From positions 8,020 through 72,019 of the forward strand of contig JALFDW010000037.1 in NCBI GenBank assembly GCA_022778545.1: a DNA stretch of 64,000 nt, written 5' to 3'. Source of the DNA: a bacterium (GTDB taxonomy: Bacteria; Bacillota; Clostridia; Christensenellales; CAG-138). Below the pieces are notes generated by a model. It made no database searches. It saw nothing but the letters and a program-made list of their open reading frames with translations, and had not been told where the DNA came from. The stretch's first letter is position 1, and every line of letters begins with the position of its first letter. Positions 1-64,000 of the stretch are shown here, piece after piece. Both the position numbers and the translations under genes were made by a program.

Positions 1-557
1 GTGCGGTATTCCTCCACCACGAACGGCGCGCGGGTATCGATCTTCGCGGCGATGGATTCGACCGTCGTTACCCGGTTGAGCAGGTCGTTGCAGAGCCGTT
101 CCCCTTCGCCGGCGCGCATGCGTTTGAGCGCAGTTACGGCCCTCAGCGCTGCTTCGCGCGCCAACGCGGCCACCGCATCGCGATCCTCCTCCGCCTCGAT
201 CACATCCGTCACATCCGGAAAGCGCATGGCGGTGGAAAGGGAAATATCATCCTTCAGTTCGTATTGCGCAGCTGCCTTGCGGGCAGCGGTAAGATAGGCG
301 CCCATGAGCGCTTCGTCGATCACAACGGTGCGCGCATCCATGCGCGTATTGCGGTAATTCACATAAATGTCAACGTGCCCACGCGAAAGCTGCTCTGAAA
401 GGAGCTGGCGCAGCACATCTTCAATGAACCCGATATGCCGCGGCATGCGGAATGCCAAGTCCAGATAGCGGTGATTCACGCTTTTGAGCTCGATCGTGAT
501 CTCTCTTCCATCGGACGCCACCGTTGCGCGCCCAAAGCCGGTCATGCTGCTGATCAT
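1..557 (-). CDS. YicC/YloC family endoribonuclease (3' end runs off the window)
   Basis: GAGGAGG SD then ATG; N-terminus MISSMTGFGRATV...ELKSVNHRYLDL is the YicC_N signature; frame open to the window edge. Confidence 0.88.
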   Translation of the reverse strand, partial: MISSMTGFGRATVASDGREITIELKSVNHRYLDLAFRMPRHIGFIEDVLRQLLSEQLSRGHVDIYVNYRNTRMDARTVVIDEALMGAYLTAARKAAAQYELKDDISLSTAMRFPDVTDVIEAEEDRDAVAALAREAALRAVTALKRMRAGEGERLCNDLLNRVTTVESIAAKIDTRAPFVVEEYR

Positions 558-634
558 GCCATGCCTCCTCAGATCGTCTTAAACCAATTTATTATAGCAC
601 AGAATCGCGGGGATTGAAACGTATTTTGCCGAAT

Positions 635-1615
635 TCAGGCCTTCTGCTGCGGGAGCCTGTAAAGCTCATCCGCGCCCGGCGGGTCGATCGGCGCGCCGTC
701 CGCAAAGAATGCGCCGCGCCCCTCCTTCACCGCCCCAATCACCGCCGCGGGGATTCCCTCCGCCCGAAGTCCGCGCACAAGCGACGCCCCATCCTCACAG
801 GCGATCAGCATCGCTCCGCTTGAAAGCAGGCGCAGCGGGTCAAGCCCGAGCGCAGCGCAGATGTGCTCCGTTGCCGGGTGTACGGGAACGGCCGCGCGGT
901 CGATCTCCACACAGCAGCCAGCGGCTTCCGCCATCTCCCACGCCGCACCGAGCACGCCGCCTTCCGTCACATCATGCATGGCGGTGGCGCAGTGTTCCGC
1001 TGCATACAGCCCTTCCTTCACGACGCTCACCGCGCCGAAGAAAGCGCGCGCCGCCTGCAGTTCCTCCTCCGGAATGCCGGAAAGCATATCCGCATGGTCG
1101 CTTGCAAGGATCGCCGTTCCCTCAAGCCCGGCGGATTTTGTGAGAACAAGGTCATTCCCGGCGCGCATGTTCCGCGCATCCAGCACGCCGCGCGAACCCG
1201 CTTTAGCAAGTACCGTCGCGCAGGTCACCATGCGCGTTACGGAATCCGTGACCTCCGTGTGCCCTCCGATGATCTCCACGCCGGCCTGCTCAGCGGCAAA
1301 AGAAAGCTCATCCGCCACGCGGGCGATGTCCTTTTCCGTCGCCGACGGCGGCACGAGCAGCGTCACAAGAAGCCCGATAGGCTCCGCGCCGGCTGCCGCC
1401 GCGTCATTACAGCTCACATGCACCGTAAGCTGGCCCAAATTGTTATCCGCGGAGGTGATGGGGTCCGTGGAAAGCACGGCAAGCCGCCCGCCAAGGTCAA
1501 CGGCAGCGCAGTCCACCCCCACGCGCGGCGAGCAGACCACCTCGCTGCGCACATGCCGGAATTTGCTTAAAATCAGCCCGTTCAGCTGATCGTTGTCCAG
1601 TTTTCCGATCCTCAT
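635..1615 (-). CDS. AIR synthase-related (PurM/HypE-like) protein
   Basis: MRIGKL start overlapping ligA stop (ATGA); motifs STDPIT, ND, IIGGHTEVT, MHDVTEGG. Confidence 0.85.
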   Translation of the reverse strand: MRIGKLDNDQLNGLILSKFRHVRSEVVCSPRVGVDCAAVDLGGRLAVLSTDPITSADNNLGQLTVHVSCNDAAAAGAEPIGLLVTLLVPPSATEKDIARVADELSFAAEQAGVEIIGGHTEVTDSVTRMVTCATVLAKAGSRGVLDARNMRAGNDLVLTKSAGLEGTAILASDHADMLSGIPEEELQAARAFFGAVSVVKEGLYAAEHCATAMHDVTEGGVLGAAWEMAEAAGCCVEIDRAAVPVHPATEHICAALGLDPLRLLSSGAMLIACEDGASLVRGLRAEGIPAAVIGAVKEGRGAFFADGAPIDPPGADELYRLPQQKA

Positions 1616-3600
1616 TCGGCCTCTCCGATCCAATTGAAAAATTCTGTTTCGTTCAGCACCGGCACGCCAAGCGCCTGTGCCTTTTCCAGCTTGCTTCCGG
1701 CGTTCTCTCCGGCAAGCACATAATCCGTTTTTTTGCTGACGCTTCCCGCCGCCTTGCCGCCCATGCGTTCAATGAGCGCCTCGATCTCCTTGCGCCCCAT
1801 GCGTTCCATCGTGCCCGTGACAACGATTGTCTTCCCCGCAAGCGGGCTGTCGCTCTGTTGTGTTTCCTCCGGGGTGGGCGAAACACCGTGCGCAAGCAAC
1901 CGGTCGATCTGTTTTGCGATCGACGAATCAGCGAAAAACTCCACGATGCTGTCCGCCACAATGTCGCCGATATCCTCCACGGCGATGAGTTCTTCCCGCG
2001 TCGCATGGCGCACCGCGTCGAGCGTGCCAAACCGACGTGCAAGGTCGCGCGCAGTCTTTGCGCCCACATTCGGGATGCCGACTGCGAACAGGAACGCGCC
2101 AAGCGTGCGGTGCTTGCTCGCCGCAAGGGCGTTCATCAGGTTTTGCACCTTCTTTTCCTTGAAGCCCTCGAGGGCAAGGAAATCCTGCGGCGCAAGGTCG
2201 TAAAGGTCAGGAATGCTCGAAAGGCCAAGCTTTTCTACAAGCTGCGCAGCCGTTTTCTCGGAAAACGTTTCGATGTCCATCGCCTCGCGCGAAGCGTAAT
2301 GCGCAAGCCGTGCCGCGATCTGCGGCGGGCAGGAAAGCGAGTTGGTGCAGTAAAGATGCACGCCGCGATGTTCCACATGGGCGCCGCACGCAGGGCAGCG
2401 CACAGGCTTTTCCACCGGGCGTTCCGGCACATCCCCCTCCACAGCGGAGAGGATCTCCGGGATCACATCGTTGCTCCTGCGCAGGAACACGCGGGAACCA
2501 ATGCCCACGCGCTTGCGCACGATATCATCCCAGTTATTGAGCGTCGCGTGGCTGATGGTCGCCCCCGCAAGCTCGACGGGCTCAAGGTGTGCGCGGGGCG
2601 TCAGCTTGCCCGTGCGCCCGACCTCCCAGGTCACGTCACGCACGATGGTCGTGGTCTCCTCCGCCGCAAACTTGAAGGCGATCGCCCAGCGCGGGAAGCG
2701 GTCGGTCGCGCCAAGCGCCGCGCGCGTTGCGAAATCGCGCACCTTTACCACCATGCCGTCGATCAGGAAATCCAGCGTTTCCCGCGTTTTCTCCGCTTCC
2801 ACAATGCCGTCATAAACGGCCTCGATGCTGTCAAACGTCTGCAAGAACGGGCTTGTGGGTAGGCCGTTTTCCCGAAGGAACGCGATCATCTCCGTCTGCT
2901 CCGTAAGCGTCTTTCCTTCAATAAAGCCAATGTTGTAAAAATAGCAGTCCAACCGGCGCCGCGCCGTCACCTTGGGATCCAGGTTCCGGAGCGCACCCGC
3001 CGCCGCGTTGCGGGCATTCTTAAGCTGCTCCTCACCGGCACGGTTGAGCTCATCCAGCACGGAAAGGCGCATATAACATTCGCCCTGCACCTCCATCCTG
3101 CCCTTGAATGGGATCGTAAGTGGAATGGAGCGGATGGTGCGGATCTGCGGAAGGATGGCTTCCCCCACCACACCGTTGCCGCGCGTTGCGCCACGCACGA
3201 GCATGCCGTTTTCATAGGTCAGGTTTACGGTGAGGCCATCGAACTTGTATTCAAGCGCATAGCGCACCGGCGGGAGCTTTCCCTCGTTTGCGGCGTTGTA
3301 CTCCGCGCGCAGGCGTTCTGCGCGCTCGCCCCACGCAATGAGCGCCTCGCGCGTGCGCACCTTGTCCATGCTCCAAAGCCGCGCAAGGTGGTTTTGCTGT
3401 TCAAAGGCCGAAAGCGGTTCGCTGCCGACGCGCTGCGTAGGCGAATCCGGCAATACGATACCCGTTTCCGCCTCAAGCGCCAAAAGCGCATCAAAGAGCG
3501 CATCATATTCCGCGTCACTCACCTTCGGCGCATCGAAAGCATAATAGGCGCGGGCGTAATCGTTGAGCTTGTCCACAAGCTCCTGCATGCGTTCCTGCAT
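1612..3600 (-). CDS. ligA: NAD-dependent DNA ligase
   Basis: EYKFDG adenylation motif, TRGNG, Cys zinc finger, HhH repeats, C-terminal BRCT (GSVSKKTDY). Confidence 0.98.
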   Translation of the reverse strand: MQERMQELVDKLNDYARAYYAFDAPKVSDAEYDALFDALLALEAETGIVLPDSPTQRVGSEPLSAFEQQNHLARLWSMDKVRTREALIAWGERAERLRAEYNAANEGKLPPVRYALEYKFDGLTVNLTYENGMLVRGATRGNGVVGEAILPQIRTIRSIPLTIPFKGRMEVQGECYMRLSVLDELNRAGEEQLKNARNAAAGALRNLDPKVTARRRLDCYFYNIGFIEGKTLTEQTEMIAFLRENGLPTSPFLQTFDSIEAVYDGIVEAEKTRETLDFLIDGMVVKVRDFATRAALGATDRFPRWAIAFKFAAEETTTIVRDVTWEVGRTGKLTPRAHLEPVELAGATISHATLNNWDDIVRKRVGIGSRVFLRRSNDVIPEILSAVEGDVPERPVEKPVRCPACGAHVEHRGVHLYCTNSLSCPPQIAARLAHYASREAMDIETFSEKTAAQLVEKLGLSSIPDLYDLAPQDFLALEGFKEKKVQNLMNALAASKHRTLGAFLFAVGIPNVGAKTARDLARRFGTLDAVRHATREELIAVEDIGDIVADSIVEFFADSSIAKQIDRLLAHGVSPTPEETQQSDSPLAGKTIVVTGTMERMGRKEIEALIERMGGKAAGSVSKKTDYVLAGENAGSKLEKAQALGVPVLNETEFFNWIGEAE

Positions 3601-3635
3601 GAGGCGGTTCTCCTTTGCAAATGTTGCTGTTTGTT

Positions 3636-5885
3636 TTATTCTTCCACAGGCGTGAGCGGAGCATAAGCGGCCGCAAAGCGTTTTACGCCGCAGGAGGCAA
3701 AATCAACCGTGACCGTCATAGCGCTGCCGCTGCCCGCCGTCTCAAGGACTGTGCCCTCGCCGAATTTCTCATGCCGCACGCGTGAGAACTGCGTAAACTG
3801 CTTTCCTGTGGGCGCAGCATCCGGCGCATGGCGCACCGCCGCAGGCGCAGGGACGGAAACCGTATCCCGGCGCACACCAAACCCCTGGGAAGATGCATAT
3901 TTCGGCATCTCGGCATCCCGTTTCCAGATGGCGCGCTGCGGCTGTTGCTGCGCAACACGCTGCTCCTGCCGGCACTCGATCAGTTCCTTCGGGATCTCCG
4001 CAATGAAGCGGGAGGGCTGATTGTACGCGCTGTCCCCAAAGATTGAGCGCTGCTGCGCGTTGATGAGATAGAGCTTCTCCCGGGCACGGGTAATACCAAC
4101 ATAGCAGAGCCTGCGCTCCTCTTCAAGCGCGCCGTGGGTCATGTCCATGCGTGCGCGGAAGGTCGGGAACACGTTCTCCTCCATGCCGGCCAGAAACACC
4201 ACCGGGAACTCCAACCCTTTTGCGCTGTGCAGCGTCATGAGCGCAACGGAACCGTTTCCTTCTTCCATCGCGTCGATATCCGAAATAAGAGCAACGTTCT
4301 CCAAGAACGCATTGAGCACGTTTTCTCCTTCCGGCAGATCCCGTTCGATCTCCTTGATGTTGCCGACGAGCTCGCGCAGGTTGTCCATCCGCGATTCCAG
4401 CTCACCCTTTTTATCATCCGCCGCAAGATATGCCTCATAGCGGATCTCCTTGATGAGGTATTCCACAAAATCCGAAAGCGGCATCACGGCGTTCATGGCC
4501 ATCAGCTCCGCGATGCAATCGGTAAACGTCTTGAGTTTTTTTGCCGTCTGCGCCGTAAGCAGCGCACCGTCCATTGCCGCAAAGAGCATGGAAAGGCCCT
4601 GCGTCTCGGAAGCGAGGCGAAGCTCCTCAATGGCCTTTTCGCCGATGCCCCGGCGTGGCACGTTGATGATGCGCATGAGCGCAACATCATCGTTCGGGTT
4701 GGCGATCACGCGAAGATATGCAAGGATATCCTGGATTTCCTTGCGTTCATAGAAGCGGAAGCCGCCATATACTTTGTGGGGGATGCCGTAATTGAGGAGC
4801 GTGCCTTCCAGCACGCGGCTCTGCGCGTTCATGCGGTAAAGGATGGCAAAATCCGAATACGCCCGGCCATCCCGCACACCCTCAAGGATCTTGCGGCAAA
4901 TGAAGTTCGCCTCATCCCGCTCGGAAGCGGCAATATACCGTTCAATGAGCTCACCGCCCTCCTGCTCCGTCCAGAGCGTCTTGCGCTTGCGGCTCTGGTT
5001 GTTGGAAATGACGGCATTTGCCGCATCAAGGATTTTGCTGGTGGAACGGTAATTCTGCTCCAGCCGGATCACCTGCGCCCCCTCAAAATCCTTTTCAAAG
5101 CTCATGATGTTGCGGATATCCGCGCCGCGCCAGCCATAGATGCTCTGGTCATCATCGCCGACAACGCAAATGTTGCCGTGCGTGCGGCAAAGCAGCTCCA
5201 CAAAGCGGTACTGCGGCATGTTGGTGTCCTGATACTCATCTACCAGCACATAGCGGAACTTGCTGCGGTATTTTTCAAGAATATCCGGGTTGGTCTCAAG
5301 CAGCGTGAGCGTTTTCACGAGCAGGTCGTCAAAATCGAGCGCATTCGCAGCGCGGAGGCGCTTTTCATACTGCTTGTAAACGCGCAGCGTAAGTCCCTCG
5401 CTGTCCGCATAAGTCTCCGCGAGGAACTGCTCCGGGTTAAGGGATTTGTTTTTCGCGTTGGAGATGCGTTCTTTCATCTCCCGCTTGGGCATGTTTTTCT
5501 CGTTCATGCCCATATCTTTCAGGATATCGCCGATGACCTTCATCTGATCGCTATCGGCGTAGATGGTGAAATTGCGCTCGTAGCCCAGGCGGTCGCAGTC
5601 AATGCGCAGCATTTTGGCGCAGCAGGAATGGAACGTGGTCACCCACATGTCCTCCGCGCCTTCGCCAACAAGCGCCGCCGCGCGCTCGCGCATCTCGGCC
5701 GCCGCCTTGTTCGTGAACGTCAGCGCAAGGATGTTCCACGGCTTGACGCCATGTTCAATCAGGTTTGCGATGCGGTATGTAAGCACGCGCGTTTTGCCGC
5801 TGCCCGCACCCGCCAGCACAAGCAGAGGGCCATCCAGGCATTCCACAGCCGCGCGCTGTTCCTTGTTCAAAACCGAAAGATCCAT
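3636..5885 (-). CDS. pcrA: ATP-dependent DNA helicase PcrA/UvrD
   Basis: LAGAGSGKT, TFTNKAA, VDEYQD, QNYRS, TLHSAKGLEF, YVGITRA, C-terminal Tudor-like HEKFGEG; start placed at MDLSVLN. Confidence 0.97.
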   Translation of the reverse strand: MDLSVLNKEQRAAVECLDGPLLVLAGAGSGKTRVLTYRIANLIEHGVKPWNILALTFTNKAAAEMRERAAALVGEGAEDMWVTTFHSCCAKMLRIDCDRLGYERNFTIYADSDQMKVIGDILKDMGMNEKNMPKREMKERISNAKNKSLNPEQFLAETYADSEGLTLRVYKQYEKRLRAANALDFDDLLVKTLTLLETNPDILEKYRSKFRYVLVDEYQDTNMPQYRFVELLCRTHGNICVVGDDDQSIYGWRGADIRNIMSFEKDFEGAQVIRLEQNYRSTSKILDAANAVISNNQSRKRKTLWTEQEGGELIERYIAASERDEANFICRKILEGVRDGRAYSDFAILYRMNAQSRVLEGTLLNYGIPHKVYGGFRFYERKEIQDILAYLRVIANPNDDVALMRIINVPRRGIGEKAIEELRLASETQGLSMLFAAMDGALLTAQTAKKLKTFTDCIAELMAMNAVMPLSDFVEYLIKEIRYEAYLAADDKKGELESRMDNLRELVGNIKEIERDLPEGENVLNAFLENVALISDIDAMEEGNGSVALMTLHSAKGLEFPVVFLAGMEENVFPTFRARMDMTHGALEEERRLCYVGITRAREKLYLINAQQRSIFGDSAYNQPSRFIAEIPKELIECRQEQRVAQQQPQRAIWKRDAEMPKYASSQGFGVRRDTVSVPAPAAVRHAPDAAPTGKQFTQFSRVRHEKFGEGTVLETAGSGSAMTVTVDFASCGVKRFAAAYAPLTPVEE

Positions 5886-5999
5886 GATATGCGGTTCTCC
5901 TTCTTTTGCAATGTGAGAACAAGCTTCTGCGCCTTCAGCGCAGAGGCGAACCAATTAATTATAGCACATGAAAACCGGTTTCGGAACAGAAAACCGCGC

Positions 6000-6051
6000 A
6001 AAATGACGAAAGCGGCCTGTGCGTCTCCGGAAGGAGAGGCGCACAGGCCGC
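6000..6051 (-). terminator. Intrinsic terminator after fhs
   Basis: GCGGCCTGTGCG..CTCC/GGAG..CGCACAGGCCGC hairpin followed by T-rich tract on the minus strand. Confidence 0.7.
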
Positions 6052-6088
6052 ACGGCATCCGTTCCCGCTTCGGGGAACGCACATTAAA

Positions 6089-7759
6089 TTAGAAAAGCCC
6101 GGTGATGTTTCCTGCTTCGTCTATGTCGATCCGCTCTGCCGCAGGCAATTTCGGGAGGCCGGGCATCGTCATCACCGTGCCCGTATATGCCACGATGAAG
6201 CCCGCGCCCGCGCAGGCCTTAAGATCGCGCACCGTCACGGTAAAGCCCTCCGGCGCACCAAGCAGCGTGGGGTCATCCGAAAAGCTGTATTGCGTTTTTG
6301 CAACGCATACCGGCAGATTTGCAAGGCCGGTTTCCGCAAGGAGCTTCTCCTTTTTCTCCGCTTCGGCAGTGAAGTGCACATCGGCGCCGCCATATACGCT
6401 GCGCACGATGGCGCGCAGTTTTTCGCGCAGCGGCATGGCATCGTCATAGGAGAAGCGGAAATCGTTTTCCTTCTCGCACAGGCGCACGACCTGTTCCGCA
6501 AGCGCAGCCGCACCCGCGCCGCCTTTCGCCCATGCTTCGCAGCACACGGCCTCGATCCCACGCTCCGCGCAGAGCGATTCGACCAGCGCAAGCTCCGCCT
6601 CGGTATCCGTCGGGAAGCGGTTCACGGCCACAACGGCCGGCAGGCGGAAGGTCTCCGTGATCACCTGCACATGGCGGAACAGGTTGGCAATGCCCTTGCG
6701 GATCGCTTCCGTGTTCTCCGCCCCAAGCTCAGCCTTGGGAACGCCGCCGTGCATCTTGAGTGCGCGCGCCGTAGCGACGATCACAACGGCGGAGGGGCGA
6801 ATGCCGGACTTGCGGCATTTGATATCAAGGAACTTCTCTGCGCCAAGATCCGCGCCAAAGCCCGCCTCCGTCACGACATAATCCGCAAGGCGCGCAGCCG
6901 TTTTTGTTGCGATCACGCTGTTGCAGCCATGGGCGATGTTTGCAAACGGCCCGCCATGGATGAGCGCAGGCGTATGTGCAAGCGTCTGCACCAGGTTGGG
7001 TTTGAGCGCATCCCGCAAAAGCGCCGCCATTGCGCCATGCGCCTTGAGGTCAGCCGCCGTAACGGGTTTGCCTGCGCGCGTATAGCCCACAATGATTGCG
7101 CCAAGGCGCGCTTTCAAATCGGCAAGATCCTCCGCGAGGCAAAGCACGGCCATTACTTCGGATGCAACGGTAATCTCAAACCCATCCTCGCGCGGCATGC
7201 CGTTCATCGTTCCGCCAAGCCCGCTCACGATATGCCGGAGCTGCCTGTCGTTCATGTCCACCGCCCGCTTCCAGGAAATGCGCTTCACGTCGATATCGAG
7301 CGCATTGCCCTGCTGGATGTGATTGTCGAGCATCGCTGCGAGCAGGTTGTTTGCCGCGCCTATGGCATGCATGTCACCAGTGAAATGGAGGTTGATGTCC
7401 TCCATCGGGACGACCTGCGAATATCCGCCGCCCGCCGCGCCGCCTTTTATGCCGAATACCGGCCCGAGTGACGGTTCGCGCAGCGCGATCATCGTTTTTT
7501 TGCCGATCAGTGCAAGCCCGTCGCCAAGGCCAACGCTCACGGTCGTCTTTCCCTCGCCGGCAGCGGTCGGCGTAAGCGCCGTAACAAGAATGACTTTCCC
7601 CGCCCGTTTTCCTTCCGGCAGCGTTTTTACGTTCACCTTTGCCTTGTAGCGCCCATAGTATTCAAGCGCCTCCTCCGGGATGCCCGCGGCTTCCGCCACA
7701 TCACGAACCGGCCACATCTCCGCCGCCTGCGCGATTTGCAGATCGCTCATCTGTTCCAT
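6089..7759 (-). CDS. fhs: Formate--tetrahydrofolate ligase
   Basis: [39 protein letters not shown]; AGGAGG SD before MEQMSD. Confidence 0.98.
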
Positions 7760-7832
7760 GCTGTTCCTCCTGCTCAAATAATACTTAACCCACCCAAACG
7801 GCAGGTGATTTACCATTCAGCCCAATAAAATC

Positions 7833-7861
7833 AGTGTAGCATATCCCATCACAGCGCGCAA
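7833..7861 (-). promoter_or_regulatory. Putative sigma-A promoter of fhs
   Basis: TTGCGC-17 bp-TACACT with TG extended -10 on the minus strand. Confidence 0.5.
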
Positions 7862-7884
7862 GAAAGGAGCGGATTTCTATACAT

Positions 7885-8020
7885 AAAAATAAAACCCTGC
7901 GTATCTTCGACTTCATTCTCCCATAAAGGGCCTGAACGCTCTGCACAGGAAATCCTGCTTCACGCAGAGAACCTCGGAGCTCACCCTTCGTTGAGCCCGG
8001 TGCGAAGATATTTCGGGTTT
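7885..8020 (-). ncRNA. Unassigned structured small RNA (~135 nt)
   Basis: 5' and 3' ends pair (AAACCC/GGGUUU, UAUCUUCG/CGAAGAUA); internal stems; U-rich tail; begins at the predicted +1 of a consensus promoter; no ORF with an SD. Confidence 0.65.
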
Positions 8021-8026
8021 GTAAGT

Positions 8027-8054
8027 ATTATATCATTACATAATATGCTGTCAA
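8027..8054 (-). promoter_or_regulatory. Consensus sigma-A promoter driving the small RNA
   Basis: TTGACA (8054-8049)-16 bp-TATAAT (8032-8027) with TGn extended -10. Confidence 0.85.
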
Positions 8055-8128
8055 GCACTCACCGCACATTTTTGCGAAGTGTTAAAGAGAGCAATCCATG
8101 CGGAACAATAAGGAGGGTAAGTTGATGC

Positions 8129-8161
8129 GAAGGGAGCCGGACAAGCAGCCCGGCTCCCTCC
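8129..8161 (-). terminator. Hairpin ending the pheST-membrane protein transcript
   Basis: AGGGAGCCGG-loop-CCGGCTCCCT inverted repeat; weak U tract. Confidence 0.5.
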
Positions 8162-8174
8162 TGAAGCACTTCCG

Positions 8175-8486
8175 TTACTTAAAGTATTTCTGGTTGCTCT
8201 TGTATGTTGCGACCCAGCAGCCGATGCCGACGGCAACCGCGATCCCGATCCACAGATATTTGAGCCAGGCAGCATTGTCATAGGGGATGAACGCGCCCGT
8301 TGCATAAAACGCGAAGTCCGCGCCCCACACCAAGTTGATGATCCCGTTTTCCCGGCACCATGCCCGCTTGTCATCCTCATCCTCAATGGCTGTGCGCGCC
8401 GTTTCGGGAATATGCTTTCCCAGCAGCATCAGCACGCCTTTCACAGCTACCCAAACTGCGCAAATGTAAATCAGGATCGTTACCAT
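8175..8486 (-). CDS. Small hypothetical membrane protein (about 3 TM segments)
   Basis: AAGGAGG SD directly at the pheT stop; three hydrophobic stretches in 103 aa. Confidence 0.75.
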   Translation of the reverse strand: MVTILIYICAVWVAVKGVLMLLGKHIPETARTAIEDEDDKRAWCRENGIINLVWGADFAFYATGAFIPYDNAAWLKYLWIGIAVAVGIGCWVATYKSNQKYFK

Positions 8487-8499
8487 GCCATTTTCCTCC

Positions 8500-10905
8500 T
8501 TATGCTCTGAGCTGTGCGCCAAGGCGCGCTGCAAGCGTATCGATCACGCACTTCATAGCCTGCTGGATCTCGTCATCATTGAGCGTATGGTCGTTTGCAG
8601 AAAGCGAGAACGAATACGCCATGCTCTTTTTGCCCACCGGGATGCCCACGCCGCGGTACACGTCAAACAGCTCCGCATCGCCGATCGTCACCGCAGCGGG
8701 TGCCCGCAGGATCGCTTCCTTCACAGCCGCCGCGCTTATGCTTTCATCGACCACGACCGCGATGTCACGCGGGACCTTCGGGAAGCGCGGCAGAGGCGCA
8801 TAGGTGCGTTTTCCGCCCTTGTGCGCGCGCAGCTTCTCAACATTGATCTCCGCATAATATACCTTTTGCGGAATGCCCCACACCTTCTGCACCTTGGGGT
8901 GGACTGCGCCAAACTCACCGATGGCCTCGCCGTCTGCAAGCAGCAGCGCCTTCTGCCCGGGCTGGAAGTATTCTCCGCCGCCCGGCACAACCGAGCAGTA
9001 CTCCTGCATGCGGAACGCCTCGAGCACCGCCTCAATGCTCCCCTTGAGCGTAAAGAAGTCCTCATCCTCCCCGCTGAAAGCAATGCCGAGCATCTTGCGT
9101 TCTTCCGGCAGATCGGCATTGTTGTCAAAATGCACGTTCCCGACCTCGAAGAAGCGTGCCTGGCCCGTTTTGCGGCTGAAGTTGCGCGCGAGGGAATCGA
9201 GCACACCCGCAAGCAGCGTCGTGCGCATAAGGCTCTGATCCTCACCGAAGGGGTTGAGGAGCTTCACTGCAAGGCGTTTTTCATCGCCTTCCGGGATGCG
9301 CAGCGCGTCAAGCGCCGCGGGGCCGGTGAAGTTGTAATTGTACATCTCACAGCAGCCCTGCGCAACGAGCGTATCCTTGATGGCATCCTCATCCTTCAGA
9401 TCCTCTCCGATCCGGCCGCGGAAGGTATTGCCGGTCATCAGCGTGGGTGGGATGTTGTCATAGCCGTAAATGCGGCCGACTTCCTCCGCAATGTCCCAAT
9501 CCGCCTCAATGCCGCTTTCGATATCCGTGCGGAAATGCGGCACATCCACACGCAGCTTGTCGCCGCAGACCTCGGAGGAGATGTTGATGGTAGCAAGCAT
9601 CTTCACCATGTCCTCCGGTACGATACTCGTGTTCAGGATCTTGTTCACATGGGCGTAATCCACATCGATCACGCGCGGAGAAACATCCGCCGCGCAAACG
9701 TCGATCGCCTCGCCGATCACCTTGCCCGCATGGAGATCGTCCACAAGTTCGATGGCCCGTTCCAGCGCAAGGTAAGCATTCACCGGCTCCACGCCCTTAA
9801 TGAAGCGCGCGGCTGCGTCTGTCACATGGCGCAGTTTGCGCGTCGTCGCGCGGATGTTGCTGCCCTTAAAGGCCGCTGCCTCGAAAAGCGTCGCCTTGGT
9901 GTTCTCCGTGATCTCGGAGTTTTCGCCGCCCATCACGCCCGCGATGCCGACGCCCTTCTCCGGGTCCGCAATGAGGAGCATTTCCGGCGTCACGGCGCGC
10001 TCCTTGCCATCGAGCGTTACGACGGTCTCGCCCTCATGCGCGTTGCGCACAACGATGTGCCCATCCGCCACACAGGCCAGGTCAAACGCATGCATCGGGT
10101 GGCCGTATTCCACAAGAACATAGTTCGTGATGTCCACGATGTTGTTGATCGGCCGCATGCCGACCGCGCGGAGCCTCCGCTGCATCCACTTCGGGGAAGG
10201 CTCGATTACAAGATCCGTCACAACGCGCGCGGCATAACGCGGGCAAAGCTCCGTGTTTTCCACGGTAACGCTCGCATAATCCGCCGTGTTTCCGGTGCCG
10301 GCGACCGGGCGGATCACAGGCTCCCTGAACTTCTGCCCAAGCGCAGCCGCAGCCTCGCGGCAGATGCCGATGATGCTCTGGCAATCCGCACGGTTCGGGG
10401 TCAGTTCGATATCGAAAATGATGTCGTCCATGCCGATCGCGGTCTGAATCGGCTGGCCAAGTGGATGCTCCTCCTGCAGGATCATGATACCGTTGAATTC
10501 CGCGCCGGGGTAATCCGCCTCCGTAAGGCCGAGCTCCTTGCCGGAGCAGAGCATGCCCGCGCTTTCCACGCCGCGCATGTTCGTGGGCCTGATCTCGATC
10601 CCGCCCACGAGTTTTGCGCCATCCAGCGCCACAGGCACGAGCGCGCCTTCAAACACGTTCGTCGCGCCCGTCACGATGCAGAGCGGCGTTTCCCCGCCCA
10701 CATCGATGGAGCAGATCTGCAATTTGTCCGCGTTCGGATGCTTTTCAAGCGCATTGATGCGCCCCACCACAACGCCGGAAACGTTGGGCATCTCGTCCAG
10801 AATATCGGCGACCTCGAAGCCGCGCCACATCATGCGCTCCACGAATTCCTCGGGCGTCACATTCCATTCCACATAATCCTTCAACCAGCTCAATGGCAGT
10901 TTCAT
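8500..10905 (-). CDS. pheT: Phenylalanine--tRNA ligase beta subunit
   Basis: MKLPLSWL, HPNADKL, ELTPNRADC, B3/4 domain, EEVGRIYGY, FDX-ACB C-terminus. Confidence 0.98.
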   Translation of the reverse strand: MKLPLSWLKDYVEWNVTPEEFVERMMWRGFEVADILDEMPNVSGVVVGRINALEKHPNADKLQICSIDVGGETPLCIVTGATNVFEGALVPVALDGAKLVGGIEIRPTNMRGVESAGMLCSGKELGLTEADYPGAEFNGIMILQEEHPLGQPIQTAIGMDDIIFDIELTPNRADCQSIIGICREAAAALGQKFREPVIRPVAGTGNTADYASVTVENTELCPRYAARVVTDLVIEPSPKWMQRRLRAVGMRPINNIVDITNYVLVEYGHPMHAFDLACVADGHIVVRNAHEGETVVTLDGKERAVTPEMLLIADPEKGVGIAGVMGGENSEITENTKATLFEAAAFKGSNIRATTRKLRHVTDAAARFIKGVEPVNAYLALERAIELVDDLHAGKVIGEAIDVCAADVSPRVIDVDYAHVNKILNTSIVPEDMVKMLATINISSEVCGDKLRVDVPHFRTDIESGIEADWDIAEEVGRIYGYDNIPPTLMTGNTFRGRIGEDLKDEDAIKDTLVAQGCCEMYNYNFTGPAALDALRIPEGDEKRLAVKLLNPFGEDQSLMRTTLLAGVLDSLARNFSRKTGQARFFEVGNVHFDNNADLPEERKMLGIAFSGEDEDFFTLKGSIEAVLEAFRMQEYCSVVPGGGEYFQPGQKALLLADGEAIGEFGAVHPKVQKVWGIPQKVYYAEINVEKLRAHKGGKRTYAPLPRFPKVPRDIAVVVDESISAAAVKEAILRAPAAVTIGDAELFDVYRGVGIPVGKKSMAYSFSLSANDHTLNDDEIQQAMKCVIDTLAARLGAQLRA

Positions 10906-10920
10906 ATTCCGATCCCTCCC

Positions 10921-11943
10921 TTAGAATTGGCGCAGGAAGCGCGCGTCGTTTTCGTACTCAAGGCGGATGTCCGTGATGCCGTACTTAAGGCTCGTCACAC
11001 GGTCCACGCCGATGCCGAAGGCAATGGCCTTCCACTCATGCGGGTCAAGACCGCAGTTTTCAAGCTCGTGCGGGTTCGTAACGCCGCAACCGAGGATCTC
11101 GATCCAGCCCGTGCCCTTGCAGACGCGGCAGCCCTTTCCCCCGCAGATGGAGCAGGAAATGTCCACCTCTGCGGAAGGCTCCGTGAACGGGAAGTAGCTC
11201 GGGCGGAAACGCGTGCGCACATCCTCGCCGAACACGGCATGCACGAACGTATCGAGCGTGCCTTTCAGATCTGCAAGCGTGATGTCACGATCCACCACAA
11301 AGCCCTCCATCTGCATGAACACCGGGCTGTGGCTTGCATCCACCTCATCCACGCGGAACACGCGGCCGGGCATGACGAGCCGGAACGGAGGTTTGAGCGT
11401 CATGAGAGCGCGCGCCTCGCAGGGGGAAGTATGCGTGCGCAGCACCACGCGGTCGTTGATATAGAAGGTATCCTGCATGTCGCGCGCCGGATGGTCGAGC
11501 GGCAGGTTCAGCCTCGTGAAGTTGTAATCGTCATACTCCACCTCAGGACCGCCAAACGTGGTGAAGCCCATGCCGATGAGCGCGTCGCGGATCTCGCGGT
11601 ACGTCCGCGTCATCGGGTGCAGATGGCCGGCCGGCAGCCTGCGCTTGCCGGGTTCCGTCACATCAAGCGCTTCCTTTTCAAAGCGGCGTTCGAGCATCAG
11701 CTCCGCGATCTTTTCGCGCCGCACGCCGATGGCTTCCTCCAGCTCCTTCTTCACGGCATTCGATGCCTGGCCGAGCTTTGCGCGCTGCTCCTTATCAAGC
11801 TTGCCCATGGTGCGCAGAATCTCCGTCAGCGCACCGTTGCGGCCCAGCACGGAAACGTTGAGCGCGTCGAGCTCTTTCTCGTCCCGCACTTCCTTCAGGC
11901 GGTCAAGCGTTTCCTGCCTGATCTTCTGCAATGCGTCGATCAT
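10921..11943 (-). CDS. pheS: Phenylalanine--tRNA ligase alpha subunit
   Basis: HPARDMQDTFY, LRTHTS, RPSYFPFTEPS, AFGIGVDR. Confidence 0.98.
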   Translation of the reverse strand: MIDALQKIRQETLDRLKEVRDEKELDALNVSVLGRNGALTEILRTMGKLDKEQRAKLGQASNAVKKELEEAIGVRREKIAELMLERRFEKEALDVTEPGKRRLPAGHLHPMTRTYREIRDALIGMGFTTFGGPEVEYDDYNFTRLNLPLDHPARDMQDTFYINDRVVLRTHTSPCEARALMTLKPPFRLVMPGRVFRVDEVDASHSPVFMQMEGFVVDRDITLADLKGTLDTFVHAVFGEDVRTRFRPSYFPFTEPSAEVDISCSICGGKGCRVCKGTGWIEILGCGVTNPHELENCGLDPHEWKAIAFGIGVDRVTSLKYGITDIRLEYENDARFLRQF

Positions 11944-11964
11944 AATGAAATGAACCTCCGAAAA

Positions 11965-12210
11965 ATATAATAAGCGCGCCTCGCCGAAGGGACGAAGGCG
12001 CGCTCGTGGTACCACCCTAATTCGCCCCGCTGCCACGGGGCCTTTTCCGCTGTAACGGGCTTACCCGGCACCGACTACGCACCTGCTTTCGGAGCAGGCT
12101 TCCCCGGCGCGGCTTGGGAGCGAACTTCGCGCACCGCTTCTCCGCAGGCCGCTTCCAGCATTGCGGCCCTCTCTGGAACGGGCAAACGGCGCTTTTCTCC
12201 GTCATCGCCT
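11965..12210 (-). promoter_or_regulatory. T-box riboswitch (Phe, specifier UUC)
   Basis: AGAGA and GCTG stem-I motifs, GAAG-TTC-GCTCC specifier (12124-12122), T-box AATTAGGGTGGTACCACG (12022-12005), terminator GCGCGCC/GGCGCGC; promoter TTGAAA-17-TATGAT upstream. Confidence 0.93.
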
Positions 12211-12340
12211 ATGTTTCTTGGTGCATCATAGCACAAAACGGAAGAGATTTCAACGGTGGTTTCCGTTTTTCCGCCGAAAAGCAAACGCGGGCGGCAATGC
12301 TTCTCTTTGCCGCCCGTACCGTTTCAATCTATCTTCTGTT

Positions 12341-13174
12341 TTATTCCACGCTCTCTGCAATGCGCAGGAATTCTTCCGAAGGCGCCTCGCCGTATTCGCT
12401 GATCTCATACAGTTCAACACTGTATATCTTCTCCGCCTCCGCGCCGTATTTTTCAGCGAGCCTCTCCCGGTGCTTCCCGCACTGTGCCCTGCCCAAACCG
12501 TGATACCGTTCCGCAAGCAATGCGACCTGCTTTTCACGCGGCCACGCGATCCGTCCCATATGATCCGGCCAATACATCCAGTCGAAATACTGGCACGCAT
12601 GGCAGGAAGCAAGTTGCACCTTAAAATCCACCCGCTCCCTGGAGACGGGAACGATGATGTCCGCGCTGTGCGGATACGGCTTTTTGAAATCATCTGCCCA
12701 GAACAGGATGGCAGGCGTGTGCGCGAGATACGGCGTATCCGCGCAAATGTGCGGGACGGTGAGCAGGAAGGATGCATCCTGCACCAGAAGCGACACATTC
12801 CGGTGATCCGCATGATAATCGTTCGGGCGATTCGTGAGGATCACATCCGGCCGGTAGCGGCGGATATAGCGGATGAGGTGTTCCCGTGCGGCAAGCGTCA
12901 CTTCCAGCCGCCCATCCGGGTAATCCAGCACATCATAACGCGCATCGAGCAGGCGGCCGCTTGCCGCAGCCTCACTGCGCCGTTTCAGCTTCAGCTCCTC
13001 CGCGCTTTCGTCCATGTGATAAGTTCCCGCGCTTCCATCCGTCACCGAAAGCAGGCGCACCTGCCAGCCTGCCTCGCGCAGCTTGGAAAGCAAGCCGCCC
13101 GAATATGTGTCCGCATCATCCGGGTGCGCACCGATGCTCAAAATTCTGCGTTGTTCTTCCATGTTCTCCTCCAT
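12341..13174 (-). CDS. PIG-L/LmbE family N-acetyl deacetylase
   Basis: GAHPDD and DYHADH motifs, RRSEA. Confidence 0.9.
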   Translation of the reverse strand: MEENMEEQRRILSIGAHPDDADTYSGGLLSKLREAGWQVRLLSVTDGSAGTYHMDESAEELKLKRRSEAAASGRLLDARYDVLDYPDGRLEVTLAAREHLIRYIRRYRPDVILTNRPNDYHADHRNVSLLVQDASFLLTVPHICADTPYLAHTPAILFWADDFKKPYPHSADIIVPVSRERVDFKVQLASCHACQYFDWMYWPDHMGRIAWPREKQVALLAERYHGLGRAQCGKHRERLAEKYGAEAEKIYSVELYEISEYGEAPSEEFLRIAESVE

Positions 13175-13187
13175 CGTTTTCCTTTAT

Positions 13188-13916
13188 TCACAATTCAGCA
13201 CAATTCAAATCAAAATCACATATCACCGTCACATCCGGGTGCAACTGCAAAAAGCTCGCCGGAACCTCCGGATCGACCTTGCCCGAAACCGCCTTTTGCA
13301 GCGCTTCCCTTTTCTGTTCGCCCGAGGCAAGCAGCAGAATGCGCTTCGCCCGCATAATCCCGCCCATGCCGAGCGTGAGCGCGCTGCGCGGCACATCGTC
13401 AAGGCTTTTGAAATTGCGGCTGTTTGCAAGGCGGGTGCTTTCGGCAAGCGTTACGGTATGCGTATGCACATCGAGCGCCCGCGCCGGCTCATTAAAGCCG
13501 ATATGCCCGTTTTTCCCGATACCAAGCAGCTGAAGGTCAATGCCGCCAAGCGCTTCGCACAGCGCATCATACCGCCGGCATTCCAAAGCCGGATTTTCCG
13601 CGAGGCCATTCGGGATATGCGTATTTTCCCGCTGCACATTGATGCGGGAAAACAGGTGTTTTTCCATAAAATAGCGGTAGCTTTGCGGATCGTCCGCGCC
13701 GAGGCCGGCATATTCATCCAAATTAACGGTGCGCACATGCCGGAACGTTGCCCGCCCTTCCCGATACGCTTCGGCAAGGCAGTCATATGCGCCAATGGGC
13801 GTGCTGCCTGTCGCAAGCCCGAGCACACAATCCGGCTTTTCCCGCACCGCGGCAAGGATGATCTCCGCCGTCCGGCAGCTCAGCGCCGCATAGTTTTCGT
13901 CCTGAATAATTCTCAT
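13188..13916 (-). CDS. nagB: Glucosamine-6-phosphate deaminase
   Basis: LGLATGSTP, NLDEY, LLGIGKNGHIGFNEP, PASFLQLH. Confidence 0.95.
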   Translation of the reverse strand: MRIIQDENYAALSCRTAEIILAAVREKPDCVLGLATGSTPIGAYDCLAEAYREGRATFRHVRTVNLDEYAGLGADDPQSYRYFMEKHLFSRINVQRENTHIPNGLAENPALECRRYDALCEALGGIDLQLLGIGKNGHIGFNEPARALDVHTHTVTLAESTRLANSRNFKSLDDVPRSALTLGMGGIMRAKRILLLASGEQKREALQKAVSGKVDPEVPASFLQLHPDVTVICDFDLNCAEL

Positions 13917-13920
13917 TAGT

Positions 13921-15123
13921 TCATACTCCCATATCCATTTTTTGCAGAATACGTTGGATTGTCTGCTCCACAACGATGCAGCTTATGCCATAAAGGCTTG
14001 CATTGGATCCCATTTTGGTGAGGCGCACCGTCAGGTTTGGTTGAACAGAGCGCACAAGCCGTTTCTCCACAAACTGCATTACAGTCGGGTAGCAGGCTGC
14101 ACAGCCGGCGAACAAGTTGCCCCAAAGAGCGATCGTATCCGGATTGTAGGCGCAGGAGATATCGCTGATGGCAATCGCGATATATTCGCTCACCTCCAAC
14201 AGCAGCGCATGCAGCTTCTGATTACCCGCTTTAAGCCCCGCATTGATGCTTGCGAGCGAGCCATAAGCGGGATCGATCTCCTTTGCACGTTCAATAACTG
14301 CAGATTCGCTGATCGTCCTTTCAAAGCTGCCGCGGTATTCGCACTTCTCAGGGCGCAGGCCCTCCAGCCCGGCGTTAAAATGCCCGATCTCACCCGCTGC
14401 GTTGCGGCTGCCCCGCAGGAGCCTTCCATCCACGATCGCAGCGCTGCCTACACCTGCCCAGCCAAGCTTTAAGTAGACGATGTTCTCCGTGCTCTCCCCG
14501 GCGCAGGAAAGCAGATACTGCTCTCCGAGCAAAGCCGCTTTGCAGTCATTCTCCACAAACGCGGGCATGCCAAGCACATCTTCAAGGATAGCAACGCCAT
14601 CCACATCCGCCCAGTGCATTTGACTTGATCCAGATATGACGCCTGTTTCAAGAACGTGGCCGGAAATGCTGATACCACAACAGGCAACTTTTTCAACAGG
14701 CACGCCAGCATCGCGGCAAAGCTCCGGCAGCATCTCCTTGAGCGTCTCCGCCATATTGCGAAACGTTATCCCCTCTGCCATGATAAGCTCACGGTATGCC
14801 ACATTTTTCGCTGACATATCTACCAACGAAACCTTGCTCACGTTCGGCGTCGCGTCCATGCAGAGACAATATGCCGCACTCGCACGAACTTCAAGCAGCG
14901 TACTTGGCCGGCCGGACGTCCCTGCGGATGCAATCGAATGCTCGGCAATCAGGCCGATCCCCTGCAATTCGTTTACGATGCGCGTCATGCTCGTTGCGCT
15001 GAGGCCCGTGCGCTTTGCGAGCGCAGCACGGGACAAAGGGCCCTCCCGCTTCACAAGATCAAAAATCAGCTTGAGGTTATGATACTTCAAATCAGCCTGT
15101 GACCTTGGAGCCTCATGATACAT
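13921..15123 (-). CDS. ROK family transcriptional regulator
   Basis: N-terminal HTH (SRAALAKRTGLSATSMTRIV..L, GRPS), ENDCKA, AGEIGH. Confidence 0.92.
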   Translation of the reverse strand: MYHEAPRSQADLKYHNLKLIFDLVKREGPLSRAALAKRTGLSATSMTRIVNELQGIGLIAEHSIASAGTSGRPSTLLEVRASAAYCLCMDATPNVSKVSLVDMSAKNVAYRELIMAEGITFRNMAETLKEMLPELCRDAGVPVEKVACCGISISGHVLETGVISGSSQMHWADVDGVAILEDVLGMPAFVENDCKAALLGEQYLLSCAGESTENIVYLKLGWAGVGSAAIVDGRLLRGSRNAAGEIGHFNAGLEGLRPEKCEYRGSFERTISESAVIERAKEIDPAYGSLASINAGLKAGNQKLHALLLEVSEYIAIAISDISCAYNPDTIALWGNLFAGCAACYPTVMQFVEKRLVRSVQPNLTVRLTKMGSNASLYGISCIVVEQTIQRILQKMDMGV

Positions 15124-15179
15124 TGTGTTTCTCCATCCCACTACTATTTTTCCCGTTCCTCGCTGTAAGCATCAAGCTC

Positions 15180-15380
15180 ACATTCGTTTCGGCGAGTTCC
15201 ACGATCATACCCTTGTAAATCACTGCAATGCGGTTTGTGATAAACCGCATAATCAACCATTGCGCGTTCACTCAGGCTCGCCGTCGGATTCTGAAAGATC
15301 AACTGAATATTTTTGATGACTTCCCTGTCGCTTTCCCGATCAATCTTGCCCGAAATCCGTTTCCCTTTATAATTAAAGTT
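15180..15380 (-). pseudogene. oppF: Internally deleted remnant of an OppF-type ABC ATPase
   Basis: Minus strand reads YKGKRISGKIDRESDREVIKNIQLIFQNPTASLSERAMVDY, then in another frame IMRFITNRIAVIYKGMIVELAET; these are Q-loop and post-H-loop OppF segments with the middle missing. Confidence 0.75.
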
Positions 15381-15447
15381 CTGAGTATTCCCTGCGGGCT
15401 CTGCATCCGCAAATCAAAATCGCATTAAACGGCGTGTTCCTCAATAG

Positions 15448-15493
15448 CTAACACCGCGTTAGTAAATATATCACTCGATTTTATGTTTGTCAA
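15448..15493 (-). promoter_or_regulatory. Sigma-A promoter with palindromic operator for the amino-sugar operon
   Basis: TTGACA (15493-15488)-17-TATATT (15470-15465), TG extension; CTAAC-N5-GTTAG palindrome at 15448-15462 over the predicted +1. Confidence 0.65.
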
Positions 15494-15595
15494 CAACATA
15501 TATGTTTCATTTAATAGCATGGTGAAATTTTATGGGAAACATGGTATACTCGTTCTAATATATCAAATTTGCAAAACGAATGAGAGGATTTGGAA

Positions 15596-16438
15596 ATGAA
15601 GATCAACGTTTTTGATATCGGCGGCACATTTGTGAAGTATGGCATTTGGGATGGCGCCGCCTTGCATGCCATGGGAGAATTCCCTTCCTGCGGGCAGGAG
15701 GGTGCCGCGCGGCTGATCGCGCGGCTGAATGCTGTCATGAATACCCTTGGCGCAGCGGATGCGATCGGTATTTGCACGCGCGGCCAGATCAACTGCGAAA
15801 GCGGCGTTGTGATTTATGATCCTCCGCACATCATTCCCGGCTATACCGGCACAAACCTGAAGGCCTCTTTCGCAGATTTCGGCGTTCCGGTGGCTGTAGA
15901 AAATGACGTAAATTGCATGTCGCTTGCTGAAGCCCAGTTTTTCCCGAACTCCGGAAATGGCGATCTCATCTGCCTGACCTACGGCACCTGCGTTGGCGGT
16001 GCAATCGTGCGCAACGGAGAAGTTTATCACGGAGCCAACTGGTCCGCCGGCGAATTCGGTATGATCTACTCCGGTGGGCGTTACTATGAAGATATTGCAA
16101 GCGTTTCCGCGCTTGTGGAACGCATTCGAGCCGTGGATCCGCAGCTTGACAGCGGACGGAAGATCGCAGCAGTGCTTGACAGACCGGATATCGCTCCGCT
16201 TGTTGACGCCTGGGTCAGCGACGTTGCGGATGGCCTTGCCTCGCTGATTCATATCTTTGATCCGGCTGCAGTCATAACTGGCGGTGGCTTCATTGAAAAC
16301 GAGCGCGTGTTTGAACGTATCAGTACTTACACCCGGCAACGCGTTGCTCCGGGTTTTCATGCGCTGCTTTCCCCTGCCCGCTATGGCAACCGGGCAGGCC
16401 TCATTGGGGCTGCACGCCTCGCTGAATCTCTTCTCTGA
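15596..16438 (+). CDS. ROK family sugar kinase
   Basis: FDIGGT ATP-binding motif, ENDVNC, AGEFG, no HTH. Confidence 0.9.
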   Translation: MKINVFDIGGTFVKYGIWDGAALHAMGEFPSCGQEGAARLIARLNAVMNTLGAADAIGICTRGQINCESGVVIYDPPHIIPGYTGTNLKASFADFGVPVAVENDVNCMSLAEAQFFPNSGNGDLICLTYGTCVGGAIVRNGEVYHGANWSAGEFGMIYSGGRYYEDIASVSALVERIRAVDPQLDSGRKIAAVLDRPDIAPLVDAWVSDVADGLASLIHIFDPAAVITGGGFIENERVFERISTYTRQRVAPGFHALLSPARYGNRAGLIGAARLAESLL

Positions 16439-16462
16439 AAAACGGCACAACATCGCCGCAAA

Positions 16463-16493
16463 AGAGCGCCACCAGCCAAAGGCTGGTGGCTCT
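16463..16493. terminator. Hairpin after ROK kinase, abutting the IS left end
   Basis: GCCACCAGCC-AAA-GGCTGGTGGC perfect inverted repeat. Confidence 0.55.
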
Positions 16494-18066
16494 CAGCCAG
16501 TCGAAAAAGGTCCAGAATAGCTGGGTTTATTCGTATTTATATGGTAGAATAAGCATGGGTGATGAAAGATGCTTGAACGAGGGAAACTGGATCGTGGAAT
16601 CGTAAAGATTGTGGACACAGAAAGTTGGGTGCCGAAAGACCATCTGCTGAGAAAAATAGATTTGGCAGTGGATTTTAACCGGCTCTATGAAATGGTGGAA
16701 CCGCTGTACAGTGAAGATAACGGACGGCCCAGCGTAGACCCGGTGGTACTGTTCAAGATGGTTCTGATCCAACATCTGTACGGACTGCCATCCCTGCGGA
16801 GAACAGCGGATGAAGTGGGCTTGAATGTAGCTTACCGCTGGTTTCTGGACTATACGCTGCAGGAGGAAACGCCGCATTTTTCCACGGTGAGTTATATTTC
16901 CGTCATCGGTTTACAGAGGATACAGTGAACCAGATCTTTCGCTGGATACTGGAAGAAGCAGCGGAAGCAGGATACCTGTCCCCGAAGGCCGTGTTTATAG
17001 ACGGCACTCATATCAAGGCAAACGCCAATACGAAGAAGCAGATCAAAGAGCAGGTGCCTGTGGCATCCAGGCATTATACGAAGGAGCTGATGGCGGAGGT
17101 CAACGCAGACAGAGAGGTACACGGCAAAAAGCCGTTTGACGATGATGACGATGATCCGCCGACAGCACCTAAGAAACGAAAAGACAGCACTTCCAGGAAG
17201 AAGCTGGCCCGCAGGAAGAAAGAGAAAAAACACACGGTAACAAAGAGCGTAACTGACCCGAACAGCGACCTGTTCGTAAAGGGGGGCCACAAGCGGCAGT
17301 TCGCTTACGAAGCCCATACTGCATGTGACAAACACGGTTTTGTGTTGAAGACAGCGGTAACTCCAGGCAATGTTCATGACAGTGTTGCTTTTGATGAGGT
17401 ATACGACAAGGTAACGAAGGCATTCCCTGAAGTAGAGACCATTGTTGCAGATTCCGCTTATAAGACTCCGCATATTTGCAGGAAAGTATTTGGCGATGGC
17501 AGAGTTCTCTCCGCAACCTATAAGCGTCCCCAAACGATGAAGGGCGGACATGAGTGCTGGAAATACGTCTATGATGAGTTTTACGACTGCGTCATTTGCC
17601 CCGAATACCAGATTCTGAAATACAGCACCACCAACCGGAATGGATACCGGGAATACAAGAGCACCCCAAAGATCTGCGCCAATTGCCCTACCAGAGAACT
17701 CTGTACCCATTCCAAGGATTGTGTAAAGACGGTACAGCGTCATATCTGGAAAGGATATGAGGAACTGGCAGATGATGCCCGATACACGTCTGAGTGCCAG
17801 GACCTTTACAAGAAACGCAAAGAAACGATTGAACGGGACTTTGCGGATGCGAAGGAAAAATACGCCATGCGTTATACGCAGTACAGAGGCTTGGCCCAGG
17901 TGACAAACTGGGTGAAGCTTAAATTTGTTGCTATGAACCTCAAAAAACTGGCGAGGTGGAAATGGAATGACTCTGTCCATTTCCTGTTTTCTCTCCTGCT
18001 TTCCCCATTATATGCCGAAACCCCGCTTGCCGCCTAATGCGCAATCGGGGTTTCTCGACAGGCTGA
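16493..18066 (+). mobile_element. IS1182-family insertion sequence
   Basis: Terminal IRs TCAGCCAGTCGAAAAA (16493-16508) and TTTCTCGACAGGCTGA (18051-18066), 14/16 match; more AT-rich than flanks; DDE transposase inside. Confidence 0.88.
16569..18037 (+). pseudogene. IS1182-family transposase split by a 1-nt frameshift near 16897
   Basis: DUF772-like N-terminus (GRPSVDPVVLFKM, AYRWFL) and DDE part (IDGTHIKANA, ADSAY, RKETIERDFAD) lie in different frames; adding one base restores SYNFRHRF. Confidence 0.85.
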
Positions 18067-18092
18067 AGCGCCGCCCATTTCGGGCAGCGCTT
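18066..18092 (-). terminator. rplS terminator hairpin abutting the IS right end
   Basis: AAGCGCCGCCC-ATTTC-GGGCAGCGCTT inverted repeat. Confidence 0.55.
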
Positions 18093-18113
18093 GCTTCTAC
18101 CGTTTTGTATGTG

Positions 18114-18467
18114 TTATTTCTCCACGATACGCTCAACAACCTTCGCAGCCTTACCAACGCGGTTGCGCAGGTAGTACAGCTTCGCGCGGCGCACTTCGCC
18201 GTGACGAACGACCTCAATGCGGCCGATGCGGGGGCTGTTGTAGGGGAACGTACGCTCAACGCCTACGCCATAGGACATCCTGCGGACGGTGAAGGTCTTG
18301 CGGATGCCGCCGCCCTGCATTTTGATGACGACGCCCTCGAAGTTCTGAAGCCTCTCGCGCGTACCCTCGATAACCTTTACGTATACGCGGACGGTATCAC
18401 CGATCTCCAGCTTGGGGAGGTCAGTGCGCAACTGTTCTTTTTCAAGTTCCCTGATGATATCAGCCAT
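18114..18467 (-). CDS. rplS: 50S ribosomal protein L19
   Basis: [33 protein letters not shown]. Confidence 0.98.
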
Positions 18468-18489
18468 TTTCAGCTTTCTCCTTCCTCAT

Positions 18490-18570
18490 AGACGTTCTTG
18501 AAGGATGGCTCCCACATTGGACCGCCCGTTTTCCGAACGCCATTATACCATGTTCGTTTCGTGTTTGCAA
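18490..18570 (-). promoter_or_regulatory. rplS promoter and L19 leader-like hairpin
   Basis: TTGCAA-17-TATAAT (18570-18542); leader GGGCGGUCC...GAACGUCU resembles the Firmicutes L19 leader. Confidence 0.6.
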
Positions 18571-18583
18571 GGCGTTTTTTCGC

Positions 18584-19321
18584 CTAATTGTCTTGATTTT
18601 TCAGTTCCGCAAGGAAACGCCTGTCGTGTTTGTCCAACCCGCTCTCGTCGAGGTTTGCCATCAGCTCCGGCCGCCGTTCCCAGGTGAGGCGGAACGATTC
18701 CTGCCGCCGCCAGCGCGCGATATGCGCATGGTTCCCGTTGAGCAGCACCTCCGGCACAATCATACCGCGGTATTCCGCCGGGCGGGTGTACTGCGGATAT
18801 TCCAGCAGCCCCGCGCTGAAGGATTCCTCCTCCGCGGATTCGCTGCTTCCGAGCACGCCCGGAATGAAGCGGGAAATACAGTCGATGAGTACCATGGCGG
18901 GAAGCTCTCCGCCGGTGAGGACATAATCTCCGATGGAGATCTCGCAGTCCATCTGTTCCATGGCACGTTCGTCGATACCTTCATAATGGCCGCAAAGCAG
19001 GAGAATATGTTCCTCCGCAGCAAGCTCCCGTGCCATCGCCGTGGTGAGCGTCTTTCCGCGTGGTGTAAGGACGACGCGCAGCGCCGCATGATCCGGATCC
19101 ACCGCATCCAGACAGGAAAAGATGGGCTGGGGCATCATAACCATGCCCGCACCGCCGCCAAAGGGGTAATCGTCCGTGTTTTTGTGCTTGCTTTCGGAAT
19201 AATCCCGGATGTTGTGCAGGTTGAATTCCAAAATGCCCTTTTCCTGCGCCCGGCCAAGCATGCTCGCACCAAGAACGCCCGGAAACATCTCGGGGAACAG
19301 TGTCAGCACATCAATCTTCAA
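18584..19321 (-). CDS. trmD: tRNA (guanine-N1)-methyltransferase
   Basis: TLFPEMF, DDYPFGGGAGM, CGHYEGIDER, SIGDYVLTGGE, PQYTRP. Confidence 0.98.
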   Translation of the reverse strand: MKIDVLTLFPEMFPGVLGASMLGRAQEKGILEFNLHNIRDYSESKHKNTDDYPFGGGAGMVMMPQPIFSCLDAVDPDHAALRVVLTPRGKTLTTAMARELAAEEHILLLCGHYEGIDERAMEQMDCEISIGDYVLTGGELPAMVLIDCISRFIPGVLGSSESAEEESFSAGLLEYPQYTRPAEYRGMIVPEVLLNGNHAHIARWRRQESFRLTWERRPELMANLDESGLDKHDRRFLAELKNQDN

Positions 19322-19826
19322 AGAGGCCGACCTCCCTCAGCACATCCGCATGCAGCACGATGCGCTTGCTGTCCACATCCACTTCGGCAAGAAGCTTTTT
19401 CAGCGCCGGGATCAGCAGCGTCCGCTCGCCCTTGATGACATAAACATCGTTTGCGCCGGTTTCGAGCACATCCGTGAGCGTACCGTATTCCGCCCCTTCC
19501 GTATCGCATACCCGGCAGCCGATCAGATCCACCACGAAATAACGGCCGGGGGGCAGCTTCGCCGCATGGGCGCGATCCACGCAAAGGTAAACGCTGCGCA
19601 GCTTTTCCGCATCCTCCCGCGAAGTGCAGCAGGAAATGGATGCGTATACCGCATCCTCCCGCACGCCTACGCCGGAGACTGTCACGGGCTCATACTGCCC
19701 ATTGCGTTCAAGATAAGCTTCCTTGAGCGACGCATACCGCCCAAGGTCATCCGAAAGCGGCAAAAGCTTCACCGCGCCATGTATGCCGTGCGGGCGCACG
19801 ATCAGACCAACGCGCAGATATTCCAT
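19311..19826 (-). CDS. rimM: Ribosome maturation factor RimM
   Basis: PHGIHGAVK, DLIGC, TGANDVY; synteny. Confidence 0.95.
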   Translation of the reverse strand: MEYLRVGLIVRPHGIHGAVKLLPLSDDLGRYASLKEAYLERNGQYEPVTVSGVGVREDAVYASISCCTSREDAEKLRSVYLCVDRAHAAKLPPGRYFVVDLIGCRVCDTEGAEYGTLTDVLETGANDVYVIKGERTLLIPALKKLLAEVDVDSKRIVLHADVLREVGLFED

Positions 19827-20053
19827 CAGACGATCTCTACGATGTATTTCTTATCTTCGCGGATGGAGGCGGCCTTCACAACGGTGCGGATCGCCTTTGC
19901 GATACGGCCCTGCTTGCCGATGACCTTACCCATGTCGTCAGGCGCAACGGTCAGCTCGATGATCGTGGCACGGTCGCCCTCTTTTTCCACGACCTTCACT
20001 TCTTCCGGCTTATCCACGAGATTCATTGCGATGTATTTGACGAGATCTCCCAT
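19826..20053 (-). CDS. khpA: KH-domain RNA-binding protein KhpA
   Basis: DMGKVIGKQGRIAKAIRTVV; AAGGAGG SD before MGDLVK. Confidence 0.93.
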   Translation of the reverse strand: MGDLVKYIAMNLVDKPEEVKVVEKEGDRATIIELTVAPDDMGKVIGKQGRIAKAIRTVVKAASIREDKKYIVEIV

Positions 20054-20088
20054 GGCTTGCCTCCTTGCTGGATTTTCTTCCGAATTTG

Positions 20089-20331
20089 TCACTGGATCGC
20101 CCCAGACTTCTTGAGCAGCGCGCGAACGGTGTCGGTAGGCTGTGCGCCGTTCTTGATCCACTGCTGGGCCTTCTCGTTATCGACCTTGATCTCAGCGGGG
20201 TCGGTCAGCGGGTTGTAGTAACCAAGCTCTTCCACGAATGCGCCATCACGGGGAGCGCGGGAATCCGCGACCACGATGCGGTAAAACGGAGCCTTCTTGG
20301 CGCCCATCCTGCGAAGCCTGATCTTAAGCAT
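20089..20331 (-). CDS. rpsP: 30S ribosomal protein S16
   Basis: [30 protein letters not shown]. Confidence 0.98.
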
Positions 20332-20410
20332 AGTTGTTGTTCCTCCTGAAAGTACAATAATGTTTGTTTTATCGAAAACGGGAAACCGTTGTTCGCGTTG
20401 CTGTTCCGGC

Positions 20411-21757
20411 TCAGAAGCCGAACGGGAAGCGTTTCTTCCCTTTTTTGAACCTGCCGCCCTTGCCCATGTTCGTGAGCTGCTTCATCATTTTGCGCGAAGC
20501 CTCATACTGGTTGAGCAGGCGGTTCACCTCCTGAATGGAAGTTCCGCTGCCGCGCGCGATGCGTTTTCTGCGGCTGGCGTTTAAGATATCCGGCCGGCGG
20601 CGTTCCTGGGGCGTCATCGCACGGATGATCGCCTGCGTGCGCGCCATCTGCTTTTCGTCGATCTCGACGTTGCCGAGCTTGCTCGCATCCATGCCGGGGA
20701 TCATGCCGAGGATATCCTGCATGGAGCCCATGTTTTTCATCTGCTCGAACTGGTCGAGGTAATCCTCCAGCGTGAATTCAGCCTTGCGGAGCTTCGCTTC
20801 AAGCTCCACAGCCTTTTTTTCATCGAAGGCGGTCTGCGCCTTCTCGATGAGAGTGAGCACGTCGCCCATGCCGAGGATGCGCGAAGCCATGCGGTCCGGG
20901 TGGAAGGGTTCGATATCCGTGAGCTTTTCGCCCGTGCCGGAGAACTTGATGGGCTTGCCCGTTACGGCCTTGACGGAAAGCGCCGCGCCGCCGCGGGTGT
21001 CGCCATCGAGCTTGGTGACGATCACGCCCGTAAGCTCCAGAGTATCGTTGAAGGCCTTTGCCACGTTCACCGCGTCCTGACCGGTCATCGCGTCAATCAC
21101 GAGCAGGATCTCACTTGGGTTTACCGCTTTCCGCACGGCGGCGATCTCCGCCATCATGTCCCCGTCGATATGCAGGCGGCCCGCCGTATCGATGATGACA
21201 AGGTCCTTTAAGTTTCGCCGGGCGTGTTCGATGCCGAGCTTTGCCGTTTCCACAGGGTCGCTCTGCCCGCGCTCGAATACCGGCACACCGGCCTTTTCGC
21301 CTACGACCTGCAGCTGTTTGATGGCTGCGGGGCGGTAAATATCGCATGCCACAAGGAGCGGGGATTTGCCATACTGCTTGGAAAGATACGCCGCAAGCTT
21401 GCCCGCCATCGTGGTCTTACCTGCGCCCTGCAAACCCGCGAGCAGGATGACCGCAGGCGTCGTTGAGCCAAACTCGACCTTTGCGTTCGTGCCGCCCATG
21501 AGCTTTGTCATCTCTTCGTTGACGATCTTGATGACCTGCTGGCCGGGCGTGAGGCTTTCAAGCACCTCCGCACCCACAGCGCGTTCCGTCACGGCGTTCA
21601 CAAAGCTTTTGACGACGGTGAAATTCACGTCCGCCTCAAGCAGCGCGAGCTTCACCTCGCGCATGGCTTCTTTTACGTCCTTCTCACTCAGCTTTCCCTT
21701 TCCGGAAAGCTTCTTGAACACGTTCTGCAGTTTGGAAGAAAGCCCTTCAAACGCCAT
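20411..21757 (-). CDS. ffh: Signal recognition particle protein
   Basis: [21 protein letters not shown] domain ([11 protein letters not shown]). Confidence 0.98.
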
Positions 21758-21759
21758 TG

Positions 21760-22104
21760 CTATTCCTCGATCATGTCGTAAAGTTCTTCTGCTTTTGCAG
21801 AGAGCGCCGCTTTCCCGGGCGTGCCGGCCGGCAGTTTCTCCGCAAGGTTTCTGAGCTCATCCACAGCCTGTAAAAGCGCAGCATCCCGCCTCATGAAGCC
21901 GAGCTTCTGCTCCAGCTCATAAAGCTGATCCTCCCCGCGCTTGAGCGCATCCCGCACGCCCTGGCGGGAGATCCCTTCCCGCTCCGCGATCTCGGCAAGG
22001 GAGCAATCCTCCAGCACATGCTGCTCTAAAAGCGCACGCTGGCGCTCCGTCAGCAACGCGCCGTAATAGCCCAACAGGCAGCCAAGTTCAACGTGTTTTT
22101 CCAT
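21760..22104 (-). CDS. ylxM: YlxM (UPF0122) HTH protein
   Basis: YGALLTERQR, SLAEIAE, ISRQGVRD; immediately upstream of ffh. Confidence 0.92.
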   Translation of the reverse strand: MEKHVELGCLLGYYGALLTERQRALLEQHVLEDCSLAEIAEREGISRQGVRDALKRGEDQLYELEQKLGFMRRDAALLQAVDELRNLAEKLPAGTPGKAALSAKAEELYDMIEE

Positions 22105-22118
22105 GGTGTGCGCTCCGC

Positions 22119-22176
22119 TGTAAAGGTCTTTGGCTTTACACCTATGTCATTATACCGAAACAGGCCAAAAAGTCAA
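22119..22176 (-). promoter_or_regulatory. ylxM-ffh promoter with downstream palindrome
   Basis: TTGACT-16-TATAAT (22176-22149); TGTAAAG-N8-CTTTACA at 22119-22140. Confidence 0.65.
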
Positions 22177-22694
22177 GCCTTTTTCTTCTTTTTCGCAGCG
22201 TTCGCGCCTTTTTTCGGCGCGCGGGCCCGTTCCTTCGCGCGGAGCTGCCGCACCGCGCCATATGTGTTATAGCAGTGCGCAAACGCAAAGATCACTGCAA
22301 AAAGCGACAGCGCCGCGTTGAGGCACAGCCCGCCCGTAAGCAGGAACACCACGCTCGGCAGGATCGCCATGGGCATCCGCGTCCAAAGCGCAAACCGGCG
22401 GCCGTTCATGAAGTACCAGACCCACATGCCCCAATATCCGGCAATGCAGACAGCCACGCCGAAGAGCCAGATCACAAAGCTCACATCGCTGTGGAATCCG
22501 AACTGGAACGGCCCGATGTTCAGGCACATCAGCAGGATGCAGCCCATGCGGCCAAGCTGTTCCAGCCAGCCGAGAAACGGTTTGGGCGGCTCTGCCGTTT
22601 CCGGGTTCACAGGCTTAAAAAACACATACAGCAAATTTGGCAGCAGCAATGCCGCTAGCGTCACCGCGCTCCAAAGGGAAATTTCAACCGTCAT
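22173..22694 (-). CDS. Hypothetical multi-pass membrane protein
   Basis: About 5 hydrophobic segments, Lys-rich tail; ATGA overlap with upstream gene. Confidence 0.75.
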   Translation of the reverse strand: MTVEISLWSAVTLAALLLPNLLYVFFKPVNPETAEPPKPFLGWLEQLGRMGCILLMCLNIGPFQFGFHSDVSFVIWLFGVAVCIAGYWGMWVWYFMNGRRFALWTRMPMAILPSVVFLLTGGLCLNAALSLFAVIFAFAHCYNTYGAVRQLRAKERARAPKKGANAAKKKKKA

Positions 22695-23257
22695 TTCATT
22701 CGCTCCGTTTCTTCAAACAGTTCCGGGAAATGCGCCCGGTAGAACTTTGACAGAGGATGCTCCGGGCGCTCGCACAGCCCCTCTGCCTCCATGTCCTCGC
22801 GGATCATGCGTGCGACGCTCGGCAGGCGGCCCAGCGTCCGCATTTCGTCGTAAAGGAAGATGCGCAGCTTCCCTTCCCCGGCCCGCGCGCGGAAATATTC
22901 CGCCGCATCCGGAATGCGGGTGCAGCGGCTGACCGGCACGGGCGCCGCGCTCACCAATACATGCGGAATCTGCGTTGGGTTGAAAGCGCCCGGCACGTTG
23001 TCACATTCATACAAAAAGCCCTCGCGTCCGCCGTAAAGCTGTTCAAACTGGCCTTCGTAATATTCCTCGTAGATCAGCCGTCCTTCCCGGTCAAACCCAT
23101 AAGGGAAGAACGCATGCGGCGCAGGCAGAGGATTGAACACATACATTGCCGCAATTACCGGGTTTGTGCTGAAATAAACATAAGCCTTTCCATGTTGGGA
23201 AAAGCTCGGTTGAAGCATCCCGATCCCGCCCTGCGGGCTGCCGTGGTAAAGGGTCAT
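22691..23257 (-). CDS. Hypothetical protein, probable ADP-ribosyltransferase-like fold
   Basis: GGAGG SD, MTLYHGS start, YVYFSTNPVIAAMY, GFLYEC, VLVSAAPVPV. Confidence 0.7.
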   Translation of the reverse strand: MTLYHGSPQGGIGMLQPSFSQHGKAYVYFSTNPVIAAMYVFNPLPAPHAFFPYGFDREGRLIYEEYYEGQFEQLYGGREGFLYECDNVPGAFNPTQIPHVLVSAAPVPVSRCTRIPDAAEYFRARAGEGKLRIFLYDEMRTLGRLPSVARMIREDMEAEGLCERPEHPLSKFYRAHFPELFEETERMK

Positions 23258-23455
23258 TATACGCACCTCCAAGCACTCATTTCAACAGCTTCGGCAGCAC
23301 TTGTGCTCGCATTTCTCTCACACCAGGCTCCCGATTTTTTATCCGAGCTGCCGTCCGCTGCGCTCAACACAGGATTTACGCTCATTATGCGTTCCTACTA
23401 TGGCACAAGGGCGCCTCTGTTCACCGAGTAGAACAAAAAACGTCCTCCGGCTGCC

Positions 23456-24367
23456 TTACGCGCCAATCAACGCCCGGGCAAAGGCATCCGCATCGAAGGG
23501 CTGTAGGTCGTCAATGCCTTCCCCCACGCCCACAAAGCGCACCGGAAGCCCAAGCTCCTGCTTGATGGCGACCGTCATCCCGCCTTTTGCGGTGCCGTCG
23601 AGCTTCGTGAGAACAACGCCCGTAAGCCCGGCGGATTCTCCGAATACGCGCGCCTGCGCGATGGCGTTCTGCCCCGTGGTCGCATCGAGCACAAGGAGCA
23701 CCTCCGTATGCACGCCGGGAAGCTCCCGGGCGATTACGCGGCGGATCTTCTCAAGCTCGCTCATCAGGTTTTTCTTGTTATGCAGGCGGCCTGCTGTGTC
23801 ACACAGAAGTAAGTCGCAGCCCTTCGCCCGGAAGGAAGCGATCGCATCGAACACCACAGCGGCCGGGTCCGCCCCCTCGCCGTGCTTCACGATCGGCACG
23901 CCTGCGCGCTCCGCCCAAACGGTCAGCTGCTCTGCCGCGGCCGCGCGGAATGTGTCCGCCGCAGCCATCATGGGCTTGCGCCCCTCGGATTTATAATACG
24001 CAGCCATCTTGCCGATGGAGGTCGTTTTTCCTACGCCGTTCACGCCTACGATCAGGATCACGGCAGGTTCTCCCTCCGGAAGGAACGCCCGCTCCGGCCG
24101 CATGCTTTCGGCAAGGATGCCAGCAAGCGCTTCCCGCGCTTCGGTCCTGGTCTTCAGCTTCTGCTCGGAAACGGTTTCCTGCAGCCTTTCGAGAAGCTTT
24201 TCCGATGTGGCCATCCCCATATCGGCCACGATCATCGCCTCTTCCAGCTCATCGTAAAACGCAGCGTCGATCCGTTCATCCCCCGCGAACAGGCTTGCGA
24301 ACATGCCGCCGCCCGTTCTCGAAAGGCCCTGCTTCAGTTTTTCAAAAAAGCCCTGCTTTTTTTCCAT
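23456..24367 (-). CDS. ftsY: SRP receptor FtsY
   Basis: GVNGVGKTT, DTFRAAA, DTAGRL, TKLDGTAKGG. Confidence 0.98.
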   Translation of the reverse strand: MEKKQGFFEKLKQGLSRTGGGMFASLFAGDERIDAAFYDELEEAMIVADMGMATSEKLLERLQETVSEQKLKTRTEAREALAGILAESMRPERAFLPEGEPAVILIVGVNGVGKTTSIGKMAAYYKSEGRKPMMAAADTFRAAAAEQLTVWAERAGVPIVKHGEGADPAAVVFDAIASFRAKGCDLLLCDTAGRLHNKKNLMSELEKIRRVIARELPGVHTEVLLVLDATTGQNAIAQARVFGESAGLTGVVLTKLDGTAKGGMTVAIKQELGLPVRFVGVGEGIDDLQPFDADAFARALIGA

Positions 24368-24393
24368 GATCGTCCCTCTCTTTCCCGCACCCG

Positions 24394-27300
24394 CTACGCG
24401 ATCTCGTTGAACCGCGCGGATACGATCTTCGATATGCCCCGCTCCTCCATCGCCACGCCGTAGAGCGCATTGCAGACTTCCATGCTGCCCTTGCGGTGCG
24501 TGATGAGGATGAACTGCGTGTCCCCGGAATAGCGCTTCACATACTCCGCAAAATTGGAAACGTTGACCTCGTCGAGCGACGTTTCGATCTCATCCAGAAT
24601 ACAGAACGCCGTGGGCTTGAGCTTGAGCATCGCGAACAGCAGCGCAATGGCCGTAAGCGCGCGCTCACCGCCCGAGAGCAGCGAAAGCAGCTGCAATTTC
24701 TTTCCCGGTGGCTGCGCGATGATGTCGATGTCGCAGTTGAGGATGTCGTTTTTGTCGGAAAGGATCAGCTCCGCCTTGCCTCCGCCAAACAGTTCCGTAA
24801 ACGTGGTGGCGAAGTTTTCCCCAATGCGTTCAAACTGCCTGCGGAACTCCGTTTCCATCGTCGCCACAAGCTCCGCGATAAGCTTCTGCAGATCCGCCTC
24901 CGCCTGGGTCAAGTCACTGCACTGTGCGTTCAGGCTTTCATAGCGCTCCTTGACGTTTTTGTAATCCTCGATCGCGCTCACGTTTACATCGCCCAGCGCG
25001 CGGATGGCCTTTTTGAGCTCATCCACCCGCACATGCGAGGCCGTAATGGCGATCTGCCTGCGGAAGGGCTGCGCGTTTTCATACGTCAGCTCATATTCTT
25101 CCCAGATGCGGTCCTGCATCGTCGTAAGTTCCATCTGCGCGCGGCTCTGGTTCAGTTCGGCCCTGTGCCGGCGCTCCCGCATGTCGCCAAGTTCCGCCGC
25201 GATGGTTTCCCGCCGCGCGCGCAGCTCGTCGAGCGCCTGCAGATGCTTTGCGCGCTCGTTTTCCATCGCATGCAGGCGGTCGGTATGCGCATCCACCTCT
25301 TTGCGCTCCGCGCTGATGTCCACATCGATCGCGGCAAGTTCCTGCTGCATCCGGGTAAACTTTGCAAGCGACTCTTCCACCGCACTCTTATCCGCCTCCA
25401 CGGAAGCGGAAAGCCCGGCAAGCTCACGCTGCATGCGCGCGCGTTCGTTCTCGGCAGCTGCCTGCTCCTTTTCAAGCGCCATGAGCGCCACGCGCTTCTC
25501 GGTCGCACGCTCGTTTTCCGCAGCATGCCCCGCGCGCAGAGCGGCCAGCATCTCCTGCGTCTTTTTGATGTCCTCCTGCGTGGCGAAATTGCCTTCTTCC
25601 AGCCCCTCGCGATCCGCCTCGGCAGCACGGCGCTGTTCATCGATGTTTTCTATATTATCGTGGATCTGCGCCCGTTCAAGCGCCGCTTCTTCCAGCTCCT
25701 CATGCGCATCGTCCACATATTTGCGGATGATATCCAGCTTTTCCTTCTGCGTCGCAAGTTCCACATCCTTTTTATGAAGCGCTTCGGCAGCCGCTTCCAC
25801 CGCAGCGTTTGCGCTGCCGAGCGAAGCCTCCGCCTCCTCTGCCTCAGCAGTGCGGCCGGCAAGCCCTTCCGCAAGGGAAACCATGCGTTTTTTCAGTTCC
25901 TCGATCTCACGCTCGCGGCCGATCAGGCTGAATTCCCGCTTCTGCACGCTGCCGCCCGTCATCGAACCGCCGGGGTTGATGATGTCGCCTTTCACCGTAG
26001 CAATGCGGAACGCGCCGCGCGCGCGCTTGTTGATGGCGATGCCCGCGTCAAGGTCCCGCACGATCACCGTGCGGCCAAGCAGGTTTTCGATCACGCCCTT
26101 GTATTTCGCGTCAAAGCCCACAAGCTCGGATGCCACGCCGAAAAAGCCGTCCACACGGCAGGTTTCCCGTTCCCCTGCATCCAGCGTGCGCGGGCGCATG
26201 GCGGAGATCGGGAGCAGCGTTGCGCGGCCGTATTCCTTGCGGCGCAGGTATTCGATCACATACTTTGCGTCCTGTTCAGTAGGCGTAACGATGTTCTGCA
26301 GCGCGGCACCAAGCGCCATCTCCACTGCGGTTTCATATTCCTTCGGCACGCGGATCAGCTCTGCTACGACGCCTTCGATGCGCTTCTTCAGTTCAGGGTC
26401 GCGCCCGCTGTCCCGGAGCACGTTGCGCACGCTCGTATAGTAGCCCTCATGCGCGCGCTTCATTTCCTCAAGCACTTTCAGGCGGGATCGTCCCGCCTCA
26501 GCCTGCTGCTCCATCGTGCGCACCGCCTCGCGCGCCGCGCGCAGCCGTTCGTTCGTTTCGTTCACTCCCGCGATAGCTGCCGCACGCTGCTTTTCCGCTT
26601 CCTGCCGCGCTGCGCGCACATTGTTATACTGCTTCTCCGCCTCCGCATATTCCGCATCGAGCTTTGCAGCCTTTTCGCGGAGCGCAGCCTCTTCTTCATC
26701 GATGGCAGTAAGGCGTTCCTCCAGCGTGCCGCGGATGGCCTCGTAGCGGGAAAGCATGCTCTTTGCATCCGAAATGCGGTTCATCGCCTCGATCATCTCG
26801 CGCTTCTGCCGTTCGAGCAATGCTTCCTTTTCTTCGATGTCCGCGGCCATTTCCGCGAGTTTCCGGCTCTGCGCTTCAAAGGCTTCCCGTTCCGCAATCT
26901 GCCTGTCCGCATTGCCGGAAAGTTCGCCATCGCGCGCGGCAAGGCTTTCCGAAAGCTCCCGGCTCCGCGCCTCGCTCTCCGCAATGTGCGCCTGCAAACG
27001 CTCGCGCTCCTGCAGAAGGTTCTCCATGCGCTCCTGAAACACGCGGGATTCGCCCGTCTTCGCTTCCACGCCGGAAGAGAGTGCAAGCAGCTTGTTCTGC
27101 AGCTCGCTGATCGCATCCGCCAGTGCGCGCTCGCGTTCTTCCTCCGCCGCGCAATCCGCACCGAGGCTGCCCTCGAGCGCCGCATTCTTCTCGATCTCGC
27201 CGGAAAGCTGTGCAAGCGTATCCGCAAGGCTCAGCAGCCGCTCGTTGAGCTTATCGTACTGATACAGGAATACGTTGATCTCGATCTCCTTCAGTTCATC

Positions 27301-27957
27301 CCGGAGGCGCAGATACTCGCGTGCCGCCGCGCTCTGCTCCTCGAGCGGCCCCACCTGGCTGCCGAGCTCTTCGAGAATGTCGTTCAGGCGCTGAAGGTTT
27401 TTCCTTGTGCTTTCCAGCTTGCGCTCGGCATCTTCCTTGCGCACGCGGTATTTCATCACGCCCGCTGCCTCTTCAAAGGCGTTGCGGCGCTCGCTGGACT
27501 TGTTGGAAAGGATTTCTTCCACGCGGCCCTGCCCGATGATGGAATAGCCTTCCTTGCCGATGCCCGTATCCCGGAACACCTCGCTGATGTCCTTCAGGCG
27601 GCAGGCGGTACGGTTCAGAAGGTATTCGCTCTCGCCGGAGCGGTAAACGCGCCGCGTCACGGTAACCTCGGTAAAATCCGTGTTCAGCTTGCCGTCCGTG
27701 TTGTCAAACGTCAGCGAGACTTCACAATAGGCAAGCGGCTTTTTCTGTTCCGTGCCGTTGAAGATGACGTCCTCCATCTTCGCTCCGCGCAGAGCACGGG
27801 CGCTCTGCTCGCCCAGCACCCAGCGCACAGCATCCGCAATGTTGCTTTTTCCGCTGCCATTGGGGCCGACGATCGCCGTGACGCCCTTTTCAAATTCAAT
27901 CTCTGTCTTCCGGGCAAAGGATTTGAACCCGTTTATCTCAAGTTTTATCAGTCTCAA
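24394..27957 (-). CDS. smc: Chromosome segregation protein SMC
   Basis: GFKSF, GPNGSGKSN, coiled coils, hinge (GRAT), LSGGE, LDEIE. Confidence 0.98.
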   Translation of the reverse strand: MRLIKLEINGFKSFARKTEIEFEKGVTAIVGPNGSGKSNIADAVRWVLGEQSARALRGAKMEDVIFNGTEQKKPLAYCEVSLTFDNTDGKLNTDFTEVTVTRRVYRSGESEYLLNRTACRLKDISEVFRDTGIGKEGYSIIGQGRVEEILSNKSSERRNAFEEAAGVMKYRVRKEDAERKLESTRKNLQRLNDILEELGSQVGPLEEQSAAAREYLRLRDELKEIEINVFLYQYDKLNERLLSLADTLAQLSGEIEKNAALEGSLGADCAAEEERERALADAISELQNKLLALSSGVEAKTGESRVFQERMENLLQERERLQAHIAESEARSRELSESLAARDGELSGNADRQIAEREAFEAQSRKLAEMAADIEEKEALLERQKREMIEAMNRISDAKSMLSRYEAIRGTLEERLTAIDEEEAALREKAAKLDAEYAEAEKQYNNVRAARQEAEKQRAAAIAGVNETNERLRAAREAVRTMEQQAEAGRSRLKVLEEMKRAHEGYYTSVRNVLRDSGRDPELKKRIEGVVAELIRVPKEYETAVEMALGAALQNIVTPTEQDAKYVIEYLRRKEYGRATLLPISAMRPRTLDAGERETCRVDGFFGVASELVGFDAKYKGVIENLLGRTVIVRDLDAGIAINKRARGAFRIATVKGDIINPGGSMTGGSVQKREFSLIGREREIEELKKRMVSLAEGLAGRTAEAEEAEASLGSANAAVEAAAEALHKKDVELATQKEKLDIIRKYVDDAHEELEEAALERAQIHDNIENIDEQRRAAEADREGLEEGNFATQEDIKKTQEMLAALRAGHAAENERATEKRVALMALEKEQAAAENERARMQRELAGLSASVEADKSAVEESLAKFTRMQQELAAIDVDISAERKEVDAHTDRLHAMENERAKHLQALDELRARRETIAAELGDMRERRHRAELNQSRAQMELTTMQDRIWEEYELTYENAQPFRRQIAITASHVRVDELKKAIRALGDVNVSAIEDYKNVKERYESLNAQCSDLTQAEADLQKLIAELVATMETEFRRQFERIGENFATTFTELFGGGKAELILSDKNDILNCDIDIIAQPPGKKLQLLSLLSGGERALTAIALLFAMLKLKPTAFCILDEIETSLDEVNVSNFAEYVKRYSGDTQFILITHRKGSMEVCNALYGVAMEERGISKIVSARFNEIA

Positions 27958-27982
27958 TCGTGTATACCAAACCTTCTCCGTT

Positions 27983-28699
27983 TCAATCCGCTGCGCGGAT
28001 CACGCCGAATTCAATGAGCGCAGCACGCGCCGCCTGCTGCCCGGCTTCCTGCTTCGTGCGGCCTTCTCCCGCGCCCGCAGTCTCGCCCGCAACGAGCACG
28101 CGCATGGAAAACGTCTTGTTGTGATCCGGGCCGCTGCTGCCGGTCAGCTCGTAAACGATCGGCCCCATGTGGCGCTTTTGCACATATTCCTGAAGCATAG
28201 TCTTGTGGTCTTTGATGAGCCGTCCGGCCATCGCGTCCACCACGCTCCTGTGGACGAACCGCATGATGAACTCCTTTGCGACCTCCATGCCTCCGTCAAT
28301 GTACAAAGCGCCGATCACCGCTTCCACCGCGTCCGAAAGGATGGAAGGCTTCTCCCTGCCGCCGGAGTGATCCTCCCCGCGGCCAAGAAGGAGCAGCGCG
28401 CCAAGGTCATAGTCCCGCGCCACCTCGTACAACGCGCTCTCGCAGACCGCCTGCGCCCGGAGGCGTGTCATCGCGCCCTCATCGTATTCCGGAAAGCGCA
28501 GATACAGATACTCGCTCGTACAGAGTTCCAGCACAGCATCTCCGAGGAACTCCAAACGCTCGTTGTGCGCGCTTGCACGCCCGTCCCCTTTTACATAGGA
28601 AGTGTGCGTAAGCGCAGTATCCAGCAGCGCCAGATCATGGAACTTGTATGCAAGCCGTTCCTCCAGCGCATTAAGCATTTTTCTTCGCTGAAATTCCAA
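27983..28699 (-). CDS. rnc: Ribonuclease III
   Basis: HNERLEFLGDAVL signature and dsRBD; start placed at TTG after GGAGG (uncertain). Confidence 0.96.
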   Translation of the reverse strand: MEFQRRKMLNALEERLAYKFHDLALLDTALTHTSYVKGDGRASAHNERLEFLGDAVLELCTSEYLYLRFPEYDEGAMTRLRAQAVCESALYEVARDYDLGALLLLGRGEDHSGGREKPSILSDAVEAVIGALYIDGGMEVAKEFIMRFVHRSVVDAMAGRLIKDHKTMLQEYVQKRHMGPIVYELTGSSGPDHNKTFSMRVLVAGETAGAGEGRTKQEAGQQAARAALIEFGVIRAAD

Positions 28700-28715
28700 A
28701 TTATCCTCCACATGC

Positions 28716-28742
28716 CAAAAACCCGCATCGGCGATGCGGGTA
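28716..28742 (-). terminator. acpP terminator (also an attenuation point before rnc)
   Basis: ACCCGCATCG/CGATGCGGGT hairpin with T tract on the minus strand. Confidence 0.65.
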
Positions 28743-28757
28743 TCAGCGAGCCTTCTG

Positions 28758-28979
28758 TTATTTCTTCACATACTTGATGATGTCGCCCACGCAGCGGATG
28801 CCGGGCAGCTCATCGTCCGGAATCTGAATGCCGTACTCCTGCTCAAGATCCATAATAAGCTCAACGATGTCAAGCGAGTCCGCCTTCAGATCCTCGATGA
28901 GCCGGGATTCCATCGTGATTTCCTCTTCCGGGAGGTCAAGCTGCTTTGCGATCGCAGCGCGTACATTTTCAAATTCCAT
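28758..28979 (-). CDS. acpP: Acyl carrier protein
   Basis: DLKADSLDIVEL phosphopantetheine motif. Confidence 0.95.
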   Translation of the reverse strand: MEFENVRAAIAKQLDLPEEEITMESRLIEDLKADSLDIVELIMDLEQEYGIQIPDDELPGIRCVGDIIKYVKK

Positions 28980-29071
28980 GAATTCATACCGCCTTTCCAA
29001 ATGATTCCATGATAAATCCGCCGGCGTCACCGGCTGTTATGCCTTAAGTTTAACTTTTACGGCGCGCTCTG

Positions 29072-30085
29072 TCAATCCTCTTCATCCGGCAGGGCCGCGA
29101 CCGCAGCGCCGATCGCCCCGTTGATGTCCGCCGCGACGAAGCGCCGCGCCTGCATCACCGCGGAACAGAACGCCTTCGCATCCGAGCTGCCGTGAGCCTT
29201 GATAACACCGCCGTTTACGCCAAGGAGCGGAGCCCCGCCGTGTTCCGTGGAATCCATCATCTTTTTCATGCGCCGGAAAGCAGGCTTTGCCAGCAGCGCG
29301 CCGAATTTGGAGCGCGTATCCGCCATCAGCTCCTCCTTGAGCATGGAAAGGATCGTCGCGGAAAGGCCCTCCGTGTACTTGAGCACCACATTGCCGGAGA
29401 AGCCGTCGCACACCAGCACGTCATAATCGCCGGAAAGAATGTCACGCGCTTCGCAGTTGCCCACAAAGTTCACCGGCGCAGCCTGAAGCAGCGGATAGGT
29501 GGCCTTTGTAAGCTCGTTGCCCTTTTCCGCCTCCGCGCCGTTGTTGAGGAGGCCGACGCGCGGGTTTTCAACGCCCGCAACGCCTTTCATATAAGCCGAA
29601 CCCATCACGGCAAACTGCTGCAGATATGCGGGCTTGCAGTCCGCATTCGCACCGCAGTCGATCAGCATCATCTGGCCGCCCGTGCGCGTAGGCAGAAGCG
29701 GCGCGAGCGCCGGGCGTTTTACGCCCTTGATGCGCCGCACAATGAGCGTTGCGCCCGTCAGCAGCGCACCCGTGCTGCCCGCGGAAACGATGCAGTCCGC
29801 CTCGCCGTTTGCGACCGCAGTAAGCGCCTTCACCAGGGAGGAATCCTTCTTGCGTTTGATGGCAAGCGTGGGCGCCTCATGGCAGTCGATCACTTCCTCC
29901 GCGTTGAGCACGGCCATGCGCGCCGCATCAAAGCTGTGCTTTTGCAGCTCGCTCCGGATGGCGTCCTCTTTGCCGCAAAGGGTGATCGTTATGTCGTCAA
30001 AACGGTTGAGCGCAAGCGCCGCGCCCTCCACAACAGCCGCAGGCGCATTGTCGCCGCCGAAAGCATCCATTATGATCCGAATCAT
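29072..30085 (-). CDS. plsX: Phosphate acyltransferase PlsX
   Basis: DAFGGDNAP, SAGSTGA, DCGAN, DGFSGNV, IKAHGSS. Confidence 0.97.
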   Translation of the reverse strand: MIRIIMDAFGGDNAPAAVVEGAALALNRFDDITITLCGKEDAIRSELQKHSFDAARMAVLNAEEVIDCHEAPTLAIKRKKDSSLVKALTAVANGEADCIVSAGSTGALLTGATLIVRRIKGVKRPALAPLLPTRTGGQMMLIDCGANADCKPAYLQQFAVMGSAYMKGVAGVENPRVGLLNNGAEAEKGNELTKATYPLLQAAPVNFVGNCEARDILSGDYDVLVCDGFSGNVVLKYTEGLSATILSMLKEELMADTRSKFGALLAKPAFRRMKKMMDSTEHGGAPLLGVNGGVIKAHGSSDAKAFCSAVMQARRFVAADINGAIGAAVAALPDEED

Positions 30086-30175
30086 TGCAAATCATTCCTT
30101 TGTTAAAAATATGTTTGATTTTACCACGCTGCAGCAGCACTTGTAAACCGCAAAGCCGGGTCAAAGCCGGTTTTA

Positions 30176-30219
30176 AGAAAGAAAAGGGCTTCCGCCCCGA
30201 TTCCGGGAAGGAAGCCCTT
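30176..30219 (-). terminator. rpmF terminator
   Basis: AAGGGCTTCC...GGAAGCCCTT hairpin with T tract. Confidence 0.7.
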
Positions 30220-30246
30220 CAAGTGCAAATCAAAGAACGGAGCGCC

Positions 30247-30435
30247 TTACGCCTTCTGTTCTTCCACTTTGACGACCTGCTTGCCATCGTAATAGCCGCA
30301 CTTTTTGCATACCCGATGAGCCAGCTTGGGCTCATGGCACTGCGCGCACTCCACGATGCCGGGGATGGAAAGCTTCCAGTTCGCCCTGCGCGCATCGCGC
30401 CTCGCCTTCGAAGTTTTTCTCTTGGGGACTGCCAT
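30247..30435 (-). CDS. rpmF: 50S ribosomal protein L32
   Basis: [10 protein letters not shown], CxxC..HRVCxxCGYY. Confidence 0.97.
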
Positions 30436-30437
30436 GG

Positions 30438-30956
30438 TTACACCTCCTTATCGTCATTCAACAGCGTCTTGAGCGCGGCGAATGGCGATGGTGGTTCTTC
30501 CTCGCCGGCTTCACGCGCGCAGGAGCACTGCGCTGTGTTCAAATCGCACCCACAAACGGGGCATAGCCCGCGGCAGTCCGGCCGGCACACGCTGTAAGGC
30601 TGCATGTTGAGCAGGATCGCGTCGCTGAGCATTTGGCTGATATCAAGCTCCTCACCGGAAAATCCGTAGCACTCGCTGTCCGCGGAAGCGTTTTTTTCAA
30701 AACGCTCATCGAACTGTGCCTCGAACGGTTCCTCGAATTCCTTTGCGCAGCGCGCGCATTGGGAATGCAGTGAGGTGCTCAAAGTACCTTTGACGGAAAA
30801 CCCGCTGCCATCGAACACATATTCCGCTTTCACGGAGACCGGCGCGGCAAACCGGATGACCCGCCCCAGATATTCCATATCCTGAAACGGTTCGGCTGCC
30901 CGGAATGTGCCGGTGCGCCCGGGGAGCTTCAGCTCCAAAGCTACGGGTATTTTCAT
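30438..30956 (-). CDS. YceD/DUF177 family protein
   Basis: CARC and [13 protein letters not shown] motifs; upstream of rpmF. Confidence 0.92.
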
Positions 30957-31036
30957 CGAAAGTCAACCTCGTTTATTTTATCCATTGCCTTATTGTTTGT
31001 CAACAATATTTTCCGGATTCATGTCCTTTTCCTGCG

Positions 31037-32248
31037 TTATTTCGCAGCGAGGGCCGCGGTATCGCGCGCGATGACCATCTCTTCATCGGTCGGGATCACG
31101 AATACCTTCACGCGGCTGCCCTTCACGCTGATCTCGGCTTCTTCGCCGCGCGGGCAGGTCTGGTTCGCCTCGCGGTCAAACTCCACGCCAAGATAGCCGA
31201 GGTCGCCCGCGATCGCTTCGCGGATCGCACGGTCGTTCTCGCCTACGCCCGCCGTGAACACGATCGCGTCCACGCCGCCGAGCGCCGCCGCATAAGCGCC
31301 GATGTACTTCTTTACCTTGTAAGCAAAGGTCTTGAGCGCAAGCTTCGCCCGCTCGTTGCCTTCCTTTGCCGCTTCGTCCAGGTCGCGGAAGTCGCTCGAT
31401 ACGCCGGAGATGCCGAGCACGCCGCTCTTCTTGTTCATGTAGGTGTCGATGCCCTTCTTGTCGAGATCGAGCTTCTCCATGAGGTAGGTGACGATCGCGG
31501 GGTCCATGTCGCCGCAGCGGGTGCCCATCGGCACGCCCTCAAGCGGCGTAAGGCCCATGGAGGTATCGATGCACTTGCCGCCCTTTACAGCTGCAATGCT
31601 CGAGCCGTTGCCCAGGTGGCAGGTGATGACGCGCGTCTGCTCCGCGGGAATGCCAAGCTTTTCGAGTTTTTCGATGGCACGGCCGGAAACATACAGGTGG
31701 GAGGTACCATGGAAGCCGTAGCGGCGGACCATGAGGTCGGTATACGCTTCATACGGCAGGCCGTAGAGGAACGCTTCCGGCGGCATGGTCTGATGGAACG
31801 CGGTATCGAACACGGCGACCATCGGGGTGTTGGGCATGATTGCGCGGCAGGCGTCGATGCCCATGAGGTTGGCGGGGTTGTGCAGCGGTGCAAGATCCGT
31901 GAGGCTCTTGACGGCCTCGATCAGCTCGTCGGTGATGAGCGCGGACTTCGCGAACTTTTCGCCGCCATGGACGATGCGGTGACCGACCGCGTCGATCTCA
32001 TCCATGCTCTTCACAACGCCGATCTTGGGATCGACAAGCGCGTCGAGCACCATGCGGATGGCGTCGGTATGATCCTTCATGTCCTGCTTGAACTCATGCT
32101 TGTCACCGCCGGCAGGCTTATAAGTCAGCATGGAGCCGCCGATGCCGATGCGCTCGCAAAGGCCCTTTGCGATCACGTTGCCGTTGTCCACGTCAATGAG
32201 CTGATACTTGAGGGAAGAACTTCCCGCGTTGATGACCAGTACTTTCAT
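31037..32248 (-). CDS. ackA: Acetate kinase
   Basis: INAGSSSLK, GHRIVHGG, APLHNP, RRYGFHGTSH, FTAGVGEN, PTDEE. Confidence 0.98.
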   Translation of the reverse strand: MKVLVINAGSSSLKYQLIDVDNGNVIAKGLCERIGIGGSMLTYKPAGGDKHEFKQDMKDHTDAIRMVLDALVDPKIGVVKSMDEIDAVGHRIVHGGEKFAKSALITDELIEAVKSLTDLAPLHNPANLMGIDACRAIMPNTPMVAVFDTAFHQTMPPEAFLYGLPYEAYTDLMVRRYGFHGTSHLYVSGRAIEKLEKLGIPAEQTRVITCHLGNGSSIAAVKGGKCIDTSMGLTPLEGVPMGTRCGDMDPAIVTYLMEKLDLDKKGIDTYMNKKSGVLGISGVSSDFRDLDEAAKEGNERAKLALKTFAYKVKKYIGAYAAALGGVDAIVFTAGVGENDRAIREAIAGDLGYLGVEFDREANQTCPRGEEAEISVKGSRVKVFVIPTDEEMVIARDTAALAAK

Positions 32249-32263
32249 CTTTGTTTCTCCTTT

Positions 32264-33268
32264 TTATTTCGCCATGTTCTGCGCCTGCACAGCCGTAATG
32301 GCCACGACGGAGACGATATCCTCTACGCTGCAGCCGCGGGAAAGATCGTTGATGGGTTTGCGGAAGCCCTGGCAGATCGGGCCCGTTGCCTCTGCACCCG
32401 CAAGGCGCTGCACAAGCTTGTAGCCGATGTTGCCTGCCTCAAGGCTCGGGAACACGAGCACGTTGGCTTTGCCTGCAACGGGGCTGCCGGGGGACTTGAG
32501 CTGGCCGACCTTCTCGATGAGCGCCGCATCCGCCTGAAGCTCGCCATCCACGTTGAGGTTCGGCGCAAGCTCCTTGACCATTGCCGTCGCCGCGACAACC
32601 TTATCCACGTTTTCATGCTTCGCGCTGCCTTTGGTGGAGAAAGAAAGCATCGCAACGCGCGGATCGATGCCGCAGAGCGCCTTTCCGGTTTCCGCGGAAG
32701 CAACCGCGATGGAAGCAAGCTGTTCCGACGTGGGAGCGATGTTCACCGCGCAATCCGCAAAGATCATCACGCCGTCGTCGCCAAACGCCTTGTTCGGGAT
32801 CTCCATGATGAAGCAGCTCGATACGGTGTTCATGCCGGGGGCCATCTTGATGATCTGGAGACCCGGGCGCAGCGTGTCCGCCGTGGTGCAGATCGCGCCG
32901 GCGACCATGCCGTCCACCTTGTCGTCATAGAGCATCATCGCGCCGAAGAACATGGTGTCCTTCATGGACTTCTCGGCCTTCTCGGGCGTCATGCCCTTGG
33001 CCTTGCGCATTTCATAAAACTCATTCACATAGCGTCCGAAATCGGGCGAATCGACAGGGTTCACGATTTCAACGCCCGAGAGGCATACGCCGAGCGTTTC
33101 CGCCTTGGCTTTGATCGCTTCGGGGTTGCCGAGCAGCGTCAGTTTGGCGATGCCTTCCTTGGTGATGATCTCCGCCGCGCGGATGGTGCGTTCTTCCTCG
33201 CCCTCAGGCAGCACGACGTGCTTTACGTCAGCCTTTGCTTTTACTTTGATCTTGTCGAGAACGGACAT
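32264..33268 (-). CDS. pta: Phosphate acetyltransferase
   Basis: LPEGEEER, LSFSTKGS, DGELQADAA, GNIGYK, DLSRGC. Confidence 0.97.
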   Translation of the reverse strand: MSVLDKIKVKAKADVKHVVLPEGEEERTIRAAEIITKEGIAKLTLLGNPEAIKAKAETLGVCLSGVEIVNPVDSPDFGRYVNEFYEMRKAKGMTPEKAEKSMKDTMFFGAMMLYDDKVDGMVAGAICTTADTLRPGLQIIKMAPGMNTVSSCFIMEIPNKAFGDDGVMIFADCAVNIAPTSEQLASIAVASAETGKALCGIDPRVAMLSFSTKGSAKHENVDKVVAATAMVKELAPNLNVDGELQADAALIEKVGQLKSPGSPVAGKANVLVFPSLEAGNIGYKLVQRLAGAEATGPICQGFRKPINDLSRGCSVEDIVSVVAITAVQAQNMAK

Positions 33269-33458
33269 TTTGGAATGATCTCCTTTCGAAACTCTTGTGT
33301 TCGGTGGGCATTTCGCCCTAACTTGGATATTATAGCACAATATATCGTTTTCGCCTACCGGCACAACTGCAATTTTGCAGGATAAATTGCAGTTTTTTCC
33401 GTGTGCAGCCCCGCTTTATGCTATAATCATAGCATATTCTGATTCGCGGAGGGATCCC

Positions 33459-34676
33459 ATGCAGCCCGCAGTCGGCATCATTGCGGAATACAACCCGTTC
33501 CACAACGGGCATGCCCATCACCTTTCCCGTGCAAAGGCGCTTTCCGGCTGCCCGTATGCGATCGTCATCATGAGCGGCAGCTTCGTGCAGCGCGGAGAAC
33601 CTGCGGCGTTCGATAAGTTTCAGCGCGCGCGCTGGGCCCTGTTCCATGGGGCGGATCTTGTGTTTGAGCTGCCCGCCTCCTTCGCCTGCGCAGGCGCGGA
33701 GCGTTTTGCGGCAGGCGGCGTTGCCGCGCTCGCAGCGACCGGGCTTGTTTCCGCGCTCGCTTTCGGCGCGGAGCATGCGGACCTTGCGCTGCTCTCTTCC
33801 CTGGCTTTTTACGGCGAAACGCCCGCATCTTCAGAGCGCGTTTCCTTCCACCTCAAACAGGGTCTTTCCTTCCCTGCGGCACGCGCCCGGGCTTATGCCG
33901 AAACGTTCCCCCAACCGGGCGAAGCGGAAGCCTTTGCCGCGCCCAACAACATCCTTGCCTTTGAATACCTGAAAGCGCTCCGGGCGCTTGCGCCGGGCAT
34001 CACGCCCATCCCCGTCGCCCGCACAGGCGCAGTCCATGACGCACCCGGCATTGACGCAGAATCGGGCTTTGCAAGCGCCTCCTCCCTGCGGGAAGCAATC
34101 CGCCTGGGTGAAATATATTCCGTGCGAAGCGCTGTGCCCGAGGATGTCGCCGCAGAAATCGAATCCGCCGTTTCGGAACAGCGTGCGCCAAAGGGCGCGG
34201 AGCGCCTTTCCGACGCGATCCTGTATGCGCTGCGCAAGTGCAGCCGCGCGGAGCTTGCAGCTCTCCCCGATGTAGGAGAAGGGCTCGAAAACGTGCTGTA
34301 TGAAAAAGCGCGCGCCGCCGTGGATTACCCCGCCTTTCTTGCCGCCGTCAAGACCCGGCGCTATACGCTCGCCCGCCTCCGGCGCATTTCCATGCATGCA
34401 CTCCTCGGCGTGGATAAGACGTTCCTTGCGCGCCATCCTGCGCCGCGTTACCTGCGCGTGCTCGGCGTGCGGCGGGACGCACTTGCGCTGCTCTCCGCGC
34501 TTTCCGAACACGCTTCGCTCCCGATTGTGACCGGCCATGAGGGCTATGCAGCACTCGATGCAGCTGCAAAGGAGCAGTTTGACCTCGACCTTTTCTCAGG
34601 GGAGCTGCTTGCCATGGCCTCCCCCACGCCCGAACCCGCAAAGAACGAGTTTTTGCGCCCGCTGCTGATCGTTTAA
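33459..34676 (+). CDS. tmcAL: tRNA(Met) cytidine acetate ligase (YlbM/TmcAL)
   Basis: GIIAEYNPFHNGH, MSGSFVQRGEP, PNNILA. Confidence 0.92.
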   Translation: MQPAVGIIAEYNPFHNGHAHHLSRAKALSGCPYAIVIMSGSFVQRGEPAAFDKFQRARWALFHGADLVFELPASFACAGAERFAAGGVAALAATGLVSALAFGAEHADLALLSSLAFYGETPASSERVSFHLKQGLSFPAARARAYAETFPQPGEAEAFAAPNNILAFEYLKALRALAPGITPIPVARTGAVHDAPGIDAESGFASASSLREAIRLGEIYSVRSAVPEDVAAEIESAVSEQRAPKGAERLSDAILYALRKCSRAELAALPDVGEGLENVLYEKARAAVDYPAFLAAVKTRRYTLARLRRISMHALLGVDKTFLARHPAPRYLRVLGVRRDALALLSALSEHASLPIVTGHEGYAALDAAAKEQFDLDLFSGELLAMASPTPEPAKNEFLRPLLIV

Positions 34677-34696
34677 CCGACTTTCCGGTTCCGCAC

Positions 34697-34724
34697 CATA
34701 TCTAAAGATGCAGGCGCATAGAAT
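34697..34724 (+). promoter_or_regulatory. Putative sigma-E promoter of ylbJ-like gene
   Basis: CATA-16 bp-CATAGAAT matches ATA-16/18-CATAcanT. Confidence 0.55.
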
Positions 34725-34729
34725 AAAGC

Positions 34730-35794
34730 ATGAAACGAAAGCTTGCTTTGTTCGCCTGCGCGCTCATCTGCGCGCTTCTCATTGCCTTTAACCCGGACGC
34801 CATGGCCGCTGCGCGGGAGGGGTATGCCCTTTGGCGGGATTCCGTCCTGCCCGCGCTCCTGCCCTTCTTCGTCTGCACTTCGCTGATGCGCCAGATGGGC
34901 GCGCTTCAAAATGGGAATACCGCCGCGCTCTTTGCGCTCGCGTTCATTTCGGGCGCACCCGGCGGTGCGCGACTCTCTCAGCAGTACATGACGGATGGCG
35001 AAGCGGACGGTGGCCTCACCTGCCTTGCGGCCTCGCTCAATACCGTAAGCCCCATGTATATCGCCGGCACGTTCGCCTCAGGCATGCTCGGCACACCGCA
35101 GGCAGCGTTGCCCATCCTCGCTGCACAGTTCCTTTCCGCGCTCATACTTACGCTGCTCGTGCGGAAGGCGTATGGGCCCGTGCTTACCGCAGGTGTCCCG
35201 GAGCAAACGCTCCCCTTTTCCCGCATTTTTGCCGCCAGCGTAGCGGAAGCCGTATCCTCCCTGCTTTCCATCTGCGGTACGATCATCTTCTTTCTCGTTT
35301 TTACCCGCCTCCTCGCCGCCACGGGCTTGCTTGCCGTTCTGCTCTGGCCGTTCCGCACGCTTCTTTCCCTGTTCGGCCATGATGGCGCGCTTGCAGAAGC
35401 CGTTTTTTCCGGCATGCTGGAAATGACAGCCGGTTCAAAGGCGCTTGCCGAGGCAGGGCTGCCGCTGCGCACAGCCGCAAGCGCGGGTGCGTTTCTTTTT
35501 TCCTTCGGTGGCCTCTGCATCACCATGCAGTCCATGCTGTTCCTTCCGGTCCGGCTTCGGCAGTATCTCCCGCTCAAGTTCGCGCAGGGCGTGCTTTCCG
35601 CGCTGCTGTGCTATTTTCTTTTCCCCCTCTGCTTCCCGGGCGCGGCGCAAACGGGGTTTGTGAGCGGCGAAACGCTGGCAGAAAACGCGCTTACCGCAAC
35701 GGCCATCTTCGCAGTCTCGCTGCTCGGCGTAGGGGCGGTGCTTCTGTTCTCCGCCATCGTAGGGAAGCGCCGCCATATGCGCCTTAGAAAATGA
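34730..35794 (+). CDS. ylbJ: Sporulation integral membrane protein YlbJ-like
   Basis: VLPALLPF, SGAPGGA, GMLEMTAG, FGGLCI; multi-TM; next to coaD/tmcAL. Confidence 0.75.
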   Translation: MKRKLALFACALICALLIAFNPDAMAAAREGYALWRDSVLPALLPFFVCTSLMRQMGALQNGNTAALFALAFISGAPGGARLSQQYMTDGEADGGLTCLAASLNTVSPMYIAGTFASGMLGTPQAALPILAAQFLSALILTLLVRKAYGPVLTAGVPEQTLPFSRIFAASVAEAVSSLLSICGTIIFFLVFTRLLAATGLLAVLLWPFRTLLSLFGHDGALAEAVFSGMLEMTAGSKALAEAGLPLRTAASAGAFLFSFGGLCITMQSMLFLPVRLRQYLPLKFAQGVLSALLCYFLFPLCFPGAAQTGFVSGETLAENALTATAIFAVSLLGVGAVLLFSAIVGKRRHMRLRK

Positions 35795-35853
35795 GCATGC
35801 AAAAGCGGCTCCCGCAACTGCTGCGGAAGCCGCCGGAAAACCGGTGAAAGCCG

Positions 35854-36621
35854 TTATTCCTCGTCATCAAAGTCGATATCCTCGACCTTCTTTTTGCGTT
35901 TGAAGAGGCTGCTCAGGAAGCCACCCTTCGCCTCGTCTTCATAGTCATCTTCCTCATCGTCGAAATCGTCGAACGCATCCCCTTCCGGCTCTGGGGCGGG
36001 CTTCGTCTTGCGGTGTGGCTGCGCGGCAGGCTGCTGCACAGGCTGCTGCGCCTCCGGCTGCGGCGCGCTCTGGGGTTCCTGGGCGCGCGCATCGAGATCC
36101 TTTCGGTTGATGGCGACAAGCTGCTTGTACTCGCCGAGGAAGCTTTCAAGATCCTTGAGCACATCGTCCGCATAGCACTTTGCGTTCTCAAACACAAGGC
36201 TTGCATTCGCTTCCGCCTTTTTGGCAAGGAGTTCCGCGCGCCGCTGCGCTTCCTGATAGATCTCATCCTCCTGCACAAGGCGTTCATATTCCTGCTTTGC
36301 CTTTTCGACGATATCATCCGCAGTGGCGTGTGCCTGCGCGATGAGCCTGTCAGACTCCGCCTGCGCATTTGTCACAAGCTCACGGGCATGCTCATCCGCA
36401 TTGTCGATCATCGTCTGGGCTTCGATCATCACGCTGTTTGCGCGCCGAATATCTTCCGGGATGGTGACCTTCAGGTCACCCAGAAGGTCGATCATCTCCT
36501 CCGCGTCGATCACGCGCTTGTTCGCGCCGTTGCTGAGCTTCGGCTTCGGGCTGCGCTCGATCATATCCTCAAGCTGGCCGATAATGGTGAAAATCTGCAT
36601 GTTCTGCGTGTTATTGCTCAT
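35854..36621 (-). CDS. Conserved coiled-coil protein (DivIVA/ATP synthase b-like repeats) with acidic tail
   Basis: LEDMIE..., IPEDIRRA, Ala/Glu-rich helices, YADDVL; downstream of coaD. Confidence 0.75.
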   Translation of the reverse strand: MSNNTQNMQIFTIIGQLEDMIERSPKPKLSNGANKRVIDAEEMIDLLGDLKVTIPEDIRRANSVMIEAQTMIDNADEHARELVTNAQAESDRLIAQAHATADDIVEKAKQEYERLVQEDEIYQEAQRRAELLAKKAEANASLVFENAKCYADDVLKDLESFLGEYKQLVAINRKDLDARAQEPQSAPQPEAQQPVQQPAAQPHRKTKPAPEPEGDAFDDFDDEEDDYEDEAKGGFLSSLFKRKKKVEDIDFDDEE

Positions 36622-37105
36622 CGCTTTTGACCCTTTCTGCGATTATTTTATATATTTGATCGGGCACAAGCCCGCTTATGCCGGCTCCTGAGGCCATAAG
36701 CATGCGCACGGCGCTCGAGCTGATGTGCACATGCGCGGGATCGGAGGCAAGATAGACCGTTTCGAGTTCCGACGCCATACGCCGGTTATAGTATTCCATG
36801 GGGTATTCATAATCGAAATCCGCGCCGCTGCGGAGTCCGCGCACGTTGTAGCGCGCGCCCACGGAATGCGCAAAATCCACCAGAAGCCCCGAAAACACCG
36901 AAACGCTGGCATTTTCTATCCCCGCTTCCCGCACTGCGGCTTCGATCATGCCGCGGCGTTCCTCCGGCGTAAAGAGCGGGTGCTTCCCCGGGTTGACGAG
37001 CACGCCCACATGCACCTCATCAAACAGCACCGCCGCGCGGCGCAGCACATCCATGTGGCCAATAGTGAACGGGTCAAAGGATCCTGCAAAGATCGCTTTT
37101 TTCAT
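36611..37105 (-). CDS. coaD: Pantetheine-phosphate adenylyltransferase
   Basis: GSFDPFTIGH, VRGLR..DFDYE, ISSS. Confidence 0.97.
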   Translation of the reverse strand: MKKAIFAGSFDPFTIGHMDVLRRAAVLFDEVHVGVLVNPGKHPLFTPEERRGMIEAAVREAGIENASVSVFSGLLVDFAHSVGARYNVRGLRSGADFDYEYPMEYYNRRMASELETVYLASDPAHVHISSSAVRMLMASGAGISGLVPDQIYKIIAERVKSDEQ

Positions 37106-37656
37106 GCCGGTTTCTCCTCGAAGATGGAAAGGCCCGCAATGCCGTATTTCCGCCGGTCCACAAGCACAAAGCCTTCCGGCGTTTCGGGCGGCAGGTTCGC
37201 GGCATGCTCCGCGATGACGCGGCAGCCCGGCGCAAGCACGCCCGCCGTCTTCAGACAGACGAGCGTTTCTTCAAGAAGCCCTGCCCGGTACGGCGGGTCA
37301 AGAAAGACCAGCCCAAACCAGAACCCGGCGCGCGCCGCAGCCTGGATCGCCGCGCGGTAATCGAGCGAATACACGGCAGCCTGCCGCGTAAAGCCAAGCT
37401 TTTCCACGTTTGCGCGCACGATGGCAACGCTCTCGCGCGCCGCGTCGTTGAAAACGGCATACTCCGCCCCGCGGGAAAGCGCCTCAAGGCCCAGGCTGCC
37501 CGAACCCGCGAACAGGTCGAGCACCGTCTTCCCTGCGATCTCGAACTGGATGATCCCGAAGAGAGATTCCCTGACCCTGTCAAGCGTTGGGCGTGTTTCA
37601 CGCCCCTTCGGCGCGGCGATGGCCTGCCCGCGCTTTGTGCCGGCAATAATGCGCAA
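37102..37656 (-). CDS. rsmD: 16S rRNA m2G966 methyltransferase
   Basis: TTG start after GGAGG; RIIAG, RPTLDRVRESLF, LDLFAGSG, DPPY. Confidence 0.95.
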   Translation of the reverse strand: MRIIAGTKRGQAIAAPKGRETRPTLDRVRESLFGIIQFEIAGKTVLDLFAGSGSLGLEALSRGAEYAVFNDAARESVAIVRANVEKLGFTRQAAVYSLDYRAAIQAAARAGFWFGLVFLDPPYRAGLLEETLVCLKTAGVLAPGCRVIAEHAANLPPETPEGFVLVDRRKYGIAGLSIFEEKPA

Positions 37657-37708
37657 TGGCTTCCTCCATAAATCAATTCGTAGTATTTTAACATTGATCC
37701 ATGCCCGC

Positions 37709-38296
37709 TTACAAGCACGAATACATTTTATTAACAATTATTCCATTGTTTTCCGCAATGAGATCCATTTTCGCGTCCCATTTGCCGCATGGAACCGCGG
37801 TAACGACCTGAAAATCAAACGCAAGGCCGGCCTTTACGCCGGAGATCTCCGGCAAAAGGCGGTCATAATACCCTGCGCCCCGGCCAAGCCTGCTGCAATC
37901 CTTTCCAAAGGCCAATCCGGGAATGATGGCAAAATCGACCTCACCCGGCGCGACGCGCCTGCACCGCGCGGGGACCGGCTCCAGAATGCCGTATTTTCCG
38001 GGCAGGAGCGCATCCGGGAGAACCGGTTCATAAAGCGCGAGGCGGTTCTCCGCAAGGCACAGCGGGAAAGCCACCCGTTTGCCCGCCGCCCGCGCGGCAT
38101 CAACAGCCGCCGCAGGGTCGCACTCCCCGGGCATGGCGCAATAGGCGAGCACCACTGCGGCGTTTTGAAACGTGGGGAGTGCCTGAAGCTGCGCACAGGC
38201 CCCGGCAGAACGGGAAATGCGTCCCTCCGGGGAAAGCGCACGCAGGCGCGCGCGCATGTCGCGGCGCAGCGCCTGCTTTTCCTCGGAAAGCGTCAT
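37709..38296 (-). CDS. 5-formyltetrahydrofolate cyclo-ligase
   Basis: KQALRR, YGILEP, PGLAF, RLGRGAGYYDR. Confidence 0.93.
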   Translation of the reverse strand: MTLSEEKQALRRDMRARLRALSPEGRISRSAGACAQLQALPTFQNAAVVLAYCAMPGECDPAAAVDAARAAGKRVAFPLCLAENRLALYEPVLPDALLPGKYGILEPVPARCRRVAPGEVDFAIIPGLAFGKDCSRLGRGAGYYDRLLPEISGVKAGLAFDFQVVTAVPCGKWDAKMDLIAENNGIIVNKMYSCL

Positions 38297-39456
38297 TCCT
38301 CGTGCGCGACCTTTCCGTTCACGAGCGTCAGCACACAGCGCGCACGGAAATCGAGCGGATGGCCGTTGAACACGGCGATATCCGCGTCCTTTCCGACCTC
38401 AAGGCTGCCCACACGGTCGTCGATACCCACAACGCGCGCGGCGTTGATCGTGATGGAACGAAGTGCCGCTTCCTCCGGCAGGCCTTCCCGCACGGCAAGC
38501 GCGGCGCACACGGGCAGGTACTGCTCCGGGATGACAGGGTGATCCGTCATCATCGCGAACTCGATGCCCTTGTCATAAAGCACCTTGGGCGCTTTGAAGG
38601 AAAGGTTGCGCAGCTCGATCTTGCTGCGTTCGGAAAGCAGCGGCCCAACGATGATGCCCGCGCCCTGTTCCGCGATCGTCCTCTGCAAATGCTCCGGGAT
38701 GAGATACCCTTCCGTGCAGTGATCAAGCGTAAAGCGCAGGTTGAATTCCTTTGCGATGCGGATGGCCGTCAGGATATCGTCCGCCCGGTGGCAATGGATC
38801 TTCAGCGGAAGCTCCCGGCGCACAACAGCAAGCAGCGCTTCCTTGCCGAAATCGCGTGCAGGGCGTTTTTCCGGGTCATCCTTCGCCGCATCCAGCTTGC
38901 GCCCATACTCCTGTGCATCAAGCAGTGCTTTGCGCAGAATGGCGGCGGTGGCCATGCGGGTCTGGGGCGTCTTGTCGGAGCTTCCGTATACGCGCTTCGG
39001 GTTTTCGCCGAACGCGGCCTTCATCGCGATGGGAAAGCGGAGCGTCATGTCCTCCACGGAATCCCCCGCCGTTTTGACCGCGACGAACTGCCCGCCGATG
39101 ACGTTCGCGCTGCCGGGGCCCGTCACGCAGGTGGTAACGCCTGCCGCGCAGGCCTCCGCAAAGCAGGGGTCAAACGGGTTGATGGCGTCAATCGCACGCA
39201 GTTCCGGCGTGACCGGGTTCGTGCACTCGTTGCCATCCGCGCCTTCGCTGCCCATGCCATCCTCCCACATGCCGATGTGGCAGTGCGCATCCACGATGCC
39301 TGGCAGGACGTAGCAGCCGGAAACATCCCGCACTTCCGCGTTTTCCGTGGGCAGATTTCTGCCGAGCGCGGCGATTTTCCCGTTTTCGACCGCAATGTCC
39401 CCTTCGTATTCCTGGCCGGCCATGGTCAGAAGCCTGCCGTTTTTCAAGATCAGCAT
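38293..39456 (-). CDS. Metal-dependent amidohydrolase (imidazolonepropionase-like)
   Basis: PGIVDAHCH, KAAFGENPK, HCHRADD, DHCTEG, TDHP, GKDAD. Confidence 0.9.
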   Translation of the reverse strand: MLILKNGRLLTMAGQEYEGDIAVENGKIAALGRNLPTENAEVRDVSGCYVLPGIVDAHCHIGMWEDGMGSEGADGNECTNPVTPELRAIDAINPFDPCFAEACAAGVTTCVTGPGSANVIGGQFVAVKTAGDSVEDMTLRFPIAMKAAFGENPKRVYGSSDKTPQTRMATAAILRKALLDAQEYGRKLDAAKDDPEKRPARDFGKEALLAVVRRELPLKIHCHRADDILTAIRIAKEFNLRFTLDHCTEGYLIPEHLQRTIAEQGAGIIVGPLLSERSKIELRNLSFKAPKVLYDKGIEFAMMTDHPVIPEQYLPVCAALAVREGLPEEAALRSITINAARVVGIDDRVGSLEVGKDADIAVFNGHPLDFRARCVLTLVNGKVAHEE

Positions 39457-39484
39457 AACAATTTCTCCTCTCGCTATTTGGTCG

Positions 39485-40357
39485 TTATTTGGGTTGATAT
39501 ACGCTGTTTTGCAGCGTTGATTCAATCATTTCCGTCACGTCCCGCGCCATGAGCATCCGCTCGCGCAGGAGGTCGAGCGCCGCATCCGCCGACGCGCCGA
39601 GCAGATAGGATGCCACACACGCAGCCTCAAACGGCGGGAGCTTCTGCCCGAGCATCGCAAGCGTGATGCCCGCGAGCACATCCCCGCTGCCGCCCTTTGC
39701 AAGGCCGGGATTCCCCGTTTCGTTCCAGGCGAAGCGGCCGTCCGGCGCCGCAATCACGCTCCGTGCCCCTTTCAGCAATACCGTACAGCCCCATTCCTCC
39801 GCGCAGGAACGCGCAATCGCCTCCTGATTCTCCCGCACCTCGGATATGGTGCACCCGCACAGGCGCGCCATTTCACCAAAGTGTGGCGTAAGCACGGCTT
39901 TTTCATGCAGAAGCGCCCGCTTGTCTTCCACGCGCGAAAGCGCGAAAAGGCCATCCGCATCCACAACGGCAGGTTTTTCTGCGGAAAGCACGCGCCGGAG
40001 CACTTCATCCGTCTCCGCCTCGCGCCCCATGCCCGGGCCGATGCCGATGCAGGTCGCCGCTTCAATATAAGGCCGAATAAGCTCATCCGAAGCGGAAGCC
40101 CACCCCTCGCCCGGCAGCGGCACGCGCATTGCCTCCGGCAGAGCGCAAAGGCCGGAAACGGCGGGGCGCGGGCAGATCACCTTCAGCGTGCCAAGGCCCG
40201 CGCGCAGCGCGGCGGTCGATGCCATCAGGGCTGCGCCCGGCATGTCCGCGCTTCCTGCGAGCAAAAGCCCGTGGCCGTTTTCGCCCTTGCTGCTCTCCCG
40301 CCTGCGCGGCGGGAGCAGCGCCGCAATATCGTTTTTGTTCAGCATATGCCCTTCCAT
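39485..40357 (-). CDS. nnrD: ADP-dependent NAD(P)H-hydrate dehydratase
   Basis: AGS..MPGAA, GPGMG, DADG, TPHFGE, GGSGDVLAG. Confidence 0.92.
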   Translation of the reverse strand: MEGHMLNKNDIAALLPPRRRESSKGENGHGLLLAGSADMPGAALMASTAALRAGLGTLKVICPRPAVSGLCALPEAMRVPLPGEGWASASDELIRPYIEAATCIGIGPGMGREAETDEVLRRVLSAEKPAVVDADGLFALSRVEDKRALLHEKAVLTPHFGEMARLCGCTISEVRENQEAIARSCAEEWGCTVLLKGARSVIAAPDGRFAWNETGNPGLAKGGSGDVLAGITLAMLGQKLPPFEAACVASYLLGASADAALDLLRERMLMARDVTEMIESTLQNSVYQPK

Positions 40358-40427
40358 GATTCCTCCACCGGTTTGCGCTGTATGCTATAAAAAAGGCGGG
40401 AATGCTCCCGCCCTGCAAAGCATGGTA

Positions 40428-40796
40428 TTAATCCTCCACGATCGCCTGCGCCACGGCAAGCTGTTTGATGTGGGAAATGCTCACATGCACCGTTTTGCCC
40501 GCAAGCTCGCGCAAACGCGAAAGCGCGCCGTTTTGCAGCTTCGCGAAAGGCTTGCCGTTTTCATCGTGCAGCACCTCGATATCCGTCCACTGAATACCCC
40601 GAAAGCCCACGGAAAGCGCCTTTGCCGTCGCTTCCTTCGCTGCGAAGGTGCCTGCGATCGTCTGCGGTTCAAAGCCGAACCGCTCGAAATAAGCCTGTTC
40701 CGCAGGGGTGAATACCGTCCGAAGGAACGCCGGCTTTTCCGCAGCCTTCTTCACGCGTTCCACCTCGATGATGTCTATGCCGGTACCGATTACCAT
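40428..40796 (-). CDS. acpS: Holo-ACP synthase
   Basis: GTGIDI, FAAKEA, GKP, VSISH. Confidence 0.96.
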   Translation of the reverse strand: MVIGTGIDIIEVERVKKAAEKPAFLRTVFTPAEQAYFERFGFEPQTIAGTFAAKEATAKALSVGFRGIQWTDIEVLHDENGKPFAKLQNGALSRLRELAGKTVHVSISHIKQLAVAQAIVED

Positions 40797-40873
40797 GCGC
40801 TCACTCCCATGTTTCTGAAATTGCCGTGCATTTATTCTACCATAGATCGCTCAAATGTCAAATCCTGCCCCAC

Positions 40874-41788
40874 TCAGGCCTGTTTTTCCGCGCTTTTTAC
40901 GGCATCGAGCACCGCCATGGTCATCACCGTGGGCGCCGCCGCAAGGATCGGAAGGAGCGGCTGTGCAGGAAGCTCGCAGGTGGAAACGCCGAAGATCGTG
41001 TCGCCATCCATAGAAGTGTGCACCGGGCGGATCGCCATGGCGAGGCCGTCATGCGCCATGGAAGCAAGCTTGTTGGCTTCCTCGCGCGTGAGCGTTGCGT
41101 CCGTCGCGATCACGCCGATTGTGGTGTTGCCAAAGCCCGCGCCCGCAAGCGCCGCCGCACCAAGGCAGGGCATCTTCACGCCGTTCACCGTGGCAGCCGC
41201 AACGAGCTCACCGGTCGCCGGATCGTAAACATCGCCAAGCGCGTTCACCACCACGAGCGCTGCAAGCTTCGCGCCGCCGGGCAGCGTGATGCACGCTGTG
41301 CCGACGCCGCCCTTTGCGGCATGTTCCTGCCCCATGGTCTTGCCGAGCGTTGCGCCTGTGCCCGCGCCCACGCTGCCCGTTTCCACGGGGCCGTCCGTTG
41401 CCGTCTTGCAGGCGAAGTAGCCTTCCGCCTTGCCCGGGCGCACATGCGCATCCCCCACGCCAAGGTCGAAGATCACCGCCGCCGGCACGATCGGCACAAC
41501 GCCTACGCTCACATCCGTGCCAAGGTTCTTTTCTTCAAGATACTGCATTGCGCCGGAGGCCGCATCAAGGCCATATGCACTGCCGCCCGAAAGCATGACC
41601 GCCTGGATCCGCTCCACAACGTTATACCCCCGGAGAAGATCCGTTTCCCGCGTGCCGGGCGCGCTGCCGCGCACATCCACGCCGCCGACCGCGCCGCCTT
41701 CAAACAAGACTGCCGTGCAGCCCGTCATGGCCGCCTTATCGGTATAATTCCCGACCTTGATCCCCTTGATCTCCGTAATTCCTTTCAT
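40874..41788 (-). CDS. P1/S58 (DmpA-like) peptidase
   Basis: DVRGSAPGTRETD, GGSAYGL, GAGTGA, GNTTIG, DGDT. Confidence 0.9.
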   Translation of the reverse strand: MKGITEIKGIKVGNYTDKAAMTGCTAVLFEGGAVGGVDVRGSAPGTRETDLLRGYNVVERIQAVMLSGGSAYGLDAASGAMQYLEEKNLGTDVSVGVVPIVPAAVIFDLGVGDAHVRPGKAEGYFACKTATDGPVETGSVGAGTGATLGKTMGQEHAAKGGVGTACITLPGGAKLAALVVVNALGDVYDPATGELVAAATVNGVKMPCLGAAALAGAGFGNTTIGVIATDATLTREEANKLASMAHDGLAMAIRPVHTSMDGDTIFGVSTCELPAQPLLPILAAAPTVMTMAVLDAVKSAEKQA

Positions 41789-41813
41789 ATGCTTCAAAAC
41801 TCCTTTTCGTTCT

Positions 41814-42599
41814 TCAAATATTTCTGAGCGAAACATCGCCCGCATGGATCGTATGCAGCACACCATCCCCGGTGCGCAGCAGAAGGCGGCCCAACGCGTC
41901 GAGATCCTCCGCCACGCCATAGAGCGTACCGTCCGCCCGCATGACCTTCACCGCCTGACCAAGCGTGCAGGAATGCTGCCTGTATTCCGCCATCAGCGCC
42001 GCATAGGCTGCATCCTCCCCGCAGGCAGTGAAAAGCGGCGCAAAAGCCTGCATGACCGCCGCTGCCACATCCTCCAGCGCGGGAGCACGCCCCGTTTCCA
42101 GCAGAAGCGAGCTTGCCGTATCTTTCAGCGCATCCGGGAAAGCGCTCTGCCCCACGTTGATGCCGATGCCGCAGACGATAAAGTATTCTTGCCCGGCAGT
42201 GCCGAGTTCCGAGAGGATGCCCGTGAGCTTTTTTCCGCCCGCCTGCACATCGTTCGGCCACTTGATGGCAGCATCCGCGCCGAATGTGAGGAGCGCGCGG
42301 CACACGCCAAGCGCCGCCGCGATCGTGACGCGCGGCGCAAGCTCTGCCGGGAATTCCGGCCGGAGCAGCAGGCTCATGCAGAGGGACGTCCCCGCCTCGC
42401 TCTCCCAGGCGCGGCCGCGCCGCCCGCGCCCCGCAGTCTGCCGGTTTGCAAGCACGAGCGTGCCGGAAGGCGCGCCTTCCACCGCAAGCTCCTTTGCCGC
42501 AAGGTTCGTGGAAGGCGTTTCATCCAGAACCTCCACGCGCCGCACAAGCGCATTTCCCGCAAGCGCCCGCGCGAGCGCAGCAGGATCAATCCTCGTCAT
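41814..42599 (-). CDS. birA: Biotin--[acetyl-CoA-carboxylase] ligase (no N-terminal HTH)
   Basis: PSTN, QTAGRGRRGRAW, KWPND, KLTGIL, GIGIN. Confidence 0.92.
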   Translation of the reverse strand: MTRIDPAALARALAGNALVRRVEVLDETPSTNLAAKELAVEGAPSGTLVLANRQTAGRGRRGRAWESEAGTSLCMSLLLRPEFPAELAPRVTIAAALGVCRALLTFGADAAIKWPNDVQAGGKKLTGILSELGTAGQEYFIVCGIGINVGQSAFPDALKDTASSLLLETGRAPALEDVAAAVMQAFAPLFTACGEDAAYAALMAEYRQHSCTLGQAVKVMRADGTLYGVAEDLDALGRLLLRTGDGVLHTIHAGDVSLRNI

Positions 42600-43101
42600 C
42601 GTCCTCCCCCGCGCAGGCCGAAAGCCCTTCCGCATCGCCGAACACTGCCTCAAGCGCCGCACGCGCAGCTTCATATTCAAACCCGCGGCCAACGAGCCTG
42701 CGCATCGTGCGGGCTTTGCGTTCCTCCGGTTCAAGGGCGGCAAACTGCCGGGCGAATTTCTCCGTTACGGCAAGCGCGCCCGCCCGTTCAGTCTCATCCG
42801 TTACGGGCAAAAGCGCCTCGTCGATCAGGTCTTTCGGGAGCTTGTGTGCGTAGAGCTGCTCGCGCAGCTTGCGGCGGCTCAGCGGCTTTGACGCAAGGCG
42901 CGTCGCCACAAAATCTGCCGCGTATTTCGCATCGTCCAGATACCCGAGCTCCTTCAGCCGCTCCACCACCTGATACACCTCATATTCCCCGTAGTTGAGC
43001 GAATCAAGATGATCCTCCATCTCGCGCACGGTGCGCGCCTTTGCCGTGAGGAATTTCAGCGCCGCATCCATGGGCGTGTTGCCGACTTTGTTCTTCTTCA
43101 T
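42586..43101 (-). CDS. recX: Regulatory protein RecX
   Basis: ALKFL..RT, YLDDAKYA, RRLVGRGF. Confidence 0.88.
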   Translation of the reverse strand: MKKNKVGNTPMDAALKFLTAKARTVREMEDHLDSLNYGEYEVYQVVERLKELGYLDDAKYAADFVATRLASKPLSRRKLREQLYAHKLPKDLIDEALLPVTDETERAGALAVTEKFARQFAALEPEERKARTMRRLVGRGFEYEAARAALEAVFGDAEGLSACAGEDDDED

Positions 43102-43250
43102 CAAAAATTACCATTTCCTTCTTCCGTATTCAAATTCCGGGAAACCGCTCCCCGGCGCTGCCTTTTGCTTCCATCCGTCTTTATCATAATAATCGCCGCG
43201 CCTCCGTGCAATACTAAATCCAACAATTATCCGCACAAGGAGGGCAAAAT

Positions 43251-43508
43251 ATGGCAAATACCAGGCAACCGTTCAACCCGAACGCCACCTTCAATTGGAA
43301 CACCGAAGCGGGTGCACCGCAGATCGAGACAAAAAACCTCGGCATCGTCCAGGATCAGATGCACCACGAGGCGCTCGCCTACAAAAAATGCTGCATGTTC
43401 AGCGAATGGTTCACCGAGCAGCCGCTCAAGGACCTGAGCAACCGCGCGGCGCAGCACCACAAGCAGCATTTCGACGCGCTCATGAACTACCTCAACAGCC
43501 ACCAATAA
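43251..43508 (+). CDS. Small spore coat protein-like (ferritin-like helical)
   Basis: AAGGAGG SD; DQMHHEAL..KK...HKQHFDALMNYL pattern; paired with CotF-like gene. Confidence 0.7.
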   Translation: MANTRQPFNPNATFNWNTEAGAPQIETKNLGIVQDQMHHEALAYKKCCMFSEWFTEQPLKDLSNRAAQHHKQHFDALMNYLNSHQ

Positions 43509-43521
43509 AGGAGGACACAGC

Positions 43522-43806
43522 ATGAACAGCAACCGACCCAACATGACTGAGCAGGAACTGCTCACCGATTTCCTTTCCCAGGAGAAACAGCTTGTGAAGG
43601 ACTATGCAGGCGACATCACGGAAGCTTCCTGCGAAAACCTGCGCGGGATCCTGCTTAAGAACCTGACGGAATGTTCCTCGGATCAGCTCGCCGTGTTTGA
43701 GCAAATGAAGCAGCGCAACATGTACAAGACCAAGGACGCACCGGACAACGAGGTGCAGACCGCAAAGCAGAACATGCAGCAGCTGAAGCAGCAAACCGGC
43801 TTCTGA
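43522..43806 (+). CDS. Coat F domain spore coat protein
   Basis: MTEQELLTD.L..EK...Y....TEASC.NLR, Q...F..M..R.MY. Confidence 0.8.
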   Translation: MNSNRPNMTEQELLTDFLSQEKQLVKDYAGDITEASCENLRGILLKNLTECSSDQLAVFEQMKQRNMYKTKDAPDNEVQTAKQNMQQLKQQTGF

Positions 43807-43828
43807 GCGGCAAAAAGGCACATAAGAC

Positions 43829-43860
43829 AAAAGGCAGCGATACCCGCTGCCTTATTTTAT
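43829..43860. terminator. Bidirectional terminator
   Basis: AAGGCAGCG-ATACC-CGCTGCCTT flanked by A and T tracts between convergent genes. Confidence 0.7.
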
Positions 43861-43861
43861 A

Positions 43862-44107
43862 TCAGTCCGTGTCCGGGTCCGGCCGCATTGCCTCAAGCGG
43901 GTCAAACCCTTCTATGCCGCCCTCTTCCGCTTCCGTGCGCATGCGCAGCGCCATCTGCGCCCTCAGCCCTTCAATGGAAAGCGGCTGCTGTTCGCTCCCC
44001 ATGCAGTCGCGGCACATTGCGCCGCAATCCGGGCATTTGCACCCGCTCATGAGCCCGTGCTCCACCTGAACCATATACGTTCCGCATACGCGGCAGCTGC
44101 ATCTCAT
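43862..44107 (-). CDS. Small Cys-rich hypothetical protein
   Basis: CxCxxC...CxCxxCxxxCxxC; ATGA overlap with upstream gene. Confidence 0.75.
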   Translation of the reverse strand: MRCSCRVCGTYMVQVEHGLMSGCKCPDCGAMCRDCMGSEQQPLSIEGLRAQMALRMRTEAEEGGIEGFDPLEAMRPDPDTD

Positions 44108-44949
44108 GGCTTTACTTCCTCCGTTATCTCTGCATCAGCCATGCTCTCCGACTCCGTTTCGCCGTTTGCCCCGCTTCCACCCCCCCAGTCATAGATGCCG
44201 GGCAGGGATTCCATGGCAGCCGACCCGCCGTTTGCAAGGCGCATCATAAGGCCATCCGGCAAAAAGAAGTCCGTCAGCTGGCTGAGCGGGATTGCAAACT
44301 CCGGCCAGCCCGCGGAATAAGTCGCAATCTCATACGGGCGGTAAAGGATCACGAGCGCATCCTCCGTAACATAAAACGCCTGATCGTCGGAGGCGGGCAT
44401 CACATCGCAAAGGAGCGTAAGCCCCTCTTTTTCCGCCTGAAGCATCACGATATCCGGGATAAGCCCGCGCCAGCGTTCGTTCTCCGGGTCGAACAGGTCA
44501 GCAAGCGCGATTTGCCCGCAGGTCGCCGTGTTGAACGTGAGCGGCACAATGGCAAGCGTTTCGCCCGCAAGGTCCCGCACGGCAATGCGCACGGAAAGCA
44601 GGCCGCAATCGTTGCACATGATGTCGCACCGGGTATAAGCCGGCGCATCAAGCGCATCGAGCTCCGCGCGGATCGCGCCCTGGATCGCGGAATTGATCGC
44701 GTCGTATTCCTCATCCATCAGATAAGGATAGCTGATGAAGCCGCTGTTGCCGTATTCCTGCTCCGCGCGCATGTAGGAAAGCGGTCGCGCGTCATCGTTC
44801 GCCTGCATGGCCTGCGCCACATCCTGCGTCATGCTCGGGAGCAGAAGCGTGGAGTCAAATTCGCCCGGCGCTTCATCCGCAGCCGGTGCGCCGCATGCGC
44901 AAAAGCACGCAAAAAGCAGCCCCACAACGCATATGGCAGCCCGTTTCAT
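44104..44949 (-). CDS. RsiV/DUF3298 family lipoprotein
   Basis: AAGGAGG SD; lipobox-like CAC; FYVTEDALVILYRPYEIATYSAGWPEFAIP. Confidence 0.85.
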   Translation of the reverse strand: MKRAAICVVGLLFACFCACGAPAADEAPGEFDSTLLLPSMTQDVAQAMQANDDARPLSYMRAEQEYGNSGFISYPYLMDEEYDAINSAIQGAIRAELDALDAPAYTRCDIMCNDCGLLSVRIAVRDLAGETLAIVPLTFNTATCGQIALADLFDPENERWRGLIPDIVMLQAEKEGLTLLCDVMPASDDQAFYVTEDALVILYRPYEIATYSAGWPEFAIPLSQLTDFFLPDGLMMRLANGGSAAMESLPGIYDWGGGSGANGETESESMADAEITEEVKP

Positions 44950-45031
44950 GCGCCGCACCTCCTTCAACCTTTTTCCTGCCCTTAAGTATAACACCGCCTG
45001 CCGGAACAAAGTGTGAATAAAAGGTAAACCG

Positions 45032-46201
45032 TCAGTCTGCTCCCACTTCGAGGGTCTCCGTCTTTTCAAGCGCAGCCGCGATCATCGGCGCGAAATCCAC
45101 CATGGTCTCGCTCTCGCGCAGCTTTGCCACCTCGGGCTTTGTGACCGGGTGCTGCGGAACGAACACCGTGCAGCAGTCCTCATACGGCAGGATGGATGTC
45201 TCAAACGTGCCGATGCGCTTTGCGATGGTCACGATATCCTCCTTGTCAAAGCCGATCAGCGGGCGGAACACCGGCATCGAAACCGCGTCATCCGTCACGC
45301 AGAGGCTTTCGAGCGTCTGGCTCGCCACCTGGCCGAGCGCCTCGCCCGTGATGAGCGCAAGCGCGCCGTCCTGCTTTGCCAGCAGTTCCGCAATGCGCAT
45401 CATAAGCCTGCGCATGAGCACGGTCGTCTCCTTCGGCGGGCACTTTTCATAGATGGCAAGCTGGATCTCCGTGAACGGCACAAGGTGCAGCCGCACCGGC
45501 CCCGCATAACGGGAAACGAGGCGCGTAAGCTCGACGACCTTGTCCCGCGCGCGCTCGCTGGTGTAAGGATAGCTGTAAAAATGCACGGCGGAAAGCGTGA
45601 GCCCGCGCTTTGCCATCAGGTATCCTGCAACGGGGCTGTCAATGCCGCCGGAAATGAGCAGCGCCGCACGCCCGGCCGTGCCGGTCGGCATGCCGCCCGC
45701 CCCCATGATCTCCGCCGCGTAAATGAACGCCTGTTCGCGGATCTCCACGCACACCTTGAGTTCCGGCGTGTGCACATCCACGCTGAGGTTCGGAAAACGT
45801 TCGAGCAGCGCATGGCCGAGTTCGCGGTTGATCGTCTCCGAATTCATGGGGAAGCCCTTGTCCGAGCGGCGGGAGAACACCTTGAACGTTGCCGCCCTGC
45901 CGCCTGCCGCCTGCTCCGTAAGCTGCGCCGCCGCGGCAACGATCGCATCCCAATCCTTCTCCACCGCCATGGCAGGGCTTATGGAATGCACGCCGAACAC
46001 GCGGGTCAGCGCATCGCACGCATCGTCAATGCGGTCCTCCGCGATGCCGTACACATAGATGCGCCCCTGATCGCGGCGCACCCGGGCATGAAAGCCCCTG
46101 AGCACGTTGTTGATGCCGTCGATGAGCTTGCGTTCGAAGAAGGGGCGGTTCAGCCCCTTGAGATGGATCTCGCCATAGCGGACGAGCAGTACCTGTTCCA
46201 C
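45032..46201 (-). CDS. thiI: tRNA 4-thiouridine synthase ThiI
   Basis: RYGEI.LKG.NR, THUMP domain, ISGGIDSPVA, GQVASQT, PYEDCC. Confidence 0.96.
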   Translation of the reverse strand: MEQVLLVRYGEIHLKGLNRPFFERKLIDGINNVLRGFHARVRRDQGRIYVYGIAEDRIDDACDALTRVFGVHSISPAMAVEKDWDAIVAAAAQLTEQAAGGRAATFKVFSRRSDKGFPMNSETINRELGHALLERFPNLSVDVHTPELKVCVEIREQAFIYAAEIMGAGGMPTGTAGRAALLISGGIDSPVAGYLMAKRGLTLSAVHFYSYPYTSERARDKVVELTRLVSRYAGPVRLHLVPFTEIQLAIYEKCPPKETTVLMRRLMMRIAELLAKQDGALALITGEALGQVASQTLESLCVTDDAVSMPVFRPLIGFDKEDIVTIAKRIGTFETSILPYEDCCTVFVPQHPVTKPEVAKLRESETMVDFAPMIAAALEKTETLEVGAD

Positions 46202-46279
46202 AATAACCCTCCGTTGTGTTTTTTCTTATGTTGTTTGCGGGCGCTGCACCCGCTTGCTTTTTATCTGTCCGCTGCCCTC

Positions 46280-47419
46280 TTACCTTCTCCTGAAACGCCG
46301 TAGCAAGCCGAGCAGCCCTGCGATGGCCGCCGCCGCCTCATCCATTTCAGCAGGGGTGTTGAACAGCGAGAAGCTGAAGCGGATCGCTCCCTCCTGCCGG
46401 TCGCCGGTCACCCCCATGGCGTTCAGGATGCGGTTCTTGCCCTTCTTATGCGCGGAACACGCCGAGCCCGTTGAAACGTAGATTTTCTTTTCCTCAAGCG
46501 CATGCAGGAGCACTTCGCCCCGCACGCCAAGGAAGGACATGTTCAGGATATGCGGCGCACCGTTCTCCGGCGCAGGGCCGTTTATGAGCACGTCCGGAAG
46601 GGTCAGCAGGTTTTCCGCAAGGCGCATCTTGCATGCCCGCATATTTTGCCATATCGTTCCCTGATTTGCAAGGTAGTATTGCAGCGCCGCGTCCATCCCC
46701 ATGATGCCGGGCGTGTTCGTGGTGCCGGAACGGAGGTTTCGTTCCTGCCCGCCGCCGATCTGCCCGCCAAGGAAGCGCGTCCCCTTTTTGACATACAGCG
46801 CGCCGACGCCCTTCGGGCCATGGAACTTATGCCCGCTTATGGTGTAAAAATCGCAGCTGCGCGCATCGAACGGCACTTTCAGGAAGCCCTGCACACCGTC
46901 CACATGCACGAGTGCGCCCGGCGCCTCCTGCTTCACGAGCTTATAAATGGCCGGAATGTCGTTGATCGCCCCTGTCTCATTGTTGACCTGCATGATGGAA
47001 ACGAAGCGCGTATCCGGCGTGAGCTGCTCCGCAAGGCTGGTAAGGTCCAGGCGCCCCTCCTTGTCCACTCCGGCTTCACGCACGTTATATTCTGAAGCCA
47101 GTCCCCGCATCACCTCGTAGACGGAAGGGTGCTCCACCGCGCTCGTGATGAGCTGCCCGCGCCCGCGCATCGCGCCGAGCGCACCGTGGATGGCCATGTT
47201 GTTGCTTTCCGTCCCGCCGGAGGTAAAAACGATCTCCTCCGCGCTGCCGTGCATCGCCTCAGCGAGGCGGGCGCGCGCACCGTTCACCGCGCGTTCGCTC
47301 TCCACGGCAGGAGAATAAGCCGCAGCGGGGTTGAAAAAGCTTTCGCACATGTATTTCTGCGCCGCCTCCGCCGCCGCAGGCAGCGTGCGGGTCGTTGCGC
47401 TGTTATCGAGATATATCAT
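46280..47419 (-). CDS. Cysteine desulfurase (NifZ/IscS-like, ThiI partner)
   Basis: YLDNSATT, TSGGTESNN, EHPSV, SGHKFHGPKG, STGSAC. Confidence 0.94.
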   Translation of the reverse strand: MIYLDNSATTRTLPAAAEAAQKYMCESFFNPAAAYSPAVESERAVNGARARLAEAMHGSAEEIVFTSGGTESNNMAIHGALGAMRGRGQLITSAVEHPSVYEVMRGLASEYNVREAGVDKEGRLDLTSLAEQLTPDTRFVSIMQVNNETGAINDIPAIYKLVKQEAPGALVHVDGVQGFLKVPFDARSCDFYTISGHKFHGPKGVGALYVKKGTRFLGGQIGGGQERNLRSGTTNTPGIMGMDAALQYYLANQGTIWQNMRACKMRLAENLLTLPDVLINGPAPENGAPHILNMSFLGVRGEVLLHALEEKKIYVSTGSACSAHKKGKNRILNAMGVTGDRQEGAIRFSFSLFNTPAEMDEAAAAIAGLLGLLRRFRRR

Positions 47420-47624
47420 ATTTCTCACTCCTTAAAACCGGAGACAAACTCCTTTTTGTCCATTATATGCCGCGCACGCGCCATGCGACAGCCCGTATTG
47501 TTTTATCATACCACACCGGCGCGCGTTTGTTTATGCCATTTTCATAAAAACCGCATCGCACCAAGGTTGCAGGCAACCGGCTTTTGCTATAAAATCAGTA
47601 CATATCACCCGAAAGGAAGCACAT

Positions 47625-50060
47625 ATGAGCTTTTTGGAACGATGCACCGAGGGCGCAAAGCGCGCCCTGGCCCTTGCGCAGGAGGCGGCGCGGGCAATGG
47701 GGCATAACTATGTTGGCAGTGAGCATCTTCTTCTCGGCCTGATCCGGGAAGGAGAAGGCGGAGCCTACCGGGCGCTTTCCGCCTTCGGCGTGACCGAGGA
47801 GGCCGTCGCGGAGCGGGCGGACGCGCTCGTCGGCCGCGGCGACTATCACTTCACCGACAGCTTCGGCTACACGCCGCGCACAAAGAAGATTCTCGAACTG
47901 AGCCTTTATGAAGCAAAGTCCCTTAAAATGGGGTATATCGGCACAGAGCATATCCTGCTTGCCATCCTGCGGGAACGGGATTCCGTTGCCGTGCGCATTC
48001 TGCAGGATCTCGGCGCGGATGTGCAGGGCCTGCAATCCGTGCTCTCCGGCGGGCGTTCTTCCGGAGAGGTTGCCCGCGAACCTGTACACGCAGGGCAGGG
48101 AACGCCCGTGCTCGACCAGTTTGGCCGCGACCTGACGCGCGCTGCACGCGACGGTGAGCTCGACCCCGTCGTCGGCCGGGAGGCGGAGATCCAGCGCGTG
48201 ATCCAGATCCTCTGCCGCCGCACAAAGAACAACCCCGCGCTCATAGGCGACCCGGGCGTGGGCAAAAGCACGGTCATCGAAGGGCTTGCACAGCGCATCG
48301 CCACAGGCAGGATCCCCGAACTGCTGAAGGACAAGCGGATCGTGACGCTCGACCTTGGCGCGATGCTCGCGGGCACGAAATACCGCGGCGAGTTTGAAGA
48401 ACGCATCACCAATGCCATCGCAGAGCTGCGTGAGGACGGAAGCACCATCCTGTTCATCGACGAGCTGCACACGATTGTCGGCGCAGGTGCGACGGAAGGC
48501 AGCATCGACGCTTCCAATATTCTAAAGCCGGCCCTTGCGCGCGGGGAGATCCAGGTCATCGGCGCGACAACGCTCGATGAATACCGCCGCCACATCGAAA
48601 AGGACGCGGCACTCGAGCGGCGCTTTCAGCCCGTGACCGTAGGCGAACCCTCAAAGGAAGAGGCCGTTGCCATCCTGTTTGGCCTGCGGGACCGCTATGA
48701 AGCGCACCATAAAGCGCGCATTACGGACGAGGCCATCCGCGTAGCCGTGGAGCTTTCCGGCCGCTATATTTCCGACCGCTTCCTGCCGGACAAAGCCATA
48801 GACCTTATGGATGAGGCGGCAAGCCGCGTCCGGCTCCGCGCCTATAACACCCCGCCGGACGTGAAGGCGCTGCGCGAACGCATCGAAGCGCTGCGCAAAG
48901 AAAAGGAAGAAGCCGTCAACAACCAGAACTACGAGCGCGCCGCCGCGCTGCGTGACGAGGAACAGCACCTTGCCGCGCGGATTTCCGGCATCGAGGCGGA
49001 CTGGGAGCGCGAACGGGACAATAAGGAATCCATCGTGACCGAGGAGGATATCGCGGAAGTTGTGAACGCATGGACGGGCATCCCCGTTCGCCGGCTCACC
49101 GAGGACGAAAGCGAGAAGCTGCTGCACCTGGAGGAAACGCTGCACCGGCGCGTCATCGGGCAGGATGAGGCCGTTTCCGCCATTTCCCGCGCCATCCGCC
49201 GCGCCCGCGCCGGGCTGAAAGACCCCGGCCGGCCGATTGGCTCCTATATTTTCCTTGGCCCAACGGGCGTGGGAAAAACGGAGCTTTCCCGCGCACTGGC
49301 GGAAGCGCTCTTTGCGGATGAGGACGCAATGGTGCGCCTCGACATGAGCGAATACATGGAAATGCACAGCGTGAGCAAGCTCATCGGTTCCCCGCCGGGC
49401 TATGTCGGCTACGACGACGGCGGGCAGCTTACCGAGCGCGTGCGCCGCAAGCCTTATTGCGTCATCCTGCTCGATGAGATCGAAAAGGCGCATCCTGACG
49501 TGTTCAACCTGCTCCTTCAGGTACTTGAGGACGGCAGGCTCACGGATTCCCAGGGCCGCACGGTGGATTTCCGCAACACGGTCATCATCATGACCTCAAA
49601 CGCCGGCGCACCGCGCACACAACAGGCGCACACCGTTGGCTTCGGCGCGCCCGTGGATGCGCTCACCCATGAACGCCTGCGCGAGACCATGCTTGCGGAA
49701 CTGAAAAAGACCTTCCGCCCGGAATTCCTGAACCGTGTGGATGAAATCATCGTTTTCCGCCCGTTGGCGCAGGAGGAAATGCAGGCGATCGCCGGGCTGA
49801 TGCTCGAAAGCGTGAAAGCCCGCCTCCGGGAGCGCGGCATTGCGCTCACCGTTACACCGGAAGCCGAAGCGCTGCTCTCCGGTTCGGGGTTCGACCCGCT
49901 CTACGGCGCGCGCCCGCTGCGCCGTGCCATACAGCACCAGGTGGAAGACAGCCTGAGCGAGGAGATCCTTGCAGGGCACATTGCGCTTGGCGACGCCGTG
50001 ACTGCGTTTGCGGAAGACGGGAAACTCGTGTTCCGCAAAGACGCGCCCGTATCCTGCTGA
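47625..50060 (+). CDS. clpC: ClpC-type ATP-dependent Clp protease ATPase
   Basis: Two Clp-N repeats, [11 protein letters not shown]-like middle domain ([11 protein letters not shown]), [11 protein letters not shown] loop, GARPLRR. Confidence 0.93.
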
Positions 50061-50148
50061 ATTCACAGTTTATTTATGGTTGGGCGATTGCAAATTCCGG
50101 CGGGAATGGTAGAATAAAAACATCAAGATCCGGGAGTTTTTATCTGAA

Positions 50149-51168
50149 ATGCGTTCTCTGTTAAAGCGGTCAGCCGCGCTTTTCTGCGTTTTCGCGGTGC
50201 TTGCCATGTGCAGCACCGCGTTTGCCGCGCCCGTTTATCCCGCCGTCCCCTCGCAGGATATCCTTTCCGCAGGCGATTTCGGCGAAGATGTGGTGGCGTT
50301 GCAAACGGAGCTGCGCGCGCTCGGTTTTTATGACGGAGAAGTCACAGGCCTGTTCGACGGTGCAACGCGCGAGGCAGTCATCCGCCTGCAGCATTTCCTT
50401 GGCGTGCGGGAGGACGGCGCATTCGGGCCGATCACATTTGCCGCCTACTGGGACGCATTCGAGCGCGGCCTGCTTGCATTTCCCTCACAGGAAACCGAGA
50501 AGCCGGAAACCGCGGGGCGGCTTTCCGGCCGCACGATCGGCATTGACCCCGGCCAGCAGGAAGCGGCGGATACCGGTTTGGAACGGATCGCCCCAGGCAT
50601 TGAACGCACCAAGGAGCGGCAGAGCGCGGGCAGCGTTGGCGTAAAAACAGGCGTTTCGGAGTACAAGATCAACCTGCTCATCGCCTTCAAGCTGCGCGAC
50701 CTGCTTACCGCAGAGGGCGCAACAGTCGTGCTCACGCGCGAAACTTCGGATGTTTCGATCTCCAACATGGAGCGTGCCGAACGGATGAACGAAGCAGGAG
50801 TGGACATCTGGCTGCGCCTGCATTGTGACAGCTCCTCCTCTGCCCGGCAAAGCGGCGCAAGCGTACTCATCCCCTCCCGCGCCTATGGTGCGGCGATTTA
50901 TCAGGAGAGTCTCCGCCTCGGGCAATGCGTGTACGAAAGCTTCCCGGCGGCAACGGGCGCCACGATGCTCGGCCTGCGGGCGCTCATGGATCAGACAGGC
51001 TTCAACTGGTCCAAAGTGCCGGTGATCGCCATAGAAATGGGCATGCTCTCCAACCCGCAGGAAGACATCCGGCTGAACCGGGATTCCTATCAGGCGAGCT
51101 GTGCCACGGGGCTTTTCAACGGCATCCTCGCCTATTTTGAGCAAACCGCAGAAAAAGCAGCTGAATAA
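50149..51168 (+). CDS. Secreted Amidase_3-family protein with PG-binding domain (first Zn ligand His replaced by Gln)
   Basis: Signal peptide, PG_binding_1 (DVVALQ..L..LGF, DGAFGP.T), IDPGQQ, SEYKINL, LHCD, IEMG. Confidence 0.85.
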   Translation: MRSLLKRSAALFCVFAVLAMCSTAFAAPVYPAVPSQDILSAGDFGEDVVALQTELRALGFYDGEVTGLFDGATREAVIRLQHFLGVREDGAFGPITFAAYWDAFERGLLAFPSQETEKPETAGRLSGRTIGIDPGQQEAADTGLERIAPGIERTKERQSAGSVGVKTGVSEYKINLLIAFKLRDLLTAEGATVVLTRETSDVSISNMERAERMNEAGVDIWLRLHCDSSSSARQSGASVLIPSRAYGAAIYQESLRLGQCVYESFPAATGATMLGLRALMDQTGFNWSKVPVIAIEMGMLSNPQEDIRLNRDSYQASCATGLFNGILAYFEQTAEKAAE

Positions 51169-51180
51169 CGAGGTGTTCTT

Positions 51181-51936
51181 TTGAATACGATCCGAAAGAA
51201 AAAGCGTTTGAACTCATTTCTGATTTTGCCGGCATGCCTTTTGGTCATGCTTTTTTTCGGCTGCAGCGCAAAGAATACCGCATCCCCTCCGCCCGCCCCT
51301 ACGACGAATTCAACCTCCTCGCCGTCTCCCTCCCCCGCAGCAGCGGAAACACCGGTGCTTTCGCCGGAAGCCTCTCCCACGCCTTTTGCGGTAAATCCCA
51401 TATACGCTTTTTACGCGGAATACCTGGCGGATTGCGGCGCCTTGCTTGACGATTACGCCGCGGGGCTTTCCGCGCTGCAAACCGCGGAGGGGCTCTCCTG
51501 CTCCCTGGCGCTGACGGAGCACCGCGCGCTGCTTTCCGAAGGGCGCATCACGGCCGGCAGGCTTTATGGAAGCGATGCAGATGGTTACAGCAGCACGCTG
51601 GAAGCTGCCGCAGAAGGCAGCGGAAGCATGAGCGGGAACCCGGAAAAGGGGTATTCCTTCACGTTTTCCTACAACGATGGGAGGACGCTCTCCGGCACGT
51701 TTTCCGGCAGCGCGCTCCGCTTCACCCTTGTTTCCGCAGAGGGTACGGCAGTGCTTGACTGTACCATGGAAAAGGCCGTGGACGTCTGGTCATCCACAGC
51801 CTGTACGGAAACCTCAAAAACCGAGCTGACAGTGCGCCTTTCCCCCGCTGCGGGAGAAAAGCCCATCCAGTTCGGCCGGCGCAGCGGGAATTATCTCCCC
51901 GTTATAGAATCCACTGGAGCACGAGAAGAAGAATAA
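51181..51936 (+). CDS. Hypothetical lipoprotein
   Basis: Basic N-terminus, hydrophobic core, FFGC lipobox, Pro/Ser/Thr linker. Confidence 0.65.
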   Translation: MNTIRKKKRLNSFLILPACLLVMLFFGCSAKNTASPPPAPTTNSTSSPSPSPAAAETPVLSPEASPTPFAVNPIYAFYAEYLADCGALLDDYAAGLSALQTAEGLSCSLALTEHRALLSEGRITAGRLYGSDADGYSSTLEAAAEGSGSMSGNPEKGYSFTFSYNDGRTLSGTFSGSALRFTLVSAEGTAVLDCTMEKAVDVWSSTACTETSKTELTVRLSPAAGEKPIQFGRRSGNYLPVIESTGAREEE

Positions 51937-52165
51937 CGCCTGGAACGCCAAGCACGCCCGTAATGAGCGCGTTGAGCGCATTGATTGGGATGGAAAGTGA
52001 AAAGAACCCGCCGATAAAGTTGAACAGGAACAGAACCACCGCGCCGAGGAGCGCGTTGACCACAAGCTTCCAAAGCACTTTAAGCGGGAAGGAAAGCAGC
52101 TTGCAGAAAAGCCAGAGAACCAGCAGACCTGCGGCAAACGCCAAAATGGAACCAAAGGGATTCAT
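51902..52165 (-). CDS. bofA: Pro-sigmaK processing inhibitor BofA
   Basis: NALLG..LFLFN..G, IPIN, GVLGVPG; follows yaaL. Confidence 0.9.
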   Translation of the reverse strand: MNPFGSILAFAAGLLVLWLFCKLLSFPLKVLWKLVVNALLGAVVLFLFNFIGGFFSLSIPINALNALITGVLGVPGVILLLVLQWIL

Positions 52166-52218
52166 GTCCGACCTCCATCATATTACCGGGCGGGCATGGA
52201 TCCCTTTTCCGTCCGGCT

Positions 52219-52449
52219 TTATTGGTGCTCGTTCCCGTTCCGCGCTCTTTTGCGGAGCAGGAACATATATTTTCTGCGCGCGGTCTCCATATCGTAGATC
52301 GCGTAATCCATAAGTTCCGGATCGCTCACGCTCTCAAAAAAGCGCGTTGCGTCCTTCCATTGCTGCAGCGCCGCGCGGACCTCCGCCTCCTCGGCACATT
52401 CTTTGCGCTCCCTGCCCATAAGGCGCGGGAGCAGGCCTGTGATCGCCAT
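52219..52449 (-). CDS. yaaL: YaaL/DUF2508 family protein
   Basis: W..A..FFESVSDPELMDYAIY...ARRKYMFLL. Confidence 0.88.
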   Translation of the reverse strand: MAITGLLPRLMGRERKECAEEAEVRAALQQWKDATRFFESVSDPELMDYAIYDMETARRKYMFLLRKRARNGNEHQ

Positions 52450-52478
52450 TGTTTCACCTCCGAAGGAGTTTTATCAGC

Positions 52479-52507
52479 AAGTATGCTCCAATTCCGGAAG
52501 TTTATAC
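52479..52507 (-). promoter_or_regulatory. Putative sigma-E promoter of yaaL-bofA
   Basis: GTATA-17 bp-CATACTT on the minus strand. Confidence 0.5.
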
Positions 52508-52535
52508 CTTTCATCGGCTATCGCGGCCCGGCATG

Positions 52536-54461
52536 TTATTTTGCAGCGGGGATGGCATACGTTGCGCGGACAACGTCGCCCATCGTTGCGGGATCCGTGT
52601 AGCAAAGGTAGACCTCGCCCGCCCGGTTCGATACCGCAATGGACGCATACGGAAGATCTGCGATCACGCGGCTCTCGCCTGCAGCAACATCATAAGCCCA
52701 AAGGCGGTAAGGATATGCATCGTTTGACGCATCCGACCCGTCGCCTCCTTCGCCCGCGCTGCCGGAAAGGCGGTTTTCGATGTAATAAAGCGTGCCCCCC
52801 TCGTAGGACCAGAGGAACGTATATACGGAGAATTCATCCGTGACGGTAGTAAGCGCGCCGCTCTGCATGTTGCGGATGCCAAAGTGCGCCCCCCCGCCGC
52901 CTGCGGAGTCATCGCCGGAAACACTGTATGCCATATAGCGCCCATCGTTTGAAAGGACGAATGCGCTGCCCTCCATAAAGCTGCGCCGCGTCCCCCCTTC
53001 CGGCTTGATGCGGTAGATCATCCCGCCGTTTTCAAGGGTCGTTTCAGTGAAATACAGCTCCCCGTCAAAGAACGCAAGGCTTCCTTCGTCCACGCCCTTT
53101 CGGTCCACCACGGTATGGCGCTTGTTTTCCGCAGGCACGTTGAAATCGTACTGGTGGATGGCGATCTCGCTCGAGCCGCCGATGGAAAACACGCGGCCGC
53201 CCATGCTGTCCCACACATAGGCGCTGACCGTGTCACCAAAGCCCATGTCCGTAAGGTCCGTCAAAAGCTCCTTCGTGTCCGTGTCAAACACATAGAGGTG
53301 CGCGCTTTCCGCAGCTCGTTCCAACACCGCAAGCTTCCGCCCATCCGGCGAGTACTTCACGGATTCGATCGTCTGGAATTCATAGGAAAGCAGCGGTTTT
53401 GAAACGCCGGCCGCGCTTTGCACGCAGAGCAGCTGGTATTCATATGTTTCGCCCAGGCTGGTGCGCGTTACCTGCCGGCTGTAAAGGAAGCCGTCCCGCT
53501 CCGGCGTGGCGGCAAGGAACAATCCGTCCGGGATCAGCGGTTTAAGCGCAGTCTCTTCCCCATCGATACGCACGGGGAACTGGTCATAGGCCGCCACATA
53601 TTCCATCGTTTCATCATATGCGGGCAGTTCGCCGTTTTTGAGTTTGACCACGTTCCAGTCCGAAGCCACCGCGCCGGGTTCCTGCTCCAGAATGCGCGCG
53701 CGGAAGCTCTCCGCTTCGGAGCCTGACGAAAAGCCGCCGGAGATCAGGAGCACCGTCTGCAGGTCCTTTGCAAGCACCGGCGTCATCCCGCATTCGCGCG
53801 AGAGCGTGCCCGCGCAATACGCATCATATGCGTTCGCCACAACATAGTAGCTCTCGCCCGCCGCGGCGTGTTCATCCTGAACGATATCGATTGCCGCATC
53901 CGGAGTCGCCTCCGGGCCCGGCTGCGTTTCTTCCGCTGCAATGGGGCGGAGCAGGATCTCGATGCTCGTTTTTTTCTCCTCGACCTGGAAGGCCGCATCA
54001 GCGGAAAGCTCAAAATACAGCGTGAACGCTTCGCTGCCTGCAAACACCGTGCCGAAGCTGCCGAGCAGGAAATCGCTCGCGCTGAGGTCAAGCCCGCGCA
54101 GATAGTCCCAATATGTGATGGAATCAAACGACACCGCAAGCCGCGCGGGCTGCGGAAGCATCCGAACCGAAAAATGCGGCACGTTCGCAGGCTCCCGTTC
54201 ATCCGTTCCGCCGGATATCCGGCTGCCGCCGATGAACACAAGCGTCAGGCGCACATCCCCATTTTCCTCTGTGACCTGAACGGAGTTGAGGTTCGCATTC
54301 TGCAATGTACCGCCGCCCGTAACCTCTCCCTTCGTCTCAAACCCGTCGAGAGGGTTGGCCTCGGGCGTTTCCTCCGCCGTTTCCCGCGCACACCCTGCAA
54401 AAGCAGAGAGCAGAAGGCAAAGGATCAGGCTGACCGATAGTCCTTTTTTCAAAAAACGCAT
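52536..54461 (-). CDS. Large lipoprotein (AMIN-like, SPOR-like and beta-propeller segments)
   Basis: FAGC lipobox; LPQPARLAVSF; GGFSSGSEAESF; YSPDGRKLA, WDSMG, LSNDGRYMAY, WSYEG repeats. Confidence 0.8.
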   Translation of the reverse strand: MRFLKKGLSVSLILCLLLSAFAGCARETAEETPEANPLDGFETKGEVTGGGTLQNANLNSVQVTEENGDVRLTLVFIGGSRISGGTDEREPANVPHFSVRMLPQPARLAVSFDSITYWDYLRGLDLSASDFLLGSFGTVFAGSEAFTLYFELSADAAFQVEEKKTSIEILLRPIAAEETQPGPEATPDAAIDIVQDEHAAAGESYYVVANAYDAYCAGTLSRECGMTPVLAKDLQTVLLISGGFSSGSEAESFRARILEQEPGAVASDWNVVKLKNGELPAYDETMEYVAAYDQFPVRIDGEETALKPLIPDGLFLAATPERDGFLYSRQVTRTSLGETYEYQLLCVQSAAGVSKPLLSYEFQTIESVKYSPDGRKLAVLERAAESAHLYVFDTDTKELLTDLTDMGFGDTVSAYVWDSMGGRVFSIGGSSEIAIHQYDFNVPAENKRHTVVDRKGVDEGSLAFFDGELYFTETTLENGGMIYRIKPEGGTRRSFMEGSAFVLSNDGRYMAYSVSGDDSAGGGGAHFGIRNMQSGALTTVTDEFSVYTFLWSYEGGTLYYIENRLSGSAGEGGDGSDASNDAYPYRLWAYDVAAGESRVIADLPYASIAVSNRAGEVYLCYTDPATMGDVVRATYAIPAAK

Positions 54462-54688
54462 TGCATTTACTCCTTATCAGGCATAGCCGCAAAACTGCCG
54501 GCTGTCGCACTGGTGATCTATGTTTACGAACTGATTATAGCATAAAAGCGGCAGAGCGGGAACGCCGCGCGCGGATTTCAGCGCCGATTTCATAGTTTGT
54601 TTCCAAAATAAAAAGGCAAAAGTGTTTTCAGGCCGCGGCAGATTTGCTATAATGAATTGATTTATTCCTGTATAGGAGGTTTTTCAAT

Positions 54689-56593
54689 ATGAAATGCAAG
54701 GTATGCGGCGCAAACAACGAGGATTACCTCGAGTACTGCGAAAACTGCGCCGCTCCGCTTACGCCTGACGAGCCGGAACCCGAGCCCGCCGAGGATTCCT
54801 ACGTTGCCTCCACAGGCGAAACGCCGCCGGCATGGGGTTTTGTCCGCGCGCCGCAATGGCCGAAGCCTGAATTTGACGCCAACACCGTCAGCGAGGAGGA
54901 TATCCCCGCATCCTATTCTTCCCGCTTCAACCCGCGCCCCGCACAGCAGCAGGCCTCTGCACAGCAGCCCGCTGCGCCCGCGCCCGGCGAACAGGGGTAC
55001 AGCAACAACGTTCGCGTGCATACGCCCGTTCAGGAGCCCACACCGGCATTTGCTGCCGCGGAGCCCGAAGAAGAGCTCGTGCGCCCGTATACGCCCACGC
55101 GCAGCGCAAACACAACGCGCGTCGCAAAGCCTTCTTCCGTAAAGAAGGCCGCCCCGCTTCCGAAGGCGCCTGTTGAGGACACGGCGGCGGACGATTTCGA
55201 CGACTTTGACGATTTCGACGACCTCGAATACAACGTGAAGCCATCCCGCAGCAAAAAGCGCGGCGGCACGCATTCCCGCAACATGCTCTTCATCGCAGCC
55301 GTCGCGGTGCTCGTCGTGCTCATTGCCGTTTTTGCGATCATCTACCTGAACCGGAACTTCAACGGCAGCGTCGGCGCGTTCTTCGCTTACACGTTCGGCG
55401 GAAATCCGTTCCCGAAGCCCGCGACCATTACGTCCACGCAGATGGATTCCGGCGCTCCAGCTTATATCGTGACGGTGTATTGCAAGAACAATTATACTGC
55501 CCGTTTTACCTCGGGTGAGACCGTACGCGAAGACATAGTTGGTGCGCATGCCAAAAACTGCGTCGCATGGCGCATCCCGGAAGAGATCTTCCTGCCCGAT
55601 GCTCCCATCGCAGAAAGCGAGCTGCATGTCAAGCCTGCCGTTGTGGTCATCAGCCCCAACGGCAAAGAAACGCCCGTTGAATTCGAGGATGAGATCGTCA
55701 TCCAGATCCCCGCGATCGAGATGACCGTCACTTCCCCCACCGTGAGCGATTTCACCACGGACACCGCCGTTGTTCCCATCACAGGCACGGTCAGCGACAA
55801 CACGGCCGGCGTGTATGTGAACGAGACGCAGATCCCCATCGACGAATCGGGCAATTTCTCCACAACCTACACCCTGCCTGAGGACGGCTCCTATACCGTC
55901 ACGATCGAAGCGCGCAAAAACCGGTACCAGACGGCCTCTCAGACCTTCAACATCACCTACGGCACGGGTGCGACGCAGGATCCCAACGGCGATAACACCA
56001 CAACGCCTGGCACCGTGGAAGGCAACGTTGCGTTCTCTGTGAACGATTCCGTTGCGCGCTATGCCACCACCTCCACCATGACCGTATCCGGCACGATGGA
56101 AGCAGGCGCCGTCATCTCCGTTTCCGGCGTTGAACTCGAAGGAGACATCACGCAGGATGCCACCGCGGGCACGTTCAGCTTCACCGTGAAAACGGCGGAT
56201 GTCGGCCTCTACCCCGTCGTCATCACCGCTACAAAGGACACGGCCGCAAAGTCCAGCACACTGTATCTGGAGCACCGCCCGGAAAAGGACAGCTACATGT
56301 CCGGCGTGCATGTGTTGGATTACGACCGCATCAAGAATTATCCCGAGCATGATCAGGGCTATAAGGTCACCGGCAGGGTGGTTGAGATCTATCAGTCCTC
56401 CCCGTTCGTGACCGCCCGCATTCAGACCTCGGCAGGCGACATCGTGTTCTCCTATTACAGCGGCGTTTCGGAAGTTGCCGTTGGCGACGGCAAGACCTAT
56501 AACCTCTATGCCGATCCCGCCGGCACCTACACCCTGGCTGACGGTTCGACGCTGCCGCTCATGCACGCCTGGTATATCCTGAAGGATGGCTAA
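54689..56593 (+). CDS. Bitopic membrane protein: Zn-ribbon, disordered linker, TM, extracellular Ig-like domains
   Basis: AGGAGG SD; CKVC..CENC; Pro/acidic linker; one TM; Thr/Val-rich beta-strand repeats. Confidence 0.85.
   Translation: MKCKVCGANNEDYLEYCENCAAPLTPDEPEPEPAEDSYVASTGETPPAWGFVRAPQWPKPEFDANTVSEEDIPASYSSRFNPRPAQQQASAQQPAAPAPGEQGYSNNVRVHTPVQEPTPAFAAAEPEEELVRPYTPTRSANTTRVAKPSSVKKAAPLPKAPVEDTAADDFDDFDDFDDLEYNVKPSRSKKRGGTHSRNMLFIAAVAVLVVLIAVFAIIYLNRNFNGSVGAFFAYTFGGNPFPKPATITSTQMDSGAPAYIVTVYCKNNYTARFTSGETVREDIVGAHAKNCVAWRIPEEIFLPDAPIAESELHVKPAVVVISPNGKETPVEFEDEIVIQIPAIEMTVTSPTVSDFTTDTAVVPITGTVSDNTAGVYVNETQIPIDESGNFSTTYTLPEDGSYTVTIEARKNRYQTASQTFNITYGTGATQDPNGDNTTTPGTVEGNVAFSVNDSVARYATTSTMTVSGTMEAGAVISVSGVELEGDITQDATAGTFSFTVKTADVGLYPVVITATKDTAAKSSTLYLEHRPEKDSYMSGVHVLDYDRIKNYPEHDQGYKVTGRVVEIYQSSPFVTARIQTSAGDIVFSYYSGVSEVAVGDGKTYNLYADPAGTYTLADGSTLPLMHAWYILKDG
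55190..55222 (+). repeat. In-frame 9-bp tandem repeat encoding DDF-DDF-DDF-DD
   Basis: GACGATTTC GACGACTTT GACGATTTC GACGAC. Confidence 0.8.
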
Positions 56594-56616
56594 GCGAACC
56601 CCATAACGGCACACCG

Positions 56617-56650
56617 GCAGGGCGGATCGAACACATCCGCCCTGCTTTTC
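56617..56650 (+). terminator. Intrinsic terminator
   Basis: GCAGGGCGGAT...ATCCGCCCTGC followed by TTTT. Confidence 0.8.
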
Positions 56651-56694
56651 ATCGGAACACCAAACAGCACGAAAAACGAAAGGACGCGTAAGCA

Positions 56695-56970
56695 ATGAAG
56701 ATCTGGGCCGCGATCCGCACAGACAACAAGATTCAGCAGGACACCGTCATGGATTTTGACGGGCTCTCCAAGGCGCGCGTGGAGGACTGGAACCCAATCA
56801 TCGGTGAGCTTTGCCACGAGCTGGATCTCGCGCGCCCCGTTCTGCTGAAAAAGCACCTGAACGACCTTACGCACTTTTCGCACACCACCTTCACGGCGGC
56901 AGACTTCATGGAGCCGATCTCCTTTGACAAGCTGACGATCGAAATCTTTCCCGAAAAGAAAAATAAGTGA
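56695..56970 (+). CDS. Small hypothetical protein
   Basis: AAGGA SD; 91 aa with host-like codon usage; terminator-like hairpin follows. Confidence 0.8.
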   Translation: MKIWAAIRTDNKIQQDTVMDFDGLSKARVEDWNPIIGELCHELDLARPVLLKKHLNDLTHFSHTTFTAADFMEPISFDKLTIEIFPEKKNK

Positions 56971-57100
56971 ACACAAATAATGGAACAGAGGGCGCACGAT
57001 ACTCCCGACAGGAGAGCAGCGTGCGTCTTTTTCTTAGCTGCGGTTCAAAAACTGCCATTTTTTGAATTGCTGCTGTATGCAGTCACCAACGTTTATAAAA

Positions 57101-57180
57101 ATGCCAACAAAACTTTGCATTTTTGTGTTGACAATAAAACTTGGCAGTGTTATGATTCATATGCAAAGAAAACTTGGCAT
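57101..57180 (+). promoter_or_regulatory. Sigma-A promoter with three copies of a 20-bp palindromic operator
   Basis: TTGACA (57128)-17-TATGAT (57151); ATGCCAACAAAACTTTGCAT, TTGACAATAAAACTTGGCAG, ATGCAAAGAAAACTTGGCAT. Confidence 0.8.
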
Positions 57181-57192
57181 GGAGGCGCAAAC

Positions 57193-57513
57193 ATGAATAA
57201 AGAAGAAATCCTGGCTGCCAGCAGAAAAGAAAACAAGAATCAGGACATTGTTGAAGCGGAATGCCTAAAACAGGCAAGCAGAGTGGCCTACACGGTAGGT
57301 TGCCTGGTTTGCTGCCTGATTTGCACACTGCAGTGGGTGTTCGCCAAAACCATCAACTGGGGGTGCTGGGTCGTTAACTTCAGTATTTTAGGGACGATTT
57401 TCCTTGTAAAGGCAATCAAAATGAAAAAGCGCCATGAGATTCTCGTTGCCACATTGTATTATGGATTATGCGCGTTTTTTGCAATCGGATTTGCAATGAG
57501 CATGAAAGGCTAA
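57193..57513 (+). CDS. Small membrane protein (DUF6442-like)
   Basis: GGAGG SD; MNKEEILAASRKEN start; three TM segments. Confidence 0.8.
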   Translation: MNKEEILAASRKENKNQDIVEAECLKQASRVAYTVGCLVCCLICTLQWVFAKTINWGCWVVNFSILGTIFLVKAIKMKKRHEILVATLYYGLCAFFAIGFAMSMKG

Positions 57514-57514
57514 C

Positions 57515-57742
57515 ATGAGAGGCAAAACAGACGATACGCTGATTCTCCATAACCGAATCAAAGAGGCAAGAATAGAAAATGGGCTGTCGCAATCGGCCCT
57601 TGCCGAAATGGTTGGCGTTTCAAGGAACACCATCAGTTCGATTGAAACCGGACAGTTCAGTCCCACGGCAAAGCTGGCACTCGTTTTGTGCATCGCATTG
57701 GATCACAAGTTTGAGGAACTGTTCTATTTTCAAGACGAATAA
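57515..57742 (+). CDS. XRE-family HTH regulator
   Basis: NRIKEAR..GLSQ..LAEMVGVSRNTISSIETG.FSP. Confidence 0.92.
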   Translation: MRGKTDDTLILHNRIKEARIENGLSQSALAEMVGVSRNTISSIETGQFSPTAKLALVLCIALDHKFEELFYFQDE

Positions 57743-57887
57743 CTTCCAGCTTCTCCCCCTGTATATGTTGAGTCAAACAATATCCTTCACTCAGTGAACC
57801 ACAAAAAGGCCCACAGCAATGGAACCTGCTGTGAGCCTTTACTGACTGTTTGCGGATGCCTGCGCATCCCTTTTTCTGCTGCCCGTT

Positions 57888-59126
57888 TTATGCCTGAATG
57901 TTCGCCTTCGCCTTTCTGCGGCGCTCCAGTTTGGAGATCCAGAGCGCGCAGGTCGCATCGCCCGTAATGTTGAGTGTCGTGCGCCCCATGTCAAAGATCT
58001 TGTCAACGCCCGCGATGATCGCGATGCCCTCCACAGGGACACCGATGGAAGTAAGCACCATGGCAAGCATGATCATGCCCGCGCCGGAAACGCCCGCCGT
58101 TCCGACAGAGGCAAGCGTCGCTGTAAGCACGATCGTCGCAAGCTGCGCGAATGTAAGGTCTATGCCATAGCAGCAGGCAATAAACACCGCCGCCACCGCC
58201 TGATAGATCGCCGTGCCGTCCATATTGATCGTTGCGCCGAGCGGCAGCACAAAAGAGCTGATTTCCGGCTCCGCGCCCAGCTTATTGCAGCATTCAATGT
58301 TCAGCGGCAGCGTTGCGTTGGAGGAGGTTGTCGTAAAGGCGCAGATCATGGCCGGCGCAAGCCCTTTGAAGAACTTGATTGGGCTCATGCCGCTCAGGAG
58401 CCGGACGCTGCTGCCATACACCAACACCACATGCAGGATATACCCCATATAGGCGATGCCGATCACGAGCGCAAGCGTGCCGATAATTTCCGGGCCGTTT
58501 ACGGCGACAACATTTGCCATCAGGCAGAATACGCCGACCGGCGTCAGCTTCACGATCATCATCAGCACCCGCATGATGACCTCGTTCATGCAGTTCACAA
58601 GCTCTGCGATCTTCTCCCCCTTTTCCCCGGCGGAAAGGATGCCTGCACCAAGCAGAATCGCGATCACAATCACAGGGAGCATATCCGCCTTGACCATCGG
58701 CGCAAACAGATTATCCGGGAATATGCCGACGATCACATCCATGATCTTCGGGGCCTCCTTCGCTTCATAGGTAAGCTCGGAAAGCTCCGCGCTCGGCAGC
58801 GCCGGGAACGCACCCTTAAAGCAGGAAACAAGGATGAGGCCGATGACGACGGCGACTGCCGTTGTGACCATATAATACACAAACGTTTTGATGCCAACGC
58901 TGCCCACGCGCCGAAGATCCTTCAACGAGATCACGCCATCCATGATCGAAAACAGAACGACGGGAACCACAAGGAACTTGAGCAGATTGATGTAGATCGT
59001 CCCGATCGGTTTCAGGTAATCGGTCGTGAAAGCAGGGTTCTTCAAAAAGCACAGGCCGACGAGTATGCCGGCGAACATGCCGATGAAGATCCATACGGGC
59101 AGGGAAAGTTTCTTTGCGAATTTCAT
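57888..59126 (-). CDS. Dicarboxylate/amino acid:cation symporter (DAACS/GltP family)
   Basis: FTTTSSNATLP, LPLGATINMDGT, SVGTAGVSG, DMGRT..N..GD. Confidence 0.95.
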   Translation of the reverse strand: MKFAKKLSLPVWIFIGMFAGILVGLCFLKNPAFTTDYLKPIGTIYINLLKFLVVPVVLFSIMDGVISLKDLRRVGSVGIKTFVYYMVTTAVAVVIGLILVSCFKGAFPALPSAELSELTYEAKEAPKIMDVIVGIFPDNLFAPMVKADMLPVIVIAILLGAGILSAGEKGEKIAELVNCMNEVIMRVLMMIVKLTPVGVFCLMANVVAVNGPEIIGTLALVIGIAYMGYILHVVLVYGSSVRLLSGMSPIKFFKGLAPAMICAFTTTSSNATLPLNIECCNKLGAEPEISSFVLPLGATINMDGTAIYQAVAAVFIACCYGIDLTFAQLATIVLTATLASVGTAGVSGAGMIMLAMVLTSIGVPVEGIAIIAGVDKIFDMGRTTLNITGDATCALWISKLERRRKAKANIQA

Positions 59127-59460
59127 AGCTTTACCTCCTTTATAAGAATAGATGTGCTGCCTTATTTTAGCATGGTGCATCCCGTCCTGTATATGCCGTT
59201 TTTTGTAAAATTAACGTATCATCCGTTAAGATTTGTTTATATATAATTCTTAATGATGGTTATTATCCATCAATAAATAGTATTATTTTTAATAATCGCA
59301 TGTATTGATTTTGAATCCGATCCCGTTTTTATATGATATATTCTAAGTTTTTCCAACAAAGATGCGTTTCTGTCTGTATGATCTGTTTTTCAATTTAAAA
59401 AGCATTATTTCAAAATCGTTTTAACAACATTTTAGCAAGATGCGCCGCACTTTTTTCTCT

Positions 59461-59490
59461 GCATAACCACACGTTCAGCTGCACAAGCTA
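59461..59490 (+). promoter_or_regulatory. Putative sigma-G promoter
   Basis: GCATAA-17 bp-CAAGCTA upstream of a YuzA-like gene. Confidence 0.45.
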
Positions 59491-59520
59491 CTTCCATCAC
59501 ACAAAAGGAGAGGAAACACC

Positions 59521-59733
59521 ATGGATACACTTGCGCTTATTCTCGTCATTATCGGCGCACTGAACTGGGGGATGATCGGCCTGTTTCAGTTTGACCTCAT
59601 CGCCAGCATTTTCGGCGGCATGAGCACCGTCGTATCCCGCATCATTTATACGATTGTGGGGCTCGCAGGCATTTGGGGAATCTCCATCCTGTTCCGCCGC
59701 GACGGCATCCGCCATTCCGACGAAAACGAATAA
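59521..59733 (+). CDS. DUF378 (YuzA-like) small membrane protein
   Basis: LVIIGALNWG.IGLF.FDL, SRIIY..VGLAG. Confidence 0.92.
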   Translation: MDTLALILVIIGALNWGMIGLFQFDLIASIFGGMSTVVSRIIYTIVGLAGIWGISILFRRDGIRHSDENE

Positions 59734-59743
59734 CAGCCGAAAC

Positions 59744-59784
59744 AAAAAGCGGAGCTTCCGACAATGTGGAAGCTCCGCTTTAAA
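59744..59784. terminator. Bidirectional terminator
   Basis: AAAGCGGAGCTTCC...GGAAGCTCCGCTTT. Confidence 0.8.
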
Positions 59785-59813
59785 TTATCGCTGAATATGC
59801 TCAGTGAATATGC

Positions 59814-61040
59814 TCAGTCCGCTTCGTCCGCCAGCGTACGCACATAGTCGAGCGCTGCCCAAAGCTGCGCGTCGTCATCCTGCGGGATCTGGTCGATCGC
59901 AAGCCCTTTGAGTTCCTCCGGGAGATCGATCTCAATGTCCGGCGTCACGCCTTTCCCATCGATGTTTTCTCCGTTCGGGGTGTAATATGCGTCAGTCGTC
60001 AGCTTGAGCCAGGCGCGGTTGCCTTCCACTTGCTTCGTGGTCTGCACAACGCCTTTTCCGTAAGTCTGCATGCCAACAATGGCGCCCGCTTCAAAATCCT
60101 GCACCGCTGCCGCAAGGATCTCGCTGGCAGAGGCGGAGTTTTCGTTCACGATGATCGCAAGCGGCACTTTGACGCCCTTTGCATTGGAGCGGTAGACATC
60201 ACCATCTGCTTCCAGCCGCCCGCGCACACTCACGATCGTCCCTTCGCCGAGCAGCGCATCCGCGATGCTCACAACATCCGAAAGCGAGCCGCCCGGGTTG
60301 TTGCGCAGGTCGATCACAAGCGAGCGCATACCGCGATCCGTCAGGTCTTTGATCGCTTCCTTGAATTCCGTAGCACAGTTGCCCGTGAACATGCTGATGC
60401 GGATATAGCCCGTATACTGGTTGAAAAGCGCGCTCGTTACGCGCGTCAGGTTGAGCGTCGCGCAGGTGACTTCAAGCTCCAACGTTTCTTCCGCCCGCTT
60501 GAGCGTAAGTGCCACGCTTTCCCCCACTTCCCTGTCGATTGCAGCAGCCACCTCATCAAGCAGCATGCCGCCGATGCTTTCACCATCCACAGCCACGATC
60601 ACATCCCCTGGCAAAACACCCGCTTCCGCAGCCGGTGTGTCATCGTAAACATCGAGCACCGGCGCGCCTTCCGCATCCGGCTGCCCCACGAGGATGCCGA
60701 TGCCGTTGTATTGCCCGTTGATGTTGGAGAGATAGTCCTCGTATTCTTCCGCTGTGTAATATGCCGCGTAGGGATCGTCCAGCGCTGCGACAATGCCTCT
60801 TGCAGCCGCATCCAGCAACGCTTCCCGCGCAGGCGGCTCCTGGAAGGAATCGTTTTGCAGGCGGTCCATCATTTCGTCGAGGAACAGCAGATCGCTGATC
60901 TCTGCGTACTCTTCCGCCGAAAGCACGACCACATCCTCCCGCTTTTGATTGAGCAGCGTCACCGTCACACCGGCTGTTACGCTTGCCGTTATGAGGATGA
61001 CCGCAAGGAAATATAGGATTGTCCTTACCCAGGACTTCAT
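59814..61040 (-). CDS. S41 C-terminal processing peptidase (CtpA/CtpB-like)
   Basis: N-terminal TM, DPY, PDZ, DLRNNPGG, SASASE, TYGKG.VQ, G.GVTPD. Confidence 0.93.
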   Translation of the reverse strand: MKSWVRTILYFLAVILITASVTAGVTVTLLNQKREDVVVLSAEEYAEISDLLFLDEMMDRLQNDSFQEPPAREALLDAAARGIVAALDDPYAAYYTAEEYEDYLSNINGQYNGIGILVGQPDAEGAPVLDVYDDTPAAEAGVLPGDVIVAVDGESIGGMLLDEVAAAIDREVGESVALTLKRAEETLELEVTCATLNLTRVTSALFNQYTGYIRISMFTGNCATEFKEAIKDLTDRGMRSLVIDLRNNPGGSLSDVVSIADALLGEGTIVSVRGRLEADGDVYRSNAKGVKVPLAIIVNENSASASEILAAAVQDFEAGAIVGMQTYGKGVVQTTKQVEGNRAWLKLTTDAYYTPNGENIDGKGVTPDIEIDLPEELKGLAIDQIPQDDDAQLWAALDYVRTLADEAD

Positions 61041-61239
61041 ATGGTTAAACCTCCATACAGCCCGGCAGAACCCGGCTGATTCTTGCGCCCATGCGCGCAT
61101 GGGACGGATTAATTAAGGTATATTCTACCAAATGAATGCCCATACGTCAAATAAACGAATTGTGTACACCACTTTTTGCCAATTTCTCCGAAAAAACGCC
61201 CCCGATCGCGCCACGTCAGCACCTGTTTGGGAAAATATT

Positions 61240-61899
61240 TTATCTGTTTTTTCCCCATATCCACAATGCGGCAACTGTCGCTGCGCCGGAAGAAATGATT
61301 CCATATTTCGGGTCATCAACAATACTGACCGTTGCCACAAAGCCGGACCTGTATGACGCGGCAAGATATGCAATGCCGAGCACGGCAGCATGTACGGAAA
61401 AAGCGACTGCGGCAACGGCCAGCCACTTCTGCACAGGCGGGCAGATAGTTTTTCCGTTTTCCCGACAGGACGCAAAGAAATGGAGCAGAAACGTTCCTGC
61501 AACAACACCCAAAAATATTGCGCAGCAGGAGCCATAAAGAAAATTATAGGTTGTGTAAGTCAAAAGGTTCAAAAGAAGAACGGAAAGAACGCTCACACCA
61601 AAGGCGATGGATGCAAGGTAATGCCTGGGCGTTTTTGGTGATGGTGAGTTTTCCAATGGCTCATGGTCTGCAAACGGTTGCTCCGGCTCTGCATCGGTTT
61701 CCGCAAAAAGAGCGTCCACCGTTACACCAAGCGCAGCCGCAAGCCGTGGAAGCAGCAAAATATCGGGGTAGCTGCGGCCTGTTTCCCACTTGCTGACCGT
61801 CTTTGCAGATACGCCGATCTGTGCACCCAATTCGGCCTGCGTCAGCCCTTTTGATTTGCGCAGCGCTGTGATTCGGTTTCGAATGATATCGTCCACCAT
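61240..61899 (-). CDS. XRE-family HTH protein with C-terminal TM segments
   Basis: GLTQAELGAQIGVSAKTVSKWETGRSYPD; about 4 hydrophobic segments. Confidence 0.85.
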   Translation of the reverse strand: MVDDIIRNRITALRKSKGLTQAELGAQIGVSAKTVSKWETGRSYPDILLLPRLAAALGVTVDALFAETDAEPEQPFADHEPLENSPSPKTPRHYLASIAFGVSVLSVLLLNLLTYTTYNFLYGSCCAIFLGVVAGTFLLHFFASCRENGKTICPPVQKWLAVAAVAFSVHAAVLGIAYLAASYRSGFVATVSIVDDPKYGIISSGAATVAALWIWGKNR

Positions 61900-62035
61900 A
61901 TATAAAATACCTTTCAGCATGAAATAAATCACATTTCGTATTGTTTCTGTTTTTAGTATATGTCATCAGTATATGTCATTTCAAGGCATCCCGCAAGAAA
62001 CAGTGCGGAGAATTCGGTATCCAAAGCGGAGAATA

Positions 62036-62063
62036 TAAAAAGCGGGCGCAAAGCGCCCGCTTG
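62036..62063 (-). terminator. Intrinsic terminator
   Basis: AAGCGGGCGC-AAA-GCGCCCGCTT with T tract on the minus strand. Confidence 0.75.
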
Positions 62064-62090
62064 ATTCTTTCTGTTATTCCGTCTGAGAGA

Positions 62091-62501
62091 TTATACCATG
62101 TAAGGCTTAATGAACTCCGGCGCGTCCGCCTCGTTCCCGCTGATGCTGATGATCAGTTTCACGTCGGTGCGGTCAGCAAACTTAGCCAGTTCGGCGAAAA
62201 GCCCTTCAAGCGTTTCAAGAGGATGGTGCACGATCTTCAGGAAGCCGTCAATAAAGAGATACTCAAGGTCAAAATCCTGCGCCGCAATGCCGGCAAGGAA
62301 GCCATAAAACATCTTGGGGCCATCGATATGGGACTCGGACGCATCCACAAAGCGGATGCTGTGCTTAAGTTCGAACATATACTGGTTGTCGTTGTCGATA
62401 AAAACGACGCTGCCTTTTGCGGTATTGATCGACTCATTGGCCATGTCGATGATCCGCTTCGTCTTGCCCGTGCCCTTTTCGCCGAAAATCACTCGTATCA
62501 A
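62091..62501 (-). CDS. Small P-loop NTPase-like conserved protein
   Basis: TTG start after AGGAGG; GEKGTGKT Walker A; LFIDG Walker B-like. Confidence 0.85.
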   Translation of the reverse strand: MIRVIFGEKGTGKTKRIIDMANESINTAKGSVVFIDNDNQYMFELKHSIRFVDASESHIDGPKMFYGFLAGIAAQDFDLEYLFIDGFLKIVHHPLETLEGLFAELAKFADRTDVKLIISISGNEADAPEFIKPYMV

Positions 62502-62679
62502 GGTAAAAGCCCTCCTTTGCGCGCCAAAGCGCTTCCCATAAATCTGATGCATTTATTATAACCTTTTTACGCGGCTGCGGGCAACCCCAATTTGCGGTAA
62601 AAACATAAAAGCTGTGATTGCGCATGCCGTGCACATCGCGTATAATAAAAAAATGACTTTACTTAAAGGGACAACCGAT

Positions 62680-63468
62680 ATGAAACGCGTTTTAGGGTGC
62701 ATCCGCCGTGCGGATGAACGCTACCACATGATCCGCCCCGGCGATAAGATCTGCGTCGGCGTCTCCGGCGGGAAGGACAGTCTGCTCCTGCTTTACGGCC
62801 TGAAGCTGTATCAGCGTTTCTGCCGCACGCCGTTTGACCTTTGTGGCGTAATGCTTGACCTCGGGATCAACAATGAAGATTTTTCTCCCGTTTCGGAATT
62901 TGCAGAAGCGATCGGCGTACCGTTTGACCTGGTAAAGACCGACATTGGCGACGTCGTGTTCAACATTCGGAAGGAATCGCACCCCTGCGCGCTCTGCTCG
63001 AAGCTCCGCCGCGGCGCGCTCAATGACGCAGCGCGTGCGCGCGGCTGCAACCTTGTCGCGCTCGGCCACAACCGGGACGACGTGATCGAAACATTCTTCC
63101 TGAGCCTGTTCTACGAAAGCCGCCTCAACACCTTCGGCCCTGTGACCTACCTTGGACGCAAGGATGTAACCGTGATCCGGCCGATGATTTTCCTGCCGGA
63201 AAAGCAGGCGCTTTCCATCGCAAAGCGGCTGGAACTCCCCATCCGCAAGCCGAACTGCCCCGTCGCCGGCAACACCAAGCGCGAGGAAATGAAGCAGCTC
63301 ATCCAGCATTTCACCACCATTGTGCCGAATCCGGAGGAGCGCATCATGAACGCCATCGCGGATACGCACAAGTACGGCATGTGGGACAGGCTGCGCCTGC
63401 CGCCGCGCGACCTTGCGGAGCTTACGCAGCAAAGCACATCCCTGCCGGAGGATGAGGACGATGCCTGA
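62680..63468 (+). CDS. ttcA: TtcA-family tRNA thiolation PP-loop protein
   Basis: SGGKDS, PCALCSKLRRG, LGHNRDD, IRPM. Confidence 0.88.
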   Translation: MKRVLGCIRRADERYHMIRPGDKICVGVSGGKDSLLLLYGLKLYQRFCRTPFDLCGVMLDLGINNEDFSPVSEFAEAIGVPFDLVKTDIGDVVFNIRKESHPCALCSKLRRGALNDAARARGCNLVALGHNRDDVIETFFLSLFYESRLNTFGPVTYLGRKDVTVIRPMIFLPEKQALSIAKRLELPIRKPNCPVAGNTKREEMKQLIQHFTTIVPNPEERIMNAIADTHKYGMWDRLRLPPRDLAELTQQSTSLPEDEDDA

Positions 63469-63742
63469 TCCCCGCCTCCTGCTCTTCAGTTATCTTCTGC
63501 TGATGAGCCTCATCCTTTTCGCCTTCATGGGGGCGGATAAGCGGCGCGCAAAGCGCCGTGCCTGGCGTGTGCCGGAGCGGACGCTCTTCTGGCTTGCCGC
63601 GCTTGGCGGCGGGCTGGGCGGCGTCCTCGGCATGCTCGCCTTCCGGCATAAAACAAAGCATGCCTCCTTCTGCATCGGCATGCCCTTTCTGATGCTTTTG
63701 AATTTTGCTGCAGCCTATCTTCTGCTGCGCTACGTCATTTGA
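63461..63742 (+). CDS. DUF1294 membrane protein
   Basis: DKRRAKRRAWRVPERTL, GG..G, FRHKTKH. Confidence 0.9.
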   Translation: MPDPRLLLFSYLLLMSLILFAFMGADKRRAKRRAWRVPERTLFWLAALGGGLGGVLGMLAFRHKTKHASFCIGMPFLMLLNFAAAYLLLRYVI

Positions 63743-64000
63743 AGGTGCGCCGCAGATACACCATATCCACGAGCTGAACGCCGCCTTCAAAAATGGGATG
63801 ATCGTAATTGTCAGGAAAGAAGTTCCTGATGACATGGGAGCGCGTAAATCCGCACGCCTCATAGAATGGGATTGTCAGTGGGCTGTCTCCCGTCCCTACC
63901 TGCAAAACAGCGTATCGTGCGCAGTATTCCTGCAAAAGAAACACGATGAGCGCTTTCCCGTAACCTTTACGCTGTTTTTCGGGCGCAACGGCGATGTTTT
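63735..64000 (-). CDS. GNAT N-acetyltransferase (5' end outside the window)
   Basis: NIAVAPEKQRKGYGKAL motif A, VGTGDS, FYEACGF. Confidence 0.88.
   Translation of the reverse strand, partial: NIAVAPEKQRKGYGKALIVFLLQEYCARYAVLQVGTGDSPLTIPFYEACGFTRSHVIRNFFPDNYDHPIFEGGVQLVDMVYLRRTFK

Follow-up and report, generated by a model that had tools for sequence, protein, structure and literature searches.

The stretch of DNA analyzed here (the window, 64 kb in length) comes from an uncultured pig-gut Clostridium, the assembly of which is labelled G000, and carries on its minus strand a predicted RNA gene of ~134 nt (7887-8020, from the putative +1 to a point within a U-tract). The gene is located on the same strand as fhs (6089-7759, minus strand; formate--tetrahydrofolate ligase, NF010030, 907 bits), ~125 nt upstream of the fhs start codon; fhs is a neighbor that lies outside the RNA unit. 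The first-pass annotation of this DNA placed the RNA between pheT and fhs. The identity of both flanking genes, including pheT (8500-10905), was confirmed, but a 119-aa ORF (8175-8534, minus strand) and a GC-rich hairpin 3' of this ORF (8132-8158, minus strand) also separate pheT from the RNA, which, in G000, sits between that hairpin and the promoter of fhs itself. The ORF matches no Pfam or NCBIfam family, its C-terminus (..YKSNQKYF) is kept in the genus, and equivalents of the hairpin are found in the congeners G004 and G005. By eye, hydrophobic stretches can be recognized in the encoded protein, and the ORF follows pheT in all congeners examined.

A promoter scan of the minus strand identified a sigma-70-type promoter that consists of a TTGACA -35 hexamer (8049-8054, minus strand), a 16-nt spacer and an extended -10 box, TGaTATAAT (8027-8035, minus strand; TG at 8035-8034 and TATAAT at 8032-8027). 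This promoter matches the consensus at 12/12 positions and is the sole site in the region even at a looser threshold of 9/12, with shuffled versions of the region averaging 0.6 +/- 1.0 sites; no strain variant falls in the -35 hexamer. Transcription would start at about 8020-8022, and AAACCC, the 5' strand of the closing helix, begins 6 bases past the -10 box. Both the consensus promoter and the start near 8020, at the beginning of a stem, had been proposed in the first-pass annotation, and both hold. The RNA has, then, what is expected of a stand-alone small RNA (sRNA) gene, namely, a promoter of its own (12/12 plus the TG), the geometry of which is kept in the only homolog described below, from the congener G001. 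The counterparts in G001 are TTGACG at the matching distance and TGaTAACTT with the same 6-nt gap (xxTTAC) to the first base of the closing helix P1; the -10 box of G001 is a weaker, 3/6 match and is not called by the promoter scan.

For the 134-nt RNA, the predicted folding energy is -51.3 kcal/mol (z = -3.90); none of 200 shuffled sequences is as stable, and the G001 copy gives a closely similar value (z = -3.84). The opposite strand folds nearly equally well (-45.0 kcal/mol, z = -3.72), so the strand assignment relies on the promoter, the U-tail and conserved G.U pairs and not on the fold. The predicted structure is a four-way junction of P1a/P1b, H2, P3 and H4, all on the minus strand. In P1a, AAACCC (8015-8020) pairs with GGGUUU (7892-7897) in 6 pairs, and the 3' strand continues straight into the U-tract; in P1b, UAUCUUCG (8003-8010) pairs with CGAAGAUA (7902-7909) in 8 pairs. 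H2 (7977-7998) is a hairpin of GGGCUCA and UGAGCUC (7 pairs) with an 8-nt variable loop, and H4 (7914-7938) has the arrangement CGUUC..CCC-loop-GGG..GAAUG (8 pairs). The apical arm P3 (7939-7969; CUCUGC..GCAGG-AUUU-CCUGU-GCAGAG) consists of two stems, of 6 and 5 bp, separated by a one-sided bulge of 5 nt, and is capped by a 4-nt loop. All stems named in the first-pass annotation are present in this fold (AAACCC/GGGUUU, UAUCUUCG/CGAAGAUA, the apical CUCUGC..GCAGAG and GGGCUCA/UGAGCUC). Inspection by eye of the two available sequences led us to reject a K-turn within the internal loop of P1, as well as pseudoknots between loops or at the junction; none of these is kept in G001.

Past P1, the RNA runs into a U-rich tail, UUUUAUUUUU (7885-7894, minus strand), a putative intrinsic terminator; the complete tail GGGUUUUAUUUUU spans 7897-7885, with the 3' end of the RNA predicted at about 7887. 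A P1 helix followed by a U-tract is found in both G000 and G001, where the tail in the same place is UUUUUCUUUUUU. We infer that P1 and the U-tract terminate the transcript and that the two ends are as given above. Such a terminator would be unusual in that the P1 stem closes a multi-branch junction, and the terminator scan, with its loop limit of 3-8 nt, cannot call it.

The only real match in a BLAST search of 61 related genomes was in the congener G001 (76% identity over 105 nt, E-value 4e-13). The two copies differ at 33 of the 127 aligned positions, and yet, in a two-sequence structural alignment, 79 of the 80 pair cells (98.8%) remain occupied by standard pairs. Six pairs are changed on both sides: one in P1a, which also contains the single unpaired cell, in G001; two in P1b and two in H4, both of which are 100% paired; and one, G-C to A-U, in the likewise 100% paired H2. 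When the 3' partners were slid by 1-3 columns, pairing dropped to 36-49% and there were no both-side changes in any of the six controls. In a simulation with 33 random substitutions, a mean of 14.2 pairs were broken, compared to the one observed, a count of at most one broken pair occurred in 0 of 200,000 trials, and the probability of at least 6 compensatory changes was 3e-4 (0.03%); these figures come from an alignment of two sequences that was fitted by a model built on the same structure, and the shuffle control of the tool itself amounts to only 11/500. The covariation rests on a single species pair because only two sequences exist. Covariance models built from the G000 RNA alone (R1) and from both sequences (R2) match 8020-7891 at 166.8 and 149.4 bits, respectively.

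Conservation between the two sequences is unevenly distributed over the fold. The P3 stem is almost invariant, with 10 of its 11 pairs never varying and one varying on one side, and the strands of the junction are conserved at 12 of 16 positions. For the five hairpin loops, bulges and internal positions of H4, 12 of 26 positions are conserved; for the internal loop of P1, the figure is 3 of 9. Individually, the H2 loop is conserved at 2 of 8 positions, the P3 bulge at 2 of 5 and the P3 loop at 3 of 4, and the length of the H4 loop varies between G000 and G001. Three of three DNA sequencing runs, the contigs of which cover the whole 501-nt stretch compared, list strain variants on both flanks, namely, 5 sites in 7797-7823 and 12 in 8039-8121, as well as three indels at 8088-8092. 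No variant is listed in 7824-8038, a segment that comprises the RNA, the -10 box and the fhs promoter, which is only a hint of constraint because rare variants are dropped by contigs.

The RNA is predicted to occur in two of the six species of the genus. BLAST detected it in 2 of 240 genomes of the family (G000 and G001) and in one of 400 genomes of a class sample (G000 only, with one further genome unscored). Searches with R1 gave 2 of 151 genomes of a family sample; those with R2 gave one of five congeners at E<=10 (G001), 2 of the 40 nearest genomes under laxer filters, a single copy in the G000 genome itself and, in an order sample, G000 along with one marginal match of 18.7 bits to a 27-nt hairpin. 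A pattern scan of metagenome contigs returned at least 117 stretches, and none of the 80 loci examined among these matches R1: 64 of the 80 share one identical 35-nt match within unrelated sequence, and most of the remaining ones are variants of that match or unrelated. The family may be wider than G000 and G001. Among the sequencing runs, 19 DNA rows, mostly from pig-gut metagenomes, contain at least half of the sampled words; the one possible RNA run (X20) covers only 8109-8200 and 7783-7817 and thus no position of the RNA gene, and no RNA run is listed among those that carry the sequence.

Comparison with known families yielded no relative. Rfam 15 gave no match at the gathering score in the whole 64-kb window, and the three matches obtained at E<=10 within 7700-8200 are at chance level, belong to unrelated families and all lie outside 7887-8020. 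ARAGORN predicted no gene in 7700-8200, that is, nothing resembling tRNA or tmRNA. Combined with the promoter and with the closing helix followed by a U-tract, this result supports one of the possibilities raised in the first-pass annotation, a new class of stand-alone, trans-acting RNA. The genomic context points the same way: the G001 homolog occupies another locus, with no co-directional gene downstream, and the fhs promoter is independent of the RNA (see below). Taken together, these sequence comparisons indicate a genuine structured sRNA that stands alone, is restricted to this lineage and represents a new family; it is neither 6S RNA nor an fhs riboswitch.

The RNA probably acts in trans through its folded core. 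We favor this mode because the junction strands and P3 are conserved while the loops vary; an invariant arm and junction, combined with covarying peripheral helices and free loops, is the pattern of aptamers and protein-binding RNAs rather than that of seed-pairing sRNAs. Under this scenario, a housekeeping-type extended -10 promoter would start transcription at the first base of P1, the RNA would close as a four-way junction of P1a/P1b, H2, the long sequence-invariant P3 and H4, and the 3' strand of P1 together with the U-tract would end the transcript after ~134 nt. The whole unit would be a module residing at different intergenic sites in its two species, independently of fhs, and its core would bind a protein or a small ligand in trans, with no loop serving as a seed for pairing with mRNAs. 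Our confidence is high for the RNA gene and its four-way fold and only tentative for the mode of action, trans-acting and core-binding; the overall explanation, a self-contained sRNA gene whose product binds through its core in trans, is in our view moderately probable. None of the neighboring genes points to a partner protein or ligand.

Among characterized RNAs, close parallels include the riboswitch aptamers with four-way junctions, such as SAM-I, yybP-ykoY and NiCo. Like these, the RNA has a compact junction that P1 closes, conserved positions that cluster at the junction and in one arm, variable peripheral loops, and a terminator U-tract immediately after the fold. Unlike these, it has its own promoter at P1, no expression platform and no tied downstream gene, and no Rfam riboswitch model matches it at E<=10. 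Y RNA/YrlA, the partner of Ro (Rsr), is also a small RNA in which the paired ends close a multi-branched module; the module is tRNA-like, and Y RNA probably functions through protein binding. However, the TROVE/Ro domain (PF05731) was not found in the 92%-complete G000 assembly, and both ARAGORN and Rfam were negative for the RNA; a Y-RNA-like role is unlikely because no Ro/TROVE gene was found. The orphan ncRNA motifs that have come from comparative genomics, for example, raiA, are likewise structured RNAs of Clostridia with their own transcription signals; those classes are widespread, in contrast to the two species found here, and no Rfam 15 model matches our RNA.

The main rival to core binding is base pairing via the P3 3' strand. 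Under this alternative, the apical loop and the 3' strand of P3, UUUCCUGUGCAGAGCG, would open and block the ribosome-binding regions of mRNAs, in the manner of the C/U-rich loops of Firmicute sRNAs, which block translation at ribosome-binding regions. P3 is indeed the longest invariant stretch, with UUUCCUGUGCAGAGCG identical in G000 and G001; the apical UUUCCUGUGCA is partly anti-Shine-Dalgarno, with UUCCU being anti-SD-like; and several candidate start regions contain sites, at -8 to -44, to which conserved 9-11-mers of P3 are complementary. These start regions, however, were chosen for an SD motif, so AGGAA/UUCCU complementarity is expected. Furthermore, an 11-bp helix sequesters most of the putative seed, leaving only 4 nt in the loop, and all other loops vary. 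When duplex energies were scanned over 3,756 start regions, no usable signal emerged: the best real value was -70.3, compared to -59.8 and -61.7 for two shuffles, and the duplexes were unrealistically long. We consider this alternative to the core-binding reading unlikely.

The location of the homolog in G001 raises the question of mobility. The G001 copy is on contig C60, whereas the fhs gene of this genome is on C11, and the RNA is flanked by an LRR/dockerin gene in divergent orientation and by small ORFs in convergent orientation that match no Pfam or PHROG family; neither the LRR/dockerin gene nor the other neighbors, PnuC-type and chromate-transporter genes, are RNA-related. On the 3' side of the RNA, there are a copy of a 230-nt repeat and an IS end. 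In the sister species G003, the stretch that holds the RNA is absent from the syntenic site. The fhs gene of G000 shares 85% identity with those of G004 and G005 and 80% with that of G001, so by this measure the two carriers are not each other's closest relatives; the distribution is therefore patchy, which suggests gain, loss or relocation of a self-contained module. The RNA could belong to, or be a remnant of, a small cassette that is mobile or recombines, for example, a ribozyme, a selfish RNA gene or an RNA that partners with a mobile-element protein, which would explain both the patchy distribution (two of six species) and the change of locus, and would fit the position of the G001 copy beside the repeat and the IS end as well as the imperfect 14-nt direct repeat around the RNA body in G000. 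We regard such an origin as quite improbable: no match to the RNA was found in phages, plasmids or viral contigs, there is one copy per genome, no gene for a transposase, reverse transcriptase or nuclease adjoins the RNA in G000, the known ribozyme families give no match, and the homology between the two loci is limited to the promoter, the RNA and the terminator, with no terminal inverted repeats seen. A bolder version of the preferred reading combines these themes: a minimal cassette of promoter, RNA and terminator that moves from one intergenic site to another in gut Clostridia and encodes a new compact four-way-junction class, a free-standing aptamer that senses a ligand or sequesters a protein in trans, with P1 doubling as closing helix and terminator. 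This version is speculative and rather improbable.

The 14-nt direct repeat (79%) spans 7873-7886 and 8030-8043, with one copy in the promoter spacer and -10 box and the other just past the terminator. It may be a trace of the insertion or duplication of the RNA unit, or due to chance.

The proximity of the RNA to fhs suggested, already in the first-pass annotation, a switch that controls read-through into this gene: as a cis-acting leader (riboswitch or attenuator), the RNA would set read-through through ligand-dependent stability of P1. In favor of such a role, the RNA is on the fhs strand at the short distance given above, its junction-centered conservation resembles that of an aptamer, and P1 would also serve as the terminator stem. 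Comparison with the congeners argues otherwise. The fhs gene was found in four of the five congeners (with the query used, it was not found in G002), and, in all four, the order pheT, 119-aa ORF, fhs is kept without the RNA. The promoter assigned to fhs in the first-pass annotation (TTGCGC-17-TACACT; 7833-7861, minus strand) recurs in nearly the same sequence in G005, where TTGCGCGCTGT..GGATATGCTACACTG comes directly after the terminator hairpin of the upstream gene, with no RNA gene between them; in G000, the same promoter (7861-7833) comes after the terminator of the RNA. The proposed promoter is therefore supported by its conservation in a genome that lacks the RNA, and the RNA unit has the appearance of a ~300-nt insertion upstream of this promoter. 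The G001 homolog lies away from fhs, with convergent ORFs downstream of it, a separate expression platform is lacking, and no THF, ZTP or other Rfam riboswitch model matches the RNA at E<=10; the first-pass annotation had likewise recognized no ZTP or THF consensus. Thus, the read-through switch suggested there finds no backing, with the G001 copy lying away from fhs and the fhs promoter being independent of the RNA in the relatives, and a leader function is very improbable.

The 5' leader of fhs itself (7760-7832, minus strand) contains a hairpin, CACCUGCCGUUUGGGUGG in G000, CUGCCGCUUGCGGCAG in G005 and CCACCGCUUGCGAUGG in G004; its position is kept and its sequence varies among the congeners. 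This hairpin could be a small regulatory element of fhs.

The other specific proposal of the first-pass annotation was a miniature 6S-like decoy, that is, an open-promoter mimic that would sequester the RNA polymerase holoenzyme, based on a second, rod-like fold. The rod can be drawn in G000: its long-range helix (AAGGG-UGAGC with GUUCA-GG-CCCUU) leaves an internal bubble of ~14/15 nt and costs only about 4 kcal/mol relative to the junction fold. This alternative is peculiar to the G000 sequence. In the two-sequence alignment, the long-range helix is 78.9% paired, with 4 of its 10 pairs broken in G001 and no compensatory changes, and the rod is ~15 kcal/mol worse than the junction fold in that species, whereas H2 and H4, the hairpins that compete with it, carry three compensatory changes. 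Hence, of the two alternative folds initially described, the rod can be formed on paper in one species and is not shared by the other. The 6S RNA (ssrS, RF00013) is similar in being stand-alone and strongly promoted, with paired 5' and 3' ends, and E. coli ssrS is also located upstream of a folate-related gene; it differs from our RNA in length (173-175 nt for the 6S RNA of the genus, compared to ~134 nt) and architecture (a rod with a central bubble as opposed to a four-way junction).

RF00013 has no match at E<=10 in 7700-8200 and none in the whole G000 assembly, which, taken alone, would leave room for a substitute. However, a canonical 6S RNA scores above the Rfam cut-off in all five congeners; these genes share 94% identity with one another and do not resemble the four-way-junction RNA, and one of them, of 173 nt, coexists with the RNA in G001. 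In the 92%-complete G000 assembly, the 6S neighbors rpe and rsgA, which all five congeners possess, were not found either, and contig C13 ends (about 95945-96364) ~1 kb before the position that 6S occupies in G002. Because these neighbors are missing too and the contig stops so close to the expected site, the absence of ssrS from G000 is most likely an assembly gap. With no match to the 6S model, a rod broken in G001, covarying H2 and H4, and a separate 6S gene in G001, a miniature 6S RNA is highly improbable, and the decoy proposal finds no support.

At the 6S locus of G004 (L056, contig C4), a large serine recombinase gene abuts the 6S RNA, tRNA and rpe, which suggests that this site is an integration hotspot.

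It is hardly conceivable that the locus is non-functional, either as a neutral remnant of DNA or as a short coding frame: only two copies are known, and a 53-aa GTG frame (7946-7785) does open at the same place in G000 and G001, so that the first-pass statement that there is no ORF with an SD is right on the SD and passes over this frame, but the frame begins inside the P3 helix and crosses the terminator and its U-tract, the two peptides share nothing after the first ~17 residues, random substitution would have broken many more than a single pair, and variants are listed on both flanks and not in the RNA in the three DNA runs.

If expressed, the RNA would represent a new family of structured RNAs in uncultured Clostridia of the pig gut; its four-way junction is well defined, and it has no known relative. 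Conservation centered on the junction is typical of protein or ligand binders, so the RNA is a candidate for one half of a new RNA-protein or RNA-ligand pair. For genome annotation, it should carry neither a 6S nor a folate/one-carbon riboswitch label. With only two species known to carry the RNA and no functional lead, its significance is limited; on the present predictions, the family is new but its kind is ordinary, that of stand-alone structured sRNAs.

The repeat found next to the G001 locus is a GC-rich element of ~230 nt that has no Rfam match at E<=0.1. Single copies are present in G001 downstream of the RNA locus (L190:9730-9852) and in G003 (C62:307-411 and C43), including one at the site syntenic to the G001 RNA locus. 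In G000, outside the window, at least three tandem copies are found at the start of C38 (1-690), and the end of C39 (22900-23238) is their reverse complement (loci L193 and L194), so that the repeat causes an assembly break.
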